Assembly: GCA_013115145.1 (NCBI GenBank)
Contig: JAAPAO010000051.1
Location: 1 to 64,000 of the forward strand
Direction of reading: 5' to 3'
DNA: 64,000 nt
DNA from: Perkinsus chesapeaki ATCC PRA-425
Lineage: Eukaryota > Protista > Perkinsozoa
A program made the position numbers and the translations under genes. The notes beneath the pieces were generated by a model. It had not been told where the DNA came from. It made no database searches and worked only from the letters and a program-made list of their open reading frames with translations. This document shows, in pieces, positions 1 through 64,000 of this stretch. Positions within the stretch are counted from its first letter, which is position 1. Each line of letters opens with the position of its first letter.

Positions 1-538
1 CAGATGATTAGCCCATGAGTGTATTAATTGTTGTGTTACAAGGATCGGCTCGCGAAGGCGAAGATACTGTATTGGAAAGCACTGGTGCTTGGAGGTACAG
101 TTCGAGCCGGAGTCGGTTCCTTGTCCTGTCCCATTGTGTTATAGTCACACAGTGCTAGTGCAAGCCAATCTAGCTAGTGAGTGAGTGCTTCAACTGTAGC
201 GTGGAGGCAGTTCACTTTGCTGTATTTGCTCGTTATCATGTAGTCTTGGCTCAAGTTGAGGCATCTCTGCTGATTTTTTTTTTCTTCTGGTTTGTTCTGG
301 CACATTTTCTGCGGTCGACTATTGACTGGATATGTATATATATACTCATGATACTACTGTTGTATGTATATATATACATTCATTTAGATGTCTATTCGGC
401 ACTGCACGGTATGTGTGCCGCACATTGTGTGGCGGTGGTCCGCTATCGGTACCAACTGCAGAAAAGCCAGATGATTAGCCCATGAGTGTATTAATTGTTG
501 TGTTACAAGGATCGGCTCGCGAAGGCGAAGATACTGTA
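1..538. repeat. Exact 71-bp direct repeat: 1-71 is identical to 468-538 (spacing 467 bp); the left copy may extend beyond the window edge
   Basis: Base-by-base identity of cagatgattagcccatgagt...gaagatactgta at both positions; the flanks diverge after base 71/538. Confidence 0.95.
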
Positions 539-554
539 AATTGTTACTTACCAA

Positions 555-3500
555 CTAAAGAACTTCACTGATACGAGACTCGGGATGATACATAGAAGCA
601 CCTTGCATGTTCACTGTATAGCCAAGACTTCTTCTTGTTGAATGGCCAAATCCTTGATGCGCCGGTTTAGCAGTTGAACCGCATCACGAAGGAACTGAAA
701 CCCGTGTATCAAGCAGGAAATGCTGAGCACAGTCTCTACAATTAAACCCTCTTCAGCTCGTTTAATATCTTTCCTCGCCTCTCGCCCTACGCCTTTCGTC
801 CGGCCTAGTAGTTGGTCAGTCATGGCCTAGTTTAATTTACTCAAATGTGATGAAGATTTTAGACGATTACCTCCGCTGATTGGAAAACTTCTCCTGCCGT
901 CACGGGCATATGCACACTCTCTTCATCATGGCCGTAAAGCCTATATTTTTGAAGGAATTGCTTCCTACGCTTCTTTATCTATATAGCTATTTAAAGAGCA
1001 ACCACATTGTATCAATTTCGCATTTGGTTACCTTGGAAGGTTGCAATGGCCCTAGCTGAATAAGCCCGTCATCAGAGCTAGATCCCTCAGACTCGTCGCC
1101 TTTGCTGCCTATCAAAAGTCATTTACATCGAGTTTCTTTTGTGGAGACATCTTACGTGCATCCAATTGTCGTGGCCTTGCAGTAATAGAGTTGGTTAACG
1201 CTGTCGCTTTCCACCTAACCCCAGGTTTGGCTGATAGCAACATTTTCAGACGCTTCTCGTGTCGAATATCTACAAGCGAGAGAACCCGTCAATCACAGGT
1301 ATCGATCCTATCTAATCCCCATCTTGTGGTACCTTCGGGTGCCTTCCCCTCATCGCCAGCTTTTTCATCGTCATCAGCAACGATATTGGGTGGTACCTCC
1401 TGAAATCAATCTCAAGCAGCTTTCAGTTTGGCCTGCCCTTACATTGCCTTCCGCGTCGTGAACAGGGATGTGGAGCTCTGTCCTTTGCCTGACGAGCTTC
1501 TTCTTACGAGATTCCGCCTTGTTCTCGAGCTGATGAAGCCGCTTGATTTTAGGAACGTACCATCGAGCATAGAGCCCACGGAGTTTTCTGAACCGAGCTA
1601 CGCCCCCGGAGGCCGCCTAGTGGGGCCACTACGTTTGCATGAAAGCTTCCCAATCAATAGATTTCACAATAGCATTCTTTAATACCACAACTTTAGCTGA
1701 AACAATGTCGGTGAGGCTCTCATGCCCGTCGTCAGAGCTTAACCTATCAACGGTGGGGTATCATCACGGCGTTATGGTAAACATATTACTCAGTCGACCT
1801 GGCAGAGCTCACAAAGTAAGCAATAGTTGCATAAAGGCATCGAAGCCCGAAGAACCAAAGCACAATAACCAGCCTGATGAAAGGAAGCATCACAAGTGAT
1901 AACCAGGCACGTCATACAAGCAGAGTATTAGCGCGCCCCAGAAAGATGCATTTGCAGTCGTGTCAAAATCAGCACCTGAACTGAAGTCTACCGGTTATAG
2001 CACTGGTAAACACACCTCCTATGAATCCGCGCGCCAGGAAGAACAACGCATCACCGAAAGGTGCAAGCTGTGGCATGCTCTCTCCATAGGCTACATTGTA
2101 GCCTATGCTAAACCCAAGAAGTACCTGAGTGCAGTACTAGATGCGCGGCCTAGAGGCTGCTTACCACAATGAAGAGACACAGAAAGGACATGGTTAGTTG
2201 CCATGACTTGCGGATTGTTAATACAAGGGTGTCGACGTACCTAGCCGAGAACTTAGCGATCGCAAAGCCGAGTAATGAGTACGGAAGAAAGCCCAAGAAC
2301 TTGATGGCCTTCAACCAAGCTAGAATTATGTTGAATGCATGTATTCTCTGTGTTAAGTGAACTGTCGAGGCCACTGGCTGACAAAGTGATACTGAAGTGC
2401 TGATAGTGATAGAGTAAGTCCTACAAGTAGATTGACGTATTGAGTCATGTCCGTCGAAGCTTGTTGTAGATCAAGTCGACTGGCATCTACCATGGCTACC
2501 AATCTCAGATAGAACGCGACCATCAGTAGAATTAGATTGGTCCAATCCAGAAGGTTCCACCCATCCCTCAGGTACCTACGGCTGCCAGCTCCAGCAATGT
2601 ATGTCTTAAGTCCTCACCTTAGCTTCAATATACTCAGTTCTGATATTTCCTCTGCAATGTAGTAGAGAACGAATAGAGCCAACATGAATTCCGCGATGAG
2701 CAGCATGAGCTCCTGAGATTGACAATTTGGTATGGCTGCGTAAGTCGATTTTCTACCTCAGGTTGTTTAAGAGCTAATGGATCGATATGCCGCACATTAA
2801 TCAGCGATAATTGAACCTTATTGTGCCACAATCCAGAAGGTGTTACCTGAGATTCTGCAGCTGAATATCCCCAGTCTCTCTCGAATTTAAACCTCAAACG
2901 CTATACGAGTGGCTGCGAAGCATCCCATGTTCGAGTTCCATATGTTCAAATCAACAAATACTGCCCGCGTAGCTATGTCCACATATTGTACGGCTTGCAG
3001 TTCAGCAAGCGCGGTGACGGCCTCTGAACCTAGCGAAGGATGTGTATTAGTGAGCCTCAAAAAATAAGCTCTTGGTACGATTGCTGGGTATGACAGTCAC
3101 GTAGCCACTACTCGAGTATCTGGAGTTCAATGGCATGAAAATGTCAAACAGCCTCGCCTCCGCCGTACTTCGCCATCTTCCCACCGTAGTCTGATTTCTC
3201 GTACGATGGCCGGCTGTTCTCATCCGTGAAAATTCGCGCTTGCTGGTCTCCAGCGATTACGCCATAAGGAGCGCTAAGAATCAGGCTCTACGCTAGATAT
3301 TGAGTAACACCAACTTCTCTTCTCGAGGCCGCTGATAGGATGGGTAACAGTAGTCAAAATAGGCATTGAACGGTTCGGCGACATTACAGCCTTCACCACT
3401 TTTAACTCTAACAGTTCCTGAATTCACCGACTTTTGCCACAAGCATCGCTACCGTACGCACGGATACGAACGGCTCCTAGTAGCCTATTGTACTGCCTCT

Positions 3501-4198
3501 CGTCTATAGGAGGCATGTAGGCTATACTTGTCGTGAGCTCCTCATCACTAATAAGGACTCCTTCATCGGTTGTCGAGGTACTTGAAGATGAGCCTAGGCG
3601 CTACCGGTAGACTAGGAGGCGCGGAAGCCTGCTGACCTCCAGCGATTGCGGTGTATATTGTTGTGGGTATCGCATCCTCTACAAACAACGCGTCGAGGGT
3701 CACATGCGATATATACTGCCAGAACGCCTCTATAGACTGAACCTAGAGGCCTGCACTGCTGAAAGTGTCAGAGAGACCGAGAACATACATCTTCCAGGGC
3801 AGGGGCTTCGATTGTTGCTCCAGTATCGCTGTCCGTCGTTGGTGCTGGGTGCTCGAGTTTCGATGTCAACTACAGAAGTGATGGTAATGTGCTATCGTGA
3901 CACACAGACTCACATGCCTTTTGAGAGCTGTGTAGCCGTATGTGGCTTCTGATAGAGCAATCAGGTTATATGTGAGCAAGAAGCAAATGAATATGAACAC
4001 TACGATGACCTTCCTCATCTGATTCTGGAATACCGCCAATGTCACTGACCCAGCGTGCCTCACAATCGCCAGAATCATTTTCTTTTTGGCTTGGTATCCA
4101 TCTTCAGATAGCTGGTCAAGCGGCACGGCCTCAACACCTTCCAATTGATCGAGACTACTCCGAGCCGCTGCTGTAGAGGCAGAGGTCCGCTTCTCCAT
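555..4198 (-). CDS. Polycystin-2 (TRPP/PKD2)-like cation channel, multi-exon
   Basis: Spliced exons give TM1 (RKVIVVFIFICFLLTYNL), TOP-domain motifs RLLGAVRIRT, CYPSY, YSSSGYV, YVDIATRAVFVDLNIWNSN, then FVLYYIAEEISEL, YLRDGWNLLDWTNL, ILAWLKAIKFLGF, pore GDALFFLARGFIGDFS and a C-terminal coiled coil (LRDAVQLLNRRIKDL). 3' end approximate (stop at 555 or 611). Confidence 0.88.
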
Positions 4199-4249
4199 AG
4201 CGGAATAATAATAACAGAGAATTTCATTTCTCTCATTTAACAAACGCAA

Positions 4250-5594
4250 CTAAACGTGGCTGTGATACCAGTCGTTAAGAAATCGCTGATAACAACGACA
4301 TGCTTGTAGCAAGGTATGCCGAATACAAACTCGTTCTTTGGCCATGAAATCGATCTCTAAAGCCAGCTGCAGTCGTCTGGGTGACGAGCTAGTCTTGTTT
4401 AGAGGGGTCAGATGACGGGGTTGAAAGGCGTCCTCGAACTGAATTGTATCCGACCATAGGTAACACCTTGCAGAACATCTCCGTGTGGCTTCCAACGTTG
4501 AGTGCATCAGAACGTAAGGCCACCATCGCCTGAGGGTAGGCAGCTGAGGATTAGCTCGAGATACTTAGGTACTCGCCCGAGGAACTTACCTGCAAGGAAA
4601 GGTGGGCGCCAGTCACCGAAAAAGTATGCCATACAATGGCATGGAGATAGAACGGCTTGAGATAGTCACAGAAAAGGTAGTCTAATGTCCACATGACGGT
4701 CTGAAACTAGTAGTATTGTACTCAATGGCGTATTTGTTAGATTCTACCGCAGTCAAGTAAACAGCAAGGCCAACTTCGAGGAAGCGCCATGCGATAACTC
4801 GACTTGGACCACGATGGCTGTAGCAGCGATACAATACCAGACATGTTCCCCTACGAACGAGCGCTGTAGCAGCGGTAGTTTCGATACAATTACACCGCGG
4901 TGGCAGACGTGTATGTTGCAACAAAAATCAAGTACATCTTCCACGTTGAAAGGTATACTGCTGTTAGACCGATAGCCAAGGATGTGAAAACCCAAGCCCA
5001 ACGGTGAGCTTTGGTGTCTCTTTTCGGCGCATTGTAGAATAAGATAATCTATGGAGTCGATCCACCGGACAACATCAAGCCATGAACTCACCCAAAAGGA
5101 AGTGAGGCTCATCCAGAGCATCGGTATCTCATCCATGGCTTGGCCGAGCCGCCGAAGTGTCCCTAGTTTTACGGCACTTCGTGTAACATTCATGTCGAGT
5201 ACGCATAACTTACCGTGAAACAGTGTGCTGCCTAGTCCAATGAATATCATAATGACGTAGTAAACTCTATACCGATGTTCATTACCAGCCCTCGGGGCAC
5301 AGATAAGCATGCCCACAACACCAATTACAACGATAAATATTGAAGTCCTGGAGACGAATGCCACAGACACACTGCTGCATTCGAATCCTACAGTGTGTTC
5401 GCGAACTCAACGATGTGATCAGTGTAAGCGTAGTTATCCTCGCAGAAGTCCATTGACGCTGGTGGTCCGAAGAATGTCCTGGCAGATGATGAAGTGCTAA
5501 CGGACGCGCGCAACGCCAAGACTTACTCGGCGAACGAGCCTCGCTGCAAAAACGACGTGGAGTTGCCTGGTACGTCAGCAGTAATGTTCAACAT
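4250..5594 (-). CDS. Alkaline ceramidase (ACER/YPC1, CREST family), multi-exon
   Basis: MDFCEDNYAYTDHIVEFANTL, IGLGSTLFHGTLRRLGQAMDEIPM and LHAIVWHTF match the CREST Zn-binding motifs. The 3' end is uncertain. Confidence 0.88.
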
Positions 5595-5708
5595 TGACGA
5601 GTACTATTCAAAGTTCCACAGGAATCCATGTTAAAGACGGTTACCCATAAGAGTCTCTCACTGAACACAAGACTGGGCATTTTCGAACTACAAGAAACTT
5701 GAATGTCA

Positions 5709-6771
5709 TCAAATCTTGCTCAGCTCTCTATCCTTATACTCTGGAAAGCGTCCCCTATATCTATAGAATAAGTCATCGACTGCAGCGACGTACCTGGGCT
5801 ACGTCGCAAGAAAAGCAAAGCACTATGTCATCACTTTTTGTGCATCGTATCCGGGGTGTCAGTCTCCTCCCACATCAGCGGCTTTCCTACGACTAGAGCG
5901 AAGTCCTTGAGGTACTTGGGTAGTATGGACTTTGGGAACGGCAATGCAACTCCAATGAGCCGTTGTATGCGCTGACGGAACGCAAGCATGAAGTGACCGG
6001 TATCTGGAACTACAGTGACTCCGGTGGACGATTACACTAGTTCTACCGTGGGCGATGGATTGACCAAAGCAGTAAGCTGGAACTATCGGAACGCGGCCAG
6101 CCTCGTATGCCAGCCTCGCGTAGCCCATTCTAGTTTTGCACACTATCGTGTCATGGGTAGGAGAAAAGGGTATCATTTGTTCCCGAGTGCCACCAATTAC
6201 GATGCTGACACTGAAGTCCTGCTTCAGCGCTTCCAAGGCTGTTTTCTTGTTCGCGTCAATAGCACCGTACCAGAGACAGAGTTCTCGCATGAGCGGCAAT
6301 TTGAAGAGAACTCTAGCTCCTAGCGGGCAGAGCTTATGTTTGACGTTACAAATAAGAAATGGGTGTATAAATGGCACCACTCCGTGTGGATGAGCGCAAT
6401 AGACGACCTTGGGCAACGAGTTAACGGCTTCCTCGTCCTCTAGGATGAAAGATACTCTTTGAAAAAGACGCCTCATAATAGCAGCGTTTAGTCGTCGACC
6501 AGCTTGGAGGAACTCAGGCCAGAACCTATGAAAATTGCAGGGTTAACGGTTCACGGGGCTGAAGGCCAATTTACCGGCTGTGAGGTTTGTACTCTGATCC
6601 ATCGAAAAAGTAGATCGAGTACGATAATAATGCGCCTACGAACCAGCTGAGATATGAGCGAGAGCCCCGTAGTGCCGCTGGAGTAAAGAGAAGGATAATA
6701 GCCAGTAACTGCTGTTGAAGAGCCATCGTGATGCTAAGACTTTTGACGGGGTATTCGTCGGCTCTAAACAT
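5709..6771 (-). CDS. Diacylglycerol/monoacylglycerol acyltransferase, DGAT2 family
   Basis: HPHG motif (YCAHPHGVVP), LFKLPLMRELCLWYG, IVIGGTREQ, RMGYARLA, PIVPAYCFG, VVGKPL, and terminal YVAAVDDLFYRYR; N-terminal hydrophobic segment. Confidence 0.93.
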
Positions 6772-7105
6772 CTTGAGCTCTTGAAGTCACTTGAAACTTC
6801 CTATTTCTCTTAAGGATTTGGTAGATCGCATGTCGAACAAGCTGGACCTTGCACAGGAAGCCAGGATTCATCAGTTCCAACAGCTGAACGGTTGACCTTG
6901 TCTCTGCGTGTTCCTCTCGTGTACCTACTACGTATGATACCCATCTATTTCTTTGACCATTATCCGCTCTTGTGTGAAGTGAAACCAATTCTAAGATTGG
7001 TGAGTTCTCAAGACAGATCATGCTTTCCGTGATCGCGTATTGCTATATACGCGTATAGTTCTCCAGCCTTTGTGATTGTTATTGGTCAATAGAGCCTTCC
7101 TCAAA

Positions 7106-10100
7106 ATGGCAGTAAATCAGGGCGAGCTATCGCAGGTGATGGCAGCTACGCTGTCACCCGATCTCAACGTTAGACGACAAGCAGAGGAGAAGCTTTCACA
7201 GGTGATACAGTACTAAGATTGAGGGAACGTACCGCTGCTTCGTTAAAGAAGCCGCTGCATCGCTCGCATTTCCTGCTTCCGTCAAGTTTTGTTCGATAGG
7301 CGGAGTCCGCAGGCGGGGTTCTCACCTCGTCATTGCTACAGCTGGTGGCAAGCGGAAATGAGCAGATGCCTGTTCGATTAGCCAGCAGTATATATTTCAA
7401 GAACTTCATCAAAAGGCATTGGCCGGAGTCGCCTGATGAGGTATTCATAGGGCCTTTTGCCGGCCCTTAATGGACTACAGAAATGCACTTCAGTCACGTG
7501 GGGTTCTCTTTCAGAACGGAGGAATCTCCGAACAGAACCGTAACCTCATAAAGTCGCATCTTGTCGATCTAATGCTGTCTGTCCCACCGCCGCTTATGGC
7601 ACAGCTCCGAGAGAGCATCAAGATTATAAGCGATCTCGGTGAGCTCTACGTCAACACGTATACTTTAACAGCAGTAATCTTTCAGACTTCCCCGCTGGTT
7701 GGCCCACTCTGTTACCTACTTTGGTGCAACGACTCACCTCGGGAAATGACCTCGATGACACTCAATTTGGAGCTTTGGAGACCGCCTCTACAGTGTTCGA
7801 AAAGTGGGTTTCGCACCTTACTTCGGCAGCAGCGGCCCGCCTTATTGGTCTCCAGGTATCGCTACTTAGTGAGGTCTAACGAGGTGCTTAGAGAACTACA
7901 GTACATCTTGAAGGAGTTTCAAGAGGTACCCCGTACACTCCGGTCTCGGTATCTCCTCTGGATAGGTCCATTTGGCCCTATATAGGAGAGTAATGCAGGA
8001 AATCTTCTCACCTGCGATTAAGGAACAGAGTAGTACATGGATAGGGCGCGCTAGGACGATGATGCTATTATAGGCCAAGGTCAAAAGGCGGTGAAGTTGG
8101 CGAAGTTGCTCCTTGTTGAGCTGGAGATCTTCTACGATCTTAACGTTGTTGATATTCCTGTAAGGCTAGAGATGACCTATGCAGCCGGCTAGCATGGTTA
8201 TCACCTTGATTGGCTTCAGGAGTACTATGAAGATAACTCTGCGACATGGTTCGAGGGGTTCCTCCGTTTGTTGGAGTGGCAAGATATGCCGGCTGGTAGT
8301 ATTGGGTCAAGCAAAGGAGCTATTGTGATATACTACCACGCACACCTAGCACGCAGAACTCGTTAGTGCTTCGAGGCCCAGGACGGATTCGTTAGCAATC
8401 AAGTCTCCTGAGTTGGCTTATGTCGTTCTTGTTGGCGCTTCATATCGAGCACGAATCCATTTTCAGCCCTCAAAGCACCCGATGATGAGACGCCCGGAGC
8501 TATCGAAAATTTGAAGGCTCAAGTATGCAGGAACGTAGCTCTCTACGCAGATAAATACCAGGAACAAGTGGAACCGTAGTACTGGGAATCAGGCCTCACC
8601 TTTGTGCCATGGCTCTTATTACTATTTCGGTCTCGTTAGTTCGACTCCAAAATCTTAAGGTACATCTGTGGCGTGGTGAAGTCAGTGTGGACACTCCTTG
8701 TCTCCACCAGCCCCAACGGAAGTAACGATCAGCTGGTAAGCATTGCAACCTGCAACTCACTTGGATGGTCAGTGATCTAGGTGTCAGCAGGAATTAAACT
8801 ACTATCTAGTGCAGCGAGTACTAAGTGGGCCACAAGTCCCTTTGAAGAGGCGAATTCCCTTCAAGTGATGTCTGCGATTATCTTCTGTCAAAGTAGACAT
8901 GTCTTTCAGGCCATATGTGAGCATGTGGTGCTTCCTAACATAAAACTGCGTGACTCGGACGTCGAGGATTTCTTCGATAATCCGACAGTAAGGTGGCTCT
9001 CCCTTCAATGTGGGCAAAGTTCAATCCCTTTAGGAGTATATCAGGCGTGATATGGAGAGCGCGGATCAGGACACTCGTCGACGAGCTGCTATGGAGCTTG
9101 TTAAAGGCTTGAGCAAACTGTATGAGCAACAGGTGCTGCAGGGATAGAACGCATTTGAACCATGGTATTTATTTGCGCCTAAAGCGCTGTCTCCCCCTAA
9201 AAGACAATCATTTGCTACTGGAAATTGGTCGCTGCTTAGGTTACGGACATCTTAGTCCGCTATGTACAAATGTTGCTACAATCCGTTGGCAACTCTACTA
9301 CAGAGGATGCGTGGCGAGCGAGGGATGCTTGTGTTTATCTCATTATAGCGACAGCCGCCAAGGCACAGGTGTTAGAACTAGCGTGGGACGCATAGACATA
9401 TTGCGGATTCTTATTAGACCAGAACTAAGGGAGCCTCTATTGTCAACTCTGCAGTGGATGTCCCAGCGTTCTTCGAACAGCAATTAATGCCAGAGCTCTC
9501 GCAGGCCATCCCTACTGAGAGGGAGGCCAGCCGGGCTGTCTTCCGCGCTAGCATTCTCAAGTAAGTAAATCTCCGCACGGGTCGGTTAACGGTTACGATG
9601 CTAACATGCAGATACATCGCAGTGTTCCGGCAGCATCTCCCTGTTGAACAGCTCACTCGTGCGCTTCCTCTTATAGCAAATCATATACGAACCCCCGTTA
9701 CGGTAGTACCTGGATCCCCGTTCGTCGCCTACTCCCTTTGCACTTATAAACTAATGTTCACTTTAGGTACTGCACACATATGCCGCTCATTGTCTAACTG
9801 TTCTATTGCTACTTAAATGCCCCAATAAGCAACATAAGATACCATTAGAGACACTGAAACAGACCGTACGGCATGGGTAAAGCGTGATGGCGGTTATACT
9901 TGCTCAGGTTCTGCCTACTGTAGAGCCATGCCTCCAAATACTCGCTACTGGTGAGACTCAATCCGCATACGAAATGAAGCTCGTAATGCGTAAGTTCTTC
10001 GACACAATAGTCTTCATCATAGAGTTTATTTTGCAGGGGTGTTCTCGACCTTCAAGGAGGGAGCTTTGGGCATTGCTCTTCCAACGCTCAGGCAGCTTGC

Positions 10101-11781
10101 CACAGTAAAACTTGTCTTCCATTGTACACGCGTCTCATACGCTTTCTGGCAGATACTCCGGGCTGTGGCAGCGAATCCTAGTGATGCTGTTTTCAATCAC
10201 TATCTGTTTGAAGCTATCGCTTCAATCGTAATAGCACAACCTTATCAACCTTAATTGTGCCCTGCTAGGTACGGACTGTCCTGCAATTCGCCCCTGCTCA
10301 GCATGGGGAAGTTGAGTCGGCTCTTCTCCCTGTTATCAGCTTTATATTGGAGCAGAATGTTGCTGACTTCATCCCGTAATAAGGAGAATGCATGCGTTCG
10401 CGGAGGTTTACTTACTTTATTTAGTTATTGCTTCCAAATACTTGGCCTTCTGCTTGATTCCGGTGATAGCTCTACGTCAGCAGCTGGTCCACAGATCTAT
10501 GGTGCACTCTTTGACAGGTGAGTAGACGTGATACCGCGCAATGTCTACGCTTATGCCTGTTCTTAGGCTTCTCACTGATGGCCTCTGGAGAACCGCCGCA
10601 AATGTACCCGGGCTCATCCGATTGTTCAGCTCGTAATGAGGGCCACACTCACTGCGCTCAGCAAGTTTGATGTGTTAGATACTTCAAAAAAAATGCGCAA
10701 TTCTCGGAGCAAATTAAGCGTAACATGCAAACAATTCTCCTCCGGTTCCAATACGTAGGCCTGACAAAGAAAGATAGTCGTATTTATGAGTTGGGTTAGG
10801 TACTTAATCATCGTAAGGTCGAGATGCAAGCATTCGACCTTATTATAGCAATGTTTCGTTATCTCCCGTTCGATGCTTACAAAAAGTGAGTACCGACTTG
10901 ATACTGCTGAATGAGGTTCGCATTTTCCTGTTTAATTCAGCTCGCTTGCTGGAATATTCACAGTCTTCTTGACGAAGCTGCAAAAGAAGACTACAGCAGC
11001 GTTGAACAGAAAATTCGCTATTACGTTGAGCGTGTTCGTGTAAGTTCAGAAGCTCTTGCGGAGGCCGTTATATAAATACCGCAATCCAGATACTGTGTCC
11101 CAGAGGGCCCACGCGTCTTGCTTTCGACTTTGGAGCAAATTCAAGCTGGTCTCTCGGTAATGGTTGTGAAATCACTGTGGATGCCTGCCTTCAAGGGGAA
11201 CATGGGCGGAAAAGAGAACAAGAAGGTACTCCTGTCTTGCGTCACTTGCGGGTTGTTATAAATTACTCTGTCAGGTCTGCTTGCTCGCCGCGGCTAAGTT
11301 TGCCAACGACTCGAATGTCCAGAGCAATGGGGAGATGATGCATGCTGTAAATAACTAGTTACTGTACTCCGCGCATTTTTAATGGTAGGTTTTGATGGGC
11401 ATATCTGAACTACTCGGCTTCAATGATCAAGAGCAACAACAGGGAAACTCGCTACTGAACCCTAGGCTCAACGACGAAGACGAAGATGACCAAGAGGAAG
11501 CAGAGGACCGAGAGTAGTTCAATCGACCATTGTTTTACGACTAGTATTTGTCCGCCTAGATACGAGGTTAGCTTTGCGAGACTTCATTCCACCGAGATGC
11601 CTGGCCACGCGGATTGTGCGCCGACAATCACCGATGTTCCTGGTAGCATAAAACAGGCTTTACGCAGCATAGACGGTGAGATGGCTCTTTCATCTGAGCA
11701 TTGATCACCGATAACTCAGGTCGCTTCTTCGCCAATCCTCCTCAAGAACTGGCTCGTCTGAGTACATGGGTGAGGTCGTGA
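7106..11781 (+). CDS. CSE1: Exportin-2 / CSE1 (importin-beta family), about 20 or more exons
   Basis: Importin-beta N-domain TLSPDLNVRRQAEEKL...RLASSIYFKNFIKRHW; DFPAGWPTLLP; SNEVLRELQYIL; ICRNVALYADKYQE; IRRDMESADQDTRRRAAMELVKGL; NDAVFNHYLFEAIAS. Confidence 0.93.
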
Positions 11782-11992
11782 GAGACAGTACACACTCGCG
11801 TTTGCAACGATAAATAATAGTGGAATTTTCATCGTCTATCCATAGTAGTGTTTTGTTTATGTTGATACTGAGCTGGCTGGAGAGAGACTGACGTTGTGCC
11901 TCGCAAACTTCCAAGTCTTGTTGGCTACGCGTAGTGAATTTCGCCGGGCTCTTTGGGCTGCTCGTCGTTTCCGTTGCAGAACCTACTTTATC

Positions 11993-13054
11993 ATGGACCA
12001 TCAGACTAATGTATTTTACAATCCCGCATATCCTGCTCACAACCCTCATTATCAGCCCAGATGGAACAGCGAACAGCCCTTGTTGAGACCGGCTAAGTCC
12101 TGTTGTGGAGGCCGTTTCAGCAAGCGCCAGTGTGCATGCTGCGTATGCTGTGTGCTCCTTATTTTACTGGGTCTACTTATGACTCTCCTGCTATTCTTTC
12201 TTGCCCCGGTACTAGCAGAAGATGCTATGAACTCCTCCGAGTTTTATGTCGAAAGCATGGAGATTATTGGCGAGAACACCAGCGAGTGCGATTCCGATGC
12301 TGCATTTTGCCTGGACACTGCGCTCGTATCCACCTTGCCTAATAACATGATGTTTGGAGCTTCTGTGGAACCATTTATCGCCACTATATCAACCGAAAGG
12401 GCAGAAATCGGATATGCATCTATGCCTTCAGTGAAAGTAAAAGCTAACTCTAATACAACAATCGACGAGACGGTTGTTATGGTCGTTACTAACCGTAAGG
12501 AGTTTGATCGATTCTCGGCCTTGGTCATATCCAGCGAGAGTGTGAAGGTGAATCTTCAAGCAGACCTTACTGTTGAAACGTTCGGTATTAAGTTCTCCGG
12601 TCTCAAGCTCGACAGAGTAATGACCTTCAAAGGTCTTGGCAATTTCACAGACCAGCAACCGGCGATGGTTGACTTAGATCTCACTACTTCCCTTGGGGAC
12701 GTTGTGCGAGGCCGTGCTAGGTTTTTGGCCACGTTACTGGTGGAGAACCCGTCTATTGTCAGTGTCAGTGATGTTGGTGTTATCTTTGGTGATATCATGT
12801 ATGGTAAAAACCAGATTGGTATGTTCAAAACTGATGAGGATCTCTCGATTGCTGCTGGGAAGAATTCGACTGTTGCCGCCGAGCTTGAGTTTAAAGCTAG
12901 TTTCGGTATGCTAAAGCTTGTGGGAGATCTCATACTGACCCTGATAGGCGGAGACGACGTGTGGGTTGACGTCAAAGGTCGTAACTCTTCCAACCACGTG
13001 TTTGACGCCGCTGTGAAATCGATCGGAGTTCGTATGTTATTGGCTGGACGCTAA
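11993..13054 (+). CDS. Intronless single-pass membrane protein with DUF3712/LEA-2-like beta-sandwich region
   Basis: Uninterrupted ORF; Cys-rich juxtamembrane stretch, a TM helix, then FLAPVLAEDAMNSS...GLKLDRVMTFKGLGNF...VENPSIVSV pattern recalled for DUF3712 proteins. First in-frame ATG is 11993. Confidence 0.7.
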   Translation: MDHQTNVFYNPAYPAHNPHYQPRWNSEQPLLRPAKSCCGGRFSKRQCACCVCCVLLILLGLLMTLLLFFLAPVLAEDAMNSSEFYVESMEIIGENTSECDSDAAFCLDTALVSTLPNNMMFGASVEPFIATISTERAEIGYASMPSVKVKANSNTTIDETVVMVVTNRKEFDRFSALVISSESVKVNLQADLTVETFGIKFSGLKLDRVMTFKGLGNFTDQQPAMVDLDLTTSLGDVVRGRARFLATLLVENPSIVSVSDVGVIFGDIMYGKNQIGMFKTDEDLSIAAGKNSTVAAELEFKASFGMLKLVGDLILTLIGGDDVWVDVKGRNSSNHVFDAAVKSIGVRMLLAGR

Positions 13055-13180
13055 TAACGACTGGGGATGCTTTACATGCATGATTGAAACTGACTGTCTT
13101 GGAGTTCATCTTAAAGTTGAGTTATTCAGTGAAAGCGAAGCGGTGAAACTCATGAAGTTGTGAAGGTAATTAATGAAGGC

Positions 13181-14542
13181 ATGTTTCGTCGGGCGGGAGT
13201 CCTCCACCCGGACGCTCTGTCCTCAACGCACTCGACATCAGATGAGCCGGGGAGCCACAACGGGAGAAAGAAACAGGAGGATTATATGGATACGATGAGC
13301 ACAGATCAAATGAACAAAACGTAAGCTGTGTAAGTTCCTGCAATATCGGTCAAGACTCCGTATCAGTTACGGAGTTGGTTACCGGCTATTGTGCAAGAAC
13401 GGTTACTCCGGCGAGGGTTCCTTGGGGAAAACGAACAAAGGGGTTACAGCGCCGATCGCCGTCTATCGCCGCAGAGATAAAGAAGGTAGGAAGTAAAGAC
13501 ATTTGTATTACATAATGTAATTCACATTCCTCTTCTAGGCTTGCGTGATGATGAGCGAGAGCAGCGAGTCAAGCAGAAGCTGAATCGGCGTGCTCGGCGA
13601 CAAAAGAGAAGAAATGCCCACGGGCCCCAGGGTGACATAGCCACTCGCGAGAAGCTGCTGCAAGGGCTCGTACGGCTCATACGATCGACCGGCCAGGACC
13701 AGATGCCACTATGGCTTGCTGCTCATAAAGTCCAGGCAGATGCTGAAGGGCTCAGGAGCATCATAAAGTTGTATCCGAAGCACTTTCAGATTACTCACTA
13801 CGAAGGTGAAGATCATGTGGTGCTCAGGAATCTGTCAGCTGATACTATTGTCTGCGAATGCAGCGCGTCGTTTCCCACGAGGGATGCCTGTATTTTGCAT
13901 CTTAGCGAAGTCGTTGTTAACCCGACTAATCCAACTGATGCCACACACCCGCAGCTGATCGGAAGGCTGTCTGAGACGTCCAGCGGTCAAGTGGATACAC
14001 TGTACTGCCTAGTATGCGATACGAAATTCCGGTCAGCCATAGCACTTGCCGTTCACTCGCTCGGAGCTCGAGTTGACGAGTCTATATCCGAGCATCGACA
14101 GTTTGGCTACTCCCTACTCTGCGCAGCGGCATCTGGCAACGAGGACGACTTTGACCAGTTCTTCAAGGCACTCAAGTCGCATGATGGCTCCTTCAACTGG
14201 GACTCTTTTGGTGCGGCTTGCGCCGACCCCGGTGTCGAAATTGAGTTTTCTGAACCCGACGTTCTCTGCACTGGTGAGATCCAGTCATGTGGTAGCAGCG
14301 ACGACTCGGTTAGTGAGGTTGCTATCGTAGATCTCGACGAGACTGACGAAGAGGAAGAAGACTGCGAATGCGTAGAAATCGTCAGCGATACTGCGCCTAT
14401 CGATCTGGATTCTCGCCAGCATTCTCGCCCTTCGGTGAACAAACTCAGATATAATGCAACACAGTCGAGTCGGAAATCAATACCAAGTGCGCACACATTG
14501 AGCAACAACGCGGTAATGGTTGTGGAGGACGCCGATTTCTAA
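13181..14542 (+). CDS. G-patch domain protein with two C2H2-like zinc fingers and an acidic tail (3 exons)
   Basis: Exon 2 reads GVGYRLLCKNGYSGEGSLGKTNKGVTAPIAVYRRRDKE-GL (G-patch). Exon 3 has CECSASFPTRDACILH and CLVCDTKFRSAIALAVH. Confidence 0.8.
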
Positions 14543-14721
14543 TTGTTGTATCGTACACCTACTTGTAATGTTCAGTCATATTTGGGCACCATTCCCGTAT
14601 CATATATTAATAATACGTTTATTATATTGTTGTGCCATGTTGCGCTAGTCAGAGGCTTCAGCGTTGTCTTAGGTAGATTGGAGGTCAAGGGTGGAACCAG
14701 CGAAGGTATCTCGCAGATCCA

Positions 14722-15648
14722 ATGATATCGATAAATGATATATCTATACGTTGTAAGAGATGTGAGATGTAACTTTGTCCAAATCTAGCGCCGACAGGCA
14801 ACGACCCGCAATGCAATACGGTACTCGGTAATGGACATGGGCAAGACATCTCTGATGTAGTTGATGACGCTACTAAGGGTTCACGTTCCTACAAGTGTTT
14901 GAACTGCCCTCATATATTTTGCAGGCAGCATGCAGTAAAATGGTTCAAGTGGGTTTCCATTCATTGTCTATCAAGTTATACATCTGGTCCATAGATCAGG
15001 CCGCGTGTGCCCTGTATGCAATGCCCGGACAGGTGTGGCCTCATTCACGCCTGGCTTCGAGCTCGAGGCGACAGCCATCAATGCACCAGTACAAATAGTT
15101 GAGCTTCTTGCGCTATTACGGCAGCTTAATCAGGTTACATCACGTAACCCCTCATTAGGGTACTCTCCTATGGTGCTTGCTGATGCCCTGTATGAGAACT
15201 ACGAATTCCATTCTGAGCAGCTACGTATGGAGACCTCCAAAACTATGATACCTCGTCAAGGTGAGTTTATGGTCAATCTGTCGGTGATTTTAACTCCCTC
15301 AGTGGCACAAGCGAAGCTTGCCGAGGCCGCCAGGGAGTATGCCAAGCGAGCTGAGAAAGTAAGTAATAGCATCCCCTGCCTATCTCGGAGCTGTCGCTGA
15401 AGGCTCGAGCCCAAACCCAAACAGTGAAGAAGGAATACCTTCGGGTGAAGACCCAGACGGAGAGGCTGAAGCATGCTATTGCTCAACAAGAACAGGAACT
15501 TCAACGTTTGTATGAACACTTAAGCTCGTCGAGTCGTGTCGATGTCATCTGCAGGGCTCATCTATTACGCTGCCAAGGCATAGCCTGCGGCAAGGCCTCT
15601 CGGGAAGCGTCCGCCTCCGCTAAGAGAAGACGAGTGCTTCATTTATGA
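14722..15648 (+). CDS. HEI10/CCNB1IP1-like RING-finger E3 ligase with coiled coil
   Basis: Spliced CLNCPHIFCRQHAVKWFKSGRVCPVCN resembles human CCNB1IP1 CSHIFCDQH...ICPACN; GYSPMVLADALYENYEFHSEQ and coiled coil ending ELQRLYEHL follow the family layout. First exon boundary uncertain. Confidence 0.75.
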
Positions 15649-15765
15649 AACAACCCTGTCAACGTGTCAGCGGCTTCCTCGCTGGCATTGCATGTTTGAT
15701 GTCTCATCTAGAACCATATGATTTTGTGTCCTCGCCATGAGATTACAGTGAATGTTAGTTGACCC

Positions 15766-17310
15766 ATGACCACCGGCCGTCCCTACTTTTCGCGGGAATG
15801 GAGTGATCCCTGGGTCGAGATCGAGGCAGACTCGATGAACTGCAGAGAGTCCATCGGTTTTGGTCATCCCATGTGGGGAGTGTCACTTGGAAGTTGGGGC
15901 GTTCGGTCGACCGAGAGGTCCGGGAAGTAAGATTTGTACTCATGCCATTGGCTTGACCCTTTAGCAGATTTCGCATCACCCTTGAAGTTCGTCCGAGTCC
16001 AGAAATTCGTAGCGGTGCCATCATCGGTTTCGCTGCAGTACCCCACAGTACCACAAATAGCACGAAGTGCATACTGTGTATCGACTACCGAACAGGACGC
16101 CTCGGGAAATCCTCCAATACCGACTCGCAGATCATACTTTGGTCTAAGCCGGTTGGTGGCATCCATACTCATGATCCTACAGTGGTCAGCGCAGAGCTCA
16201 GCCTGAGGGACGGCAAAGTTTGGTTTGAAGGCTTAGGCAATTCCGGTCAGCTGCAAATACCCACTTGGCAACTGACGAAGAACTGCATCTGGGTTCCCTT
16301 TGTGGCGCTTCGAGACTGCAGGGTAACTAAGGTTGACGCTAAGTCGATACCCCCATTTGAAGTGGGATCGGTGTCTCTAAACTCTCCCCGGACTGTGTAT
16401 TGTACCTGTGGACCGCCACTCAGCGGCAAGTCATTTGAGCTTAATAAGGCCCTAACAGCTGGCAAAGTCACAGGTGTGGTACTGAACCTTTCCGAGCGTG
16501 CAATCCTGAATCGAGCATGTCTCGATGAGGATGCGAAGAACCCGAATACAGGAAAGTCGGAAAAGGTCGCATTTGACGAGATAATGCTAGCCTACGAGCC
16601 GCCAATTGCCAACTGGAAACGTCATCACGCAATGTTTGTATGGAAACAGCTGCAAAAAATGTCTAAACGATGGCCATCATGTAACGCAGTTATCCTTGAT
16701 TCCTGCCATATACTCGAGGCCTACCGTCAATGGTTGCGTAACTCCGTTGTGCCCAAGAACGTGACTATTCAGTATACGGTCGTACTCCCAGACTCAGTGA
16801 GGACCCTTCAAGAAAGGCAGGGAGCTGCACAGGCGCTTCGTAAAATGATAACATCTGCCGGAAAGTCGGTGTTTTCTCTGCCAACAGAAGGTAAAGGTGT
16901 AAAAGTCGTCCATGCTACCGTTGGAGGACGTGAAGTGTCGCAACGGGTTTTCGATCAATGGCTGAAGGACGTTCAGGAGCCGGAAACGAAGCGTATTACC
17001 CAAACCGGAGAGTAATTAGAGTTTCATAGTTTTGGTAAGGTACACGAAGAATGTTTGCTGATGTCACTGCTGAAGATGCTGCGGACTTATCTCTACTGAA
17101 TGGTCAGTGTGCTAGTTTAGAGATTGATGTACCATGTTACGATGAGTTCTGGCCGAAACCTCACCACGAGCACGTGGAAAAGTAAGACCCACTACTTCAG
17201 AGTAGCTACTTGAGGTCATCAGGTCAGCTGAAGAGAAGGAAACTCCATCAGCCGCGACAGCTGGAGCTGACACCATCTATGGAATGCTTGACGAGTTAGA
17301 CGATTTATAA
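15766..17310 (+). CDS. SPRY-like domain + P-loop (AAA_33-type) kinase-fold protein, hnRNP U-like architecture
   Basis: The frame of ORF 16182-17015 stays open upstream to about 15964 and gives a beta-rich SPRY-like segment (GAIIGFAAVP...VVSAELSLRDGKVWF...IWVPFVAL), Walker A CGPPLSGKS and AVILDSCH. The short acidic tail to 17310 is joined via a proposed 38-nt intron with a weaker AAG acceptor. Confidence 0.65.
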
Positions 17311-17443
17311 TTTCCTATTCGGCTAGTGACTTTGTGTTTTTGAGTTATTTACAACCGCATATGACTTGAACGAGAAGCAGGCATGCAAGTTCAACAGAAA
17401 CGTTACCGAAACACATCATGCTTGGCTGGAATTACGAGTGGTT

Positions 17444-18446
17444 TCATGCTGGTTGTCCCCTGCGGAGTCGTGTAGCGTCTCTGATGCCTCTGGTCCCTCC
17501 ACCATTCCCACGGTCGACGGCAAGCTGACGTACCGGATCGACAGCTGCAGTTCCTTGAAGCACTTTGGCTCTAAAGACACTGGTATTGCTATTAAGCGCT
17601 TGGCATCAAAAGAAACTAGTTTGGCTGCTGCTTTTGCTATTCCTCTGAAAGATGAAAATGACAACCTTATCAACGTGGCGTGTACATACCGGACAGCCAT
17701 AGCAAGTGCTATGTCCCCACGAGCATGCACTGTTATATCCTCCTCTCCATCTCTGCATCGATTGTAAATGAGTGTTCCTAGCCTGTGTGGCTCGGTCGAC
17801 TGGGACACTTTAATAACATCAGTAACGAGTGGGTCTGGTGCAGTCCAGAGCTACGAACGAAAACAACTAACCACGGTAACGACTATCGATCAACTACCGG
17901 CTCGCTAGCCGGAAAAGGAACAGGAAGCAAATGGTAGATTCTGACCGAAGGGTCATTCGTTCCAGGTATCGAGCCATATCCCATAGCCTAAGATAACGAG
18001 CAATAGAATAGAAGATTCCCAAGTATGAACTGAGCACTGACCTTCTGTACTTCATCACGAGAGTGGTATTGGAGATCTCGAATGGGCGTAACTCCGATCA
18101 ACTGTGAAGGCTTATCGGGAGATGACACCAATTTACTATTCACTCTTGCAGGTGCCTGGAAAGTCTCTTTGAAGCACTTATCCAGGTATACACTACTTAC
18201 TCTTATCGCTTGGGCTGTTGGCACTATACCGATGCATCTGAGGGAAGTCCCACTCAAACTTTGGGGTCCCTCTTTGAGGTGCCGCCGAAGGTGGCGAGTT
18301 ACAAACTGTATCTACAGCGACTCCAACTGGACAAGTCCTACAACCCATACTGTAAGTATTACTTGTCTTCTGTCAGCGCCTACACCAAGCCATGCACCAG
18401 GGGTCGGAAGAGCTTCGAGTACCTCAGTTATTGCTTTGTTCCTCAT
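17444..18446 (-). CDS. Multi-exon protein with C-terminal SpoVS-like (Alba-fold) domain
   Basis: Clear minus-strand GT-AG introns. The spliced C-terminus DVIKVSQSTEPHRLGTLIYNRCRDGEEDITVHARGDIALAMAVRGIAKAAAKLVSFDAKRLIAIP aligns by eye to B. subtilis SpoVS (EILKVSAKSSP...QAIGAGALNQAVKAVAIA...LICIP). Start codon and 5' exons unresolved. Confidence 0.7.
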
Positions 18447-18558
18447 GCTGCTCACGAGGCAAACAAAAACTAACTTGCCAGAGAATTCCACGTTCTCTCG
18501 TAACACATTGACGACACGATCAGGAAACGTCAGAAAGGACCAAACAATCACATCAAAT

Positions 18559-21500
18559 TCAAGGTGTTATGTCTAGGTATTCATTCGCCCATTGGCGATG
18601 CGCTTTTCGAGCGAAAAGCTGTTCAATCGCAGTGGGAAGGTGACCAGTAACATACTTTGAAAGCCAGGAGAAAGGAAACCATTCCCAATCAAGCATCATT
18701 CGAATTCCCCAATCCGTATCGCTGGTGGACCTAATCGAGCAGACAATATGCTCCACTTCATAATGGTGGCCCTCTACAGGTATCGGGATTCCTCTATATA
18801 GAGGTGTATCGGGCGCATGCCACGACCGTCCGCTTCACCATTCCTCTCAATACGATCGTAAGACGAGACGTGCCTCACACAAAGGTCGTCCATTTCTGGT
18901 AAACTGGTGATCAGGTTCACTGTTATAGGGAAGCACCTGAGGCCCGACAGGAAGCCTTGCTAGATGATCCAACTCTCGAAGACTCGTACTTTCGCGTCCA
19001 CGGTCGATCAGCCAATGAAGTCGAATATAGCTGCGCTCCCGCTGTGTAATTCATATTCTCATGGATTCGTCCCTGTAGTTGTGCTATGACGTCAAATAAA
19101 GATGTATTGTAATCACAAGGGATGAATCCCAAGTCTGCGTACTCCGCAAAGAAACCGAACATTCGAGACTGTTCCTGACCGGGCCATGACGGTACCACAT
19201 GCGACCTCGGTGCCATTCTCTTACCACACTGTCATCGCGGTTCGTTCGCATGAGCATCAACGGTATTGAATCCCACTCCAATGCTCGGCCAAGGCTTATC
19301 ATGACTACCGCCAAAACAACGATCTCCGTTGGAACTTGGAGCTCCTTGGCAATGATAGCCAAACCGCGGGTGGTACTGCGACTAAGCCAGAGCGTACCTG
19401 TAATTTCTTGTAACACTAAGACCGTATCATAGATGTTACGAGTTCTATTGTCAGCACTCGGCCTCCGAATCTCCATAGCCTGTCTTAAGCGTAGATATTT
19501 CTCGCTACCTTCGATACCATCGAAAAGACGGTGTTGTAGTGTCGGAAAGCAACAAACACTCGGCGGTGGAACCTAACTATCGAATGGAAAATGAAGCAAC
19601 AACGTTATGATGAAAATACCTCTCCAGTAGCAACTTGCTTTAGGACCAGGTCGAGCTCTCGAGCCATCGGTGCAACACAGAAACCGTCCGCGAACAGATG
19701 AGTGAATCGAACGTAAATATAGAACCACCGAAAAGCTGAGCCACGAAAGGCTGGACCAACTACTGAAAACGATTGGTACCTTCCGTTTTGGTATCCACAC
19801 CACGCGGGAGAAGAATATGAAATTCGATGGGTGCTGTGAATGCCTCAGTGAACTTCAGGCGAACAACCAAGTCCCTGAGAGACTTCGATGCCCTCGACTC
19901 TGATTTCGAGCTCGTGAAGTACCTACCAAAAGAATGAAGGGTCGGACTGCAAGATCGCTCACTTTTCATGTATTGGCACAATAGATTTGCTTTGCTCCTT
20001 CCGTGGACCAACCCTTGGCCAACAACTTTTTACGGCTTGTTGCACCCAAGTCGACTCGAGACCAGTTGCCGATGCTAGACTCAAGACCTCCCTACAGCAC
20101 TCTTGTAGTTCTAGTGGATCCAGTGGATAAGAGCGGAAAACTGGATGCCTGAAAAGGGTAGAATCCATACGATATGGATATTGATCATATCCACGCCTGT
20201 TCTCACCTGCTCACCAGAAGTTTCAATGCCTCTCGTATGCTCGATACAGTGGGAGGATGGCGTCTATCTGTATACTCGAACAGCCAGTCACAGGGAGCTC
20301 TCTTCCAGAGGTGAGTGGCGAACATGTTGATACGATATTCCGACGCAAGTGCGACTCCTCGTTCGGAATCTTTCTTTCCCACAGTCTTCGAATCTTCACC
20401 GTCGTCTACCTTCACCTCAATTTTCCTCGCCAAGTCGCCGAGTGTATTGCAGGCCATGACTTCTCGTGGGTTCAACTGAGATGCAGTAACCATTAGACGC
20501 AATCTTAATGAGCGTACATTAATGCCCCATCTATGTGAGGCCTTGGCACACAACAAAACCGTGCTCAGTGAGGATATCCCAGCCAGGCTACTTGTAGATG
20601 AGCAGCCACCTCTGTCCCCAGATTCCCAGCCGAGACTTTGCAGCAGAGACCCGACAATGCCCACGGTATCGCTCTCGTCAGTGGGGGAGATATTCGGAGC
20701 AGACTTTCGAGGGGGACGCCGTAACGGTGGACGAGTATTGGTACCATTGAGCTTTACGTCAACCAGCTGTATATCATCCCACAGGCAGGACTCGCATACA
20801 AACCTGACCAAATCGAAGGTGGCCATTTCATTGACCAACTGTTAACCTCACTCATATTTGCCATGTCTCTTGACTTTTTGCGAATTTTGCGTACTAGTGG
20901 AAGTTGTGGTACTATCACACGAACTAAGACTTAAAGGAATGCAGGTTGGAATAGAACGATCTGAGGCGACTCACCCATCTCGGCCTTGGGCTTTCCAGTT
21001 AACCTCAGACTCTCTCCATCGCCATTTCCCATGGCTCTCTCGGAACCAGCAGTCTTTGTTGTCTTTAGTTCTGCAGTTCTTACGAACATCACAGTGATAC
21101 CAGCGATCTCTATTCACTTTGGCGATCGGTCGTTTCTTCTTTGGCTGCCGAGCTTTTGGCTTTGGTACGTTGCCATAATTGGTGATTGCCCCAATCAGTT
21201 TCGATATCATGGAAGCTTTCTTGCTTACTGCTGCGCCTACCGACATTGACCTCGTGACTCTAGTTAATATGCCTCCCAGATACCAACAGATGAGCCGCAG
21301 AGGATTCTTCAGGTAGGGCTTCCAATTATTCCAACGCCACTGATGTGACAGGTAGATGCCGGCCTCCACTGAGCTTATCGTAGGCCAAAATAACACTTGC
21401 CTCAGTGGGAAGGTTATGCATACGAACACTAGTATGAGCATCTGAATACTCCACCATGTGTGTGCAAGGGTCACAGCCAAGCTAGCTTTGAGACAGTACT

Positions 21501-23915
21501 CGCCGTAGGGGAATGCATCCTCGAACCAGGAGATAAAGGAGGTACAAATTTGTGCGCAACTCTTGGCAAATCGCTCTAGAGAATCCTCTGTTTCAATCGA
21601 AGCACCACAAGCAGGTGACGTATCCGATTGTATAGCAATCGCAGCATAGTCCAAAAGAGGATAATAGAAGAAGATTACCAACATTAACGATAGGAATAGC
21701 GAGTAAAAGGTACCGCGGCAGATAAAATGGCCCAGGACGGAAAACACTGTTATCAACAAGAGGTGTATGGACACCCCAAGGTAAACTGCCGCACGGGACC
21801 TCGCGACCGACTTCGGCATAAGGCCTCCACCAAGTTCATAGAGTTCGCGGTAACTAGTATCATCCGGTAGAAGCCCGTCTGCGGGTTGTGCTAGAGGTGG
21901 TGGTCGGGCTGTAACCATGGAGAGCAATTCTCTCTTAACGACCTTGCCTGTTACTGGATGCGTGGGTAGCCACGCACTTGGTACGAGAAAATGCATGCAC
22001 TGGGTTGACATCCCCGGCAAACTACTACGTATAGCCGCCAATGCTCTCGGCACGCTGATACGACATGTCTGTCCAAATCTCATAACGGCATGTATTTCAC
22101 CGCCTGGAACTCCGTGATCTACGATCAACATAACTTTACTATCACCACCTAAAGTCTGAGCCATAGCATCTTCTAACATGGATATTTTCGCAAAGGCTCC
22201 ACCGACCTTGATCAGGTCACCCTCACGACCCAGACATTCCACCAGAGATCGGCAGCATCCACCGCTGGAAGCCACGAGCCTGACTACATCCTCTGTTTCG
22301 AACATCGCAGTGTGGACAGTCGTTTCATAATGTGAGGAAGGCACACCATCGCATGTGACAGAATCCGTGTTGGGTAGAGGGCCACTGACATATCCCGGTG
22401 TAACCATTCTCCCACTCATAACCATTGTCCCCGTATCTGTGGATGAACCGAGAGGCTTGGTGCTGACCTCGCATCCAGATACGATCCTGTAACGAACAGG
22501 TGGGGCAATGCCTTTAGGGCTGGTAGGCGTGCGCAAGCAGTAGAGCGATAGCCAATATCTGAGTTACATAGTTTACATCACAAAGGAACACAATAGGACA
22601 ACTACTCGGTTGCCACCAGCAGCTCTATTATCGTTGCACTTGCCCACTTGTTGACTACGGTTTGGGGACAAGCTTCACCCCAAGTAAAAACCAGCTATGC
22701 AAAGCCACCAACTAAAACTGCGAGCTTGCCTCATAACACCTACCAGTTTCTTTTCCCGTATTGTACCACCCCTGCTCCACCACTCTTCTTGAGGAGGAGG
22801 CATGGCTTCCATCAGAGTCGGCACCAGACCAGCTATAACAGTATCATATCTCCCAGACATCATGCTATATTTTATCATATTATACGGCCCCTCGGTAACC
22901 CCCATAGAGCCAAGTTTGGTCTGAGTAGGCGACGATGAGGGAATGATCTGAGAGCATCGATAGCAGGACTCTGAGCTCTGGATAGCAGCCAAGCTACGAG
23001 GGTTCCTCCGAATGCTAAGCAGATATCCACCTGTCCATAGCAACTTGCTGCCCAGTAGACACTGCCTGATAGGGTCGATACAAAGGAGTTTACCAAGCAA
23101 AAGTCTACACTTACTTGAGTTGATCACAGCAGACCTTCCGACTCCTTTCCATGTCGATGGAATAACTTCGCCGTAATTATCCAGTTCATGCATTATCATG
23201 CCTAGAGTGATGCGAACACATTTGCTACTGGCGGTCGAACCTACCAACGAGCACAACACTAGGATGGTGCAGGTGAAAGCAATGGGCTTACCTCCGGTGA
23301 AGTGGAAAGCGGCAGTCTCATCGTCATGGAAACGATGAGCAATGAGGAAGTCATCGTCACATTCCTCGCGGCCGGTAGACGATAGAATAGTCTCGACATC
23401 CACCCGATGACAATCGATGCCCGCATCGGCACCAATTAGTAGGACTGGTTCCAACAGCTGTTGCACTTGCACAGCTCTCGCTTCCTCCTGGTCTCTGGGC
23501 ACCTCAACTCCCCCACTGGTTAGGCTAACTGTTGGTATTCCGGCTAGTAAACACCCCAAGTACCTACATAGCCTTATGGCCTGAGGTGTGTCGAAGCCAC
23601 TTACACTATGTACCAATCTATTCCTCTGGTAAGGCTCAGTGCAACAGTTCTGCGAGAGCTACCACCCTCCGAGTGGAACAAGGAGTTGTTACGTAGATAT
23701 TCGTGAATGTCTACCCCACACTTAACAGCTTTTCTATAGAGTTCATCATACGTTATCTGACCTCGACAAGCCTGAGAGTCTTTGCTGTGCCATATGGATA
23801 CCTGTTTTAGGACATCTCCCTCCTGGCCCATCTCAATGGCTGCGACAGTACTCTTGTCCGATGCAGCATTCCGGAACCAGTCATTAAAGGTGGTTATTGG
23901 AGCTCGGGTACTCAT
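18559..23915 (-). CDS. Single-module NRPS-like enzyme: adenylation - transmembrane insert - carrier (T) - condensation domain
   Basis: A domain: ITYDELYRKA, VALSLTRG, AFHFTGGSTASSKCV, LVPTLM, FTWGEA, FETEDVVR, LGREGDLIKVGG, LPTHPVTGKV. Then hydrophobic helices; T: LAGISSLSTV...TLGDLARKI; C: ALKLLVSRHPVFRS, THLFADG, LAIIAKELQVPTEIVVLAV, FGFFAEY. Exons can be joined in frame with GT-AG introns of 36-51 nt at the junctions I checked. Confidence 0.82.
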
Positions 23916-24129
23916 TCCTGTTTGACTATATGTCAGCCCATCGATATGATTACCGGCATACTATACAGATGCATGCATTCCCGTAGATCCGCGAACGATC
24001 CACAACCGGAAGGGAAACAAACACAAGACGAGTGGGCCTAGAAATGTGATTATTGATATTCGGTTCAGCTAATCAAAATCATCGAGATGAAAATGCATAT
24101 CCCGACTGTAACTATTCCGCGGGAATACC

Positions 24130-24459
24130 TTACCACATCTCCCAGGGCTTGAATCCCCAGACGGCACACTGGTAGGCAAAGTCATTTTGGAACTCGTCAT
24201 CTTCGAAGTCTAAATAACCCACTTCGGCCAGAGCAAACTCTATAGGATCAACCGTGCCATCTTTATTAATCCAGCTTGGACCATTTTCGTTGTCTGGAGC
24301 GGTACCATATCTAGTAACCCTAAGGCCGTCCTTGCTGGTCTTGTCGATGTATCCATCCGTAGAGCAGATACTGCACTCGTGCTTGTCCTCACCGTGATCA
24401 CTAGCCTGAGGTTGTCCTTCGCTCCTTGGAGAAGTCTTCCTCCCAGTGTTGGTTGGCAT
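24130..24459 (-). CDS. Small intronless protein, GFKPWEMW-family copy 1 (109 aa; CxxC in N-terminal part)
   Basis: ORF MPTNTG...GPSWINKDGTVDPIEFALAEVGYLDFEDDEFQNDFAYQCAVWGFKPWEMW*; paralogy with the two neighbours supports coding status. Confidence 0.85.
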   Translation of the reverse strand: MPTNTGRKTSPRSEGQPQASDHGEDKHECSICSTDGYIDKTSKDGLRVTRYGTAPDNENGPSWINKDGTVDPIEFALAEVGYLDFEDDEFQNDFAYQCAVWGFKPWEMW

Positions 24460-24614
24460 TGAGATCAAAGGAAAGAGACCTGCGATGAGCGTAGTCCTCC
24501 TATACCGTCCAACTACAAAACTAAACAAATGTATGTAGTCTTGAAAGCATTAAATGATCCTCATCAAAGAGAATGAACTTGGCCAGGTTACCGGCCAAAG
24601 CATTTCATCAGCAA

Positions 24615-24848
24615 TTACCACATCTCCCAGGGCTTAAATCCATACATAACACACGCTTGTTCGAAATCTTCTTGGAAGTTCTCATCTTCGAAATCGCAGT
24701 GACCAACCTCTTCAATAGCGAATTGAACAGGGTCTACGGTACCATCGTCATTAATCCATCCGATGCCATTGTCCGCTGGCTCTTGGTCATTGCCTTGATT
24801 GTCGGCATATCCCTGATCATTGGCGGCTTGATTATCGTTAGAAGACAT
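24615..24848 (-). CDS. Small intronless protein, GFKPWEMW-family copy 2 (77 aa; acidic N/D/Q-rich N-terminus)
   Basis: ORF MSSNDN...GIGWINDDGTVDPVQFAIEEVGHCDFEDENFQEDFEQACVMYGFKPWEMW*. Confidence 0.85.
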   Translation of the reverse strand: MSSNDNQAANDQGYADNQGNDQEPADNGIGWINDDGTVDPVQFAIEEVGHCDFEDENFQEDFEQACVMYGFKPWEMW

Positions 24849-25156
24849 CGAGAAGGGAGATCGAACGTCCACTGAAATAATTCGAGCTCAAGTAGACGAC
24901 GAAACCGGGATGTTCTCAACAACAGTATCTTATCGGTGAGCGGATGGCTAGAGCTCCCTTGTGTGTTGTGACAGCATGTACATGGAGTGGTCCAAGCTCA
25001 CGCATTCGACTTCAAACGCAACTCAAACGAAACTAGTCAAACTAATCGATAATGGAGTATAACATGAAGTAGTGATGACGCTGACATCGAGGTCAGCCCG
25101 ACAAAGACTACAGCTGCTTTCACAGCCGCCAATGAATTACTGAGTCGCCATCGCGT

Positions 25157-25435
25157 TTAACTGTTGCCACTCCACATCTCCCACGGTTTGAAACCGTACA
25201 TGGCACAGGCATGATTAAACTTCTCATCAAAATGATCGTGACCAGGAGCGAAGTAGCCGACCTCTCTCTGGGCGAACTCGACCGGATCGACAGATCCATC
25301 CTTGTTGAGCCAGCTTGGTCCATAAGATTCTTGCTTACCGCCTCCTCTAGAAGACCCACCATTTCCTCTGGTGGCAGTACCACCGTTACTTTTGCCGCCA
25401 TTTTTACCACTGCTAGACGAGTTACCTTTGGGCAT
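25157..25435 (-). CDS. Small intronless protein, GFKPWEMW-family copy 3 (92 aa; Gly/Ser/Asn/Lys-rich N-terminus)
   Basis: ORF MPKGNSSSSG...GPSWLNKDGSVDPVEFAQREVGYFAPGHDHFDEKFNHACAMYGFKPWEMWSGNS*. Confidence 0.85.
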   Translation of the reverse strand: MPKGNSSSSGKNGGKSNGGTATRGNGGSSRGGGKQESYGPSWLNKDGSVDPVEFAQREVGYFAPGHDHFDEKFNHACAMYGFKPWEMWSGNS

Positions 25436-25873
25436 TGGATACACTGACTTAAAGATGCCGTGTGAACTAAACGAAAATCAATCAGCAAGTGCGGCATCAG
25501 GAATCAAAAGAGAGATTTTTACCAGTGTACGTTCGGCAACGGTTTCATAAATCTTACCTCGTTAGAAATCGATCATCATGGCGGTCGCGTCCGCATTTTT
25601 ATGCCAAACCGGTGATCTGCCGGGATATTTTGCGCTGACAAGTAGGAGCAAGTCGCTCATCTAATTAATAGTTGAGTCATGCTCCTTGCCGAAGGAGTAC
25701 TTATGACACCCTTACCGTAAAACTCGGACTAAAAACTGATAGAACTTACCCATAGTCGGATCTGTCGAGTATGAAACTTCGACCTCACATGGAGCACGAT
25801 CCACTCCGTCGGAAGTATATCTTCCGTCATATAGCTCTCGGGTAACATCTATGAGTACTCAGATGTGGAATGA

Positions 25874-27907
25874 ATGTATAGATTTTGGGCTTTCGTGGGC
25901 AGTTGTCTTACTGTTTTGATGGCTTTTTGGCGAGTCTTCCTTGCATGGTTGTCGGCCATGGTATGTCGTTTTCAAGCCCAAGGCACTGTATCACAACCAA
26001 TGAGGAACTTTCGTTGTCCTTTGACACCGAAGTGGACCCGGGTAACTACACCGGAACCTGGTAATAAACGGGAAATTATCGCAGATCAATTCAGTTTCTG
26101 GAAGACGTTAATACCTATAGCCGCTCAATACAGAATCTAGACTTCACCGCTGCTAAACAAGGGCTTCGTGACAGTCTTTCGCGTGCGCTAGACCCACTTA
26201 ATGAGGTACTGCCGAGAGGTATTTTGCGGGTAAAAAGATAGCACTTAGGCATTCGACTGTTCGATCGGGATAGCATCTGCGTATCGCGTATTGGCTATCG
26301 GCTACGCCGTTGGTGGAGAGGCGTTGGATGGCACTGATAAGTGATAGCTGCAAAATTGAGTAGTAGAGCTAGTGCTTCGACTAGGATTGCAGCGCGGAGG
26401 GCTTACCAGATTGCGTTACGGATGATGCATGTTGGCATGAACTGGTTAACGCATGCCTTCGTGGTTAAGGTAGCGGCCTAGACGGCGTACACATTGCCAG
26501 CTGCTCCTGGTAGGGTAAGAACGATGGTTATTGGATTGATGAGTCTGACTGGCCTATTACCATACAACAAATGAATGATGAGCAGACTGCTATACAGAAT
26601 GCTATATTGAAAAGCGGTCCGCATGGCCACACGCCAACCTGGGAAGTACACCTACTCTGTTTCTAGTTCGTGCGAGTTATCTATTTTTATAGGAGGTACC
26701 GTCGGATTTCCGAGATCATAACATCTCCATAGCGATAGTCACAATGTGCGATTACCCCGAGGGTCATGTGTAAGGCCGATCTCTTGGCTTGGGGTAAATC
26801 TTTTTAGTTTACCTCGTTATTCTCTTTCAAATAAGGAGCTGTATAGTAACAGACATGGCTATACTGTGATCGCAGAGAGCAAGAGGGATGACCCTTCCCG
26901 GCCGCATGCATGGGCCAAGGTACGGGGAGTGCCTTTCACAGTTCAAGCCAGATAATTCGGCAGATATCCTTGATGCTCAAGCACGTCAAGCAACAGACGG
27001 CCGATTGGCTCCTATGGTTCGATTGTGACACATATTTCATGGATTTGTCGAGGACGCTAGATAGTATCCTCTACAAGTAACCTAGTGGGCAAGGTGATTA
27101 TCGGAAGGCTGCTTAGATTTGGATCAGAGGTCTCCAGCGATGGTCGTCGGAGAGTTCGTGATGATTTTCATATGCTTATCCAGGAGGTGAAGGGATGCAT
27201 TGTAGGCAGTAGACCGTGAGTTGATGTCAGGACCATGCGATGCTTAATACGGGGGTATTCTTTGTGCGGACTTCTGATTGGGTGGCGAGCATGCTCACAG
27301 AAGTATATGGTGGATCGACCTCTCCTTGGATAAACCATCCATGGTAGACTGCTCAGTTTGCGCATTTTCGAGTCAGCCTCCTAGGTGGGAGAACGCAGCC
27401 TTCAGCCACTGGTTCCTTGGTTCAAACTACCAGAGGCTTGCTAATGAGAATCATATAGAATTTATGCGAGAGGCGTAATCGGTTCTTGCTTACCACTTAA
27501 GATTATGAGGGCATGTTAGCGCCTCCGATATGGACGGCATTTATCCTGAGAAGGTCATAGTCGCACCTCAAGTAGACTTCAATTCATACCACCCCATTAC
27601 CTCGAGAATCTTCCAGCATGATACCTGGGAGCCTGGTAAACTTTCATAAGGCGCCCATCCTTCGCATGCACGCTTTGATCAGGTAAGTTCGTTCTAGCTT
27701 TCTCAGGAGTTCAACAAGCCTCGTCACCAACAGTGGTGAGCGTGCTATATGGCAACTACTACAGGATAATGTGCCGGATCAATAAAGTAATGATTCGGAA
27801 TATCACAGGCATTACAGCTCTGGAAGGTTGAGGACGATTGTCTACCAGTGGAGGAGCTAGACTTGTTTCCATGGAAAAATGCATCTGGGCCCATGAACGT
27901 GAAGTGA
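25874..27907 (+). CDS. Glycosyltransferase, GT34 (GMA12/MNN10-like) family, type II membrane protein, multi-exon
   Basis: NKELYSNRHGY, RPHAWAK, DWLLWFDCDTYFMD (DxD), MLNTGVFFVRTSDW, WWENAAF, FNSYH; N-terminal signal-anchor MYRFWAFVGSCLTVLMAFWRVFLAW. Linkage of the 5' exons (25874-26700) is less certain. Confidence 0.82.
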
Positions 27908-28023
27908 TAAACATGTTTCATAAGCTGCTCAGGATTTCGCGTTCGAGGGTCTGCCGCTCGGCTGTATATCAACTATGTTGGTGTTAGGATTTATTCTCTC
28001 CACTTTGGGTACTTGAGTGTCAA

Positions 28024-29592
28024 ATGAGTGGGGTTCCCCACGATACTGGTCCCCGACAGCAGAGCGTCGATTCGGCCGCTCTCGGTACTGCAACAGCAAC
28101 TAGCGATACGATTAACATCACCACTGCATCTTCGATGACATCGATAACTTCAAGTTTGTCCTATTCTTCTCCTCGTTCCTCAATAGCCGCTAGCTTGGCG
28201 ACAAGCGGAGGATTGACACGAAGGTCTAGCAGGGTTTCGACTATGGGCGGTTTGAAGCGATCGGCGTCATCAACAGAAGACGCTACCGCTGCCACTATCT
28301 CCGACAGTAAAAGCAAGGTCTTGGATTCTTCCGAAGATGATGTAGCTGCTGCTGAAGGCTCCGTGCCAGAGCCTACTGGAACTATTCTTTCCCTATGGAC
28401 AGTCCTGTCAAAAACTATGATAGGTGTTGGTATGCTTGGTCTTGCTTATTCTGTATCAAGATGTGGATGGGTTATCGGAATACTAGCTATTATTATCAGT
28501 GCTTTAGCGTCTTTATTCACTCTTCACCTGCTTAATCGATGTGCTCTAATGCTTGAGGTGAGGCCAATGAGCTTCTTCGTTATTTCACAAGCATGTTCTC
28601 CCCGTTCCAGATGGGTCGTGGATACCATTCTAGTCATTACAAGCCTTGGGGTTTGTATAGTTTATTTGCAGGTTGTCGGCAATATGCTGGAGCCTCTTAT
28701 ATCTCGTTGGATCCCGATTATTCCTGAGACTATAGGCTCTTTTGCTACACGAGCGATTCTTATTTTGATATGTGTAGCGATTGTCTCACCTGTTTGTTTT
28801 TGGAGGTCAGCAGGTAATACTGCCATCGTAAATATGGTTGGCCTTCTCAGTCTGCTCTATGTTGTTATCATCGGAATTGTTTATAGTGATTGCTCTAAGG
28901 CCGACGAAAACACGACAGTTTGGCCGCCTGCTAACTTCTGGACAGTTATGGGTGTTTTGCCTATCATCATCATGTCCTTTGGATGCCATATGAATGCTTT
29001 TCTTGTTACTGACGATCTCAAGAATCGAACTCAAAAACGGGTCGATATAGTATCTACTGCTGCCATTGCCACAGCCCTCGTTATATTCATACCTGCCATG
29101 GTATTCCCTTATGTAACGTTCGGCTACAACGTCGAAGCTCTCAGTTTACAGAATCTAAGCGTCAACTACGTTGCCGTTCAGATTGGATATTTGGCTCTAG
29201 CAGTATCAGATGTGTGCTCTTTTCCTCTACAAGTCTTCCCCTGTCGGAGATCTCTCACAGTGTTATTAACACGAGGGAAGGAACTTAAGCCTAAGGCGGA
29301 GCTGAAGTTGAGAGTTGTTCTCACTGTGTGTATTGTGCTAATAGCTCTTGTGGTGGCCATTTTCGTGAACTCTCTAGGAGTTACCTTCTCCCTTTTGGGT
29401 CTTATCGGTGGAGATTGTACGAGTTTCATTATGCCATGCTATCTCTACTGTATGCTCACTAAGGACAAAATCAAGGAGGAAGGAAGGGTTACTTGGTACA
29501 CGTCAGCCGTTGTTTTTGTGATCGGTGTTGTTATCTTCCCCATTTGCCTATACGGTATTATCTACACAGATATTCTCCACCCTGGAAGTTGA
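28024..29592 (+). CDS. Amino-acid transporter, AAAP/Aa_trans (SLC38/AVT-like), intronless
   Basis: 522-aa ORF with a Ser-rich N-terminus, LSKTMIGVGMLGLAYSVSRCGW, PIIIMSFGCHMN, SFPLQVFPCRRSL, GLIGG and about 11 hydrophobic segments. Confidence 0.93.
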   Translation: MSGVPHDTGPRQQSVDSAALGTATATSDTINITTASSMTSITSSLSYSSPRSSIAASLATSGGLTRRSSRVSTMGGLKRSASSTEDATAATISDSKSKVLDSSEDDVAAAEGSVPEPTGTILSLWTVLSKTMIGVGMLGLAYSVSRCGWVIGILAIIISALASLFTLHLLNRCALMLEVRPMSFFVISQACSPRSRWVVDTILVITSLGVCIVYLQVVGNMLEPLISRWIPIIPETIGSFATRAILILICVAIVSPVCFWRSAGNTAIVNMVGLLSLLYVVIIGIVYSDCSKADENTTVWPPANFWTVMGVLPIIIMSFGCHMNAFLVTDDLKNRTQKRVDIVSTAAIATALVIFIPAMVFPYVTFGYNVEALSLQNLSVNYVAVQIGYLALAVSDVCSFPLQVFPCRRSLTVLLTRGKELKPKAELKLRVVLTVCIVLIALVVAIFVNSLGVTFSLLGLIGGDCTSFIMPCYLYCMLTKDKIKEEGRVTWYTSAVVFVIGVVIFPICLYGIIYTDILHPGS

Positions 29593-29697
29593 TGATGATT
29601 TTACCAGATAGCATTGGGGTTTGCTACCATATCGCGCATCTATTGACACTATCGTGAACTTGTAACCTAGGCCGCCTCGTTTGCGGTGCAGCGCACT

Positions 29698-30700
29698 TTA
29701 GTTGGAGAAGTTGCTGTTAGCTGTTCCCATTTGCGGTTGTTCTACTGAAACTATACTTGCTGGACATCAGTCTCGATTTCTGGTCCGCAGTTTACAGTTG
29801 GTTATCATTATCCTACGGTTTCCTGTTACCATCTTAGAGTGTAGTGTTCAGTTTTGTGAGCACCTCACGTCCCGATTGTTTAGACTATTAGAGTACTCAA
29901 TTCAAATGCTTCTATTATTCTACGTCCACCGCTCTTGTACGGTTCGCATACAATGCTTAGTATAGTCGTAACTCGATTGCTCTCGCTTGTGGCGTGCCGT
30001 TTTGTTCCTTTTCATGGTTCGTCGGATTCTCTGTTCTAACTTATCCGCCAATATTCCAAATTGGCTTGGAACATCTCGGACTACTCCATTCTCACGATAA
30101 AATCTTAACTCCGAATTCTCGTCCCCGTTGTCGTCTGATTTCTAGATACAAATAAGTTCTTGCGCAACCACGAATATTATCTTACATTTCGATTGATACA
30201 TTCCCGTAATAACCGTTCAGCTTCATGTATGCTGTGAGCCGATCCCTCGCAGGTGTCTATAGTACATTCTAACGTGATATTTATTTCTCAACAAATCTAC
30301 CTCGCCAGTCCATTGCATGCTCTTGGCTCACTCCTAATCGGTCAAAATAGTCCCTCATGGTCCCTTCTAGCGCCTGGACGATGTCGACTGCATTAGCCGT
30401 ATCATGTTCGTTCTCTGCTGCTGCACTGTCATGTCCGTTGTTCTACAATACAAATAGATTGGCACCCGCGTCGGCTTGACTTACCGCCTTTTCACTCGCC
30501 GTCTGTTCTATGGCAACCTCGCTCGCATTGTCGTCGCTTTCTCTATTCCGTCCCACTGAATCTGTTTCCCCGCGAGGACTTGATACCGGTTTCTGTTCGC
30601 CGTCATTTTGTTGGCTCGTTTCGGTGTCTTCGCCTTAATGAGTGTTTCAATGAGTTTATAAGCGATTCAGATTAGTACCTTCGTGCTCCGTGTCTATCAT
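29698..30700 (-). CDS. Hypothetical acidic/low-complexity protein, multi-exon
   Basis: MIDTEHE-GEDTETSQQNDGEQK...ASEKA-NNGHDSAAAENE...MRDYFDRL joined by strong gtaagt/ttgtag introns; the 3' part is poorly resolved. Confidence 0.5.
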
Positions 30701-30808
30701 AATCGAAAGTAGAAGATGCAGCGTTGAAGGAAATAGTGCTGCTCGAAACGTGCGTAAATTATTCCTGTCAAATTGTTCAGTTTTTAATTATCCTTCACTA
30801 AGTTCGTT

Positions 30809-32570
30809 ATGGAAAGGAGCCGCAGCCCACATCAAGTATCATTCTCGTAACAAGCGCTACGAGAACTTACATCCCTGCGTTAGGGACGGAGAAATAGTGG
30901 ACGGCGGAATAGTGGTCGAAGGGGTTCAAGAAGGAACTCGCGCGACTTGTTTCCAAATGGGTACTACTGGGGGTGTATAATGGTGTGTTGGACATAAGGT
31001 AGAGCGCCCGGGGCCAACGCCCTCAACCCTAATAATGCCAGAGAAGTACAGTCGATTCGTCGGCATTCCGCAGAAGTGGTTGACCTGACTGGCTTACCCT
31101 TCACCGCTGGTAAAGTAGACCGGTGATCTAATGACATAACGTTGGACAGCAGCTCCACGACCGAGCGTATTTAAGCGTATTGGGCAACGCGTGGTAGACA
31201 TGGTATCTACGGTAGCAAACCGGATTACTCTATGGTCTCCCACGGAACATACGGAGAGCCACATGGCCAAAGTACAGCAGCGAAGAGCTGAACTCTATCA
31301 CCAGGTGTGGTATACCGGTATGCCTGAAGTAAATGTCCTCGTCGTTCAGTGGCGTGACACACTGATTCTCTCCCTTATATTCATATGCGAGTCTCTGCCT
31401 TTCATAGTCGGTACGATTGTTGACCGCGGTAATGTCTCATTCGTCCACATCCAGGGTCCTATTCTGCATTACGAGATTGCTCAGCTCGATGTCAGTCCTT
31501 ACCACTTGTAGCTTCAGCCTTTTTGGGCACGGGAGCGAGCCTGTCGGCATTGAAAGTAACCATTTATTGAAGTTGCCGCAATACCGCCTGTGTGTAGTGT
31601 GCTTCGGAGAGCGCCATGGTATCCCTATTTAACGTGCTTTGGGGATCAGCCTCTCTATTCTGCTCCTTGTACGTCACATGAAGGTCGCCATGCGTCGTTA
31701 ATGATTGTACAGGTACGCGGGAATATGCCTACTTAGTTCGTCGGATTGCTCACCGTTCGAGGTTGGTTTCGTCGGATTAATGGCCTACAGCTGTTTTCTG
31801 TTAGAAATCTATAGGAGCCTTCATACCTGTCTTTCCCGCGTTCGGCACGGTAATGCCATACTAAACTCTAACATCAGCCTTCTGAAATGTTTTGCAGCTC
31901 CACGCCGCAGCACCGGAGTTACGAGTGGCCGTCGGGGACTCAATAAAGGATTATGTGAAGGAGGAGAAATTGCGGCAGAGCCAGCGAAAGTACTAACGGG
32001 TTTCCACTGGTCTTGCGGAATTTTGTGAGTAGGGCATACAACAGAAACGACAACCGCTCCCGGATTCATAGGATGTTCTTCAATTTACTATTGAAGACCA
32101 AAAGTGGGGAAGAGGGTGTCCTCTTGTAAGGATTTCACAGACACTATTTAAGATTGAAAACGACACCTAGGTACCGGGAAGAGATGGCCAGTCGAAGAGG
32201 ACGGCCAGGTGAGTCTCTTGACATTAAGTTTTCTGGTTTAAAATGTTATTCCCAGAATTCCGAGCAATGCGAACAAATCCGTCATTACCGACTGCTTCAC
32301 AGCCCGCTCTTGTTCATGGTGAGACAGTCACAGTGCTTAGGTAAGTCGTAATCATGTTAGCATGTTAATCATAGGGAGCTCGAGTATATTACCTGATGGC
32401 ATGGATGCTCGCATGTCGATCGACGCTTCTAGGAATACTGGAGCTGGTGACAGGATTAGTGGTAGAAAAAGGGAGATATTCCTTGTTTACATCAGCCTCC
32501 CGTAGGAGTCGGCCAGGCTCTTAAGGAACGTATTAACAACATGTTCTCCACGAAAGCCCAAGATAATTGA
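30809..32570 (+). CDS. Hypothetical multi-pass membrane protein with N-terminal RRxS repeats
   Basis: Consecutive GT-AG introns (mostly 40-48 nt) keep one frame: MERSRSPHQ-GRRNSGRRNSGRRGSRRNS...RRHS...WRDTLILSLIFICESLPFIVGTIV-ASAFLGTGASLSALK-CASESAMVSLFNVLWGSASLF. The 3' half is approximate. Confidence 0.6.
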
Positions 32571-32740
32571 GATGTGCTCATGGAGATGCTTAGCATAAAG
32601 CTTGCATGTACTCATTCGAGCAAAACCAGCGTGAGGGCTTCGCTAATGGATAGTTTTGAGTTATAGTAGGCTGCTACATCCATTTGGATGGGTCTCAAGT
32701 TGACATTACAGTTTAATATTAATTGTCATAGAAGAAAGTA

Positions 32741-35232
32741 ATGGACGGCTCCGGTGGCGGTGGGGACGGCGGGCTATCTGGATACATACCGACATATGAC
32801 TTTAATAAGCGGGAAGACTACGATTATCACGTTTCTTACGACTTTCTCGGAGGTGAGGCTTATTGGTCCGATTTAAAATGCGTATGTCTACGGTAATAGT
32901 GGAAGAGCATCTGGTGTGGATATACTGGTGATGATCAGGCCAGTTGGGCCGAGATGAACTGTCCGAGAAGCGAAAGAAGGACCGAAAGAAGGGAAGATAT
33001 GACATGAGACCCGTCAGCGCCCCCGATGACCAAGGTGAAGGTGACCGTTCTGAGTGCGATATAGTACTGTGGCATGTTAGCTCTGAAGAACCGGATAATA
33101 AAAACTGCAGAGGCCGTATGTAAAAGCAAGAATCCCGAGGGGCTTGAGAAAAAGATCAAGTAAAATAAGATTCCAGGAATGCTCTTCTATAAAGAAGAGC
33201 ATTGTGGTCAGGTGTAGCAAAGATCCTAAGATGCTCTTCATCCGAGATGACCATCACGAGGCTCATCAATATTATCTATGGGCAAAACACTGTATCAGCA
33301 GAGAAGTGAAGGACTGGGAAAGTATCACCCCCGAAAATGTAATAGGAAGCGATGCTGCAATCGAAGACATACGCGTGTGTAACTTAGGCCAGTACAAAAC
33401 GCAAGGAACAACAAACGGTGGAGTTGAATGAAAGCGAAGCTAACTTTTCCGTTGGTAAAGTCGGTCTTAGGCTCGTCTAGTTGACTTTTCCGCGGGGAGC
33501 AGGTACTCGAGTGGAAGTACTTGGATTGAAGAGCAAACCTGAGCTCAACGGGACTTGTGGTAGGCAGTGGATTGCACGGGACTTTCATTCGGGAAATAAC
33601 ATTCGATCAGGAACGGTTATTGGAAAGAACGCTAAGAGTGGTAGATTCGAAGTGAAGCTCGATAAGACAAATTCTATAATGGCGATTAAACCTGATAATC
33701 TGATGTACGCACCGGAGACCGCTGAGGAAGTGGCAGAGAGAAAAAAGAAGCAGAAGGAATCTGGAGTAATTTGGTTTGTGTACCAGTTGTGGGTATTTAT
33801 CATCCTACAGATACTCCCCGATGGGTGTCTCGTTCATGCAGCTGGACTGAAGAGTGCAAGTGCAACGTAATTTTATAAGTGTTAGCCTAGGCAATAGTTA
33901 CGTGTTAGGTGGATTAATGGACAGGAAGGTATTGTAGTTGGATGGAACCCAGACAAGAAGCGCTATGATATCAAGCTTAACTGTGACGGCTCTATCAAGC
34001 AGCTGAAACCTGTAATGGTTTGTATGTCTCGGATCGCCGAGGATGGTATGTAATGTAGGAAAATGTTAAAGTGAAGTTACCAGAGGGGTGGACAGAGTAT
34101 TGGGATGAAGATCAACAGCGACATTATTACGTTGAAAATGCTACTCAAAAGGTAAATTATGTAATGACACAAGTGTTGGAGATATTTATGATTTGCAGGT
34201 GACGTGGAAGCACCCAGTATTCCACACAGGAGATGCTGAGATAGGGTCCAAGCCGGTTATGCAGGTATACTGGTGGAGTAGAGAATCTTCGATCACGCAT
34301 CTCTAATGTAGGAACACGCTGATCTGGGAGAAGAAGGAGAGACAGGTGAAGGCGCGGAGGAGACTGGTGAGCCATTGCCAGAGTCCGATGATGACAGCAG
34401 CGAGGATGACCTGGAGGATGAGGAGGCCTTGTAATAAGCGAGGGTTATTGATCGCTGTACTGCTTATCTTCATCGGCAGACGAGATCAAGGAGCTGGACT
34501 TGGAGCATTCGAGCCGAAGTATAAAAAAGTGCGATATACCGCAGAAGGATACGATCCTACTAAGACGAAGAATGACCGTATGACATTTTATAGGAACTGG
34601 GTTTATTAGCCTTTGTATGTCTCAGCTACTTTAACGTCTCTGGTGTCCCTCCAAAACAGGATGAATAAGATTCGAGCACACTTACTCCCGGATCACGCTG
34701 ATGCTGTTCGTCCAATCACTCCAACAGCGGTGAAGTAGTACTTCTCTGCCGCCGCCGTTTGTATACCTCTCATCAGGCAAAACCTCAGTGGTCCCTTGTT
34801 ATGTACCAAATTGGAAGGTTTAATGAAGGATATCGACGAACTCTCTACACCCTTGCAATGTAGGACGAATACTACGTGTCAATTACTTACTATTGTCCGA
34901 TAGCTACTGGTACACATTGGTCACAGCTGACCCCGCTCGGTTGTGAATTTGCTGATACATTCCTGGTCGCAATAGAGAAGCAGGTAATTACTATGGGAGG
35001 TGCGCTGGATTGCATACGTATTGTATGATTTTAGATGAACGAAATGGCTCTGCAGAGTGCCATCAAGAATCGTCTGCAGTTGCTAAATAGAATGCTACTC
35101 GCATTACAGAACTCGCAGTCGCCGGTACGCTCTTTCGTGTGGTGTCCAGCTTTGAAGGTGCTTTTATGTTAGACCGACCTTCGGCCCTATGTTGAGCAGT
35201 GTTGCGGAGCCCTGAAGATGATGCTTTTCTAG
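32741..35232 (+). CDS. WW-domain protein with two tandem SH3/KOW-like barrels and a helical C-terminus (could be two genes)
   Basis: LPEGWTEYWDEDQQRHYYVENATQK-VTWKHP (WW); two copies of a VxxxGLKS...NG..G.V...R..+KL....+KP.N motif; acidic linker. Confidence 0.7.
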
Positions 35233-35367
35233 TATATTGTTCCTACCATATCGTGTTGCGCTATTGTGGATGCCAACGGTTCAATTTCATCCTGTATCAT
35301 TTTGTCCCCGCAGTGGTATCCTTGCTGCTTTCGGCCTTCGTCTTAACAAACAGCCGGACTTATCAAG

Positions 35368-38300
35368 ATGCCGCCTAAACAAGATAAGTTCGCGGTCAAG
35401 AATGCGACTGCTAACCCGCAGCAGATCACAGCCGAGCAGATCTTGAGGGAAGCCGTAGAGCGAATGGGCGATGTAAGAGCATCCAGGGCAAATGGTTTTG
35501 ATTGTGTGCTTTGTAGCAACGCCCGGGACCTTCCCGAAAGATCGCCAGCAAGGAAGAGCTTGCGGACTATAAGTAAAATACGCTGCGAACATCGAGATAA
35601 TTGATATGCTCATTCTGCCCTCTCAGAGTCAGCAAACGGAAGGAATTTGAAGACACTTTGCGAAGGCAGCGACACCATATGGGCACCTGGATCAAGTGGG
35701 AGGATTTTCATACTTCTTTCAACGTATTAACACTAACCCATCAGATACGCTCAATGGGAAGAGTCACAAGAAGAATTCCGTAGAGCCCGATCGGTGTTTG
35801 AGCGTGCTCTGCAGATCGACTATCGTAATTCCTCTATATGGCTGAAGTATATAGAGATGGAAATGAAACACAAGTTCGTTGCTCATGCAAGAAACTTGTA
35901 AATGGCGAATCGTCCTTCCCATCGCTGATTGGCCAATTGTTCAGATTCGACAGAGTGACCAGTCTGTTGCCCCGCCATGACCAGTTCTGGTACAAGTATG
36001 CCTACATGGAGGAACTACTCATGGATTATGCTGCAGCAAGGAAGGTTCGACAATATATCTGTTTCTGGCTGGATTTACAGTGTGGCCCTAACAGGTGTAC
36101 GAGAGATGGATGCAATGGCAACCGGGTGATAATGCTTGGCTACAATATATCAAGTTCGAGTTGCGCTGCCACGAGGTTGACAGGGCTAGAGCTCTCTATG
36201 AAAGGTAAACTAATGAATAGCGTATCGGTTAGTCTTATCCACTTCTTGTCAAAGGTATGTGTCACAAATTCAGACAGTGATGTCATTTACCCGGTTAGCG
36301 AAGTTTGAGGAAATGCATGGAAATAACGTGAGAAAAAGGGCCTAGGGACGGATAACTCAAATGGAGTCTAACCAGGTGCGAGCCCGTGCTGGATATCAGA
36401 CTTGTCACGATACTCTGAAAGACGACCTTGGACCGGAGGGTATCACAGAGGACCTGTAGGACTAAAAATACAAAGTTTTATGGCATTGCTTATCCATGTA
36501 GATACGTAAAATGGGCATCATTCGAGCAACGCGCATCCAGAGACGATCCTTCAGCAGCTGCAAAAGTTTACAAGCTTGGCATTGACACTTTGCCACCTGA
36601 ACGAACTGCCAACTTAAGGGACAAATATGCCAAGTATGTGTTTTTTCTGAACGATTATTCTACAGTAAACTACTAAGGTACATGAAACAAAAAGGAACCC
36701 GTACAGATATCGAAAGGCTCTTGTTGGAAAAGTGCAGGCTGAAATATGAGAAACAGCTGTCTGAAGCCGACGGTGTCGATGTTGATATCTGGATCAACTA
36801 CGTGGGAATAGACACTGGAAAACAATGGGTTGCCAGCTGGTGTACTGCAGATTCTACTCGAGGAGAACATGGGAGACTCTGTGGCTCAATGCCGTGAAAT
36901 ATACGAAAGAGCTATTGCTGCTGCCTTACCTCCTGAGCAAGCTACGCCTAAGGGAAGGAAGGACCTGTATAGGCGATATGTGTAAGGGCTCATCGCGGAA
37001 TGAATCAAAGGGGCTTACAATCCCTTCTCAGTACTCATCCATGCTCTGTTAGGTACATCTGGCTCTTCTACGCTAACTACGAGGAGTCTCTCATTCAGTC
37101 CGGTGAATCGAGTGCTGAAAGAGTACGCGAGGTGTAAGTGGCTGATTAGTTATTTCTGCTTGGAGCGTTCGTTTCTGATAAAACCTCGGTTGATATCAGG
37201 TATCATACAGCTCTAGGACTCTTCCGATCACGAAAGATCTATTTCAGCAAACTTTATAATGCTTATGCGGAGTTTGAAATTCGCCAGATGGACGTCGGCC
37301 GCGCAAGGCTTGTGTAAGTTTTGTACAAATAAAGCTATGCCGCAACGTTTGGTGACGTTGACTATTACATCACAGGTATGGCCGCGCGATCGGCGAGTCC
37401 AAGAAGGCATCCGTGTTCCGGTCGTACATACAGTTTGAGTTCAATCTAGGTCAAGTGGACAGGGCTAGGAGGATCTGTGCAAGGTAGGACAGGCTTACGC
37501 TCTGCAATATGCCAACGTCTCTGGCGGTAGTTACGTTGCTGCTCACTCGTTGGAGGCCTCCTCTTGGGTATGCTGGATGGATTTGGAGATGAAGCTATCA
37601 GAGGTTGATCGAGCGCGCAAGCTAGGAGAGATGGCCATTAAAGTAAAACCAGTTCGCGGTTCCTAGCTACATTCGAAATCCTTTCTCTATTTTCAGCTCG
37701 CAGATGAGTCGGCCTCTGACGAAAGTGAAGAGGTTATGAACGAGCCTGAGCTCATTTGGAAGAAGTGTATAGATATAGAAATAGAGCAAGATGAAATGGA
37801 GAACGCTAGGTATGCTATAACAGGTTTATACAGTTGCTGTGTAACGCTGCATTTCATAGGGATTTATTCGAGAGGCTTCTTGACCGCACCACCCACGTGA
37901 AGGTTTGGAGGTCCTACGCAGACTTCGAGCTCAAGCACGGGGATCAGTCATTCGCTAAGGCTAAGGAAGTAAGACCCTCTTCCTCCGTTCGTCAATACTG
38001 GGAATTTCCCTCCTGCAAGTGCTTCGTTCATATGCTCGCATTCGCATTCTCTCGCCAAGGTCCTGGAACGAGGTGCCGCCGAGGCCAAGAAGGATGATGA
38101 CCCAGAGTCACGGAGGTTGTTGCTCGAGTATATGTTGAAGCTAGCAAAGGATGCGAAATATGAGTAAAGAATCATCGACCAAATTCGGCTAATCCGACTA
38201 TTGTATCCAGTGACATCGCTGATATCGAGCGTCGTCAACCGAAGGCCGTCAAGCACAAGGGAAGAGTCGACCAGAGTCATGGTGGAGGCGAAGAAGCTGG

Positions 38301-38539
38301 GGAAGAAGATACTGTACGCTACTGCCGGGGTCTACTCTGGTCTGCTCTTAGGCAAAGCACGTGGGCCCTCTTCAGGTTATGGTCACAGTATGGGAGTTCC
38401 CTGATGACCAAATCGCTGGAGAGGCTGCAAAGAAGCCAAAGATCAAACTGCTGGAAGCTGCTAAAATGTTCAAGAAGATGCGACTATCTGAACAATCTGG
38501 CGGGGGTACTCATCTATAAGATTGCCAGTACACAACTGA
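35368..38539 (+). CDS. CRNKL1: Crooked-neck / CRNKL1 / Clf1 HAT-repeat splicing factor
   Basis: [124 protein letters not shown]. Confidence 0.96.
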
Positions 38540-38844
38540 GGAGTTTCCAACGTACGTGTTACACCGCGTTGATTTTGCGAGGAGTTTGTAACAACCTTTG
38601 AGCTGATCTACGACCGAATAGAGCCGAGAGAGATCACCAGCTTGATAAATTGCCATCAACCAATTAAATGGCGATTGGCGTATAACCCGTTGGCATCACT
38701 TTCGTACGCGGAGCAGAACTGCTGCAAACTCCGAAAACGCAACCTTATTTTGAAATAGCGTAATAAAGTCCTATGGCGGTTTTGGCGAGTAAAGCCTATG
38801 CAGTATGTGTACCACTAAGTCTTGCTTCTTCTTTCTAATACGTT

Positions 38845-41429
38845 TCAAGTGTTCAGCCTGATATCAACTATATCTAGCTGACACTCGCCCCTGTGCATCG
38901 CTTACGTCTACGCGGTGCCAAGCATTTTGATGTTGCCTGGAAATAGCACCAATAATCCTATCATCTATCAGATCTATCACATCCTCCGGCCTGAGTCGAG
39001 GACTCCTGAGAAACTCGAGATTGCAGAGATGATTTGTACGTAACAGCATACCCCTCAGGCATTCGTTGAACGATATCCGTGAGTAAGGCCTGAACCGCTT
39101 CGAAGTGCATCGGAGCTACGCCAAGGCTTTCGCATTTGGCTCTGTCAGCAGTCGGCAACTCCTCGTAATGGGGCAACGACCCCGCTGTCCTAAGGACGAT
39201 AGGAATAAACTTGAAAAACAAATCAATGCCATGCTACCAGGTCGATGAAGCGCTCCCGCCGTCCAATGGCATCATCTGTGACCTCGAGAGAGTTGCATTA
39301 TCAGTGTAGACATAAGCGGTGTTTGCATTGCACCGCCTAAGATCTCATAATGCACGACACAGTGAAAGCCAAGCTTTACTTCATGGTGTCACGTCTAACT
39401 TTCTCAACCTGGAGGTATCTTTGATAATCTTTCTCATCTCCACACCCCTTTAACCTCCTATCCGTTCGCATATCCAATTCCTAGCATGTATCGTATCAGT
39501 ACCAGATGATGCGTTTGAAAAATACCTTTTGCAGCTTGAACTCGCGGCTCAAGCCCGTGGCCATACGACTTAAAACTTCATCGGCTGTCTCATCTATAGC
39601 GGGTGCAAAGATCTTCAGTCGCTCGAATATCAACTGACAGGACAAGGTACCCGAGGGTACAGCACATACCAGCACACACCTTCTCTTCTGTTTTTCGCCT
39701 CTTGCAAGTAGACTGGTACTCAGCGAAGTTTGCTCCGACGTTATACATGAAGCTTGGACGGTCGTGTGGATGAACAAGTATATTTTTTCTTCGTTCTCGC
39801 TCTGTCACCTACAAATGCAGAAGCAACTCTGAATCGGGTCCTGTCAAGTTCACGGACCAGTTGATGGTAGGCCATCATTATACGACCGTGCCTTTCAGTT
39901 TCGGGATCATTCATATTAGGCAACTTGTCCGTTTGATTTGCGCTGATCAACTCTGCTATGAGGCTCTCAGCGTCCGGATTCCAGTCGTTTTCGAACTCGT
40001 CTCGATAGACACTACATCTGAGAGTTCAGGTATTCCGATAAAGGAACAGGCAAGCTGTGAGCAAAAACATACTTTAGGAACTCATTGATATCGGGAATCT
40101 CTTTCAATTTTCCACGCCCTCCAGCCAGGTGAGGCAATACTGTTAAGGACGCTTGATTAGTCGCCGGATCTGCATCAGTAACATTGAAATACCGCATGTT
40201 GAGTACCAGTACCTGGCTCGGGCGATGGAGAATTGAATTTCCCATCGGGACTCGAGGGGGCAGGGAAGCTATTTGTATCACTGGCCGCAGGAGAATGGTC
40301 TCCTACAATAAAAATCTCAGTTTTCCTGCAAGCGTTGGATCTTCCTAGAACCTGTGGTTACAGCATCTGCATCACTGTCTCGCGGTGTCGGGCTTGGCGA
40401 GGAGGTAGACTTCTGCTGCATGGTCGAATTGAAGCTGACGAGATAACGCAAGTAGCAGGTAGTTTTGTGTTACTAGTTTGATATATTATTTATGCACTTT
40501 TCCACTTGACCCTCAGAGATATGCCGTAAGTTAGCACCACCAATGTTAGCACACTGCTGTATTATCCTCTCAAGATGAAGAGGGTGTCTAAAAAATAACA
40601 AACGAGCTCAACTATTTACCATAGCGCTACGTACTTTTCACTCGTGCCAGCCCCACCAATGACTCCCATTAGCCCGACAATTTCACGTTTATTGAGTTTT
40701 AGCCTTAGATGCGGTACCGTTCCTCCGCCTACTGGGGGAATGCCGCCTAGCAAAGGTTATCCACTTATCAAATGCTGTACGCTTACCAGGAAATCTAGGG
40801 CTCTTGGAAGGATAAGGTTCTTGATACTCTCGCTGCCGCGGATTCGCTGGGCTGCTGCCAGCAAACCCTGTACTTGTCGAGAGCTGCCGTCCGCGGAACT
40901 CGTTACCGATACGAGGTACGACATAGTATCTACGACACTTGAGCTGCACCTATAAGCAATGAAACATCAGGTCGTACTTGTGTGTCCTTAAATGTGTCCC
41001 AAACTCGACGCCATTAGCGAAACACTTAACACATAGGCAGATTCTGCCGGCCTCCTTGGGACACTCTGCACACACAATGTAGGCGTTGGAAGTTAGTCCT
41101 GAGAGATTAAGCATCCTTATAATTGAGAACGCTTAGGGCTTACTGAAGTTCAGTCGGCAAGACTCGCATACTGCCTTGTCCCCGAGGACATCAGCGAGGT
41201 CACCGACGTTCATCCAAGGAGGCATGAACGATGGATGGTGGTCGGCATTATCCTTCTCAGTTTTATGATCATCGGCTGGTTGGTCGTCGTCGTTTGTTCC
41301 TTTTCTATTGCTGAGATCTTGTGCTCTAGCTTTCCCTCGGTTCTCCGGCTCTGGCTCTGGTGAGATACTCCTACCGGCTCTGCCGCGAGTGGATCGACGA
41401 GGAGTGATGTGTGTGTCAAGGCCATCCAT
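38845..41429 (-). CDS. ADA2-like transcriptional adaptor (ZZ zinc finger, ADA box, SWIRM)
   Basis: ZZ: AVCESC...YIVCAECPKEAGRICLCVKCFANGVEFGTHLRTHKY; ADA box YRDEFENDWNPDAESLIAEL...RERRKNIL; SWIRM-like LPHYEELPTADRAKCESLGVAPMHF. The SANT region was not resolved. Confidence 0.8.
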
Positions 41430-41589
41430 CCTACCAGAACATTCTCTTTCCCAAAAGATACACAAAAATAGCTTGAACACAACACGGTGATTGTTACACA
41501 TCATTGCACTTCACTCGAATACATGAGAATACTTCATTTCGTACGATTCAAAGTGCTGTAGTTGTATTGTCTCAGGCGGATGTAGTTGT

Positions 41590-42623
41590 CACTATCCTGC
41601 CATGCGGGGGTTCAGAGCATCCTTGATGGCGAATATAGTAGCGCGCTTAGCTTGGCCCGCCTTCTCGAGCTCGTTGGAAGCTCCCAGTGCGTATCTTTAA
41701 GGAAAAGTCGACCCAGGCTGAAACGTAGGTATTCCCTGTCTTACTGTTTGGTTTTTATGCTCTTCACGTCAGAATGGCCTCTCCTGACAATATTCCTCAA
41801 GGTGTCCTTCACACCCGATACTCTATGTATGATGCTTCGCCGACCTCGAACGCTCGCTTATAATGTTAGGTCGAATAACTCTTTTCGCTCACCTCCATCA
41901 GATGGTACTTTACATCCCGCGGGGCCGGTTTGTACTTCATGCTCTCTGTGCGAAGCTACTAATCGGTCCATGCCAGGAGGACTAAGAGCCCCTGCTGTAG
42001 GACTGCGAAGAGTACCCCAAGGAATAGTAGGAATCTTCATAATGGACAACTGGCACATTGGAATTTTAGTTACTTACAGAAGGATTATCTAACAGTCCAT
42101 AGTCGTCACTTGATGCAATGTGCTCAGGCCGTGGGGTTGGAAGCCGCCCCTGCGAGAATAAAGTTCTCCCGAGGAGGGAGCTTGTAAGTAAGCTACATCA
42201 AGGGAGGCGGCACGGAGTGATATCGGACCTTTACCGCTGAAGTACGGTTCATCTAGCTCTCGCTGACGGCCTGTCGTTACATTCCATAGTCGCGGTCTGA
42301 ACATGTCGCCTCGCAAGGTTGTACTAGAACAGGATCCATTCACCGAAAGTCGACTTCAAAAGCTATTCGTCCGCGAACATTGGCCCTAAGAGCTCGGTCT
42401 ATTCGTATAGGGTCCGCTGAGACGGTTGCTTCTCGTAGATGAGCAAACGGAAGGAACACGAAGCCCTGAACCCCATGGGCTTTGTCTGAAAAGCAACACG
42501 AGTACTACTTACCAATGGAATGTGACCCTTATGGAGGGGCACTGGAGGCTCTGGAATGTCTGCAAAGCCCCCTAAAGAAAGCTGTAGCCTTGCATTCAGC
42601 ACTGCCAACTTCCGTCTACTCAT
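41590..42623 (-). CDS. Hypothetical protein, multi-exon
   Basis: Minus-strand gtaagt donors and open exon frames (MSRRKLAVLNARLQLS..., GVKDTLRNIVRRGHSD, GRLFLKDTHWELP); exon linkage is ambiguous and no domain was recognised. Confidence 0.35.
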
Positions 42624-42627
42624 CAAA

Positions 42628-45600
42628 TCAGTAGCCTAGTTTAAGCGGAGTTCGAGGCAAGCAGTGCGATTCCAGCCTACTGCGATTTGAGTTATGGTGG
42701 TTGGTTCTTCGACTTCGCGATGTTCTCTCTTATTCTCACTTGCAGGCCTTCGCTCATATGCCTAAGGACATGACACTAATATGGAAGCTCACTGTTGCTG
42801 ACCTGGGACACCGCGGCTTCGACTCGTTTTTCGGGAGGCACTTCGGAGAGCCCCTTGCAAGTCGCAGCAGCAATGTCGCAAGATACCATCACACTGAGAA
42901 TAGAAACTAAGATCTTCGAATAAAACCAGGCGTATCTTACTCGTCGCGTGGCCCAAGTGAGTTGCCAAAAGTAAGGTTAGTCGGATCGCTTGCATCCACT
43001 GCGTATAGCTCAACTGTAAGCCAACCCTCGTGATCGATGCAGCGGGTATCGAATCTGCCACAGCGAGGATCTGAGAACTTACCCTATTGTCGAATAGTGT
43101 GAGTAGACCTAAAACTCTCGTGCCAAGATGCAACGCCACCAAGTACTGGCATTGGCTGAGAAGCGGTCCCCGGCACTGCAGGGGCAATCCCGGCATCCCC
43201 TTGTGGCGCGGCCGCTGGCGGAGCCGATTGTTGTTGCGCTTGCGTGCTGGCCCCTCCGTCCGTTTTGAGACAGCAGCTGGTTATGGCTATGCTTATCCCA
43301 TCGGCGCGTGAAGGGCAGAACTGTATGCACACATACCTACGAACAAAGTGAGACTAAAAAGCCTTTGTGGACTCCTACACATTGAGATGGTCGGTAGACA
43401 TCCCCTCTGCAAATAGATCACAAGCCTGGAGGATGGTGATCATGAAGTGCCCATCTGCATTGGGCTTCTACGTGAGACATCTCAACCACAACAACACCAT
43501 ACGGCTGCAAACACTCACCTCGCGGTTGTTGCTAAAACCATCTGCGTTGGAGACCCCGCGACAAAGTTTATCAGTACTGGCTAGCTCGCCGGATCTAACA
43601 ATGAATGTACCCCAATCGAACCATGGTGCGTTTCTGTCGGTCTAACCTGTTACGAATAGCATCCAAGATCGCTTCTATCACCAAGTCGTGTTCTGAGGAT
43701 TTAGCGATAGCTATAGCGTTGTGGCCACTGTAAGCCTTGATGTCAACGTTAGCACGGCGATCGAGGAGCAACTGGGTCGACGGACTCTCGGCGAGTAATA
43801 ACTCATCTTTCAAACTTGTGCGCAGTCCATATGGCCTTTGGACGCTGCATGCATAAGGGGGGTCCATCCCTGCTTATCTCTCTGATTTAGCACGGCGTCC
43901 AACGATAGTGGAACTGGAAACAACAGATAATAACACAGGGATGCTCACAGGGATAGTCGCTCACGGCCTTTGGCTGTAGGACCTTGGCCTCGACCAGTGA
44001 GGGCCTCGCCCAAGTCCAATATAGAGGCTGCACATATGACTTCCCCCGCATCACATGCATAGTGTAATGGAGCCCACCCATCATTATCCTGAATCGGTAT
44101 TTTTCACATTGAAAAGGGCAGTCGAATATGACCGTTGATAATATGTTACCACCAGCAAGGGCTAAGGGAGCAATTAATTGCCAATAACCTTCCACACAAG
44201 CCAGCATTAGAGCTGTGAGACCATTAGCATCTTGCGCATTGACCTGCAAGTAAAGAGCCCGAAATGCATCTAGTGCGTCACTAGGTGCATATTGATGGGT
44301 CGTCACGGATCTTCTACCTGCTACTAGTAGTGCTCAGAGGAATCTATACCTTAGCTTGTCCGAACGCAACTTTCCTATTGTTTGAGGATTCGTTGAGCAG
44401 CAGCATACGTACTAAGGCGGAATTGCCGCTGTTACAGGCGTGCATCAACAATGTTTTACCTGTAGCGCAATAAACCGATCAATAAATAAGGAATGCTATG
44501 TTCACCCCTGAAGTCAACATGATCAGCGCTTGCAGGTAGAAGGTGCCTTTGAGGAGACAGCAGTGCCACCACGCAAGCTATATGACCACCGTGGGCAGCG
44601 CATTGCAAAGGACTTTCACCTGGTATGAATAACATGCTGAAGCCAACTAGACGTGGATGAAGGTACCGATATTATTCTGAACGTCAAGGTCGTCAAAGTG
44701 TGTTGCAAGACAGTTCAATATTTCCATATTGCCATTGATGGCCGCCACGTGGAGAGGCGTGTTTCCGAAACAGTCCGTGAGCATTAACTAACATACAGTG
44801 ACTCAGAAGGCGGCGACTAGGCCCCTGTACAGTATCGGGATCCATGTTTCGTAGAGTCTCAACCTCATTCAACTTCCCCATTTCAACAGCATGATGCAAT
44901 GCAACATAACCTCTTGGATCCTGCCATCTGCACCCGATAAGTTTGGTACCCACGGATAGAGGAGACGCTACCGTGTGACGGTCGTAAGCTCTTCTTTGGT
45001 CAACCGTCGTAAAACAGGGAGGAGGCCATCCAACAGGTTGCTCCTGACAGCGTAGATGAGAACATTCCAGCCCCTCTCATCTAGGGCATCTAGACTGGGA
45101 TTGTAGAGCAAGACCTAGCCCGGGGAAAATCATCGAAGCAGCGCGGGCTTCTTCGCACCTGGTTGAACAATGTACTAGCTTTCTGGTCCATGGCTATCAT
45201 GAGTGGTGTCTTCCCAGAGGCATCGAACGCGTTGACATCGGCTCCGTAAGAGAGGAGGATCTCGGCCTATTAAGCGAATGCTCCACTGATGAGAGAGAAG
45301 TTATGCCCCCACCATGGTGGAATTCCTAGCCTCGAGTGCAAGATGCAGCGGCGACTTGAAGGTAATATCACTAGCGTTTACGTCAGCTTTACTATTCAGA
45401 AGCACTTCAACGACCTACGTAACCCAGACAATTTTCAAGATCACTAAAGCTGGAGCTCACAGCAAGGTGCTCGTTTGAAACCGCGTGCATGAGTGGCGTC
45501 CTCCCCTGTCGGTCTGCTGAATCTATCTTGGCCCCTTCATACAATAATCTCGATGCAATGTATCTCAGATACAACAATATTATAATAAAGGCATACGGCA

Positions 45601-47302
45601 TATCACTCATGACCGTAGGTTGCAGCGTAGGAAAGAGGTGTTCGTCCCTTCTTGTCCGCTTTATCAATGAAGTCTTTCTTAGTCACTTTCTGCCTACAGG
45701 CAGTCGGGGATGAGTGGCAGTACAATCCAGTTGTTTACCGTCGCCCAAATTTCCCTAGTTTTAGTAGTCTGTCGATCACTATGAGCTCTATACGATTAGG
45801 GTAATAAACCCAGAGCTGCCGCGCTTGCTGTTCAACCGAGAGGTTTGCCATGTCCGCAAAAAGCTCAGCAAGAGGCGTCTATGCCATAATAATGACCAGG
45901 TCAGATACTGTTGCGTACCTCCGCTGTACCAGGGCGAGAAGTTGAGGATGAGGAGAGTGGTCGATGAGCAGTTCCACCGCTTTGAACACCGGCCCGTCTT
46001 TTCTCTCGTTCTGCTAGCTCGCGGAGTTGCTGTAGATGGCTGCCCTTTGCTCCTATACCGTCCCCACCATCCTCGCCAAGAACCATTCTCTCACGAATTT
46101 CTTGGATCTATTAAAATGACTCAGCTAGAGAGGAAAGGTGGGGATCCAATGCGATGAGCACCTTGTTAATTGCTGCCTTTGTCCAACGTCCTCGGCGCTT
46201 CTTCGGTACCGGCGCCACAGGCTCGCCATCTCCATCAGCTACCTAATTTCGTATTTCATATCGTGCGAAAGAGAAAGCGGGAGAAGATACCTGTTGGGCG
46301 CCCTGCTTCAGCGACATAAACATCAAGTATCTCGCAAATTCTCTCTGACGCACCTGCATATCACTTCTATCGTGACTGAATAGCTTCCAAATATACCTTC
46401 CTCCGCTTCACTCTATCCCGTCTGCTAACGAAGTCCCCCACATAGAGCTTTGGACTTGAGCTAGCGAAATGCAAGACACCACACCCATACAGGTCTTCGC
46501 CTAGTGTAGGAAACTCTTCGGAAGACGATTTGGTAGCTCACAGCCGACGCTAGCTCCTGCCTTTAGGAGGTACTCAATGACCTTCACGTGTCCATGGAAA
46601 ACTGCTGCCATGAGAGGAGTCCATCCAAACCTATTCGGTAGGTCCACCTACCACAATGACATTACCGACATACCCACTGCGTTTTGGCGCTCTCGTGGTA
46701 GGAAAAAACGCGACCCGAAGGTACGTTACCGATGCGCTATGGCGGTTGACCAGTGTTTTAACAACCTTCTCATGTCCAGCTTCAGCAGCACGGTACAATC
46801 CAGTGCAACCTCTGCTGTCTGGAATGTCCACAAAAGCAATATTACGTAAAGCCAGGAACTAATGATGTAAAAAAGCATAATTTCGAAAGTATGAGCAAGT
46901 ATCATACCTCGACCTGCCAGTATCGCCCCTTCCTACAGGCGTTGATGAATGTGCCATTCGGCTCATCTTCTTTGTCATCTCCTTCGACAGAACCTGCTAG
47001 GCAACTGATCACCGTACCAATGAGCTAGTATTGACCGTACCTCTATCTGATACCGAGGGCGTAGAGTCACCACTTCCCATGGAGAATACTCCCATTGAAC
47101 CTCTACGATTCTTCCTTTTGCTAGGGGATAAGTCGAAACCCAATACCTCTCCGTTACCTACAGTCAATCAAGGAACCCGCTGGATGAAGCCTTCCATACC
47201 AAGATAGTCTGGACGATGTGTTTGGATAAACTCCATGGCTTTATTGTGCGACGACTCGATATCCAGACGCTCAGCCTCCTGTCTTGCAAGCACCAACCCC
47301 AT
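42628..47302 (-). CDS. Ankyrin-repeat protein, many exons
   Basis: Repeats such as DIPDSRGCTGLYRAAEAGHEKVVKTLV, AKIDSADRQGRTPLMHAV, GADVNAFDASGKTPLMIA, DPRGYVALHHAVEMG, VNAQDANGLTALMLACVEG, RANVDIKAYSGHNAIAIA. The C-terminal end is approximate. Confidence 0.82.
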
Positions 47303-47573
47303 TGTAATCAGTAAACTAGGAATTGGTGATACTGGGCGTACTGGAACACAACCAAAGAAGTGATAGAGAAGTGAATGACAACAATATCAAGCATCGCATA
47401 TTCTATACATGATAATCGGTACGATTCTAGCATCCAATCTCATCGGGAGGGCAATGTAGCGGCTCTAAGGCCTGGTGACACGGAAGAAGTCATATGCTAC
47501 TCTCGGTGGAGGCGGTGATGGAAGAGACATTCGACCATTTAGGTGAAGAGGCTCGGCTCCTGGCAAAGCTGAT

Positions 47574-50391
47574 CTACAACAAAATCCCCGTGAAAGTCTT
47601 ACGCGGAGAAAGCTGTGGTCCCTGCAATAAACTAGATGTTGCAAACGTACTAAAGCCTTGCAGGCCTAGTTGAGGGACTGGCATTGGATTCACCATACGT
47701 GTAGGCATCCCAGTTGGGGTTGGTGGAGCTGTTAGAGATACAGGCAGAGATGACCTCCTGCAGCAGGAATGATCTTCTCGTATCACAGTTGTCGTACGGG
47801 GTGATAAAAGTTGGTCGTCCTGCTGAAGCAGATGGAGGAGGTGTCATGCTCGGTATCACTTGACGAGCTGTTGTAGCTCCCACACCTGGTACAGCTAAAG
47901 GCTGACGGGGCGAGCCCATGGGTGAGGCTGTAGGGTGGCTCGAGGATACTCTATGAGAATCTCGCCTCACTTGCTCGGCGTGCAGAGCTGGAGACCCCCT
48001 AAAAGGAACAAGGGGATACCATAGAAATACGAAATACTGGCATACCTGAATTTGGTAAACGGGCTTTCCACATGATGATCGAGTCTGCGTTCACTATCAT
48101 GGTATTGGAGTTCTTTCAAGGGTTCTGCTCTCGTTTTCTCCAAGCTGTCGGTAAGAGCACTTTCGCGAACTTTATCACATCTGGCTTCGACATCCCCATT
48201 CTCGGGTTTCTGATTGGTCTTCACACCACTAAACCTCACACTCTTGGTACTGTTCCGTGTCATACCGTACGAGCTTAGATGAGCCAGGGAACCTTTCGCA
48301 CTGCGGGGGCTATCCTCTCCAGTTAAATTCAGACTGAGATTCAGATCAAAGCCGTAAGTGGACAAAAGCTCAGCATCGCGACCCTCCTCAACAAGGTCAT
48401 CAACTTTCTCAGGTGGTGGAAGGCCTTCCCTCAAAACCCTGGCCTCGAGACGTACCAATTCAAGCATCACCTGATACAGGCTTCGCTCGCAGTATAACGA
48501 ACAGAAGGAGTATACACACTTGTAGTCTTCGTGCATCAGCTTCTAAGCTAACGGCACTTCTTTCCTTCTCGATACATAGATCAGCTCGACGAGCGATGCA
48601 TGCTTGGCTACGTTGAAGCAAGTCAGACACAACCTGTAAAAAGACCCATGCAATCCAGCAGTCACTGCGCATATGCCCTCTACCTGTTGTTGAGCAATTC
48701 TTCTACTTTTTTGGTCGTTAACTGTACTGCCTTCTGACCGTCGATAAGACTGTGCTTCCATGACTCGTTGTCGTAGATACCTGTTCAGCGATAATTCTAA
48801 TGGGATGAGGATATGCATACATACTTTAGACCAGACGGTAACTGAAGAAACTCTACTACACGTTGAGCTTCAACTTCTTGTATGGCAGCTAGTAAGCTGG
48901 CCCTTGATAGATCCACGTGCTTTAACTGATGGCTCAATTATATTATAACCTCGCTATGTTTCGTTTAGTACTCTTTTCGATTCCCACGCATCTACAGCTT
49001 CAAGCTCATTGAGTAGATCCTGTTGCTTAGCTGCGAGATCCACAACAAGCCAGCAATGTTCCTCAGATTGAGAGATACTTTGCCGCCCATTCTCTCGAGA
49101 CCCAGGAGACTTCCCTTGGCTCTGGAGGCTCTTCCTTCGCGAAGTTGAAGCTGCTCCATCTCGTGTAGTGTCATACAAGTGCGCCCTGCGAACATCCGAG
49201 ACCAAAGACGGCCTGTCATAACCCATTAAGAGACCGATGCGTTCGACCAAATACCTGAATGTACACTTCTCCAGCTCTTCCTTAGACTTCTTTCGTTCCT
49301 CTTCCTTCTTCCTTGCTGCATGATGGTCCCTACTCTTCAAAATCTCCTCGGCTCTCTGCCACATGCTTCTGCTGTCCCGCAGAACATACGATGATCTCAA
49401 TTCGGCCCTTCTAGATTTCGCCTCTCGTATCTCCCTCTCCTCGCGCTCCAAGCGTTCTCTCTCAGCAGCTTGCTCCAACTCAGCTTGCCGAGCTCTTCGC
49501 AGCTTAGAATCCGAGTACAGGTCTGCCGTTATTTGGGCAGATCCTCTACGTGTACTCCGCCTAGGAGTGTATTCCGGAGAAGAGGCAGGGCCAGACGCCT
49601 TCATCGCTCTGCCTGCACCGTTTACCGGAACGCCACGTTCTTTGTTAGCACTAGGTTCCTCTTTTTCACGACCTTTAGAACTAGCTGAACCGGATGACAC
49701 GCTGCTGGGTTCCTGTTTAAAAGGGTTGACCACATTTTCGGCTCTGAGCTCTGCACTCCCTCGACAGCTATACTTTGATTCTCTATCAGGGGTATGCTCG
49801 ATTTTATCGCGGGAAGCAGAAGGCGGCTCAGAGATGCGAGAGCGTTCACAGTCATCTGTTGAAACCTCAATTTTCGGAGCATGCCTGCTACCGTCACTAA
49901 TGTAGACCTCCATGGAAGGGCCTATGGGACCAGCGACACTCCAGTATTGCTACTGCATGGATACCTGGTGGAGCCGATAGCTCAGACTTTGATGAAGCCG
50001 AGCTTGCCCAAGAGCTCATCTTACTCCCGGTCCTTCCAGCAACTTCACTACTGACCTGTACTATACCTTATAAGTTACCTCACTTATATGTCACTCTCAC
50101 CTTTAGGCATGAATTCTGTGGCTCCTTCACCGATTGTGATTCATCACTTCCGAATGGAATACAGACTGGACCACCCTGCGGGTTTAAAAGTGAAGATAAA
50201 GCTGCCCCACCCTGTCCGGTGGTAGGGCCTTGAGCAGATATGATTCGTGATGCACCGCTGACGGCTACTGGAGCCCTCGTTATTTGCTGCGGCTGTAGGC
50301 CTGAGTAGGCTGCGCTACCCTGCAGAGAATGTGAGTCCGAGAACCAGCTAGGGACAGGCGATGGGCCAATCCTATTATGGGATGGGAACAT
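47574..50391 (-). CDS. Hypothetical low-complexity/coiled-coil protein, multi-exon
   Basis: Long open exon 48954-49913 with an E/R/K-rich coiled coil (ELEQAAERERLEREEREIREAK) and Ser/Pro-rich flanks; GT-AG introns link it to 50391 and to about 47.6 kb. Confidence 0.55.
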
Positions 50392-50616
50392 GGCAGATGA
50401 AAAGCTGGACTACTCTAGCAGCTGGACTGTAACACAAGCGGACCGGGAGGTACACTCTTCATTGAACTCATCAACTCAGCACTCCAGTGCAACGAAAACA
50501 TAACGCAACGACCAGGAACGATAATAGAAGACACACGGCAGACAATTAAACGAAGCAATCATATATTAGCATTTCTGATAGATTTCTGAGGCACCACAAG
50601 TTCACAAACAGGTACA

Positions 50617-52920
50617 TCAAACACGAGTGACGTTCTCAGTGAGAACTTCTGACTCTCCCGAAATACGATTAAACATCCTGTCTGTCTTGTTCCTTGCTCC
50701 CGGCTTCATCCTTATCATTACCGTGGCTACGGCCACCTTTCCCTCGAGCTTTGGAAGGTTTCTTTCCAGCAGTAGTAGCAAGGAGTTCCTCCCTATTTCT
50801 AGCCTGACACTGGACCCGGTGGAGTAGTTCTAGCCATCTACCTCCTAAATGCTGCGCGTCTTTGGGGAACCTAAATCGACAAGAAGAGTAGAAGTTCTAG
50901 TAGCAATCCAACGAAAGCCACACTCACTTCAACTGCAAAGACTTTGGCGCGGAAGAAAACATGCCACTCTGCTTCTCAGGCTTGACAGTAAGGACCTCCG
51001 AATCCCCCTCAGTCGCTAGAGTTACAGTTGACTGCGTTAGCAATGCCGAGATGGGCCTGCGCACACCACATAGGTTAGGAGCGATTCCTGAGAGGTGCTC
51101 ACTTCACATCGTCCTGGTGTTCATCTTGTAGATAGAGGTAAGCATCTGCCGTGACTGTAGCTCTCTGTATTGTCCACTTCGGGCCACCACTGAACCAACC
51201 GCCACTCTTAGAGCCTGTATTAAATTTATAGCAATCAATGTATTCGAGATATCTATATTACTGGGTAGAGCAGAAACTTTTGCAGAATGAATAACAAGCC
51301 CTGTGCCTGGAGAAGCAATTGCAAGATTCCCACCAGCCTTCTGGGATTCATCCCGTAGCTGGTGGAAGAAAGGGCGGTGAACTAGCATTGCCTCCGCGTG
51401 GTCGCTATCAGCCTTCTGACCTTGTGAGGACGAACCTATTGATGAATTATCAATGATAATTTGTAAACCCCAGAAGCTCTGCCCTTTCAGAGAGTAGTAC
51501 CCCTCCTTCTCGCCTCCTCTACAGGTGATGCGCTTCTCGGAGGTGGTGCTGGACCAAGCATTCGCATGAGGCACACCATCTCTGGGCTCGTAGCAATTGT
51601 TGTCTTTTGTGAGCCGATGTCTTCCCTTCTGGGAGATGCTGGCGTTGAGTCCTTCCTTGGAGATATTCTCAATGCGGCAACCGAGTCGAGTTGTCCTAAT
51701 ACGCACGAAATCGGCGGCACCAACAGAGACTGACAAAGCACCTGTTGCTGTAAGGGCAGCCTCGGTCAGCTCTTCCGTGAGAACGCGTTGTTGATCCTGT
51801 GCTGCTGAGCTCACATGTAGCCATAGCTGGTACTGCTTTGTCAACCAATGCCGTACAACCGAATTAGTATTCTAGCACCACCGGTGACCTGTTTCCCACG
51901 CCTAGCGCTCCGATACTACCTGTTCCCGCCATGCTTCAGCCTTGTTAACAGCAGCAACTGACGATACCAAACGCCCTTCTACAACACTTCTCTTCTCGGC
52001 CGCGAGATCCACTGCCTTCCTATAGTTCCTCTCACTGGACCACCGATCAGCTGCTCCTGCTTCAGCCCCATGTGTAAATCGCGACATGAACATGCCCTCA
52101 TGTTCCTTCCAGGCCGTCGACACTGCTACCTCCGACGCCTGGCACTCTGCAATAATACTATCAAGCTTAGTCAGGATTTCGTCCTGAAACATGGGCGACT
52201 CTCAGAACGCGACAGCCCTGGCCCCCTCGGACTGATGTGAATTAGTACCATCCTTCCTTTGTATTCGACCTCTACCTCCTTCAATCCCTTATCAATCAAA
52301 GTTGTCTGTGTGGCTTCGTTGAAATCATGCAACAGTTTTCCTGTCCGCCTCGAGTATTCATTCCAGTTACTAGGATCGTCAGGGAGACCCTGAATAGGAT
52401 AAGCCTTACGATAAGGCCTTTCGAGGCCCTTCTCGAAAAAAGTAAAATAAGCCCTCGAAAGGGCAGATATGGACTTAGCGGCCATATACATTCGGTAAAT
52501 GTACCCTCGGTTACCTCTAGGCTCTGCGCGTATCCTAGATCAGCCTCGATACGCTTCTCAAGGAAAACGCAAGCGTCGTGAGTTTCTTTCACTCCATTAG
52601 TCATAACTTTCCCCAGCTGTGACCCTGACTAGTTGCTCTGCAGGTTTTACAATACAATAAACTTACGAAGCTCATCTACCCGCTCAGCCCAAGATCCTGC
52701 CGATGCCTCCCTCACACCTTCCCACTCTCTCAAGGAGGCCAGTCCCTATTGTGAATAGAGGTGCACCATCTGACTCCCTAGTAACGTATACCTCCAGCCT
52801 CCGAGACTCCAACTCTCTTATATGCTCTGGCATCGGCGAAAGCGCTGCTGATGCCGCTGAGAGAAGTCGGGTTTCCTTACTCACAGAAGCCGATGTATCA
52901 GATACGTCAACCGACGCCAT
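50617..52920 (-). CDS. F-BAR/FCH-like domain + C-terminal PH-like domain protein
   Basis: ACVFLEKRIEADLGYAQSL matches FCH F+xxRxxxExxYAxxL and is followed by long helices; the late exons give KSGGWFSGGPKWTIQRATVTADAYLYL and RFP...GRWLELL (PH-like). Confidence 0.6.
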
Positions 52921-53026
52921 GTGAATCAAAAAACTATACTGCAGCAGGTGGTTACTACACTAGCTTGACTGACTGAACCCAACAGCATCAACATGCGAAA
53001 CAATACATGAACCTTAACAGAGTTTG

Positions 53027-54163
53027 TTAATTACATTTGCGTGATGGAGCAAGGTCTTTCACGTCCATCTCTTGGCTGGCCAAAAGAGAGCGAGCCTCTC
53101 CCTCTAGTTCTCGCAACTCAGCTATTAGTTTTGCTATACTACCGCCGCCACCAGTTGTCTTCTCGGCAATTACAGATCCATCACAACTAGACTTATCTTC
53201 ATCTGTTCCGGCCACAGCCTTGGAAGTATCAGCCGGAGAGCTGACCTGCTGAGTTGCTACACACTCCTCCCTAATAGAACTTGGACCATCATTGCGCTCT
53301 TCTTTTCTATCACGGACTCGCTCCTCCGCAAGTTTCGCCGCTAAGCTCTCAGCGGCCACTGCCCGTCTCTCGGATGACTCAAGCGAGGCTCGAGATTCTA
53401 CTATCGCTGCGTGCATCTGTGCAACCATTTTGGTAAGCCTGTGAAGTAACATGTAAACCACCCTTCCATAGCACTCACCGATCGTTCTCCTTAGCCAGGG
53501 CCTTGGCCTCCCTCTGAGACATCTTCAAGCGTCTCTTTGCCTCGTCACTTTCCTCCGCCAGTTCAATTAATTTCGTTTCTACCTTCACAACATGCTCTCT
53601 TGTTCTTTCCTGATAGTACCTTCCCAATGCCTTTAATCCATGAGACTAACATCTGTACTCAATACTACATGATCTCGTCACTGGCACGGCTATATGCTGC
53701 TTCAACTCCAGATATCCTATGCCACAAGCGTTCCAGCGCTGCATTGAAGGCGTGGGTCATCTCCTTCACACAAGCGTTGCTGTGATTGTGGATTAACCCG
53801 GCGATAGTTGACCGCGATGTTTCCCGAACCCTTTGATGTTGAGCCTACTACCATTGTCTAGCTACATGTCCCAGCCACTTAGCTACATTAACTTGCTTTA
53901 CAATCTCTGTGCACTCGTCCTGTATTGCCTGCTTCTCTACACTCAGTTTCACCGCCTCATGTCGCCACGAGAGATCAGCTGGAGACTTGCCTTCACCTAA
54001 GTTAACCAGCTCACTGTGAGACTGTACTGTGTATTGACTGTTCACTTGCAGCGTCTTGGAGTTGGATAACACGCTGAAGGCTGGCTAGCTGGGCCAACAA
54101 CGCCTCCCTGCTGGTCCATGACTCGATGGAGCCCGAGGACGGCAGGTTTGTTACAGTGGCCAT
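53027..54163 (-). CDS. Hypothetical coiled-coil protein, multi-exon
   Basis: Heptad-rich exons (EALLAQLASLQRVIQLQ, ELAEESDEAKRRLKMSQREAKAL, IAKLIAELRELEGEARSLL); ends approximate. Confidence 0.5.
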
Positions 54164-54329
54164 GGAGAAGGGGGAACTCGCTGGCACTGGAAGCAACCTG
54201 TACGAGTGACAGGAATATGAGAATTGACTCCATGTGCTTGCGTACATCTTTAGAAAATGAGTTCCAAGTTCGATCCGCGGCACCGCCGTCCTATTTTTTA
54301 GACGAAAACGAATATCGCGGGTAACCGTG

Positions 54330-56156
54330 ATGGTAAAGTTGCGCTTGTTATTATGGTCATTGCTAACTGTTGGACATGGATATCAAAGTGACAAGGAGTG
54401 TAAGAGTCTATACTCCTTCGAGTGGTGTACGAGTGAGCATGGGTGCATTCATAACTACACTCTGTCATCAGCGCAATTTCAAAGCAAATTGGAAACTATG
54501 TAATCCCGCATCGGGTGGTGGATAGCGAGTTCGGGCCAGGTACCTTAAAAATGGACGACCGGTTTTGAAGGAGAGCTATTTTATACAGAAGCTACCTGAT
54601 GAACAGCGAGATTATCTGGTCAGTGAATGCCCTCAGATGTGGATCCTTGCTAAGTAAATGGGGTACCGTGTGCCGCAGTAGTATGTTTCTCTTTGTGTAC
54701 AGTCTAGTAGTAGCAGAGGCAGAGTTATATACCAGGGATGCGATTGAAGTGGAGGACCGGTAGTATCTGAAAGAGCAGCACAGTTGCACGGCCTAGTTGA
54801 AAGATTTGTTGAACCAGCGTTAACGGTGTACCAGAGGTTATCACCCGAACAGCGGGAGGATATCGAGTTGAACTGGCTGTACGACTTGGCAGCCAGTCGT
54901 GTTATGGACAGGATGGGACTAACGCGAGAGGTGCCACCTCAAATGCGCTTAAGCGGACCTAAAAATCTACGTGTCGTCAGTCGATGTCGAAGACTCTAAG
55001 AGATGGCTCGCCCACTACCACCTTTGTAATATGCCACTGCAAGGAGCCTATCGAGTGGTTAGGCAGCCTATATCGCATGCCGTGGGTTAGGCTCGCACTG
55101 AAATACCTCTAACTCGCTGGAGTCGTAGATACATACCGCCTAATTCGCAACTTTTGCTGTACGAGAAATGTGGGGTCACCCCTGAGGTACCGCCCGAAGT
55201 ATCTGATAGGTAGTGACGGTGTATCAAGAGTAATCGTTTGTAGTGATAGCAGGTTTACACGCGGTGTCTCTGTGTTGGACAGACAAGATGGGGAGGTTCG
55301 AGGAGATGAGTGTTCGGCGTATCTAAGCTATATTACTGAGAACTATGATAATCTAGATGACTACACAGTGCATTCCGTGTAATAATTAAGGGCTATAGCC
55401 TCTTTGAAGGTATTCCTACAAGCCGATCCACATAACCACGCATTCCTTGCATATTTGGAGATTCCTCTGAGGGCCATCGGGCTCGGGACATACGAAGTGA
55501 TAGCAACAGTGGACATTCTTATGTGAGTAGGCCTATACAGGTCCCGTTCCTACATCTCAACTATCATCGCCATGTTATGACTGATACCCCATGTATGAGG
55601 GACGTGGAAATGGTACTTGCTGCTCGGGTGCTTGCAAAGGCATTGTCACTGTATAGGCTCTTTTTCGAGATTTCACCCGAGAATTTCGCATGCCAGACGA
55701 CCTTTTGGGTACATACTGTTGCTCGCAGTATATTGTTGCTCGGCATCGAATACAAGCGCGTAGCCTCTCCTTCTACCATCACATGTTAAGAATGGTGGAC
55801 GGCTCTGTTCCTGACCTCTGCGTTGCTGAAGCCAAGTAAGATAACATGAGACTGGGTAGGTTGGAGGAATTAGAGGTGCTATTTGGTAGGCCCAAACGCT
55901 CGTCCCATTGCTATGTATTTGAGTTCTTGTGGCACATTGTACTTGGGGAGCCTCGGCGACTTCCTTTACGACCGGACGATACTAGACTCCCTACAGCTTT
56001 GCGTGCAAAGTAATCAGCTTGTGTCCTACTCATGCAACTAGTAGGACATGCATTAGATATGGTAATGAACATAACCGTACCGTATGGATCGACCTCGAGC
56101 TAGCACCTAATACAGGAAGACTAATCTATAAGGAAGAAGAGCTTGCAGAAGTCTAA
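54330..56156 (+). CDS. Secreted/lumenal DUF3431-like protein, multi-exon
   Basis: Signal peptide MVKLRLLLWSLLTVGHG; VICHCKEPIEWL, YEKC, RGDECSAYLSYITENYDNLDDYTV-FLQADP, CYVFEFLWHIVLGEP match motifs recalled for DUF3431. Confidence 0.7.
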
Positions 56157-56288
56157 TTTGCCGGTCCATGTACCATGATATACATGATTTCTCATCAGCT
56201 AGTGAGTTTCAGTGTTTTTAATAATATTGGTCATGCGGGCCTTCTGGTCTATTGTGCTAAGGTTGCATGTTGTTTTAGACTGTATTTC

Positions 56289-58904
56289 ATGCTTCGCCAT
56301 GTAGTATGGCGAACATGCCGTGCCGGGCAGTTAAACCGACATCGGTTATCGGCTGGCGCGGCTGGGGGAGTTTTGAATGCATCGGCTGGAGTGGGCGAAG
56401 GAACTGGGCGTACATCGACCGTCAACCACTACGATGATGATGTCATGAAGAAGCTGTGGAGAGATACCGAGTTGTACCCAAGATCTGAAGACTCATGGTC
56501 GAGGCTTCTCGAAGCCATGATATTTAGGAATGAGGTAGTACATCGGGCCATTATTGCGGATAGCGACTAGATAACAATAAACTACCTTAATGCTCCTCAG
56601 AGAATGCAAAAATTACCAAAGGATATCATCCCGACCCTGACGCAGCCACTAGCCATGGAACGATTACTTGTTGCACTTGCGAGGGTCTTAGTTCCACATG
56701 AGGGAGGTGAATTACTCAGAAGGATGGCCTATATTATATCGCAACAGCAGTGGTCTGGCGATTTCGAAGTTGGTATGGTATGCAGAGGTCTTTCTAGGCT
56801 CTTTCAGAACCAGATAGGTTATCAGAGCGATGCAAGCGTATTGGACAAGATGCATCGTGAGATCTGTTCGGCGCTATTCACGGATGAAGTGAAGCTAATT
56901 ATACGGAAGCCCAATGTCGCATTAGAAGCTGCTAACTTTTTGTTGGTGAGGATTTCTGGATTAACAGATAGTGACGTAGAGAGGCTTGCTGTTCCGCTGT
57001 TGACAATTATCCACAAAGCCTGTAAAGATGGTGGATTCAGTGCGAAGATGCAGACTTCCCTTTTACCGGTTGTGTCTATACGCGCTAGCATACGATGTGG
57101 ATCTCTACCTATGGTAACCGAAATAGCAACTATGGCACTCGAAGCAATCGATGACTTTGGGAAGAAGAGGAGGATAATAGGCAGCACTTCAAAAGCTGCT
57201 GAAAGGGTTGCAGCGGTTGACGCTATTCTGGAGGTTATCCATTTAAATCCTTGTGAAGTGAACTGTAACATAGCGTGCAAGCTCCAGGAGACCATATTAA
57301 CGGAGATGAGCCTATCCGCCTGGACTAAAGCTGTTTATAACACGCTGGACAATGGAGCCCTTGATAGGGGTCAAGTGTTGTTGAAATATGTCACACTCTC
57401 AACCATACATCCCCGGTTTCCTACTCATTTACCGCAGGATCCAACCGAGGCGGAGTCTTGCTTGTTGCAGCTTCTCGAATGTGGAAGAAAGGCCCGGTTC
57501 TCACCTCTGCCGTTTTTACGATGGGCCTTGAAGAACTCTGGTTCGAGCAGGTCTGCGAAAGAGGATATTCTGCGGATGTTGCCTGATTGGGCTAGCGAAA
57601 AAGCATCTCTGATGAATGAGCTCCATCCTGGTGCAAACACGTTTAAAGGGAATGCCAACGTTAATGACGATTATGTTACAATTAAAGGATGCCCTACAGG
57701 CCTTGAAGGGATATATAAGAGAATGGGTACGCACAATGGAAAGAATTACTATATCAGAACTGAGCCGCGTAAAGAGGGGCCAATGTCTTTGTATTTCACA
57801 GGGAAGGTATGGCAGCTGGGCTCCAGTATGCATATTCCTGGCATACGATCTGCTTATCATTGCATGTCTAACGGTGACGGCCCACCGGTAGGGGCTGAAG
57901 GCTGGGTGGCGTACAATGTGTCTTCCGGAGGATGGCAGCCCATACAAGGTTTTGTGGTTCTTCCTGGCGTGGATCGGTTCGCGCCCTCAGCCCCGGTGCG
58001 GGTTAAACAAACCCGCAGGAAATTCATGAGTGATATTGAAGAACATCATGAGAACGACAGTGTGATCAGTGATCCAGTTGAATCTCTAATGCACGGGACA
58101 GCTACAGAGTATAGAGTTGAACAGGAGAGCAATCCCCGTGGAGGATTACTTGTTGAGGCTACGGGTAAGGCAGATGAAAGCACAGAAAGTGTCACAGAGG
58201 ATGATTTTAATGTGGTGTACGGTTCACAGCGCAAGCTGATCGACAGTTCTATAACACGTCAAGTGGAAGAAGAGGCTCTTAAACAGAGCATAGAGGCTAC
58301 TAAGGTGTTGAAACATATGGCACAAAGGTGTATAGGAGTAGAGGAGAAGGGCAATACTGACAATAGTGGGACATCTGTTGATGATATTGTATCACTCCGG
58401 GAGTCAATACAGCAGCTTGTATCTAGGGTGGACTCACTGGAGAAACAACTGAGTGAAAGCTCTCGGTCACGGGAGGAGGTGAGTATGTCATTTTTGCCAA
58501 GACAATTCAATATTTTATCTCCCCAGGTATTCTCACGTGTAGGCACAGCATCCCCGACAACAGACGGCACGCGGCGAACTTCACCAGATGCAACGAATTC
58601 AAGGAGGCTTGATGGTGATGTTTCTGTAGACCACGAAGTCGAAGAAGAACCGGAAGCGATTGCTGCTCTAGACTTTGATAGCTTCCGAAATCGACATACA
58701 ATAAAAGCAGCTGAGATGCGAATCCTAGAGGCGAAAAAGGCGGGCTTATTACCTCGAGGAAAACAACGAGCGTTGCTACCGAAGGCTGCAGCTGCCAGAA
58801 CATTAAGCTATGCGTGGAGTGTTAATGGAGAGTCCTCACTGTATACTCTTTGGAATGAGGATAAATGGAGCCATGGCTACGGGACGAGACGTTTCTTGAG
58901 TTGA
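56289..58904 (+). CDS. Hypothetical protein with mitochondrial-transit-like N-terminus (2 exons)
   Basis: Exon 1 MLRHVVWRTCRAGQLNRHRLS is Arg-rich with no acidic residues; one GT-AG intron joins it to the 766-aa ORF; helical N-half, beta-rich insert, coiled coil. Confidence 0.7.
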
Positions 58905-59064
58905 ATATGATACCATTATTTTATGCATTGACCGTCAGAAGGGTGGTCACCGACACAATGATGATGATAATGATATGAGTGACATGTTTTCGTTTCCAGA
59001 TTCACCAATATTCTTTGAATTGCCTTTCTTGCATGTCTTGCCAAGCCCCCAGTATATCATTTAA

Positions 59065-59360
59065 ATGTCCAGTGTTACGCAGCCTCATCATCCGAAGCCA
59101 GGAGACCAGCGAGAGACGACTCTTCGTACCCTTCAACGCATATCAGATTTACTTGACACTGGACTGACCCCACGACAACTGAGATTATGTGTTGCATTGC
59201 TCGAGACAAGGGTAAGTCCGAACATGGTACGATGGAGTGTTGCTTGTAATCCTCTCAGATTGTTAATCCAGAGGCCTTGGCTTACGTCATCACAGAGATC
59301 CGGAGGGAGTGTGGATCAGTTGCCGAGACTCAGGGGAGGCTAGCGCATGCTGATGGCTAA
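59065..59360 (+). CDS. MZT1: MOZART1 (mitotic-spindle organizing protein 1), 2 exons
   Basis: ETTLRTLQRISDLLDTGLTPRQLRLCVALLETR-VNPEALAYVITEIRRE matches the MZT1 consensus. Confidence 0.92.
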
Positions 59361-59606
59361 CGCTTTAATTGATATTTTCCTGCTCTAATATTGGCATTTG
59401 CGTGTGTTTTTCTTGGTTACAGAACCTGGATAGCAGCCAATATATATTTGCGTCCCTCAAGATGGACCTGTAACGCAACAAGAGATCACCAAGATACTCC
59501 CCATCATGACACACGTGTGATATGAACATTGATTAGATCATGAGAGGTCATCACTGAATCGACGAACGAGACTGCTGTGGGGTGCCCATTTCTGTGGGAG
59601 ACATTG

Positions 59607-61937
59607 TTAATATTTGACATAGTGGAGGTTTCCCACCTTGAACTTCTTATGGTCGGGCAAGTCAATATTGTGTACATAAATACTTTGGTCCGTTCCGGCA
59701 GAGAGGATACTGCACTGAGACGGATCATGTCCTCCTTTCCAGGACATAGACCGCACCGCACCGCGATGCCCTCCAAGGCCAAGGCTGAAATCACTCCCCG
59801 AGAAGGTACCGGGAAGGACCCTACTGAGCTTGAACGCAGCCGAGGGCTCGTCTCTCAGCCTCACAATCCTTCATGTAGTCTAGTTCATCTTGGCACGCCT
59901 TCAGTCTGGCTGATATTCCTACGTTCTCCCTCTGACACAAGAACGGCGCTTAGAGTCTGTACGTTGAAAACTGTCCAACTTCTGCTTTCTTCCGCAACAT
60001 CTCCATGGAACTATGCAGGTCTTCCTTTATCTCGTCAAAATCTCTTTCAATACGTTTATGCTTCATCTCCAAATGATGCTATTCAAGACGCCCGGTATTC
60101 TACAATCAGATAAATCTACCGTTTACAATCTGGTCTTGAATGATCTCCATCTCATCAGTAATCCATAAGCGAATGCAACCATCCTCACAACCCGATAAAA
60201 AGTATCTAAGACATGTATTACACAACCTTACCGCTCCCCCTACTTCCCATCGCGCTTATCCGATGGAACGATTCTCCTGACCGCTGATGTGTGACCAAGG
60301 TAGCATTGCACAGGACCCTTCTGCGAAGCGTGTCAACTTCAACGTCACAATTAGTTAGACAGCCTACTGTGAGTTTCCGCATATCCCAACGTTTGCAACA
60401 ATAATCACCACCGCACGTAAGAAGTTCATGTTCTCCACGGAAGACAACGTCGTACACAATGTCAGTTGCCGCAGCCTCTTCAATGGTGAATGCTGATTTG
60501 GTTGTAGGTGCAGCCTGAAGGATATCCACAGGCAACTGAGCTAGTGGTACCATAAGCGAGATACCGAAATATCCGTGATAACAACGTCACCGTCATTGCC
60601 ACAGGAAGCGACCAAGCTTGAGTAATCACTGAAGTCTACAGATTGTATGATGCGAGCGCTGCGGCGGAGCTGACAAAACACTCCAGTTGGTAAAAACACT
60701 TCTGCGTACTTCAGTGAGGAGCTTGTAGGTCCTCACGTCGTGGAGTAGTACAGATCCATGCTTGTTACCCGAAGCTATGTACCTATGCGAGCGATGTGGA
60801 ACAGAATGGTAGCACTCGCCATGGCACATTCTATCCGACGAGATCTCGCAGGTGAATACAGAAGAGTCATGCCCACTGACTTCGGCCTTCGTTTGGCTAC
60901 CGCTCTCGAAATCGACCACAACCATGTAACTGTTAATGAATGGAAGGCCCGTTAAAAATGAATAGTAGAGATCACATTTTCCCATCAGAATCGATAGCAT
61001 TACCAAATCCAACAATACCCCATTTGCCTATATGATAAAGATAACACGGCGCCGCCGAATGAGTACTACTACCATCCGAGGACGCGACCATGGAATAGAC
61101 AGGTGATGGATACTCGTAAGATGCAATGCGTTTATCAGCGTTGTCCAGGTCCCAAACCTGAAATTTAAGAAGACAAGAGGCCAGCTGGAGGAGAACTAAC
61201 TTTGACTGTATGGTCAAGAGAACCACTGGCAAACCTAGTGCCATTCAACCATCTCACAGACTCCACGTTCTCCATGTGCGCAGATAATCTGTGATCACCT
61301 GATACACAGGGTCAATTGACTACTGTACACAGCGGTCCCATGGTACATAGAACAGTCTCTGGAACATGGAATCGATGGCCGAAACTCGAATCTTGTTCAA
61401 CCATTGTCTTGTAATCAAGGAATGCCTGATTTTGTTTGCCCAACAACTCGCCTGAATCACCACTGTCACCCTCGCAAGTAAAGAGGACTTCTTACGGAAT
61501 TCACGAGGGTTCGTGACCTTGGAGAAGAACTCAAGGAATTCATGGAATTCGATTGTGCCTAATTACAGTTATAAGATATCACTGACATACTGCTGTACCA
61601 TTGCCGTCGGTATCAATGCTCTTTAAAACCTTCTTGGCCGAAGAGTAAGTATCTACCGAGCGGCACTGGACAACTTGAGGCCATATTAAATACATTTGAT
61701 TCCCAGCATTCGCAGGGCCTCTCCAAGCTCATTGATATCAATCCCTCCAGATTGGTCTGTGTCCATCTGTTTGAAGATGTACAACAACTGAGTGAACACT
61801 AATCGGATATAATAAGTATAGGACTGCTGGACCTTTTCCTCATCCAATTCCATCCTGGAATGGTCGTCACTTTGTTGTCCTGGGAAAAGGCCGCCACCTG
61901 GGATACCTTGGCCTGGACCTTCGTAGACAGCAGCCAT
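59607..61937 (-). CDS. EF-hand pair + WD40-repeat protein, multi-exon
   Basis: EF loops DTDQSGGIDINE and DTDGNGTIEFHE splice in frame into WD repeats (AHMENVESVRW...SGSLDHTVKVWD; GHDSSV...LHD; GGDYCCKRWD; GHTSAV; GHRGAVRSMSW). Confidence 0.8.
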
Positions 61938-62244
61938 TGAGAACTATTAGAAGCTGAATCTTAACCACACGACACTAATCGTTACAATACGCTAATGTCA
62001 TTGCTTCTAAACAAGCAGTCTCTGCGTATGTTTATTGGAACATTAGTACCACACAAACTACACTGGGACGAGTGAGAAAGCAAGGGAGTAGCACGAGATA
62101 TTCGAGGGCGCTGTAGATGGATAATGCGCTGTTGTGCAATTTGCATGTGAGCATTTCGGAATCACGTGCCGCTTGTGACGCGGAGGCCGTTGCGTGAGCG
62201 GGTTTAGGTTTACCCCTAACCAGGCTGTACTCGTTGTGTGTTTA

Positions 62245-63390
62245 ATGTCAAAACCTCCACAGCCATCAAATCAAGATGAGGAAGATTCAGTGTGTGACCC
62301 TACATCTAAAGGTACCGCCAAGGACAGTGAATCTGGATGCGAGAACAGCTCAACCGCTGGTCGCGGGCTCAAGCCTAGGCTGTATAAGACTCGTATGTGC
62401 TCCTTTTTTCAAAGACAGATGTGTGATCGAGGGGATCAATGCAAGTTTGCACATTATCAGTCAGAGTTGAAGCCCAAGCCCAATTTCCACTGTACTAAGC
62501 TGTGTCCTAACTTGCCCAACTGTACCAAAGAAGGGTGCACATACGCTCATGATGAGTCCCAGTTGAGGCCTGTGAGCGTCACCCGATCTGAAGGTGGTAA
62601 AACTATCATTCGCCTAACTGCAGGAGTAAATACAGAGCCTACTGGTACTACCGGTGGGGGTGGGTCTACGGGGGGCGATGATAATCTGAGACGCGTGCGT
62701 GCGGAGTTCTCTGATACTTCAAGTTTAAATGGATGTAGCAGTCGAGATAATGATGGTGTGTCATGTAACGTGGTTAGATCTGTAATTGATTCCCATCGGA
62801 GCTGTGACTCTGTGGTTTCCGATGCTACTACAGTTGATGGATGGTGTTACGAGTCTCGCCGTGGTTGTAGCAATCCTGTGTATAGTTCTGAAGGGTTTAC
62901 TGACAGCCTGTTGAAGCCATCGGCAGTGGATAATCGTCACCTACTTGAATCCTATCAGGAGCGAGTTCCCGATATGACAGGTTTTGAAATTATAACACCC
63001 ACAATCCAACCTGTTGGCCATCTTTCTATGCCAATATTTAACAGCAGAGGCTGCCATGATCAATTCAAAGGTTGTAGGCGACGTGAAGATCTTTCTACCA
63101 CTGTCGCCATGAGAAGTTTTCATTCAACCGATGGTCGTGGATATGACAGCAATCGGCCAGCGTTTGGCATGTGCACTGTTGCTCCAGAAGGCCCCCCTAT
63201 TGCTAGTGGTACTTCATCCTCTTCATCATCTCCGATCCCATCTGGTAGCTATTCGCAAGTACCTATCGCAGAAGCTTATATTGGTAGTAATTCAACAAAC
63301 TACCCTTTAAACGTATACAGGATGTATGATCACGCTTATTGGACGTCTCTGTCATGCGCTATGTTCGTATTAAATGACGAGACTGAGTAG
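62245..63390 (+). CDS. Tandem CCCH zinc-finger RNA-binding protein, intronless
   Basis: LYKTRMCSFFQRQMCDRGDQCKFAH and FHCTKLCPNLPNCTKEGCTYAH (TTP-like KT lead-in), followed by a Ser-rich disordered tail. First ATG is 62245. Confidence 0.9.
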   Translation: MSKPPQPSNQDEEDSVCDPTSKGTAKDSESGCENSSTAGRGLKPRLYKTRMCSFFQRQMCDRGDQCKFAHYQSELKPKPNFHCTKLCPNLPNCTKEGCTYAHDESQLRPVSVTRSEGGKTIIRLTAGVNTEPTGTTGGGGSTGGDDNLRRVRAEFSDTSSLNGCSSRDNDGVSCNVVRSVIDSHRSCDSVVSDATTVDGWCYESRRGCSNPVYSSEGFTDSLLKPSAVDNRHLLESYQERVPDMTGFEIITPTIQPVGHLSMPIFNSRGCHDQFKGCRRREDLSTTVAMRSFHSTDGRGYDSNRPAFGMCTVAPEGPPIASGTSSSSSSPIPSGSYSQVPIAEAYIGSNSTNYPLNVYRMYDHAYWTSLSCAMFVLNDETE

Positions 63391-64000
63391 ATGCTCCAGC
63401 ACAGCATGCCGAGAGGCGTCCATATCTCTATAGAATGCCTTACTTTTATCGACGCCTGATCTGGACTCCTTCACAATGGCAGAATTGACCGATAAGTTGG
63501 CCTATAGTGTCACGTACAGTATTTTATTTATTTGTTACGACGAGGAGTAATGTCAAACATTCAATGTCTAATATTCTCATCAATGACCTAGAGTTGATTA
63601 CTGTTGTAGTTATGCTTGGCACATATAAATCGTGTCCCTTTCCGCGCAGAGAGTTACATAGCATGTCTCTCACAATAATAGATTTTTACCGATTCATTTA
63701 ATAGTGTTATGACGATATCAAAATGCATGGTAATATTTGTTACATTATTGTCAGTAGTACTGGAGTATGTGGTGACGTCAGAGGCATCCATTTAATGCAG
63801 CTACGTCACTCACTAGGGTAATTCCCAGACAGCTAATGGCTGTTTCTCTTTGATGAACTAAATGCACATAATCGTGAGCCTGAGGAATCGTTTTCTAAAC
63901 ACGTAGCATGCCTCTAAGAAATACTCCTGTTGAGTTTAGTTCGGTCCTCTATATAGACCCTTTCTTCATGTCAGTATCCCATTTTGCTAAATCCATTGTT

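What the first reader, a model, noticed from the sequence alone, without database searches (positions are those of the whole stretch)
18559..23915. Stand-alone NRPS-like enzyme with the unusual order A - membrane segments - T - terminal C
Seen: spliced exons give a full adenylation domain, a carrier domain with a Ser motif (GISSL, 20566-20580) and a condensation domain with a His motif (THLFADG, 19683-19703), ending in a stop at 18559 with no thioesterase or reductase domain. Established: elongation modules run C-A-T, and a terminal C domain usually releases product onto an external nucleophile or cyclises it. Inference: this is a membrane-anchored ligase that attaches an activated amino or carboxylic acid to a lipid, amine or protein acceptor in a parasite lineage not known for such chemistry. 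I do not recall this architecture being described.
Basis: partly seen in the sequence, partly recalled or inferred. Interest (0 to 1): 0.88.

Follow-up and report, generated by a model that had tools for sequence, protein, structure and literature searches.

The report
Membrane-embedded single-module NRPS-like enzyme
This Perkinsus chesapeaki gene encodes one 1500-residue enzyme with an acid-activating domain, membrane helices, a cysteine-rich finger, a carrier domain and a terminal condensation domain; the same layout is conserved in perkinsids and dinoflagellates, and I found no paper that describes it.

Summary
Window 23915-18559 (minus strand) is one gene of Perkinsus chesapeaki: 19 exons, 18 GT-AG introns of 40-58 nt, 1500 aa. 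The domain order is A, hydrophobic helices, Cys-rich finger, T, terminal C.

The stop at 18559 is correct. The GenBank model KAF4675158.1 overruns it and fuses a downstream SpoVS-like gene.

- **A domain:** Pfam E 7e-16; family profile against solved NRPS A domains E 6e-74.
- **T-C:** family profile against PCP-C structures E 1e-18 to 1e-16. An AlphaFold model (pLDDT 80, pTM 0.82) matches PCP-C didomains at E 1e-18.
- **Catalytic residues:** the A10 Lys, carrier Ser and HxxxD His and Asp are invariant in 28 relatives.
- **One gene:** an uncultured perkinsid-like relative encodes the whole layout in one uninterrupted ORF. P. olseni shares the exon structure. No RNA data exist for this species.
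- **Substrate:** the Asp that binds an alpha-amino group is absent family-wide, so it is probably not a free alpha-amino acid.

The most likely function is a membrane-anchored acyl transferase acting on a free nucleophile. The acceptor is unknown. It is a new variant of a known kind. Known analogues are the fungal A-T-C esterifying enzymes and the membrane-bound poly-lysine synthetases.

The parts
18559..23915 (-). Whole gene: 19 exons, 1500 aa. Exons (high to low): 23915-23802, 23756-23605, 23563-23292, 23240-23115, 23065-22998, 22947-22744, 22694-22606, 22558-20975, 20923-20852, 20803-20518, 20475-20207, 20148-19963, 19922-19780, 19735-19620, 19572-19440, 19397-19225, 19174-18990, 18936-18778, 18730-18559.
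   Evidence: The annotated protein P0001 was mapped back onto the window. The corrected model has no internal stop and all introns are GT-AG, 40-58 nt. Its C-terminus matches the P. olseni orthologue.
21919..23915 (-). Adenylation domain, residues 1 to about 555. Motifs: A3 FTGGSTASSK at 23301-23221 (spans intron 3); A5-like ELLVATE at 22625-22558; A8 GREGDLIKVGG at 22230-22198; A10 Lys codon at 21945-21943.
   Evidence: Pfam AMP-binding E 7e-16. Family profile against solved NRPS A domains E 6e-74 to 1e-30. Invariant D432, G452, R453, K459, T545 and K547 in 26-28 relatives.
21181..21813 (-). Hydrophobic helical module, residues about 591-801. Strongest cores at 21789-21733, 21708-21652 and 21441-21385; a weaker one at 21498-21442.
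   Evidence: Hydropathy peaks 2.0-2.2. AlphaFold helices at 591-623, 629-655, 694-724, 727-752 and others, with pLDDT about 70-80. Hydrophobic segments occur at the same place in 26 of the 27 relatives tested. No Pfam, fold or Atlas match.
20779..21102 (-). Cys-rich finger. WYHC-x5-C-x7-CW (21102-21046) lies in exon 8 and FVCESCLW (20802-20779) in exon 10. Between them are intron 8 (20974-20924), mini-exon 9 (20923-20852) and intron 9 (20851-20804).
   Evidence: The motif CxxC...[W/F/Y]xCxxC is found between the membrane part and T in 22 of 28 relatives. The window's variant is conserved in P. olseni. The model confidence here is low, so metal binding is inferred only.
20416..20679 (-). Carrier (T) domain, residues 936-1009 of the corrected model. 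GISSL is at 20580-20566. The invariant Ser codon is at 20571-20569. The domain is interrupted by a 42-nt in-frame intron at 20517-20476.
   Evidence: The Ser is invariant in 28 sequences. PP-binding is found in 12 of 27 relatives, best E 1e-7; it did not match the window's own T-C piece at E <= 0.01, and the raw T ORF gave only E 0.19. Carrier proteins appear in the profile search against PDB. P. olseni has an intron at the same place. The 14 residues this stretch would encode coincide with the lowest-confidence stretch of the model's T domain, pLDDT under 50.
18559..20340 (-). Terminal condensation domain, residues about 1035-1500. The C2-like RHPVFRS spans intron 11 (20208-20130). THLFADG is at 19703-19683 (His codon 19700-19698, Asp codon 19688-19686). 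The stop is at 18561-18559.
   Evidence: Foldseek matches to NRPS PCP-C and C domains at E 1e-18 to 1e-13. Profile against 7kvw PCP-C E 8e-17. Pfam Condensation in 14 of 27 relatives, best E 7e-13; the window's own is only 0.0055. His and Asp are invariant.

Best explanation
This is one protein, a membrane-embedded single-module NRPS-like enzyme.

Shown:
- It has an NRPS-type adenylation domain with all catalytic motifs.
- This is followed by several hydrophobic helices, a Cys-rich finger, a carrier domain with the conserved Ser, and a C-terminal condensation-fold domain with the conserved His and Asp.
- There is no further carrier, thioesterase or reductase domain.

Inferred mechanism:
1. The A domain adenylates one conserved carboxylic acid. 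This is probably not a free alpha-amino acid, because the amino-binding Asp is missing throughout the family.
2. The A domain loads the acid as a thioester on the phosphopantetheine arm of T.
3. The terminal C domain passes the acyl group to a hydroxyl or amine of a free acceptor that is not carried on the enzyme. The fungal A-T-C enzymes AneB and ThmA work in this way.

Inferred topology:
- The stretch after the last helix is strongly basic (18 Lys/Arg against 1 Asp/Glu in 70 residues).
- A must reach T to load it.
- So the helices most likely cross the membrane an even number of times, leaving all catalytic domains on the cytosolic face.
- The helices would then hold the enzyme at a membrane. 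There it could meet a lipid-like acceptor or hand its product to the membrane.
For: One gene:
- The 1380-aa relative P0006 is a single uninterrupted ORF (L001 6001-10143) with the same order A, helices, finger, T, C.
- The succinate dehydrogenase gene close by on the same contig, two genes downstream, is 80% identical to that of P. chesapeaki.
- Dinoflagellate transcript-derived complete ORFs carry both AMP-binding and Condensation domains.
- P. olseni has the same exon structure across the junction.
- The stop after exon 8 lies inside a perfect GTGAGT donor.
- The reading frame is kept whether or not mini-exon 9 is included.

Domains.

Catalytic residues are invariant in 26-28 relatives: K547, S972, H1215 and D1219 in P0001 numbering.

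Amino-binding Asp:
- The equivalent position is G, A, P or S in all 26 relatives. The register comes from the HMMER alignment to a solved A domain.

Membrane part: hydropathy and basic flank.

Precedent:
- A terminal C domain with xHxxxD esterifies a free alcohol in AneB. There the first His of the motif is dispensable (PMC10720950).
Against: - No transcript data exist for this species, so the splicing is inferred. The two small RNA runs listed hold nothing of the locus.
- The window's own T and C domains fall below Pfam's thresholds when scored alone: PP-binding E 0.19, Condensation E 0.0055.
- The membrane part is modelled with low confidence (pLDDT 60). The number of helices differs between relatives, and a few dinoflagellate members show weak or no hydrophobic peaks.
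- No dedicated topology predictor was available.
- The substrate and the acceptor are unknown.
- The mapping of specificity positions rests on one profile alignment and on my memory of the GrsA numbering.
Confidence: 0.6

Rival explanations
1. There are two genes. An A-plus-membrane protein ends at the TGA at 20973-20971, and a separate T-C protein starts at the in-frame ATG at 20826.
For: An in-frame stop follows exon 8. An in-frame ATG lies 145 nt downstream, inside what I call intron 9. There are no RNA data for this species.
Against: - An intron-free relative has everything in one ORF.
- About 65 relatives of 1300-1650 aa, including transcript-derived ones, have the same order.
- The stop lies within a GTGAGT donor.
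- P. olseni has GT-AG sites at the same places, and stops if read through.
- The Cys-rich finger would be cut in two.
Confidence: 0.05
2. The terminal C domain does not use a free acceptor. Instead it condenses the loaded acyl group with a substrate held on the carrier domain of another protein, for example the paralogue KAF4662661.1. The protein would then be one part of a multi-protein assembly line.
For: P. chesapeaki has at least one deep paralogue with the same layout, P0005 at 24-27% identity. Canonical C domains take a carrier-bound acceptor. The best fold matches are elongation C domains of LgrA, DhbF and TycC.
Against: No multi-module NRPS partner turned up among the relatives. The family is always single-module. 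The (S/T)HxxxDG motif, lacking the first His, is like that of fungal terminal C domains that use free acceptors.
Confidence: 0.15
3. The C domain releases the product by self-condensation. This would be cyclisation, dimerisation or repeated oligomerisation of the loaded unit at the membrane, in the spirit of the fungal C_T domains or the membrane-bound poly-lysine synthetases.
For: Terminal T-C pairs of fungal NRPSs (hasD, sirP) and PpsE are among the best structural matches. Poly-lysine synthetases show that membrane-bound A-T enzymes can polymerise their own substrate (PMC10522769).
Against: The missing amino-binding Asp argues against a diamino or amino acid that could polymerise. The poly-lysine layout is absent here: it has six helices in three pairs after T, with three beta-helix domains.
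Confidence: 0.12
4. The hydrophobic stretch is not a membrane anchor. It is a buried helical linker domain of a soluble enzyme.
For: The model confidence is low. The sequence is poorly conserved, with 15% mean column identity. Some dinoflagellate members have weak or no hydropathy peaks.
Against: Three 19-residue windows reach hydropathy of 2.0 or more in the window protein. No other segment of the protein does so; only one buried helix of the C domain (residues 1293-1311, score 1.86) comes near. Such segments occur at the same position in 26 of 27 relatives. The flank is strongly basic, as expected at a membrane surface.
Confidence: 0.1

Closest known systems
Fungal single-module A-T-C NRPSs (AneB, ThmA, FlvI; PMC10720950)
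   Same: One A, one T and a terminal C domain, with no thioesterase. The C motif lacks the first His (QHxxxD in AneB, THxxxDG here), and its His and Asp are the essential residues. The acyl group goes to a free acceptor that is not carrier-bound.
   Different: The fungal enzymes are soluble, with A directly followed by T, and they activate alpha-amino acids. Here about 380 residues of hydrophobic helices and a Cys-rich finger separate A from T. The amino-binding Asp is absent. Sequence similarity is only at superfamily level.
Epsilon-poly-L-lysine synthetase family (Pls, PosA; PMC10522769)
   Same: An NRPS-like enzyme with one A and one T domain that is built into the membrane.
   Different: In Pls the membrane part comes after T. 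It has six helices in three pairs that alternate with three beta-helix-type soluble regions, and there is no classical condensation domain. Here the helices lie between A and T, and a classical condensation-fold domain ends the protein.
Canonical bacterial and fungal NRPS modules (LgrA, DhbF, TycC, fuscachelin PCP-C)
   Same: These are the best sequence-profile and fold matches for the A, T and C parts.
   Different: Those are soluble, multi-module proteins with the order C-A-T. Their A domains carry the Asp235 equivalent for amino acids, and their motif is HHxxxDG.

Membership tests
NRPS-type adenylation domain (ANL superfamily) | Core motifs A3, A5, A7 and A8, and the A10 catalytic Lys | tested here: met
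   Pfam AMP-binding E 7e-16. Family profile against solved A domains E 6e-74. K547, D432, G452, R453 and K459 are invariant. The best NCBIfam model is the amino-acid adenylation domain, but below its cut-off.
NRPS-type adenylation domain specific for alpha-amino acids | Asp at the GrsA-235 position, which binds the alpha-amino group | tested here: not met
   The aligned position is G (11), A (8), P (6) or S (1) in 26 relatives, and Ala in the window. The register comes from one HMMER alignment.
Carrier (PP-binding) domain | A four-helix carrier fold with Ser in a GxDS-like motif at the start of helix 2 | tested here: met
   GISSL has an invariant second Ser. Pfam PP-binding is found in 12 of 27 relatives, best E 1e-7. 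Fold matches cover PCP-C didomains from the carrier onward. The window's own Pfam score is below threshold.
Carrier (PP-binding) domain | The Ser is actually phosphopantetheinylated | not testable with these tools
   This needs mass spectrometry or an in vitro loading assay.
NRPS condensation domain | The two-lobed chloramphenicol-acetyltransferase-like fold with the HHxxxDG motif at the lobe interface | tested here: met
   Model pLDDT 79.9 and pTM 0.82. Foldseek E 1e-18 to 1e-13 against solved C domains. The motif is THLFADG. The second His and the Asp are invariant, while the first His is T, S or N in the family.
Epsilon-poly-L-lysine synthetase type membrane NRPS-like enzymes | A-T followed by six helices in three pairs, interleaved with three soluble regions of about 180 residues, and no classical C domain | tested here: not met
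   The helices lie between A and T, are not interleaved with soluble repeats, and a classical C domain is present.
Fungal soluble A-T-C esterifying NRPSs | Contiguous A-T-C, and transfer to a free alcohol | tested here: inconclusive
   The order A, T, terminal C and the xHxxxD motif agree. The insertion between A and T differs. The acceptor cannot be tested here.

The most novel reading that the evidence does not exclude
A conserved family in perkinsids and dinoflagellates defines a second, independent way of building an NRPS-like enzyme into a membrane. An orphan helical module and a zinc finger are inserted between A and T. The enzyme attaches one conserved non-amino carboxylic acid to a membrane lipid or another membrane-bound acceptor. 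Because its T and C domains mostly escape Pfam, the family would also account for part of the 'adenylation domains without condensation domains' reported in dinoflagellate surveys.
Probability: 0.35. Interest if true: 0.75.

Novelty: new variant of a known kind. Interest (0 to 1): 0.62.

Why it matters
- **A new layout for a known enzyme class.** Single-module NRPS-like enzymes are known mostly from bacteria and fungi. The only membrane-built ones described are the poly-amino-acid synthetases. Here the membrane part sits between the loading domain and the carrier, and the layout is conserved from perkinsid parasites of molluscs to reef-symbiont and bloom-forming dinoflagellates. That points to a conserved, unknown small-molecule or lipid modification in these organisms.
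- **A gap in annotation.** Databases label these proteins only as AMP-dependent ligases or hypothetical proteins. Dinoflagellate surveys noted many adenylation domains that seemed to lack condensation partners (PMC8283056, PMC6361889). This family shows that some of them do carry divergent T and C domains.
- **A direct route to function.** The pocket residues are conserved across the family, which suggests one substrate. A substrate screen on one recombinant A domain could therefore reveal the chemistry for the whole family.

Tried and rejected
- **Pfam on the ten raw ORF pieces** found nothing usable. The domains only show after splicing, or through relatives.
- **My first hand-made splice** of exons 4 and 5 (donor at 22899, 35-nt intron) was wrong. 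The annotated intron 22997-22948 agrees with P. olseni.
- **RNA evidence.** Only two tiny runs of the species were listed. Neither holds the locus, and laying them gave zero reads.
- **The membrane and finger part.**
  - The AlphaFold DB cluster search gave only E of 0.07 or worse, with TM-scores under 0.25.
  - The Atlas feature search scored 0.46 or less.
  - Pfam found nothing.
  - So this part has no recognisable relatives outside the family.
- **The neighbouring small genes ending in GFKPWEMW.** I asked whether they are functionally tied to the enzyme. They also lie beside the orthologue in P. olseni. They do not lie beside the relative in the uncultured perkinsid-like genome. This looks like plain synteny within the genus.
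Full report
**What is in the sequence**

The minus strand between 23915 and 18559 carries a chain of short ORFs in changing frames, separated by short GT-AG stretches.
- ATG at 23915;
- GISSL at 20580-20566;
- THLFADG at 19703-19683;
- stop TGA at 18561-18559.

Pfam on the ten raw ORF pieces found nothing usable, the best being PP-binding at E 0.19. The claim therefore had to be tested on a spliced product and on relatives.

**Identity and gene model**

I ran an exhaustive HMMER search with the 528-aa exon (window 22557-20974). It returned the genome's own annotated protein at 100% identity, P0001 of 1692 aa. It also returned orthologues at 51-56% and three distant full-length relatives.

The cluster look-up names P0001 as KAF4675158.1 of Perkinsus chesapeaki. 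It also names an orthologue in P. olseni (KAF4667755.1, P0079) and a deep paralogue in P. chesapeaki (KAF4662661.1, P0005).

I mapped P0001 back onto the window, which gave exact GT-AG boundaries. Two corrections to the GenBank model follow.

1. **The 3' end.** After '...FSWLSK' (18655) the annotation splices on to exons down to 17419. That tail gives a weak SpoVS match. The open frame in fact continues to the stop at 18559. The resulting tail is nearly identical to the true C-terminus of the P. olseni protein and aligns with the ends of the distant relatives.
2. **An extra intron in the T domain.** The stretch 20517-20476 starts with GT, ends with AG, is 42 nt long and is in frame.
   - P. 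olseni has an intron at exactly this point.
   - The 14 residues it would encode are missing from the orthologue.
   - They coincide with the lowest-confidence stretch of the T domain in the model.

The corrected model has 19 exons, 18 introns of 40-58 nt and 1500 residues, with no internal stop. My own first guess for exons 4 and 5 was wrong and was replaced by the annotated intron, which agrees with P. olseni.

**One gene or two**

No RNA data are available. Only two 5-Mb runs of the species were listed, and none of their contigs lies on the locus. The comparative evidence is nevertheless strong.

- **An intron-free relative.** The relative P0006 (1380 aa) is one uninterrupted ORF, L001 6001-10143, in a very compact genome. 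It has the same order: A, hydrophobic segments, CxxC finger, carrier Ser, HxxxD. The succinate dehydrogenase gene two genes downstream on that contig is most similar, among named proteins, to that of P. chesapeaki at 80%. The source is therefore an uncultured perkinsid-like organism.
- **A consistent family.** About 65 eukaryotic relatives of 1300-1650 aa share the layout. They include complete ORFs from dinoflagellate transcriptome assemblies that carry both AMP-binding and Condensation domains.
- **The splice sites.** In the window the stop after exon 8 lies inside a perfect GTGAGT donor. P. olseni has GT-AG sites at the same places, and runs into stops if read through.
- **The reading frame.** Mini-exon 9 is 72 nt, so the frame from exon 8 into exon 10 is kept whether or not it is used.
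- **The finger.** The Cys-rich element has its first half in exon 8 and its second half in exon 10.

I put the two-gene reading at about 5%.

**Adenylation domain**

- The spliced protein matches Pfam AMP-binding over residues 28-398 at E 7e-16.
- A profile of 26 family A domains hits solved NRPS adenylation domains at E 6e-74 to 1e-30. These rank ahead of the benzoate-CoA ligases and the other acyl-CoA and acyl-AMP ligases.
- The A7 Asp, the A8 Gly-Arg...Lys and the A10 Lys are invariant.
- In the HMMER alignment to a solved A domain, the FDxS motif aligns with the family's invariant W, then a variable residue, then A and S.
- The residue at the place of the amino-binding Asp is G, A, P or S in all 26 relatives, and Ala in the window.
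- Other pocket positions are invariant across the family, namely W317, L337 and L345. This suggests one conserved substrate. The numbering of these pocket positions relies on my memory of GrsA and was not tested.

**Carrier and condensation domains**

- A profile of 27 family T-C regions hits PvdL at E 9e-19, the fuscachelin PCP-C didomain 7kvw at 8e-17, Txo1 and Txo2, and many carrier proteins.
- Scored singly, 14 of 27 members match Pfam Condensation (best 7e-13) and 12 of 27 match PP-binding (best 1e-7). The window's own piece reaches only 0.0055 for Condensation.
- AlphaFold2 on the window's residues 930-1483, using the family alignment, gave pLDDT 79.9 and pTM 0.82.
- Foldseek placed that model on PCP-C didomains and C domains of LgrA, DhbF, TycC, fuscachelin synthetase and AmbB at E 1e-18 to 1e-14.
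- Among reviewed proteins it matched T-C pairs of PhsB, HasD, PpsE and SirP.
- The carrier Ser, which is the second Ser of GISSL, and the His and Asp of THLFADG are invariant in all relatives. The first His of the canonical HHxxxDG is T, S or N.

**Membrane part and finger**

- Between A10 and T lie about 380 residues with no Pfam match.
- Hydropathy peaks of 2.0-2.2 fall at residues 599-617, 626-644 and 715-733. A weaker segment lies just before the last of these.
- The AlphaFold model has pLDDT 60 overall and about 70-80 in the helices. It shows long helices at 591-623, 629-655, 694-724 and 727-752, plus shorter ones.
- Hydrophobic segments occur at the same place in 26 of the 27 relatives tested, although their number varies and some dinoflagellate members are weak.
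- The 70 residues after the last helix hold 18 Lys/Arg and 1 Asp/Glu.
- Neither the AlphaFold DB cluster search (best E 0.07) nor the Atlas search (0.46 or less) found any relative of this part.
- A CxxC...[W/F/Y]xCxxC motif follows in 22 of 28 members. The window and P. olseni carry a variant, WYHC-x5-C-x7-CW ... FVCESCLW.
- Zinc binding is inferred from this pattern only.

**How it most likely works**

1. The A domain activates a conserved carboxylic acid and loads it on T.
2. No carrier, thioesterase or reductase domain follows the C domain, so the acyl group is most simply passed to a free nucleophile.
3. The fungal single-module A-T-C enzymes AneB, ThmA and FlvI do exactly this with free alcohols. 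AneB has QHxxxD, and its first motif position is dispensable (PMC10720950).
4. The A domain must reach T, so both should lie on the same side of the membrane. The basic flank suggests that this side is the cytosol.
5. The helices would then tether the enzyme to a membrane, and may present or receive a hydrophobic partner.

The nature of the acid and of the acceptor is not known.

**Comparison with what is known**

- Single-module A-T-C enzymes are known, and so are membrane-bound A-T enzymes.
- The poly-lysine and poly-ornithine synthetases belong to the second group. Their membrane part follows T, consists of three helix pairs alternating with beta-helix regions, and replaces a classical C domain (PMC10522769).
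- The present layout fails the defining features of that family.
- Eight full-text searches and five papers read found no description of an A, membrane, finger, T, C enzyme in perkinsids, dinoflagellates or euglenids.
- Two dinoflagellate surveys instead report many adenylation domains that appear to lack condensation partners, or that stand alone. In one search only about 9 of the roughly 65 relatives had a precomputed Condensation hit. This family may therefore be part of that excess.

**Verdict**

It is a new variant of a known kind of enzyme, conserved across perkinsids and dinoflagellates, with unknown chemistry.

Noticed in passing
window 17419-18236 (minus strand): The GenBank model KAF4675158.1 continues past the true stop at 18559 into five further exons. 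Their product gives a weak SpoVS match (E 0.0024). This is most likely a separate downstream gene fused by the annotation.
   Followed up: partly
window 24130-25435; L002 about 1100 and 1546-1896: The small genes ending in GFKPWEMW that lie upstream of the enzyme gene in the window also lie upstream of the orthologue in P. olseni (two copies seen, one ending GFKPWDMW). None lies near the relative in the uncultured perkinsid-like contig L001. This looks like synteny within the genus rather than a functional link.
   Followed up: partly
L001 1-16143: This contig comes from a public run and belongs to an uncultured organism. Its succinate dehydrogenase is 80% identical to that of P. chesapeaki. 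Genes here lack introns and lie only 35-100 nt apart. That is a very compact genome compared with the intron-rich Perkinsus locus.
   Followed up: no
window 23801-23757 and 20517-20476: Two introns are in frame and free of stops (45 and 42 nt). Retaining either would give a longer protein rather than a truncated one. The second was missed by the GenBank annotation.
   Followed up: yes

What the first reader, a model, noticed from the sequence alone, without database searches (positions are those of the whole stretch)
24130..25435. Three tandem small genes define an unrecognised ~50-aa domain ending GFKPWEMW
Seen: three same-strand intronless ORFs share G-x-x-W[IL]NxDG[TS]VDP[IV][EQ]FAxxEVG-x7-F-x3-F-x3-C-x2-[YW]GFKPWEMW, while the N-termini and intergenic DNA are unrelated and synonymous positions differ. 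Protein-level conservation with DNA divergence implies old duplications under purifying selection. I cannot match the motif to any family I know. They sit directly upstream of the NRPS-like gene on the same strand.
Basis: seen in the sequence. Interest (0 to 1): 0.82.

Follow-up and report, generated by a model that had tools for sequence, protein, structure and literature searches.

The report
Perkinsus-only small proteins, new mini-domain
Three neighbouring, expressed small genes of the shellfish parasite Perkinsus chesapeaki share a strongly conserved 50-residue folded domain that matches no known protein family or fold and was found only in the genus Perkinsus; its function is unknown.

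Summary
Three intronless minus-strand genes encode proteins of 92, 77 and 109 aa: g1 25435-25157, g2 24848-24615, g3 24459-24130. Their last ~50 residues share 24 invariant positions and the motif GFKPWEMW. The N-terminal tails and the intergenic DNA are unrelated.

Synonymous sites are saturated while non-synonymous divergence is low, so the domain is under strong purifying selection.

RNA contigs show three separate mRNAs. Each carries a spliced leader joined at an AG acceptor, and a poly(A) tail is seen for g2. The flanking DNA has no RNA coverage.

The window is Perkinsus chesapeaki. Orthologues exist only in P. olseni (g1 and g3 types) and P. marinus (g3 type plus a decayed g1 remnant). 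In all three species the g3 type lies 0.2-0.3 kb upstream of the A-membrane-T-C enzyme.

Searches of Pfam, NCBIfam, PDB sequences, 1.84 billion protein representatives, metagenome contigs and prokaryote genome contigs found no relative. AlphaFold2 gives a confident model of the domain (pLDDT 88): a hairpin turn plus three helices. It has no structural match in any library searched.

My reading is a genus-restricted, probably cytosolic protein family. A compact aromatic, acidic docking or dimerisation domain carries different disordered tails. A working link to the neighbouring enzyme is possible but not shown. Such arrays are common in this genome, so interest is moderate.

The parts
25157..25435 (-). 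g1 coding sequence, 92 aa plus stop. The tail is basic and rich in Gly, Ser and Asn, with RGG-like motifs. The domain is followed by four extra residues (SGNS).
   Evidence: ORF, translation. The ATG is the first one after the SL acceptor. The P. olseni orthologue is L001:9304-9597.
25037..25468 (-). g1 mRNA. The AG acceptor for the spliced leader is at 25468/25467. The 5'UTR is 32 nt and the 3' end lies at about 25037-25047.
   Evidence: RNA contigs of runs X1 and X2 at 100% identity, with a spliced-leader loose end at 25468. Runs X5 and X6 give partial contigs. Junction letters checked.
25172..25321 (-). g1 copy of the conserved 50-aa domain
24615..24848 (-). g2 coding sequence, 77 aa plus stop. 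The tail is acidic and rich in Asn, Gln and Asp, and the net charge is about -18. No orthologue was found at the P. olseni or P. marinus loci.
24536..24873 (-). g2 mRNA. The AG acceptor is at 24873/24872, the 5'UTR is 24 nt, and the poly(A) site is at about 24536.
   Evidence: Spliced-leader loose end at 24873 and a T-run (poly(A) on the minus strand) loose end at 24536 in run X2.
24618..24767 (-). g2 copy of the conserved 50-aa domain
24130..24459 (-). g3 coding sequence, 109 aa plus stop. This is the member kept in all three Perkinsus species, and it sits immediately upstream of the A-TM-T-C enzyme gene.
24042..24481 (-). g3 mRNA. The AG acceptor is at 24481/24480, only about 55 nt downstream of the g2 poly(A) site. 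The 5'UTR is 21 nt and the 3' end lies at about 24042.
24133..24282 (-). g3 copy of the conserved 50-aa domain
   Evidence: The AF2 model of the domain has pLDDT 87.7.
24304..24381 (-). Extra module found only in the g3 type (residues 27-52): H-E-C-S-[IV]-C followed by a predicted beta-hairpin. It is conserved in the P. olseni and P. marinus orthologues.
   Evidence: Alignment, P0010. AF2 places strands at 37-41 and 47-51 but with low confidence.
18559..23915 (-). Context: the neighbouring adenylation - membrane segments - carrier - condensation enzyme gene. It is on the same strand, and its ATG lies about 125 nt beyond the g3 mRNA end.
   Evidence: Earlier finding s1-241953. A-domain-like motifs appear in the minus-strand frames. 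Orthologues follow the g3 orthologue in L001 and L003.

Best explanation
These are three real, separately expressed paralogous genes of a protein family that was found only in the genus Perkinsus. Each protein has no signal peptide or hydrophobic segment. Each consists of a disordered N-terminal tail and a compact C-terminal mini-domain of about 50 residues. The tail differs between paralogues: basic and RGG-like in g1, very acidic in g2, and carrying a CxxC hairpin in g3. The mini-domain is an Asn-x-Asp-Gly hairpin turn followed by two helices and a short C-terminal helix formed by PWEM. It is unusually rich in aromatic residues (18-22%) and acidic. What is shown: the gene structures, the expression, the conservation, the selection, the restricted distribution, and the absence of any sequence or fold relative. 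What is inferred: the domain is a protein-binding or dimerising module that brings functionally different tails to a common partner. Three arguments support this inference. The invariant residues are mostly large hydrophobic ones, more than a 50-residue core can bury. The variable residues sit on one face of helix 2. The tails evolve freely while the domain does not. The g3 type is the ancestral, universally retained member.
For: Three discrete RNA contigs carry a spliced leader at AG acceptors and a poly(A) end, and the flanking DNA has no RNA coverage. There are 24 invariant columns. pS is saturated while pN is 0.06-0.25, and dN/dS is about 0.03-0.07 in the domain. The g3 tails diverge 3-4 times faster in pN. 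Orthologues occur in P. olseni and P. marinus only. The g1/g3 split predates speciation. The AF2 domain model has pLDDT 87.7 and pTM 0.71, while the tails score below pLDDT 50. F35, F39 and C43 are spaced i, i+4, i+8 on helix 2. No family or fold match was found.
Against: No partner, ligand or localisation is known, so the docking or dimerisation role rests only on composition and the conservation pattern. The AF2 model uses six closely related sequences, and I could not inspect its coordinates. Cytosolic location is inferred only from the hydrophilic N-termini. Two of the three P. chesapeaki genes are missing from public annotation, so unannotated small ORFs in other alveolate genomes could have escaped the protein-database searches.
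Confidence: 0.5

Rival explanations
1. The small proteins, at least the g3 type, are dedicated partners of the neighbouring membrane-anchored A-T-C enzyme. They could be an activating or chaperoning subunit of its very divergent adenylation domain, working like bacterial MbtH-like proteins without being related to them. Alternatively they could be an acceptor substrate, for example through the invariant Lys of GFKPWEMW.
For: The g3 type lies 0.2-0.3 kb upstream of the enzyme on the same strand in P. chesapeaki, P. olseni and P. marinus. Synonymous sites between these species are saturated. In P. marinus the upstream neighbours (Aa_trans, GT34) are absent within 10 kb, yet the g3-enzyme pair persists. 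The protein is small and has three invariant Trp, as MbtH-like proteins do (established knowledge of PF03621). The enzyme's A domain is so divergent that Pfam barely detects it.
Against: Downstream synteny is also conserved (enzyme, orf16182, DUF3712), so adjacency may simply be inherited gene order. Gene neighbourhood carries little functional information in most eukaryotes. No MbtH Pfam hit was found, and the predicted fold is helical rather than a beta-sheet plus helix. The earlier follow-up agent reported the enzyme in dinoflagellates, whereas the domain was found nowhere outside Perkinsus and never fused to another protein. The SL libraries contain the small mRNAs but no enzyme mRNA, although those libraries favour short cDNAs.
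Confidence: 0.17
2. The domain is a low-affinity Ca2+-binding module: a single 'F-hand' (EF-hand loop plus exiting helix, as in dockerins) that pairs by dimerisation.
For: The segment W-[IL]-N-x-D-G-[ST]-V-D-P-[IV]-E-F fits EF-loop positions 3, 5, 6, 8, 9 and 12. The predicted helix starts at loop position 10. There is a weak EF-hand_5 hit at E=0.17. The loop following the first helix is very acidic in g2 and g3.
Against: Loop position 1 is an invariant Trp, not Asp. Position 3 is Lys in P. olseni g3 and position 12 is Gln in g2. There is no entering helix. No EF-hand or dockerin structure scores significantly: the dockerin 2vn5 has TM 0.22 and GCAP-3 has Z 2.5. The same short motif occurs in unrelated beta-propeller-type and beta-trefoil repeats, so it is a common turn.
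Confidence: 0.1
3. They are precursor peptides of a ribosomally made natural product. The invariant C-terminus would be the core peptide, and the neighbouring enzyme would tailor it.
For: The ORFs are small, lie in tandem next to an assembly-line-type enzyme, and end in an invariant octapeptide.
Against: The conserved part is a confidently predicted folded domain with an aromatic core, not a short core peptide. The would-be leaders are not conserved. The g1 type carries four extra residues after the final Trp in both species, so a free C-terminal Trp is not required. No protease, cyclase or other RiPP-type gene was seen nearby.
Confidence: 0.03
4. They are not independent genes. They would be chance ORFs, upstream exons of the enzyme gene, or pseudogenes.
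For: Two of the three are absent from the public annotation of this genome.
Against: Each has its own spliced-leader acceptor and 3' end in RNA contigs from two studies. All reading frames are intact, selection is strongly purifying, and orthologues exist in other species.
Confidence: 0.01

Closest known systems
EF-hand / dockerin-type 'F-hand' calcium loop (Pfam EF-hand_5 PF13202 and relatives)
   Same: A 12-residue loop-like segment with Asn/Asp at positions 3 and 5, Gly at 6, a hydrophobic residue at 8, Asp at 9 and Glu at 12. A helix follows, starting at position 10.
   Different: Position 1 is an invariant Trp. Positions 3 and 12 are not conserved across members. There is no entering helix and no second loop. 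The Pfam score is far below threshold, and no structural match was found.
MbtH-like proteins (PF03621), small partners of NRPS adenylation domains
   Same: Proteins of about 70-110 aa with invariant tryptophans, encoded next to an adenylating assembly-line enzyme.
   Different: No sequence match. The predicted fold is helical. The family is eukaryotic and genus-restricted. No evidence of binding exists.
Other Perkinsus-restricted tandem arrays of small genes noted in this genome (e.g. s1-225866)
   Same: Tandem, expressed, partly unannotated small genes confined to the genus Perkinsus, of unknown function.
   Different: Those proteins carry signal peptides or other motifs, whereas this family has none. 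This family shares a distinct 50-aa C-terminal domain and keeps a fixed position next to the A-TM-T-C enzyme.
Delta-60-type and other repeats carrying [ILV]-N-x-[DE]-G-[ST]-[LV]-D-P (HMM hits P0003-P0008; Symfoil beta-trefoil designs in the PDB)
   Same: The short N-x-D-G-[ST]-V-D turn motif.
   Different: Only 8-18 residues match. In those proteins the motif is repeated many times in long beta-rich chains. The rest of the domain has no counterpart there.

Membership tests
EF-hand (Pfam clan, e.g. PF13202) | Profile score above the curated cut-off | tested here: not met
   The best hit is EF-hand_5 at 11.9 bits against a cut-off of 25.9, E=0.17, in one of five members only.
EF-hand (Pfam clan, e.g. 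PF13202) | Canonical loop: Asp at position 1, Asp/Asn/Ser at positions 3 and 5, Gly at 6, Glu at 12 | tested here: not met
   Position 1 is an invariant Trp. Position 3 is Lys in P. olseni g3, and position 12 is Gln in g2.
EF-hand (Pfam clan, e.g. PF13202) | Helix-loop-helix fold, normally paired | tested here: not met
   The AF2 model has no helix before the loop and only one loop. No EF-hand structure scored significantly in Foldseek or VIA-align.
MbtH-like protein (PF03621) | Sequence signature and profile match | tested here: not met
   No Pfam hit even at E<=10.
MbtH-like protein (PF03621) | Three-stranded sheet plus helix fold | tested here: not met
   The predicted domain is a hairpin turn plus three helices. 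No MbtH structure appears among the PDB matches. The reference MbtH fold is taken from established knowledge.
MbtH-like protein (PF03621) | Encoded beside and binding an adenylation domain | tested here: inconclusive
   The adjacency is conserved in three Perkinsus species. Binding cannot be tested with these tools.
RiPP precursor peptide | Conserved leader or recognition sequence plus a short core that is excised and modified | tested here: not met
   The N-terminal parts are unrelated. The conserved part is a confidently folded 50-aa domain.
RiPP precursor peptide | A mature modified peptide is produced | not testable with these tools
   This needs mass spectrometry.
New Perkinsus 'GFKPWEMW' domain family (proposed here) | C-terminal ~50 aa with W-x-N-x-[DN]-G-x-V-D-P-x-x-F-A-x-x-E-V-G ... 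F-x3-F-x3-C-x3-G-F-K-P-W-[ED]-M-W | tested here: met
   All six intact members from three species have it. HMM E-values are 3e-30 and 5e-28 for the two database representatives, and the next hits match only the turn motif.

The most novel reading that the evidence does not exclude
The family, above all the universally retained g3 type, is the dedicated protein partner of the unusual membrane-anchored A-TM-T-C enzyme next door. It would act as an activator or chaperone of the enzyme's degenerate adenylation domain, or as the acceptor of its product. That would make it a eukaryotic, independently evolved counterpart of MbtH-like proteins, built on a previously unseen fold.
Probability: 0.15. Interest if true: 0.7.

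Novelty: categorically new. Interest (0 to 1): 0.36.

Why it matters
The result defines a new, confidently foldable protein domain with no sequence or structural relative. It corrects or adds five gene models across three Perkinsus genomes. It also gives base-level evidence for spliced-leader trans-splicing and tight poly(A)-to-acceptor spacing at a tandem array. If the domain proves to be the partner of the neighbouring membrane-bound assembly-line enzyme, it would open a way to study that enzyme's function in parasites that damage shellfish aquaculture. As it stands, this is one of many genus-specific small-gene families in this genome, and its biological role is unknown.

Tried and rejected
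- **Pfam and NCBIfam scans** of all members at E<=10 gave only a sub-threshold EF-hand_5 hit.
- **Word-indexed protein search with g2 alone** returned no candidates. The index missed even P0001, so this blank meant little. The search with an alignment worked.
- **HMM search of 1.84 billion representatives** gave only two true hits. Six further hits matched only the short turn motif inside repeat proteins and were rejected as relatives.
- **PDB sequence profile search** gave nothing credible. The best hit was a solute-binding protein at E=0.022, and the rest were Symfoil designs matching 8 residues.
- **Structure searches.** I ran Foldseek against PDB and AFDB clusters with both models. With the domain model I also ran the ESM Atlas shape search and VIA-align wide. 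The results were E>0.8, TM at or below about 0.5 on short stretches, and best Z 2.8.
- **ESM Atlas feature search** gave scores of 0.72 or less (unnamed clusters) and 0.56 or less (named clusters), which is noise level.
- **Back-translated pattern scans** of JGI metagenome contigs and of prokaryote genomes found no relative.
- **Reaching enzyme homologues outside the genus**, to inspect their flanks, failed. The length filter returned only P. marinus entries, and L004 is identical to L003.
- **Rfam** on the whole window found nothing.
- **Literature searches** for the P. marinus locus tag found no paper.

Full report
**Observation**

The minus strand of 24130-25444 holds three ORFs. I call them g1 (25435-25157, 92 aa), g2 (24848-24615, 77 aa) and g3 (24459-24130, 109 aa). 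Their C-terminal ~50 residues align without gaps and share 24 invariant positions: W, N-x-DG-x-VDP, FA, EVG, F, F, C and GFKPWEMW. The N-terminal parts do not align.

Within the window the three copies find each other by tblastn at E 1e-17 to 1e-22, and there is no fourth copy. The only repeated DNA in 23900-25900 is the last 36 nt of the domain, at 81% identity.

Across the 50 domain codons, paralogues show third-position identity of 0.28-0.42. Synonymous differences are saturated (pS 0.75-1.0), and pN is 0.23-0.25.

**They are real, separate genes**

I laid public RNA contigs on 22500-26500. This gave exactly three islands of coverage, all at 100% identity: 24042-24481, 24536-24873 and 25037-25468. 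The flanks, including the start of the neighbouring enzyme gene, had zero depth, so DNA contamination is unlikely.

At the 5' end of each island (minus strand), the contigs of two runs continue into the reverse complement of CCGTAGCCATTTTGGCTCA. This is the dinoflagellate/perkinsid spliced leader. The genome reads AG at each junction (24481/80, 24873/72, 25468/67), and two of the three junctions follow a T-rich stretch. No other similarity to the leader is present there, so mispriming is unlikely.

The leader in the contigs is the DinoSL variant. Perkinsus leaders differ from it by one base (PmaSL1, PMC3101222). These libraries are RT-PCR libraries, so the leader letters themselves probably come from the primer.

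A T-run loose end at 24536 marks the g2 poly(A) site. No joints were seen, so the genes are intronless. A second study (runs X5 and X6) also holds parts of g1 and g2.

The first ATG after each acceptor gives the protein starts above, with 5'UTRs of 21-32 nt and 3'UTRs of about 80-120 nt. The g2 poly(A) site lies only about 55 nt from the g3 acceptor.

**Organism and distribution**

An exhaustive HMM search with the domain against 1.84 billion representatives found two true hits.
- P0001 is a Perkinsus chesapeaki hypothetical protein. It is g1 with a mis-predicted N-terminal extension, which identifies the window's organism.
- P0002 is a P. olseni protein.
- The six other hits match only 14-18 residues around the N-x-DG-[ST]-[VL]-DP turn, many times over, in long repeat proteins. 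They are not relatives.

A profile-seeded search added P0010 from P. marinus. Scans of metagenome contigs and prokaryote genomes with back-translated motifs found nothing.

The exact g2 and g3 proteins are absent from the 15-billion-protein collection, so they are unannotated.

**Orthologous loci**

- *P. olseni (L001/L002).* A g1 orthologue lies at 9304-9597. It is unannotated in two assemblies and fused with g3 in the model P0009 of a third. A g3 orthologue lies at 10001-10351. The enzyme gene follows from about 10656.
- *P. marinus (L003).* An intact g3 orthologue lies at 10001-10342, followed by the enzyme from 10631. A g1-like remnant at 9493-9624 has lost the Trp, DG, VDP and GFKPWEMW positions.
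- *g2.* It has no orthologue at either locus.

A tree of the six domains separates the g1 type from the g3 type with full support. g2 sits on a long branch in an unresolved position within the g3-type group. The g1/g3 duplication therefore predates the divergence of these species.

Even between orthologues, synonymous sites are saturated (pS 0.66-0.96). Domain pN is 0.06-0.12, with dN/dS of 0.03-0.06 where it can be computed. The g3 tails have pN of 0.27-0.41.

**What the protein looks like**

No member matches Pfam or NCBIfam. The only hint is EF-hand_5 at E=0.17 on the NKDGTVDPIEF stretch of g3.

AlphaFold2 on full-length g3 gives a disordered tail (pLDDT<50) and a structured C-terminus. The domain alone, with six sequences, gives pLDDT 87.7 and pTM 0.71. 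It has a beta-bridged turn (residues 9 and 15), a helix at 17-25, a helix at 33-45 and a short helix at 50-53.

F35, F39 and C43 are spaced i, i+4, i+8 on helix 2, and the variable residues fall between them. This suggests that the invariant Cys is a core residue rather than a catalytic one.

The domain is 18-22% aromatic and carries a net charge of -4 to -12. The tails differ: basic and RGG-like in g1, strongly acidic in g2, and with a conserved H-E-C-S-[IV]-C plus hairpin module in g3. None has a hydrophobic N-terminus, so I infer a cytosolic location.

No structure search gave a significant match. I searched Foldseek PDB, AFDB clusters, ESM Atlas and VIA-align wide. The best results were E>0.8, Z 2.8 and TM about 0.5 on short stretches. 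PDB sequence profiles and Atlas feature searches also gave nothing.

**Interpretation**

The following points are shown directly:
- There are three expressed paralogues.
- They share a strongly constrained novel domain.
- Their tails evolve freely.
- The family was found only in Perkinsus.

The mechanism is inferred. A 50-residue domain cannot bury some ten large invariant hydrophobic residues, so part of them probably forms a binding or dimerisation surface. The domain would then act as a common docking module for three different tails. I give this reading a confidence of about 0.5.

**Link to the neighbouring enzyme**

I saw A-domain-like motifs in its frames.

The g3-enzyme adjacency is kept in all three species, although the upstream Aa_trans and GT34 genes are missing within 10 kb in P. 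marinus. Downstream synteny is kept as well, so inherited gene order explains the adjacency equally well.

The earlier follow-up agent reported relatives of the enzyme in dinoflagellates, but no relative of the domain was found outside Perkinsus, and no fusion was found anywhere.

The analogy with MbtH-like proteins is attractive: a small Trp-rich protein beside an adenylating enzyme. It fails both the sequence and the fold tests. I give the partner or substrate hypothesis about 0.15-0.2.

**Other readings**

- *Calcium binding.* A single F-hand-type site is possible but weakened by Trp at loop position 1, Lys at position 3 in one orthologue and Gln at position 12 in g2.
- *RiPP precursor.* This is unlikely, because the conserved part is a folded domain and the g1 type has four residues after the final Trp in both species.

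**Novelty and interest**

By sequence and predicted fold the domain has no known relative, so it does not belong to any described kind. Functionally it is an orphan. This genome holds many genus-specific tandem arrays of small genes, so a specialist would not be greatly surprised. Interest is moderate. It would rise sharply if binding to the A-TM-T-C enzyme were shown.

**Limits**

- I could not search eukaryotic genome assemblies in six frames. Small ORFs are often unannotated, as two of the three are here, so absence outside Perkinsus is provisional.
- Read laying could be used only once. I did not rank expression levels, and the libraries favour short cDNAs.

Noticed in passing
window 25435-25760 (minus strand): The public gene model for g1 (P0001, KAF4675160.1, 115 aa) adds a 23-residue N-terminal extension through a predicted intron. 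The RNA contigs instead show a spliced-leader acceptor at 25468/67, so the protein starts at the ATG at 25435. g2 and g3 are not in the public protein collection at all.
   Followed up: yes
L001:9304-9597 and P0009: The P. olseni g1 orthologue (97 aa) is unannotated in two assemblies. In a third assembly it is fused with the g3 orthologue into a 246-aa model (KAF4693096.1), apparently by a false intron.
   Followed up: partly
L003:9493-9750: P. marinus keeps only a decayed g1-like remnant, about 41% identical over 44 aa, with the Trp, DG, VDP and GFKPWEMW positions lost. It is a likely pseudogene. The g3 orthologue 400 bp downstream is intact.
   Followed up: partly
window 24481-24536: Only about 55 nt separate the g2 poly(A) site from the g3 spliced-leader acceptor. 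The g1-to-g2 gap is about 165 nt. This spacing would fit coupled polyadenylation and trans-splicing of a polycistronic precursor, which was not tested.
   Followed up: no
window 25470-26250: A GT34-like gene lies on the opposite strand upstream of g1. By blastn it matches window ~26247-27454, corresponding to L002:7324-8558. g1 is therefore the first gene of a same-strand run (g1, g2, g3, the enzyme, then a SpoVS-like gene) that starts at a strand-switch region.
   Followed up: no
window 18559-23915 versus L001 and L003: The A-TM-T-C enzyme evolves much faster between Perkinsus species than its neighbours. It is 36-53% identical, compared with 85% for Aa_trans, 80% for orf16182 and 75% for orf13541. 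Pfam does not detect its AMP-binding domain in the window's ORF pieces at E<=0.001.
   Followed up: partly
L003 versus L001, upstream of the small genes: The amino-acid transporter and GT34 genes that precede the small genes in P. chesapeaki and P. olseni are not within 10 kb in P. marinus. There a Surp/WW gene lies 2.6 kb upstream instead, so a rearrangement or deletion has occurred next to the array.
   Followed up: partly
RNA contigs of runs X1 and X2 at 24481, 24873 and 25468: The leader letters on the contigs are the DinoSL form (…CCATTTTGG…), not the published Perkinsus forms (…CCATCTTGG… or …CCATCTGG…, PMC3101222). In these RT-PCR libraries the letters are probably primer-derived, so they do not reveal the true P. 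chesapeaki leader sequence.
   Followed up: partly
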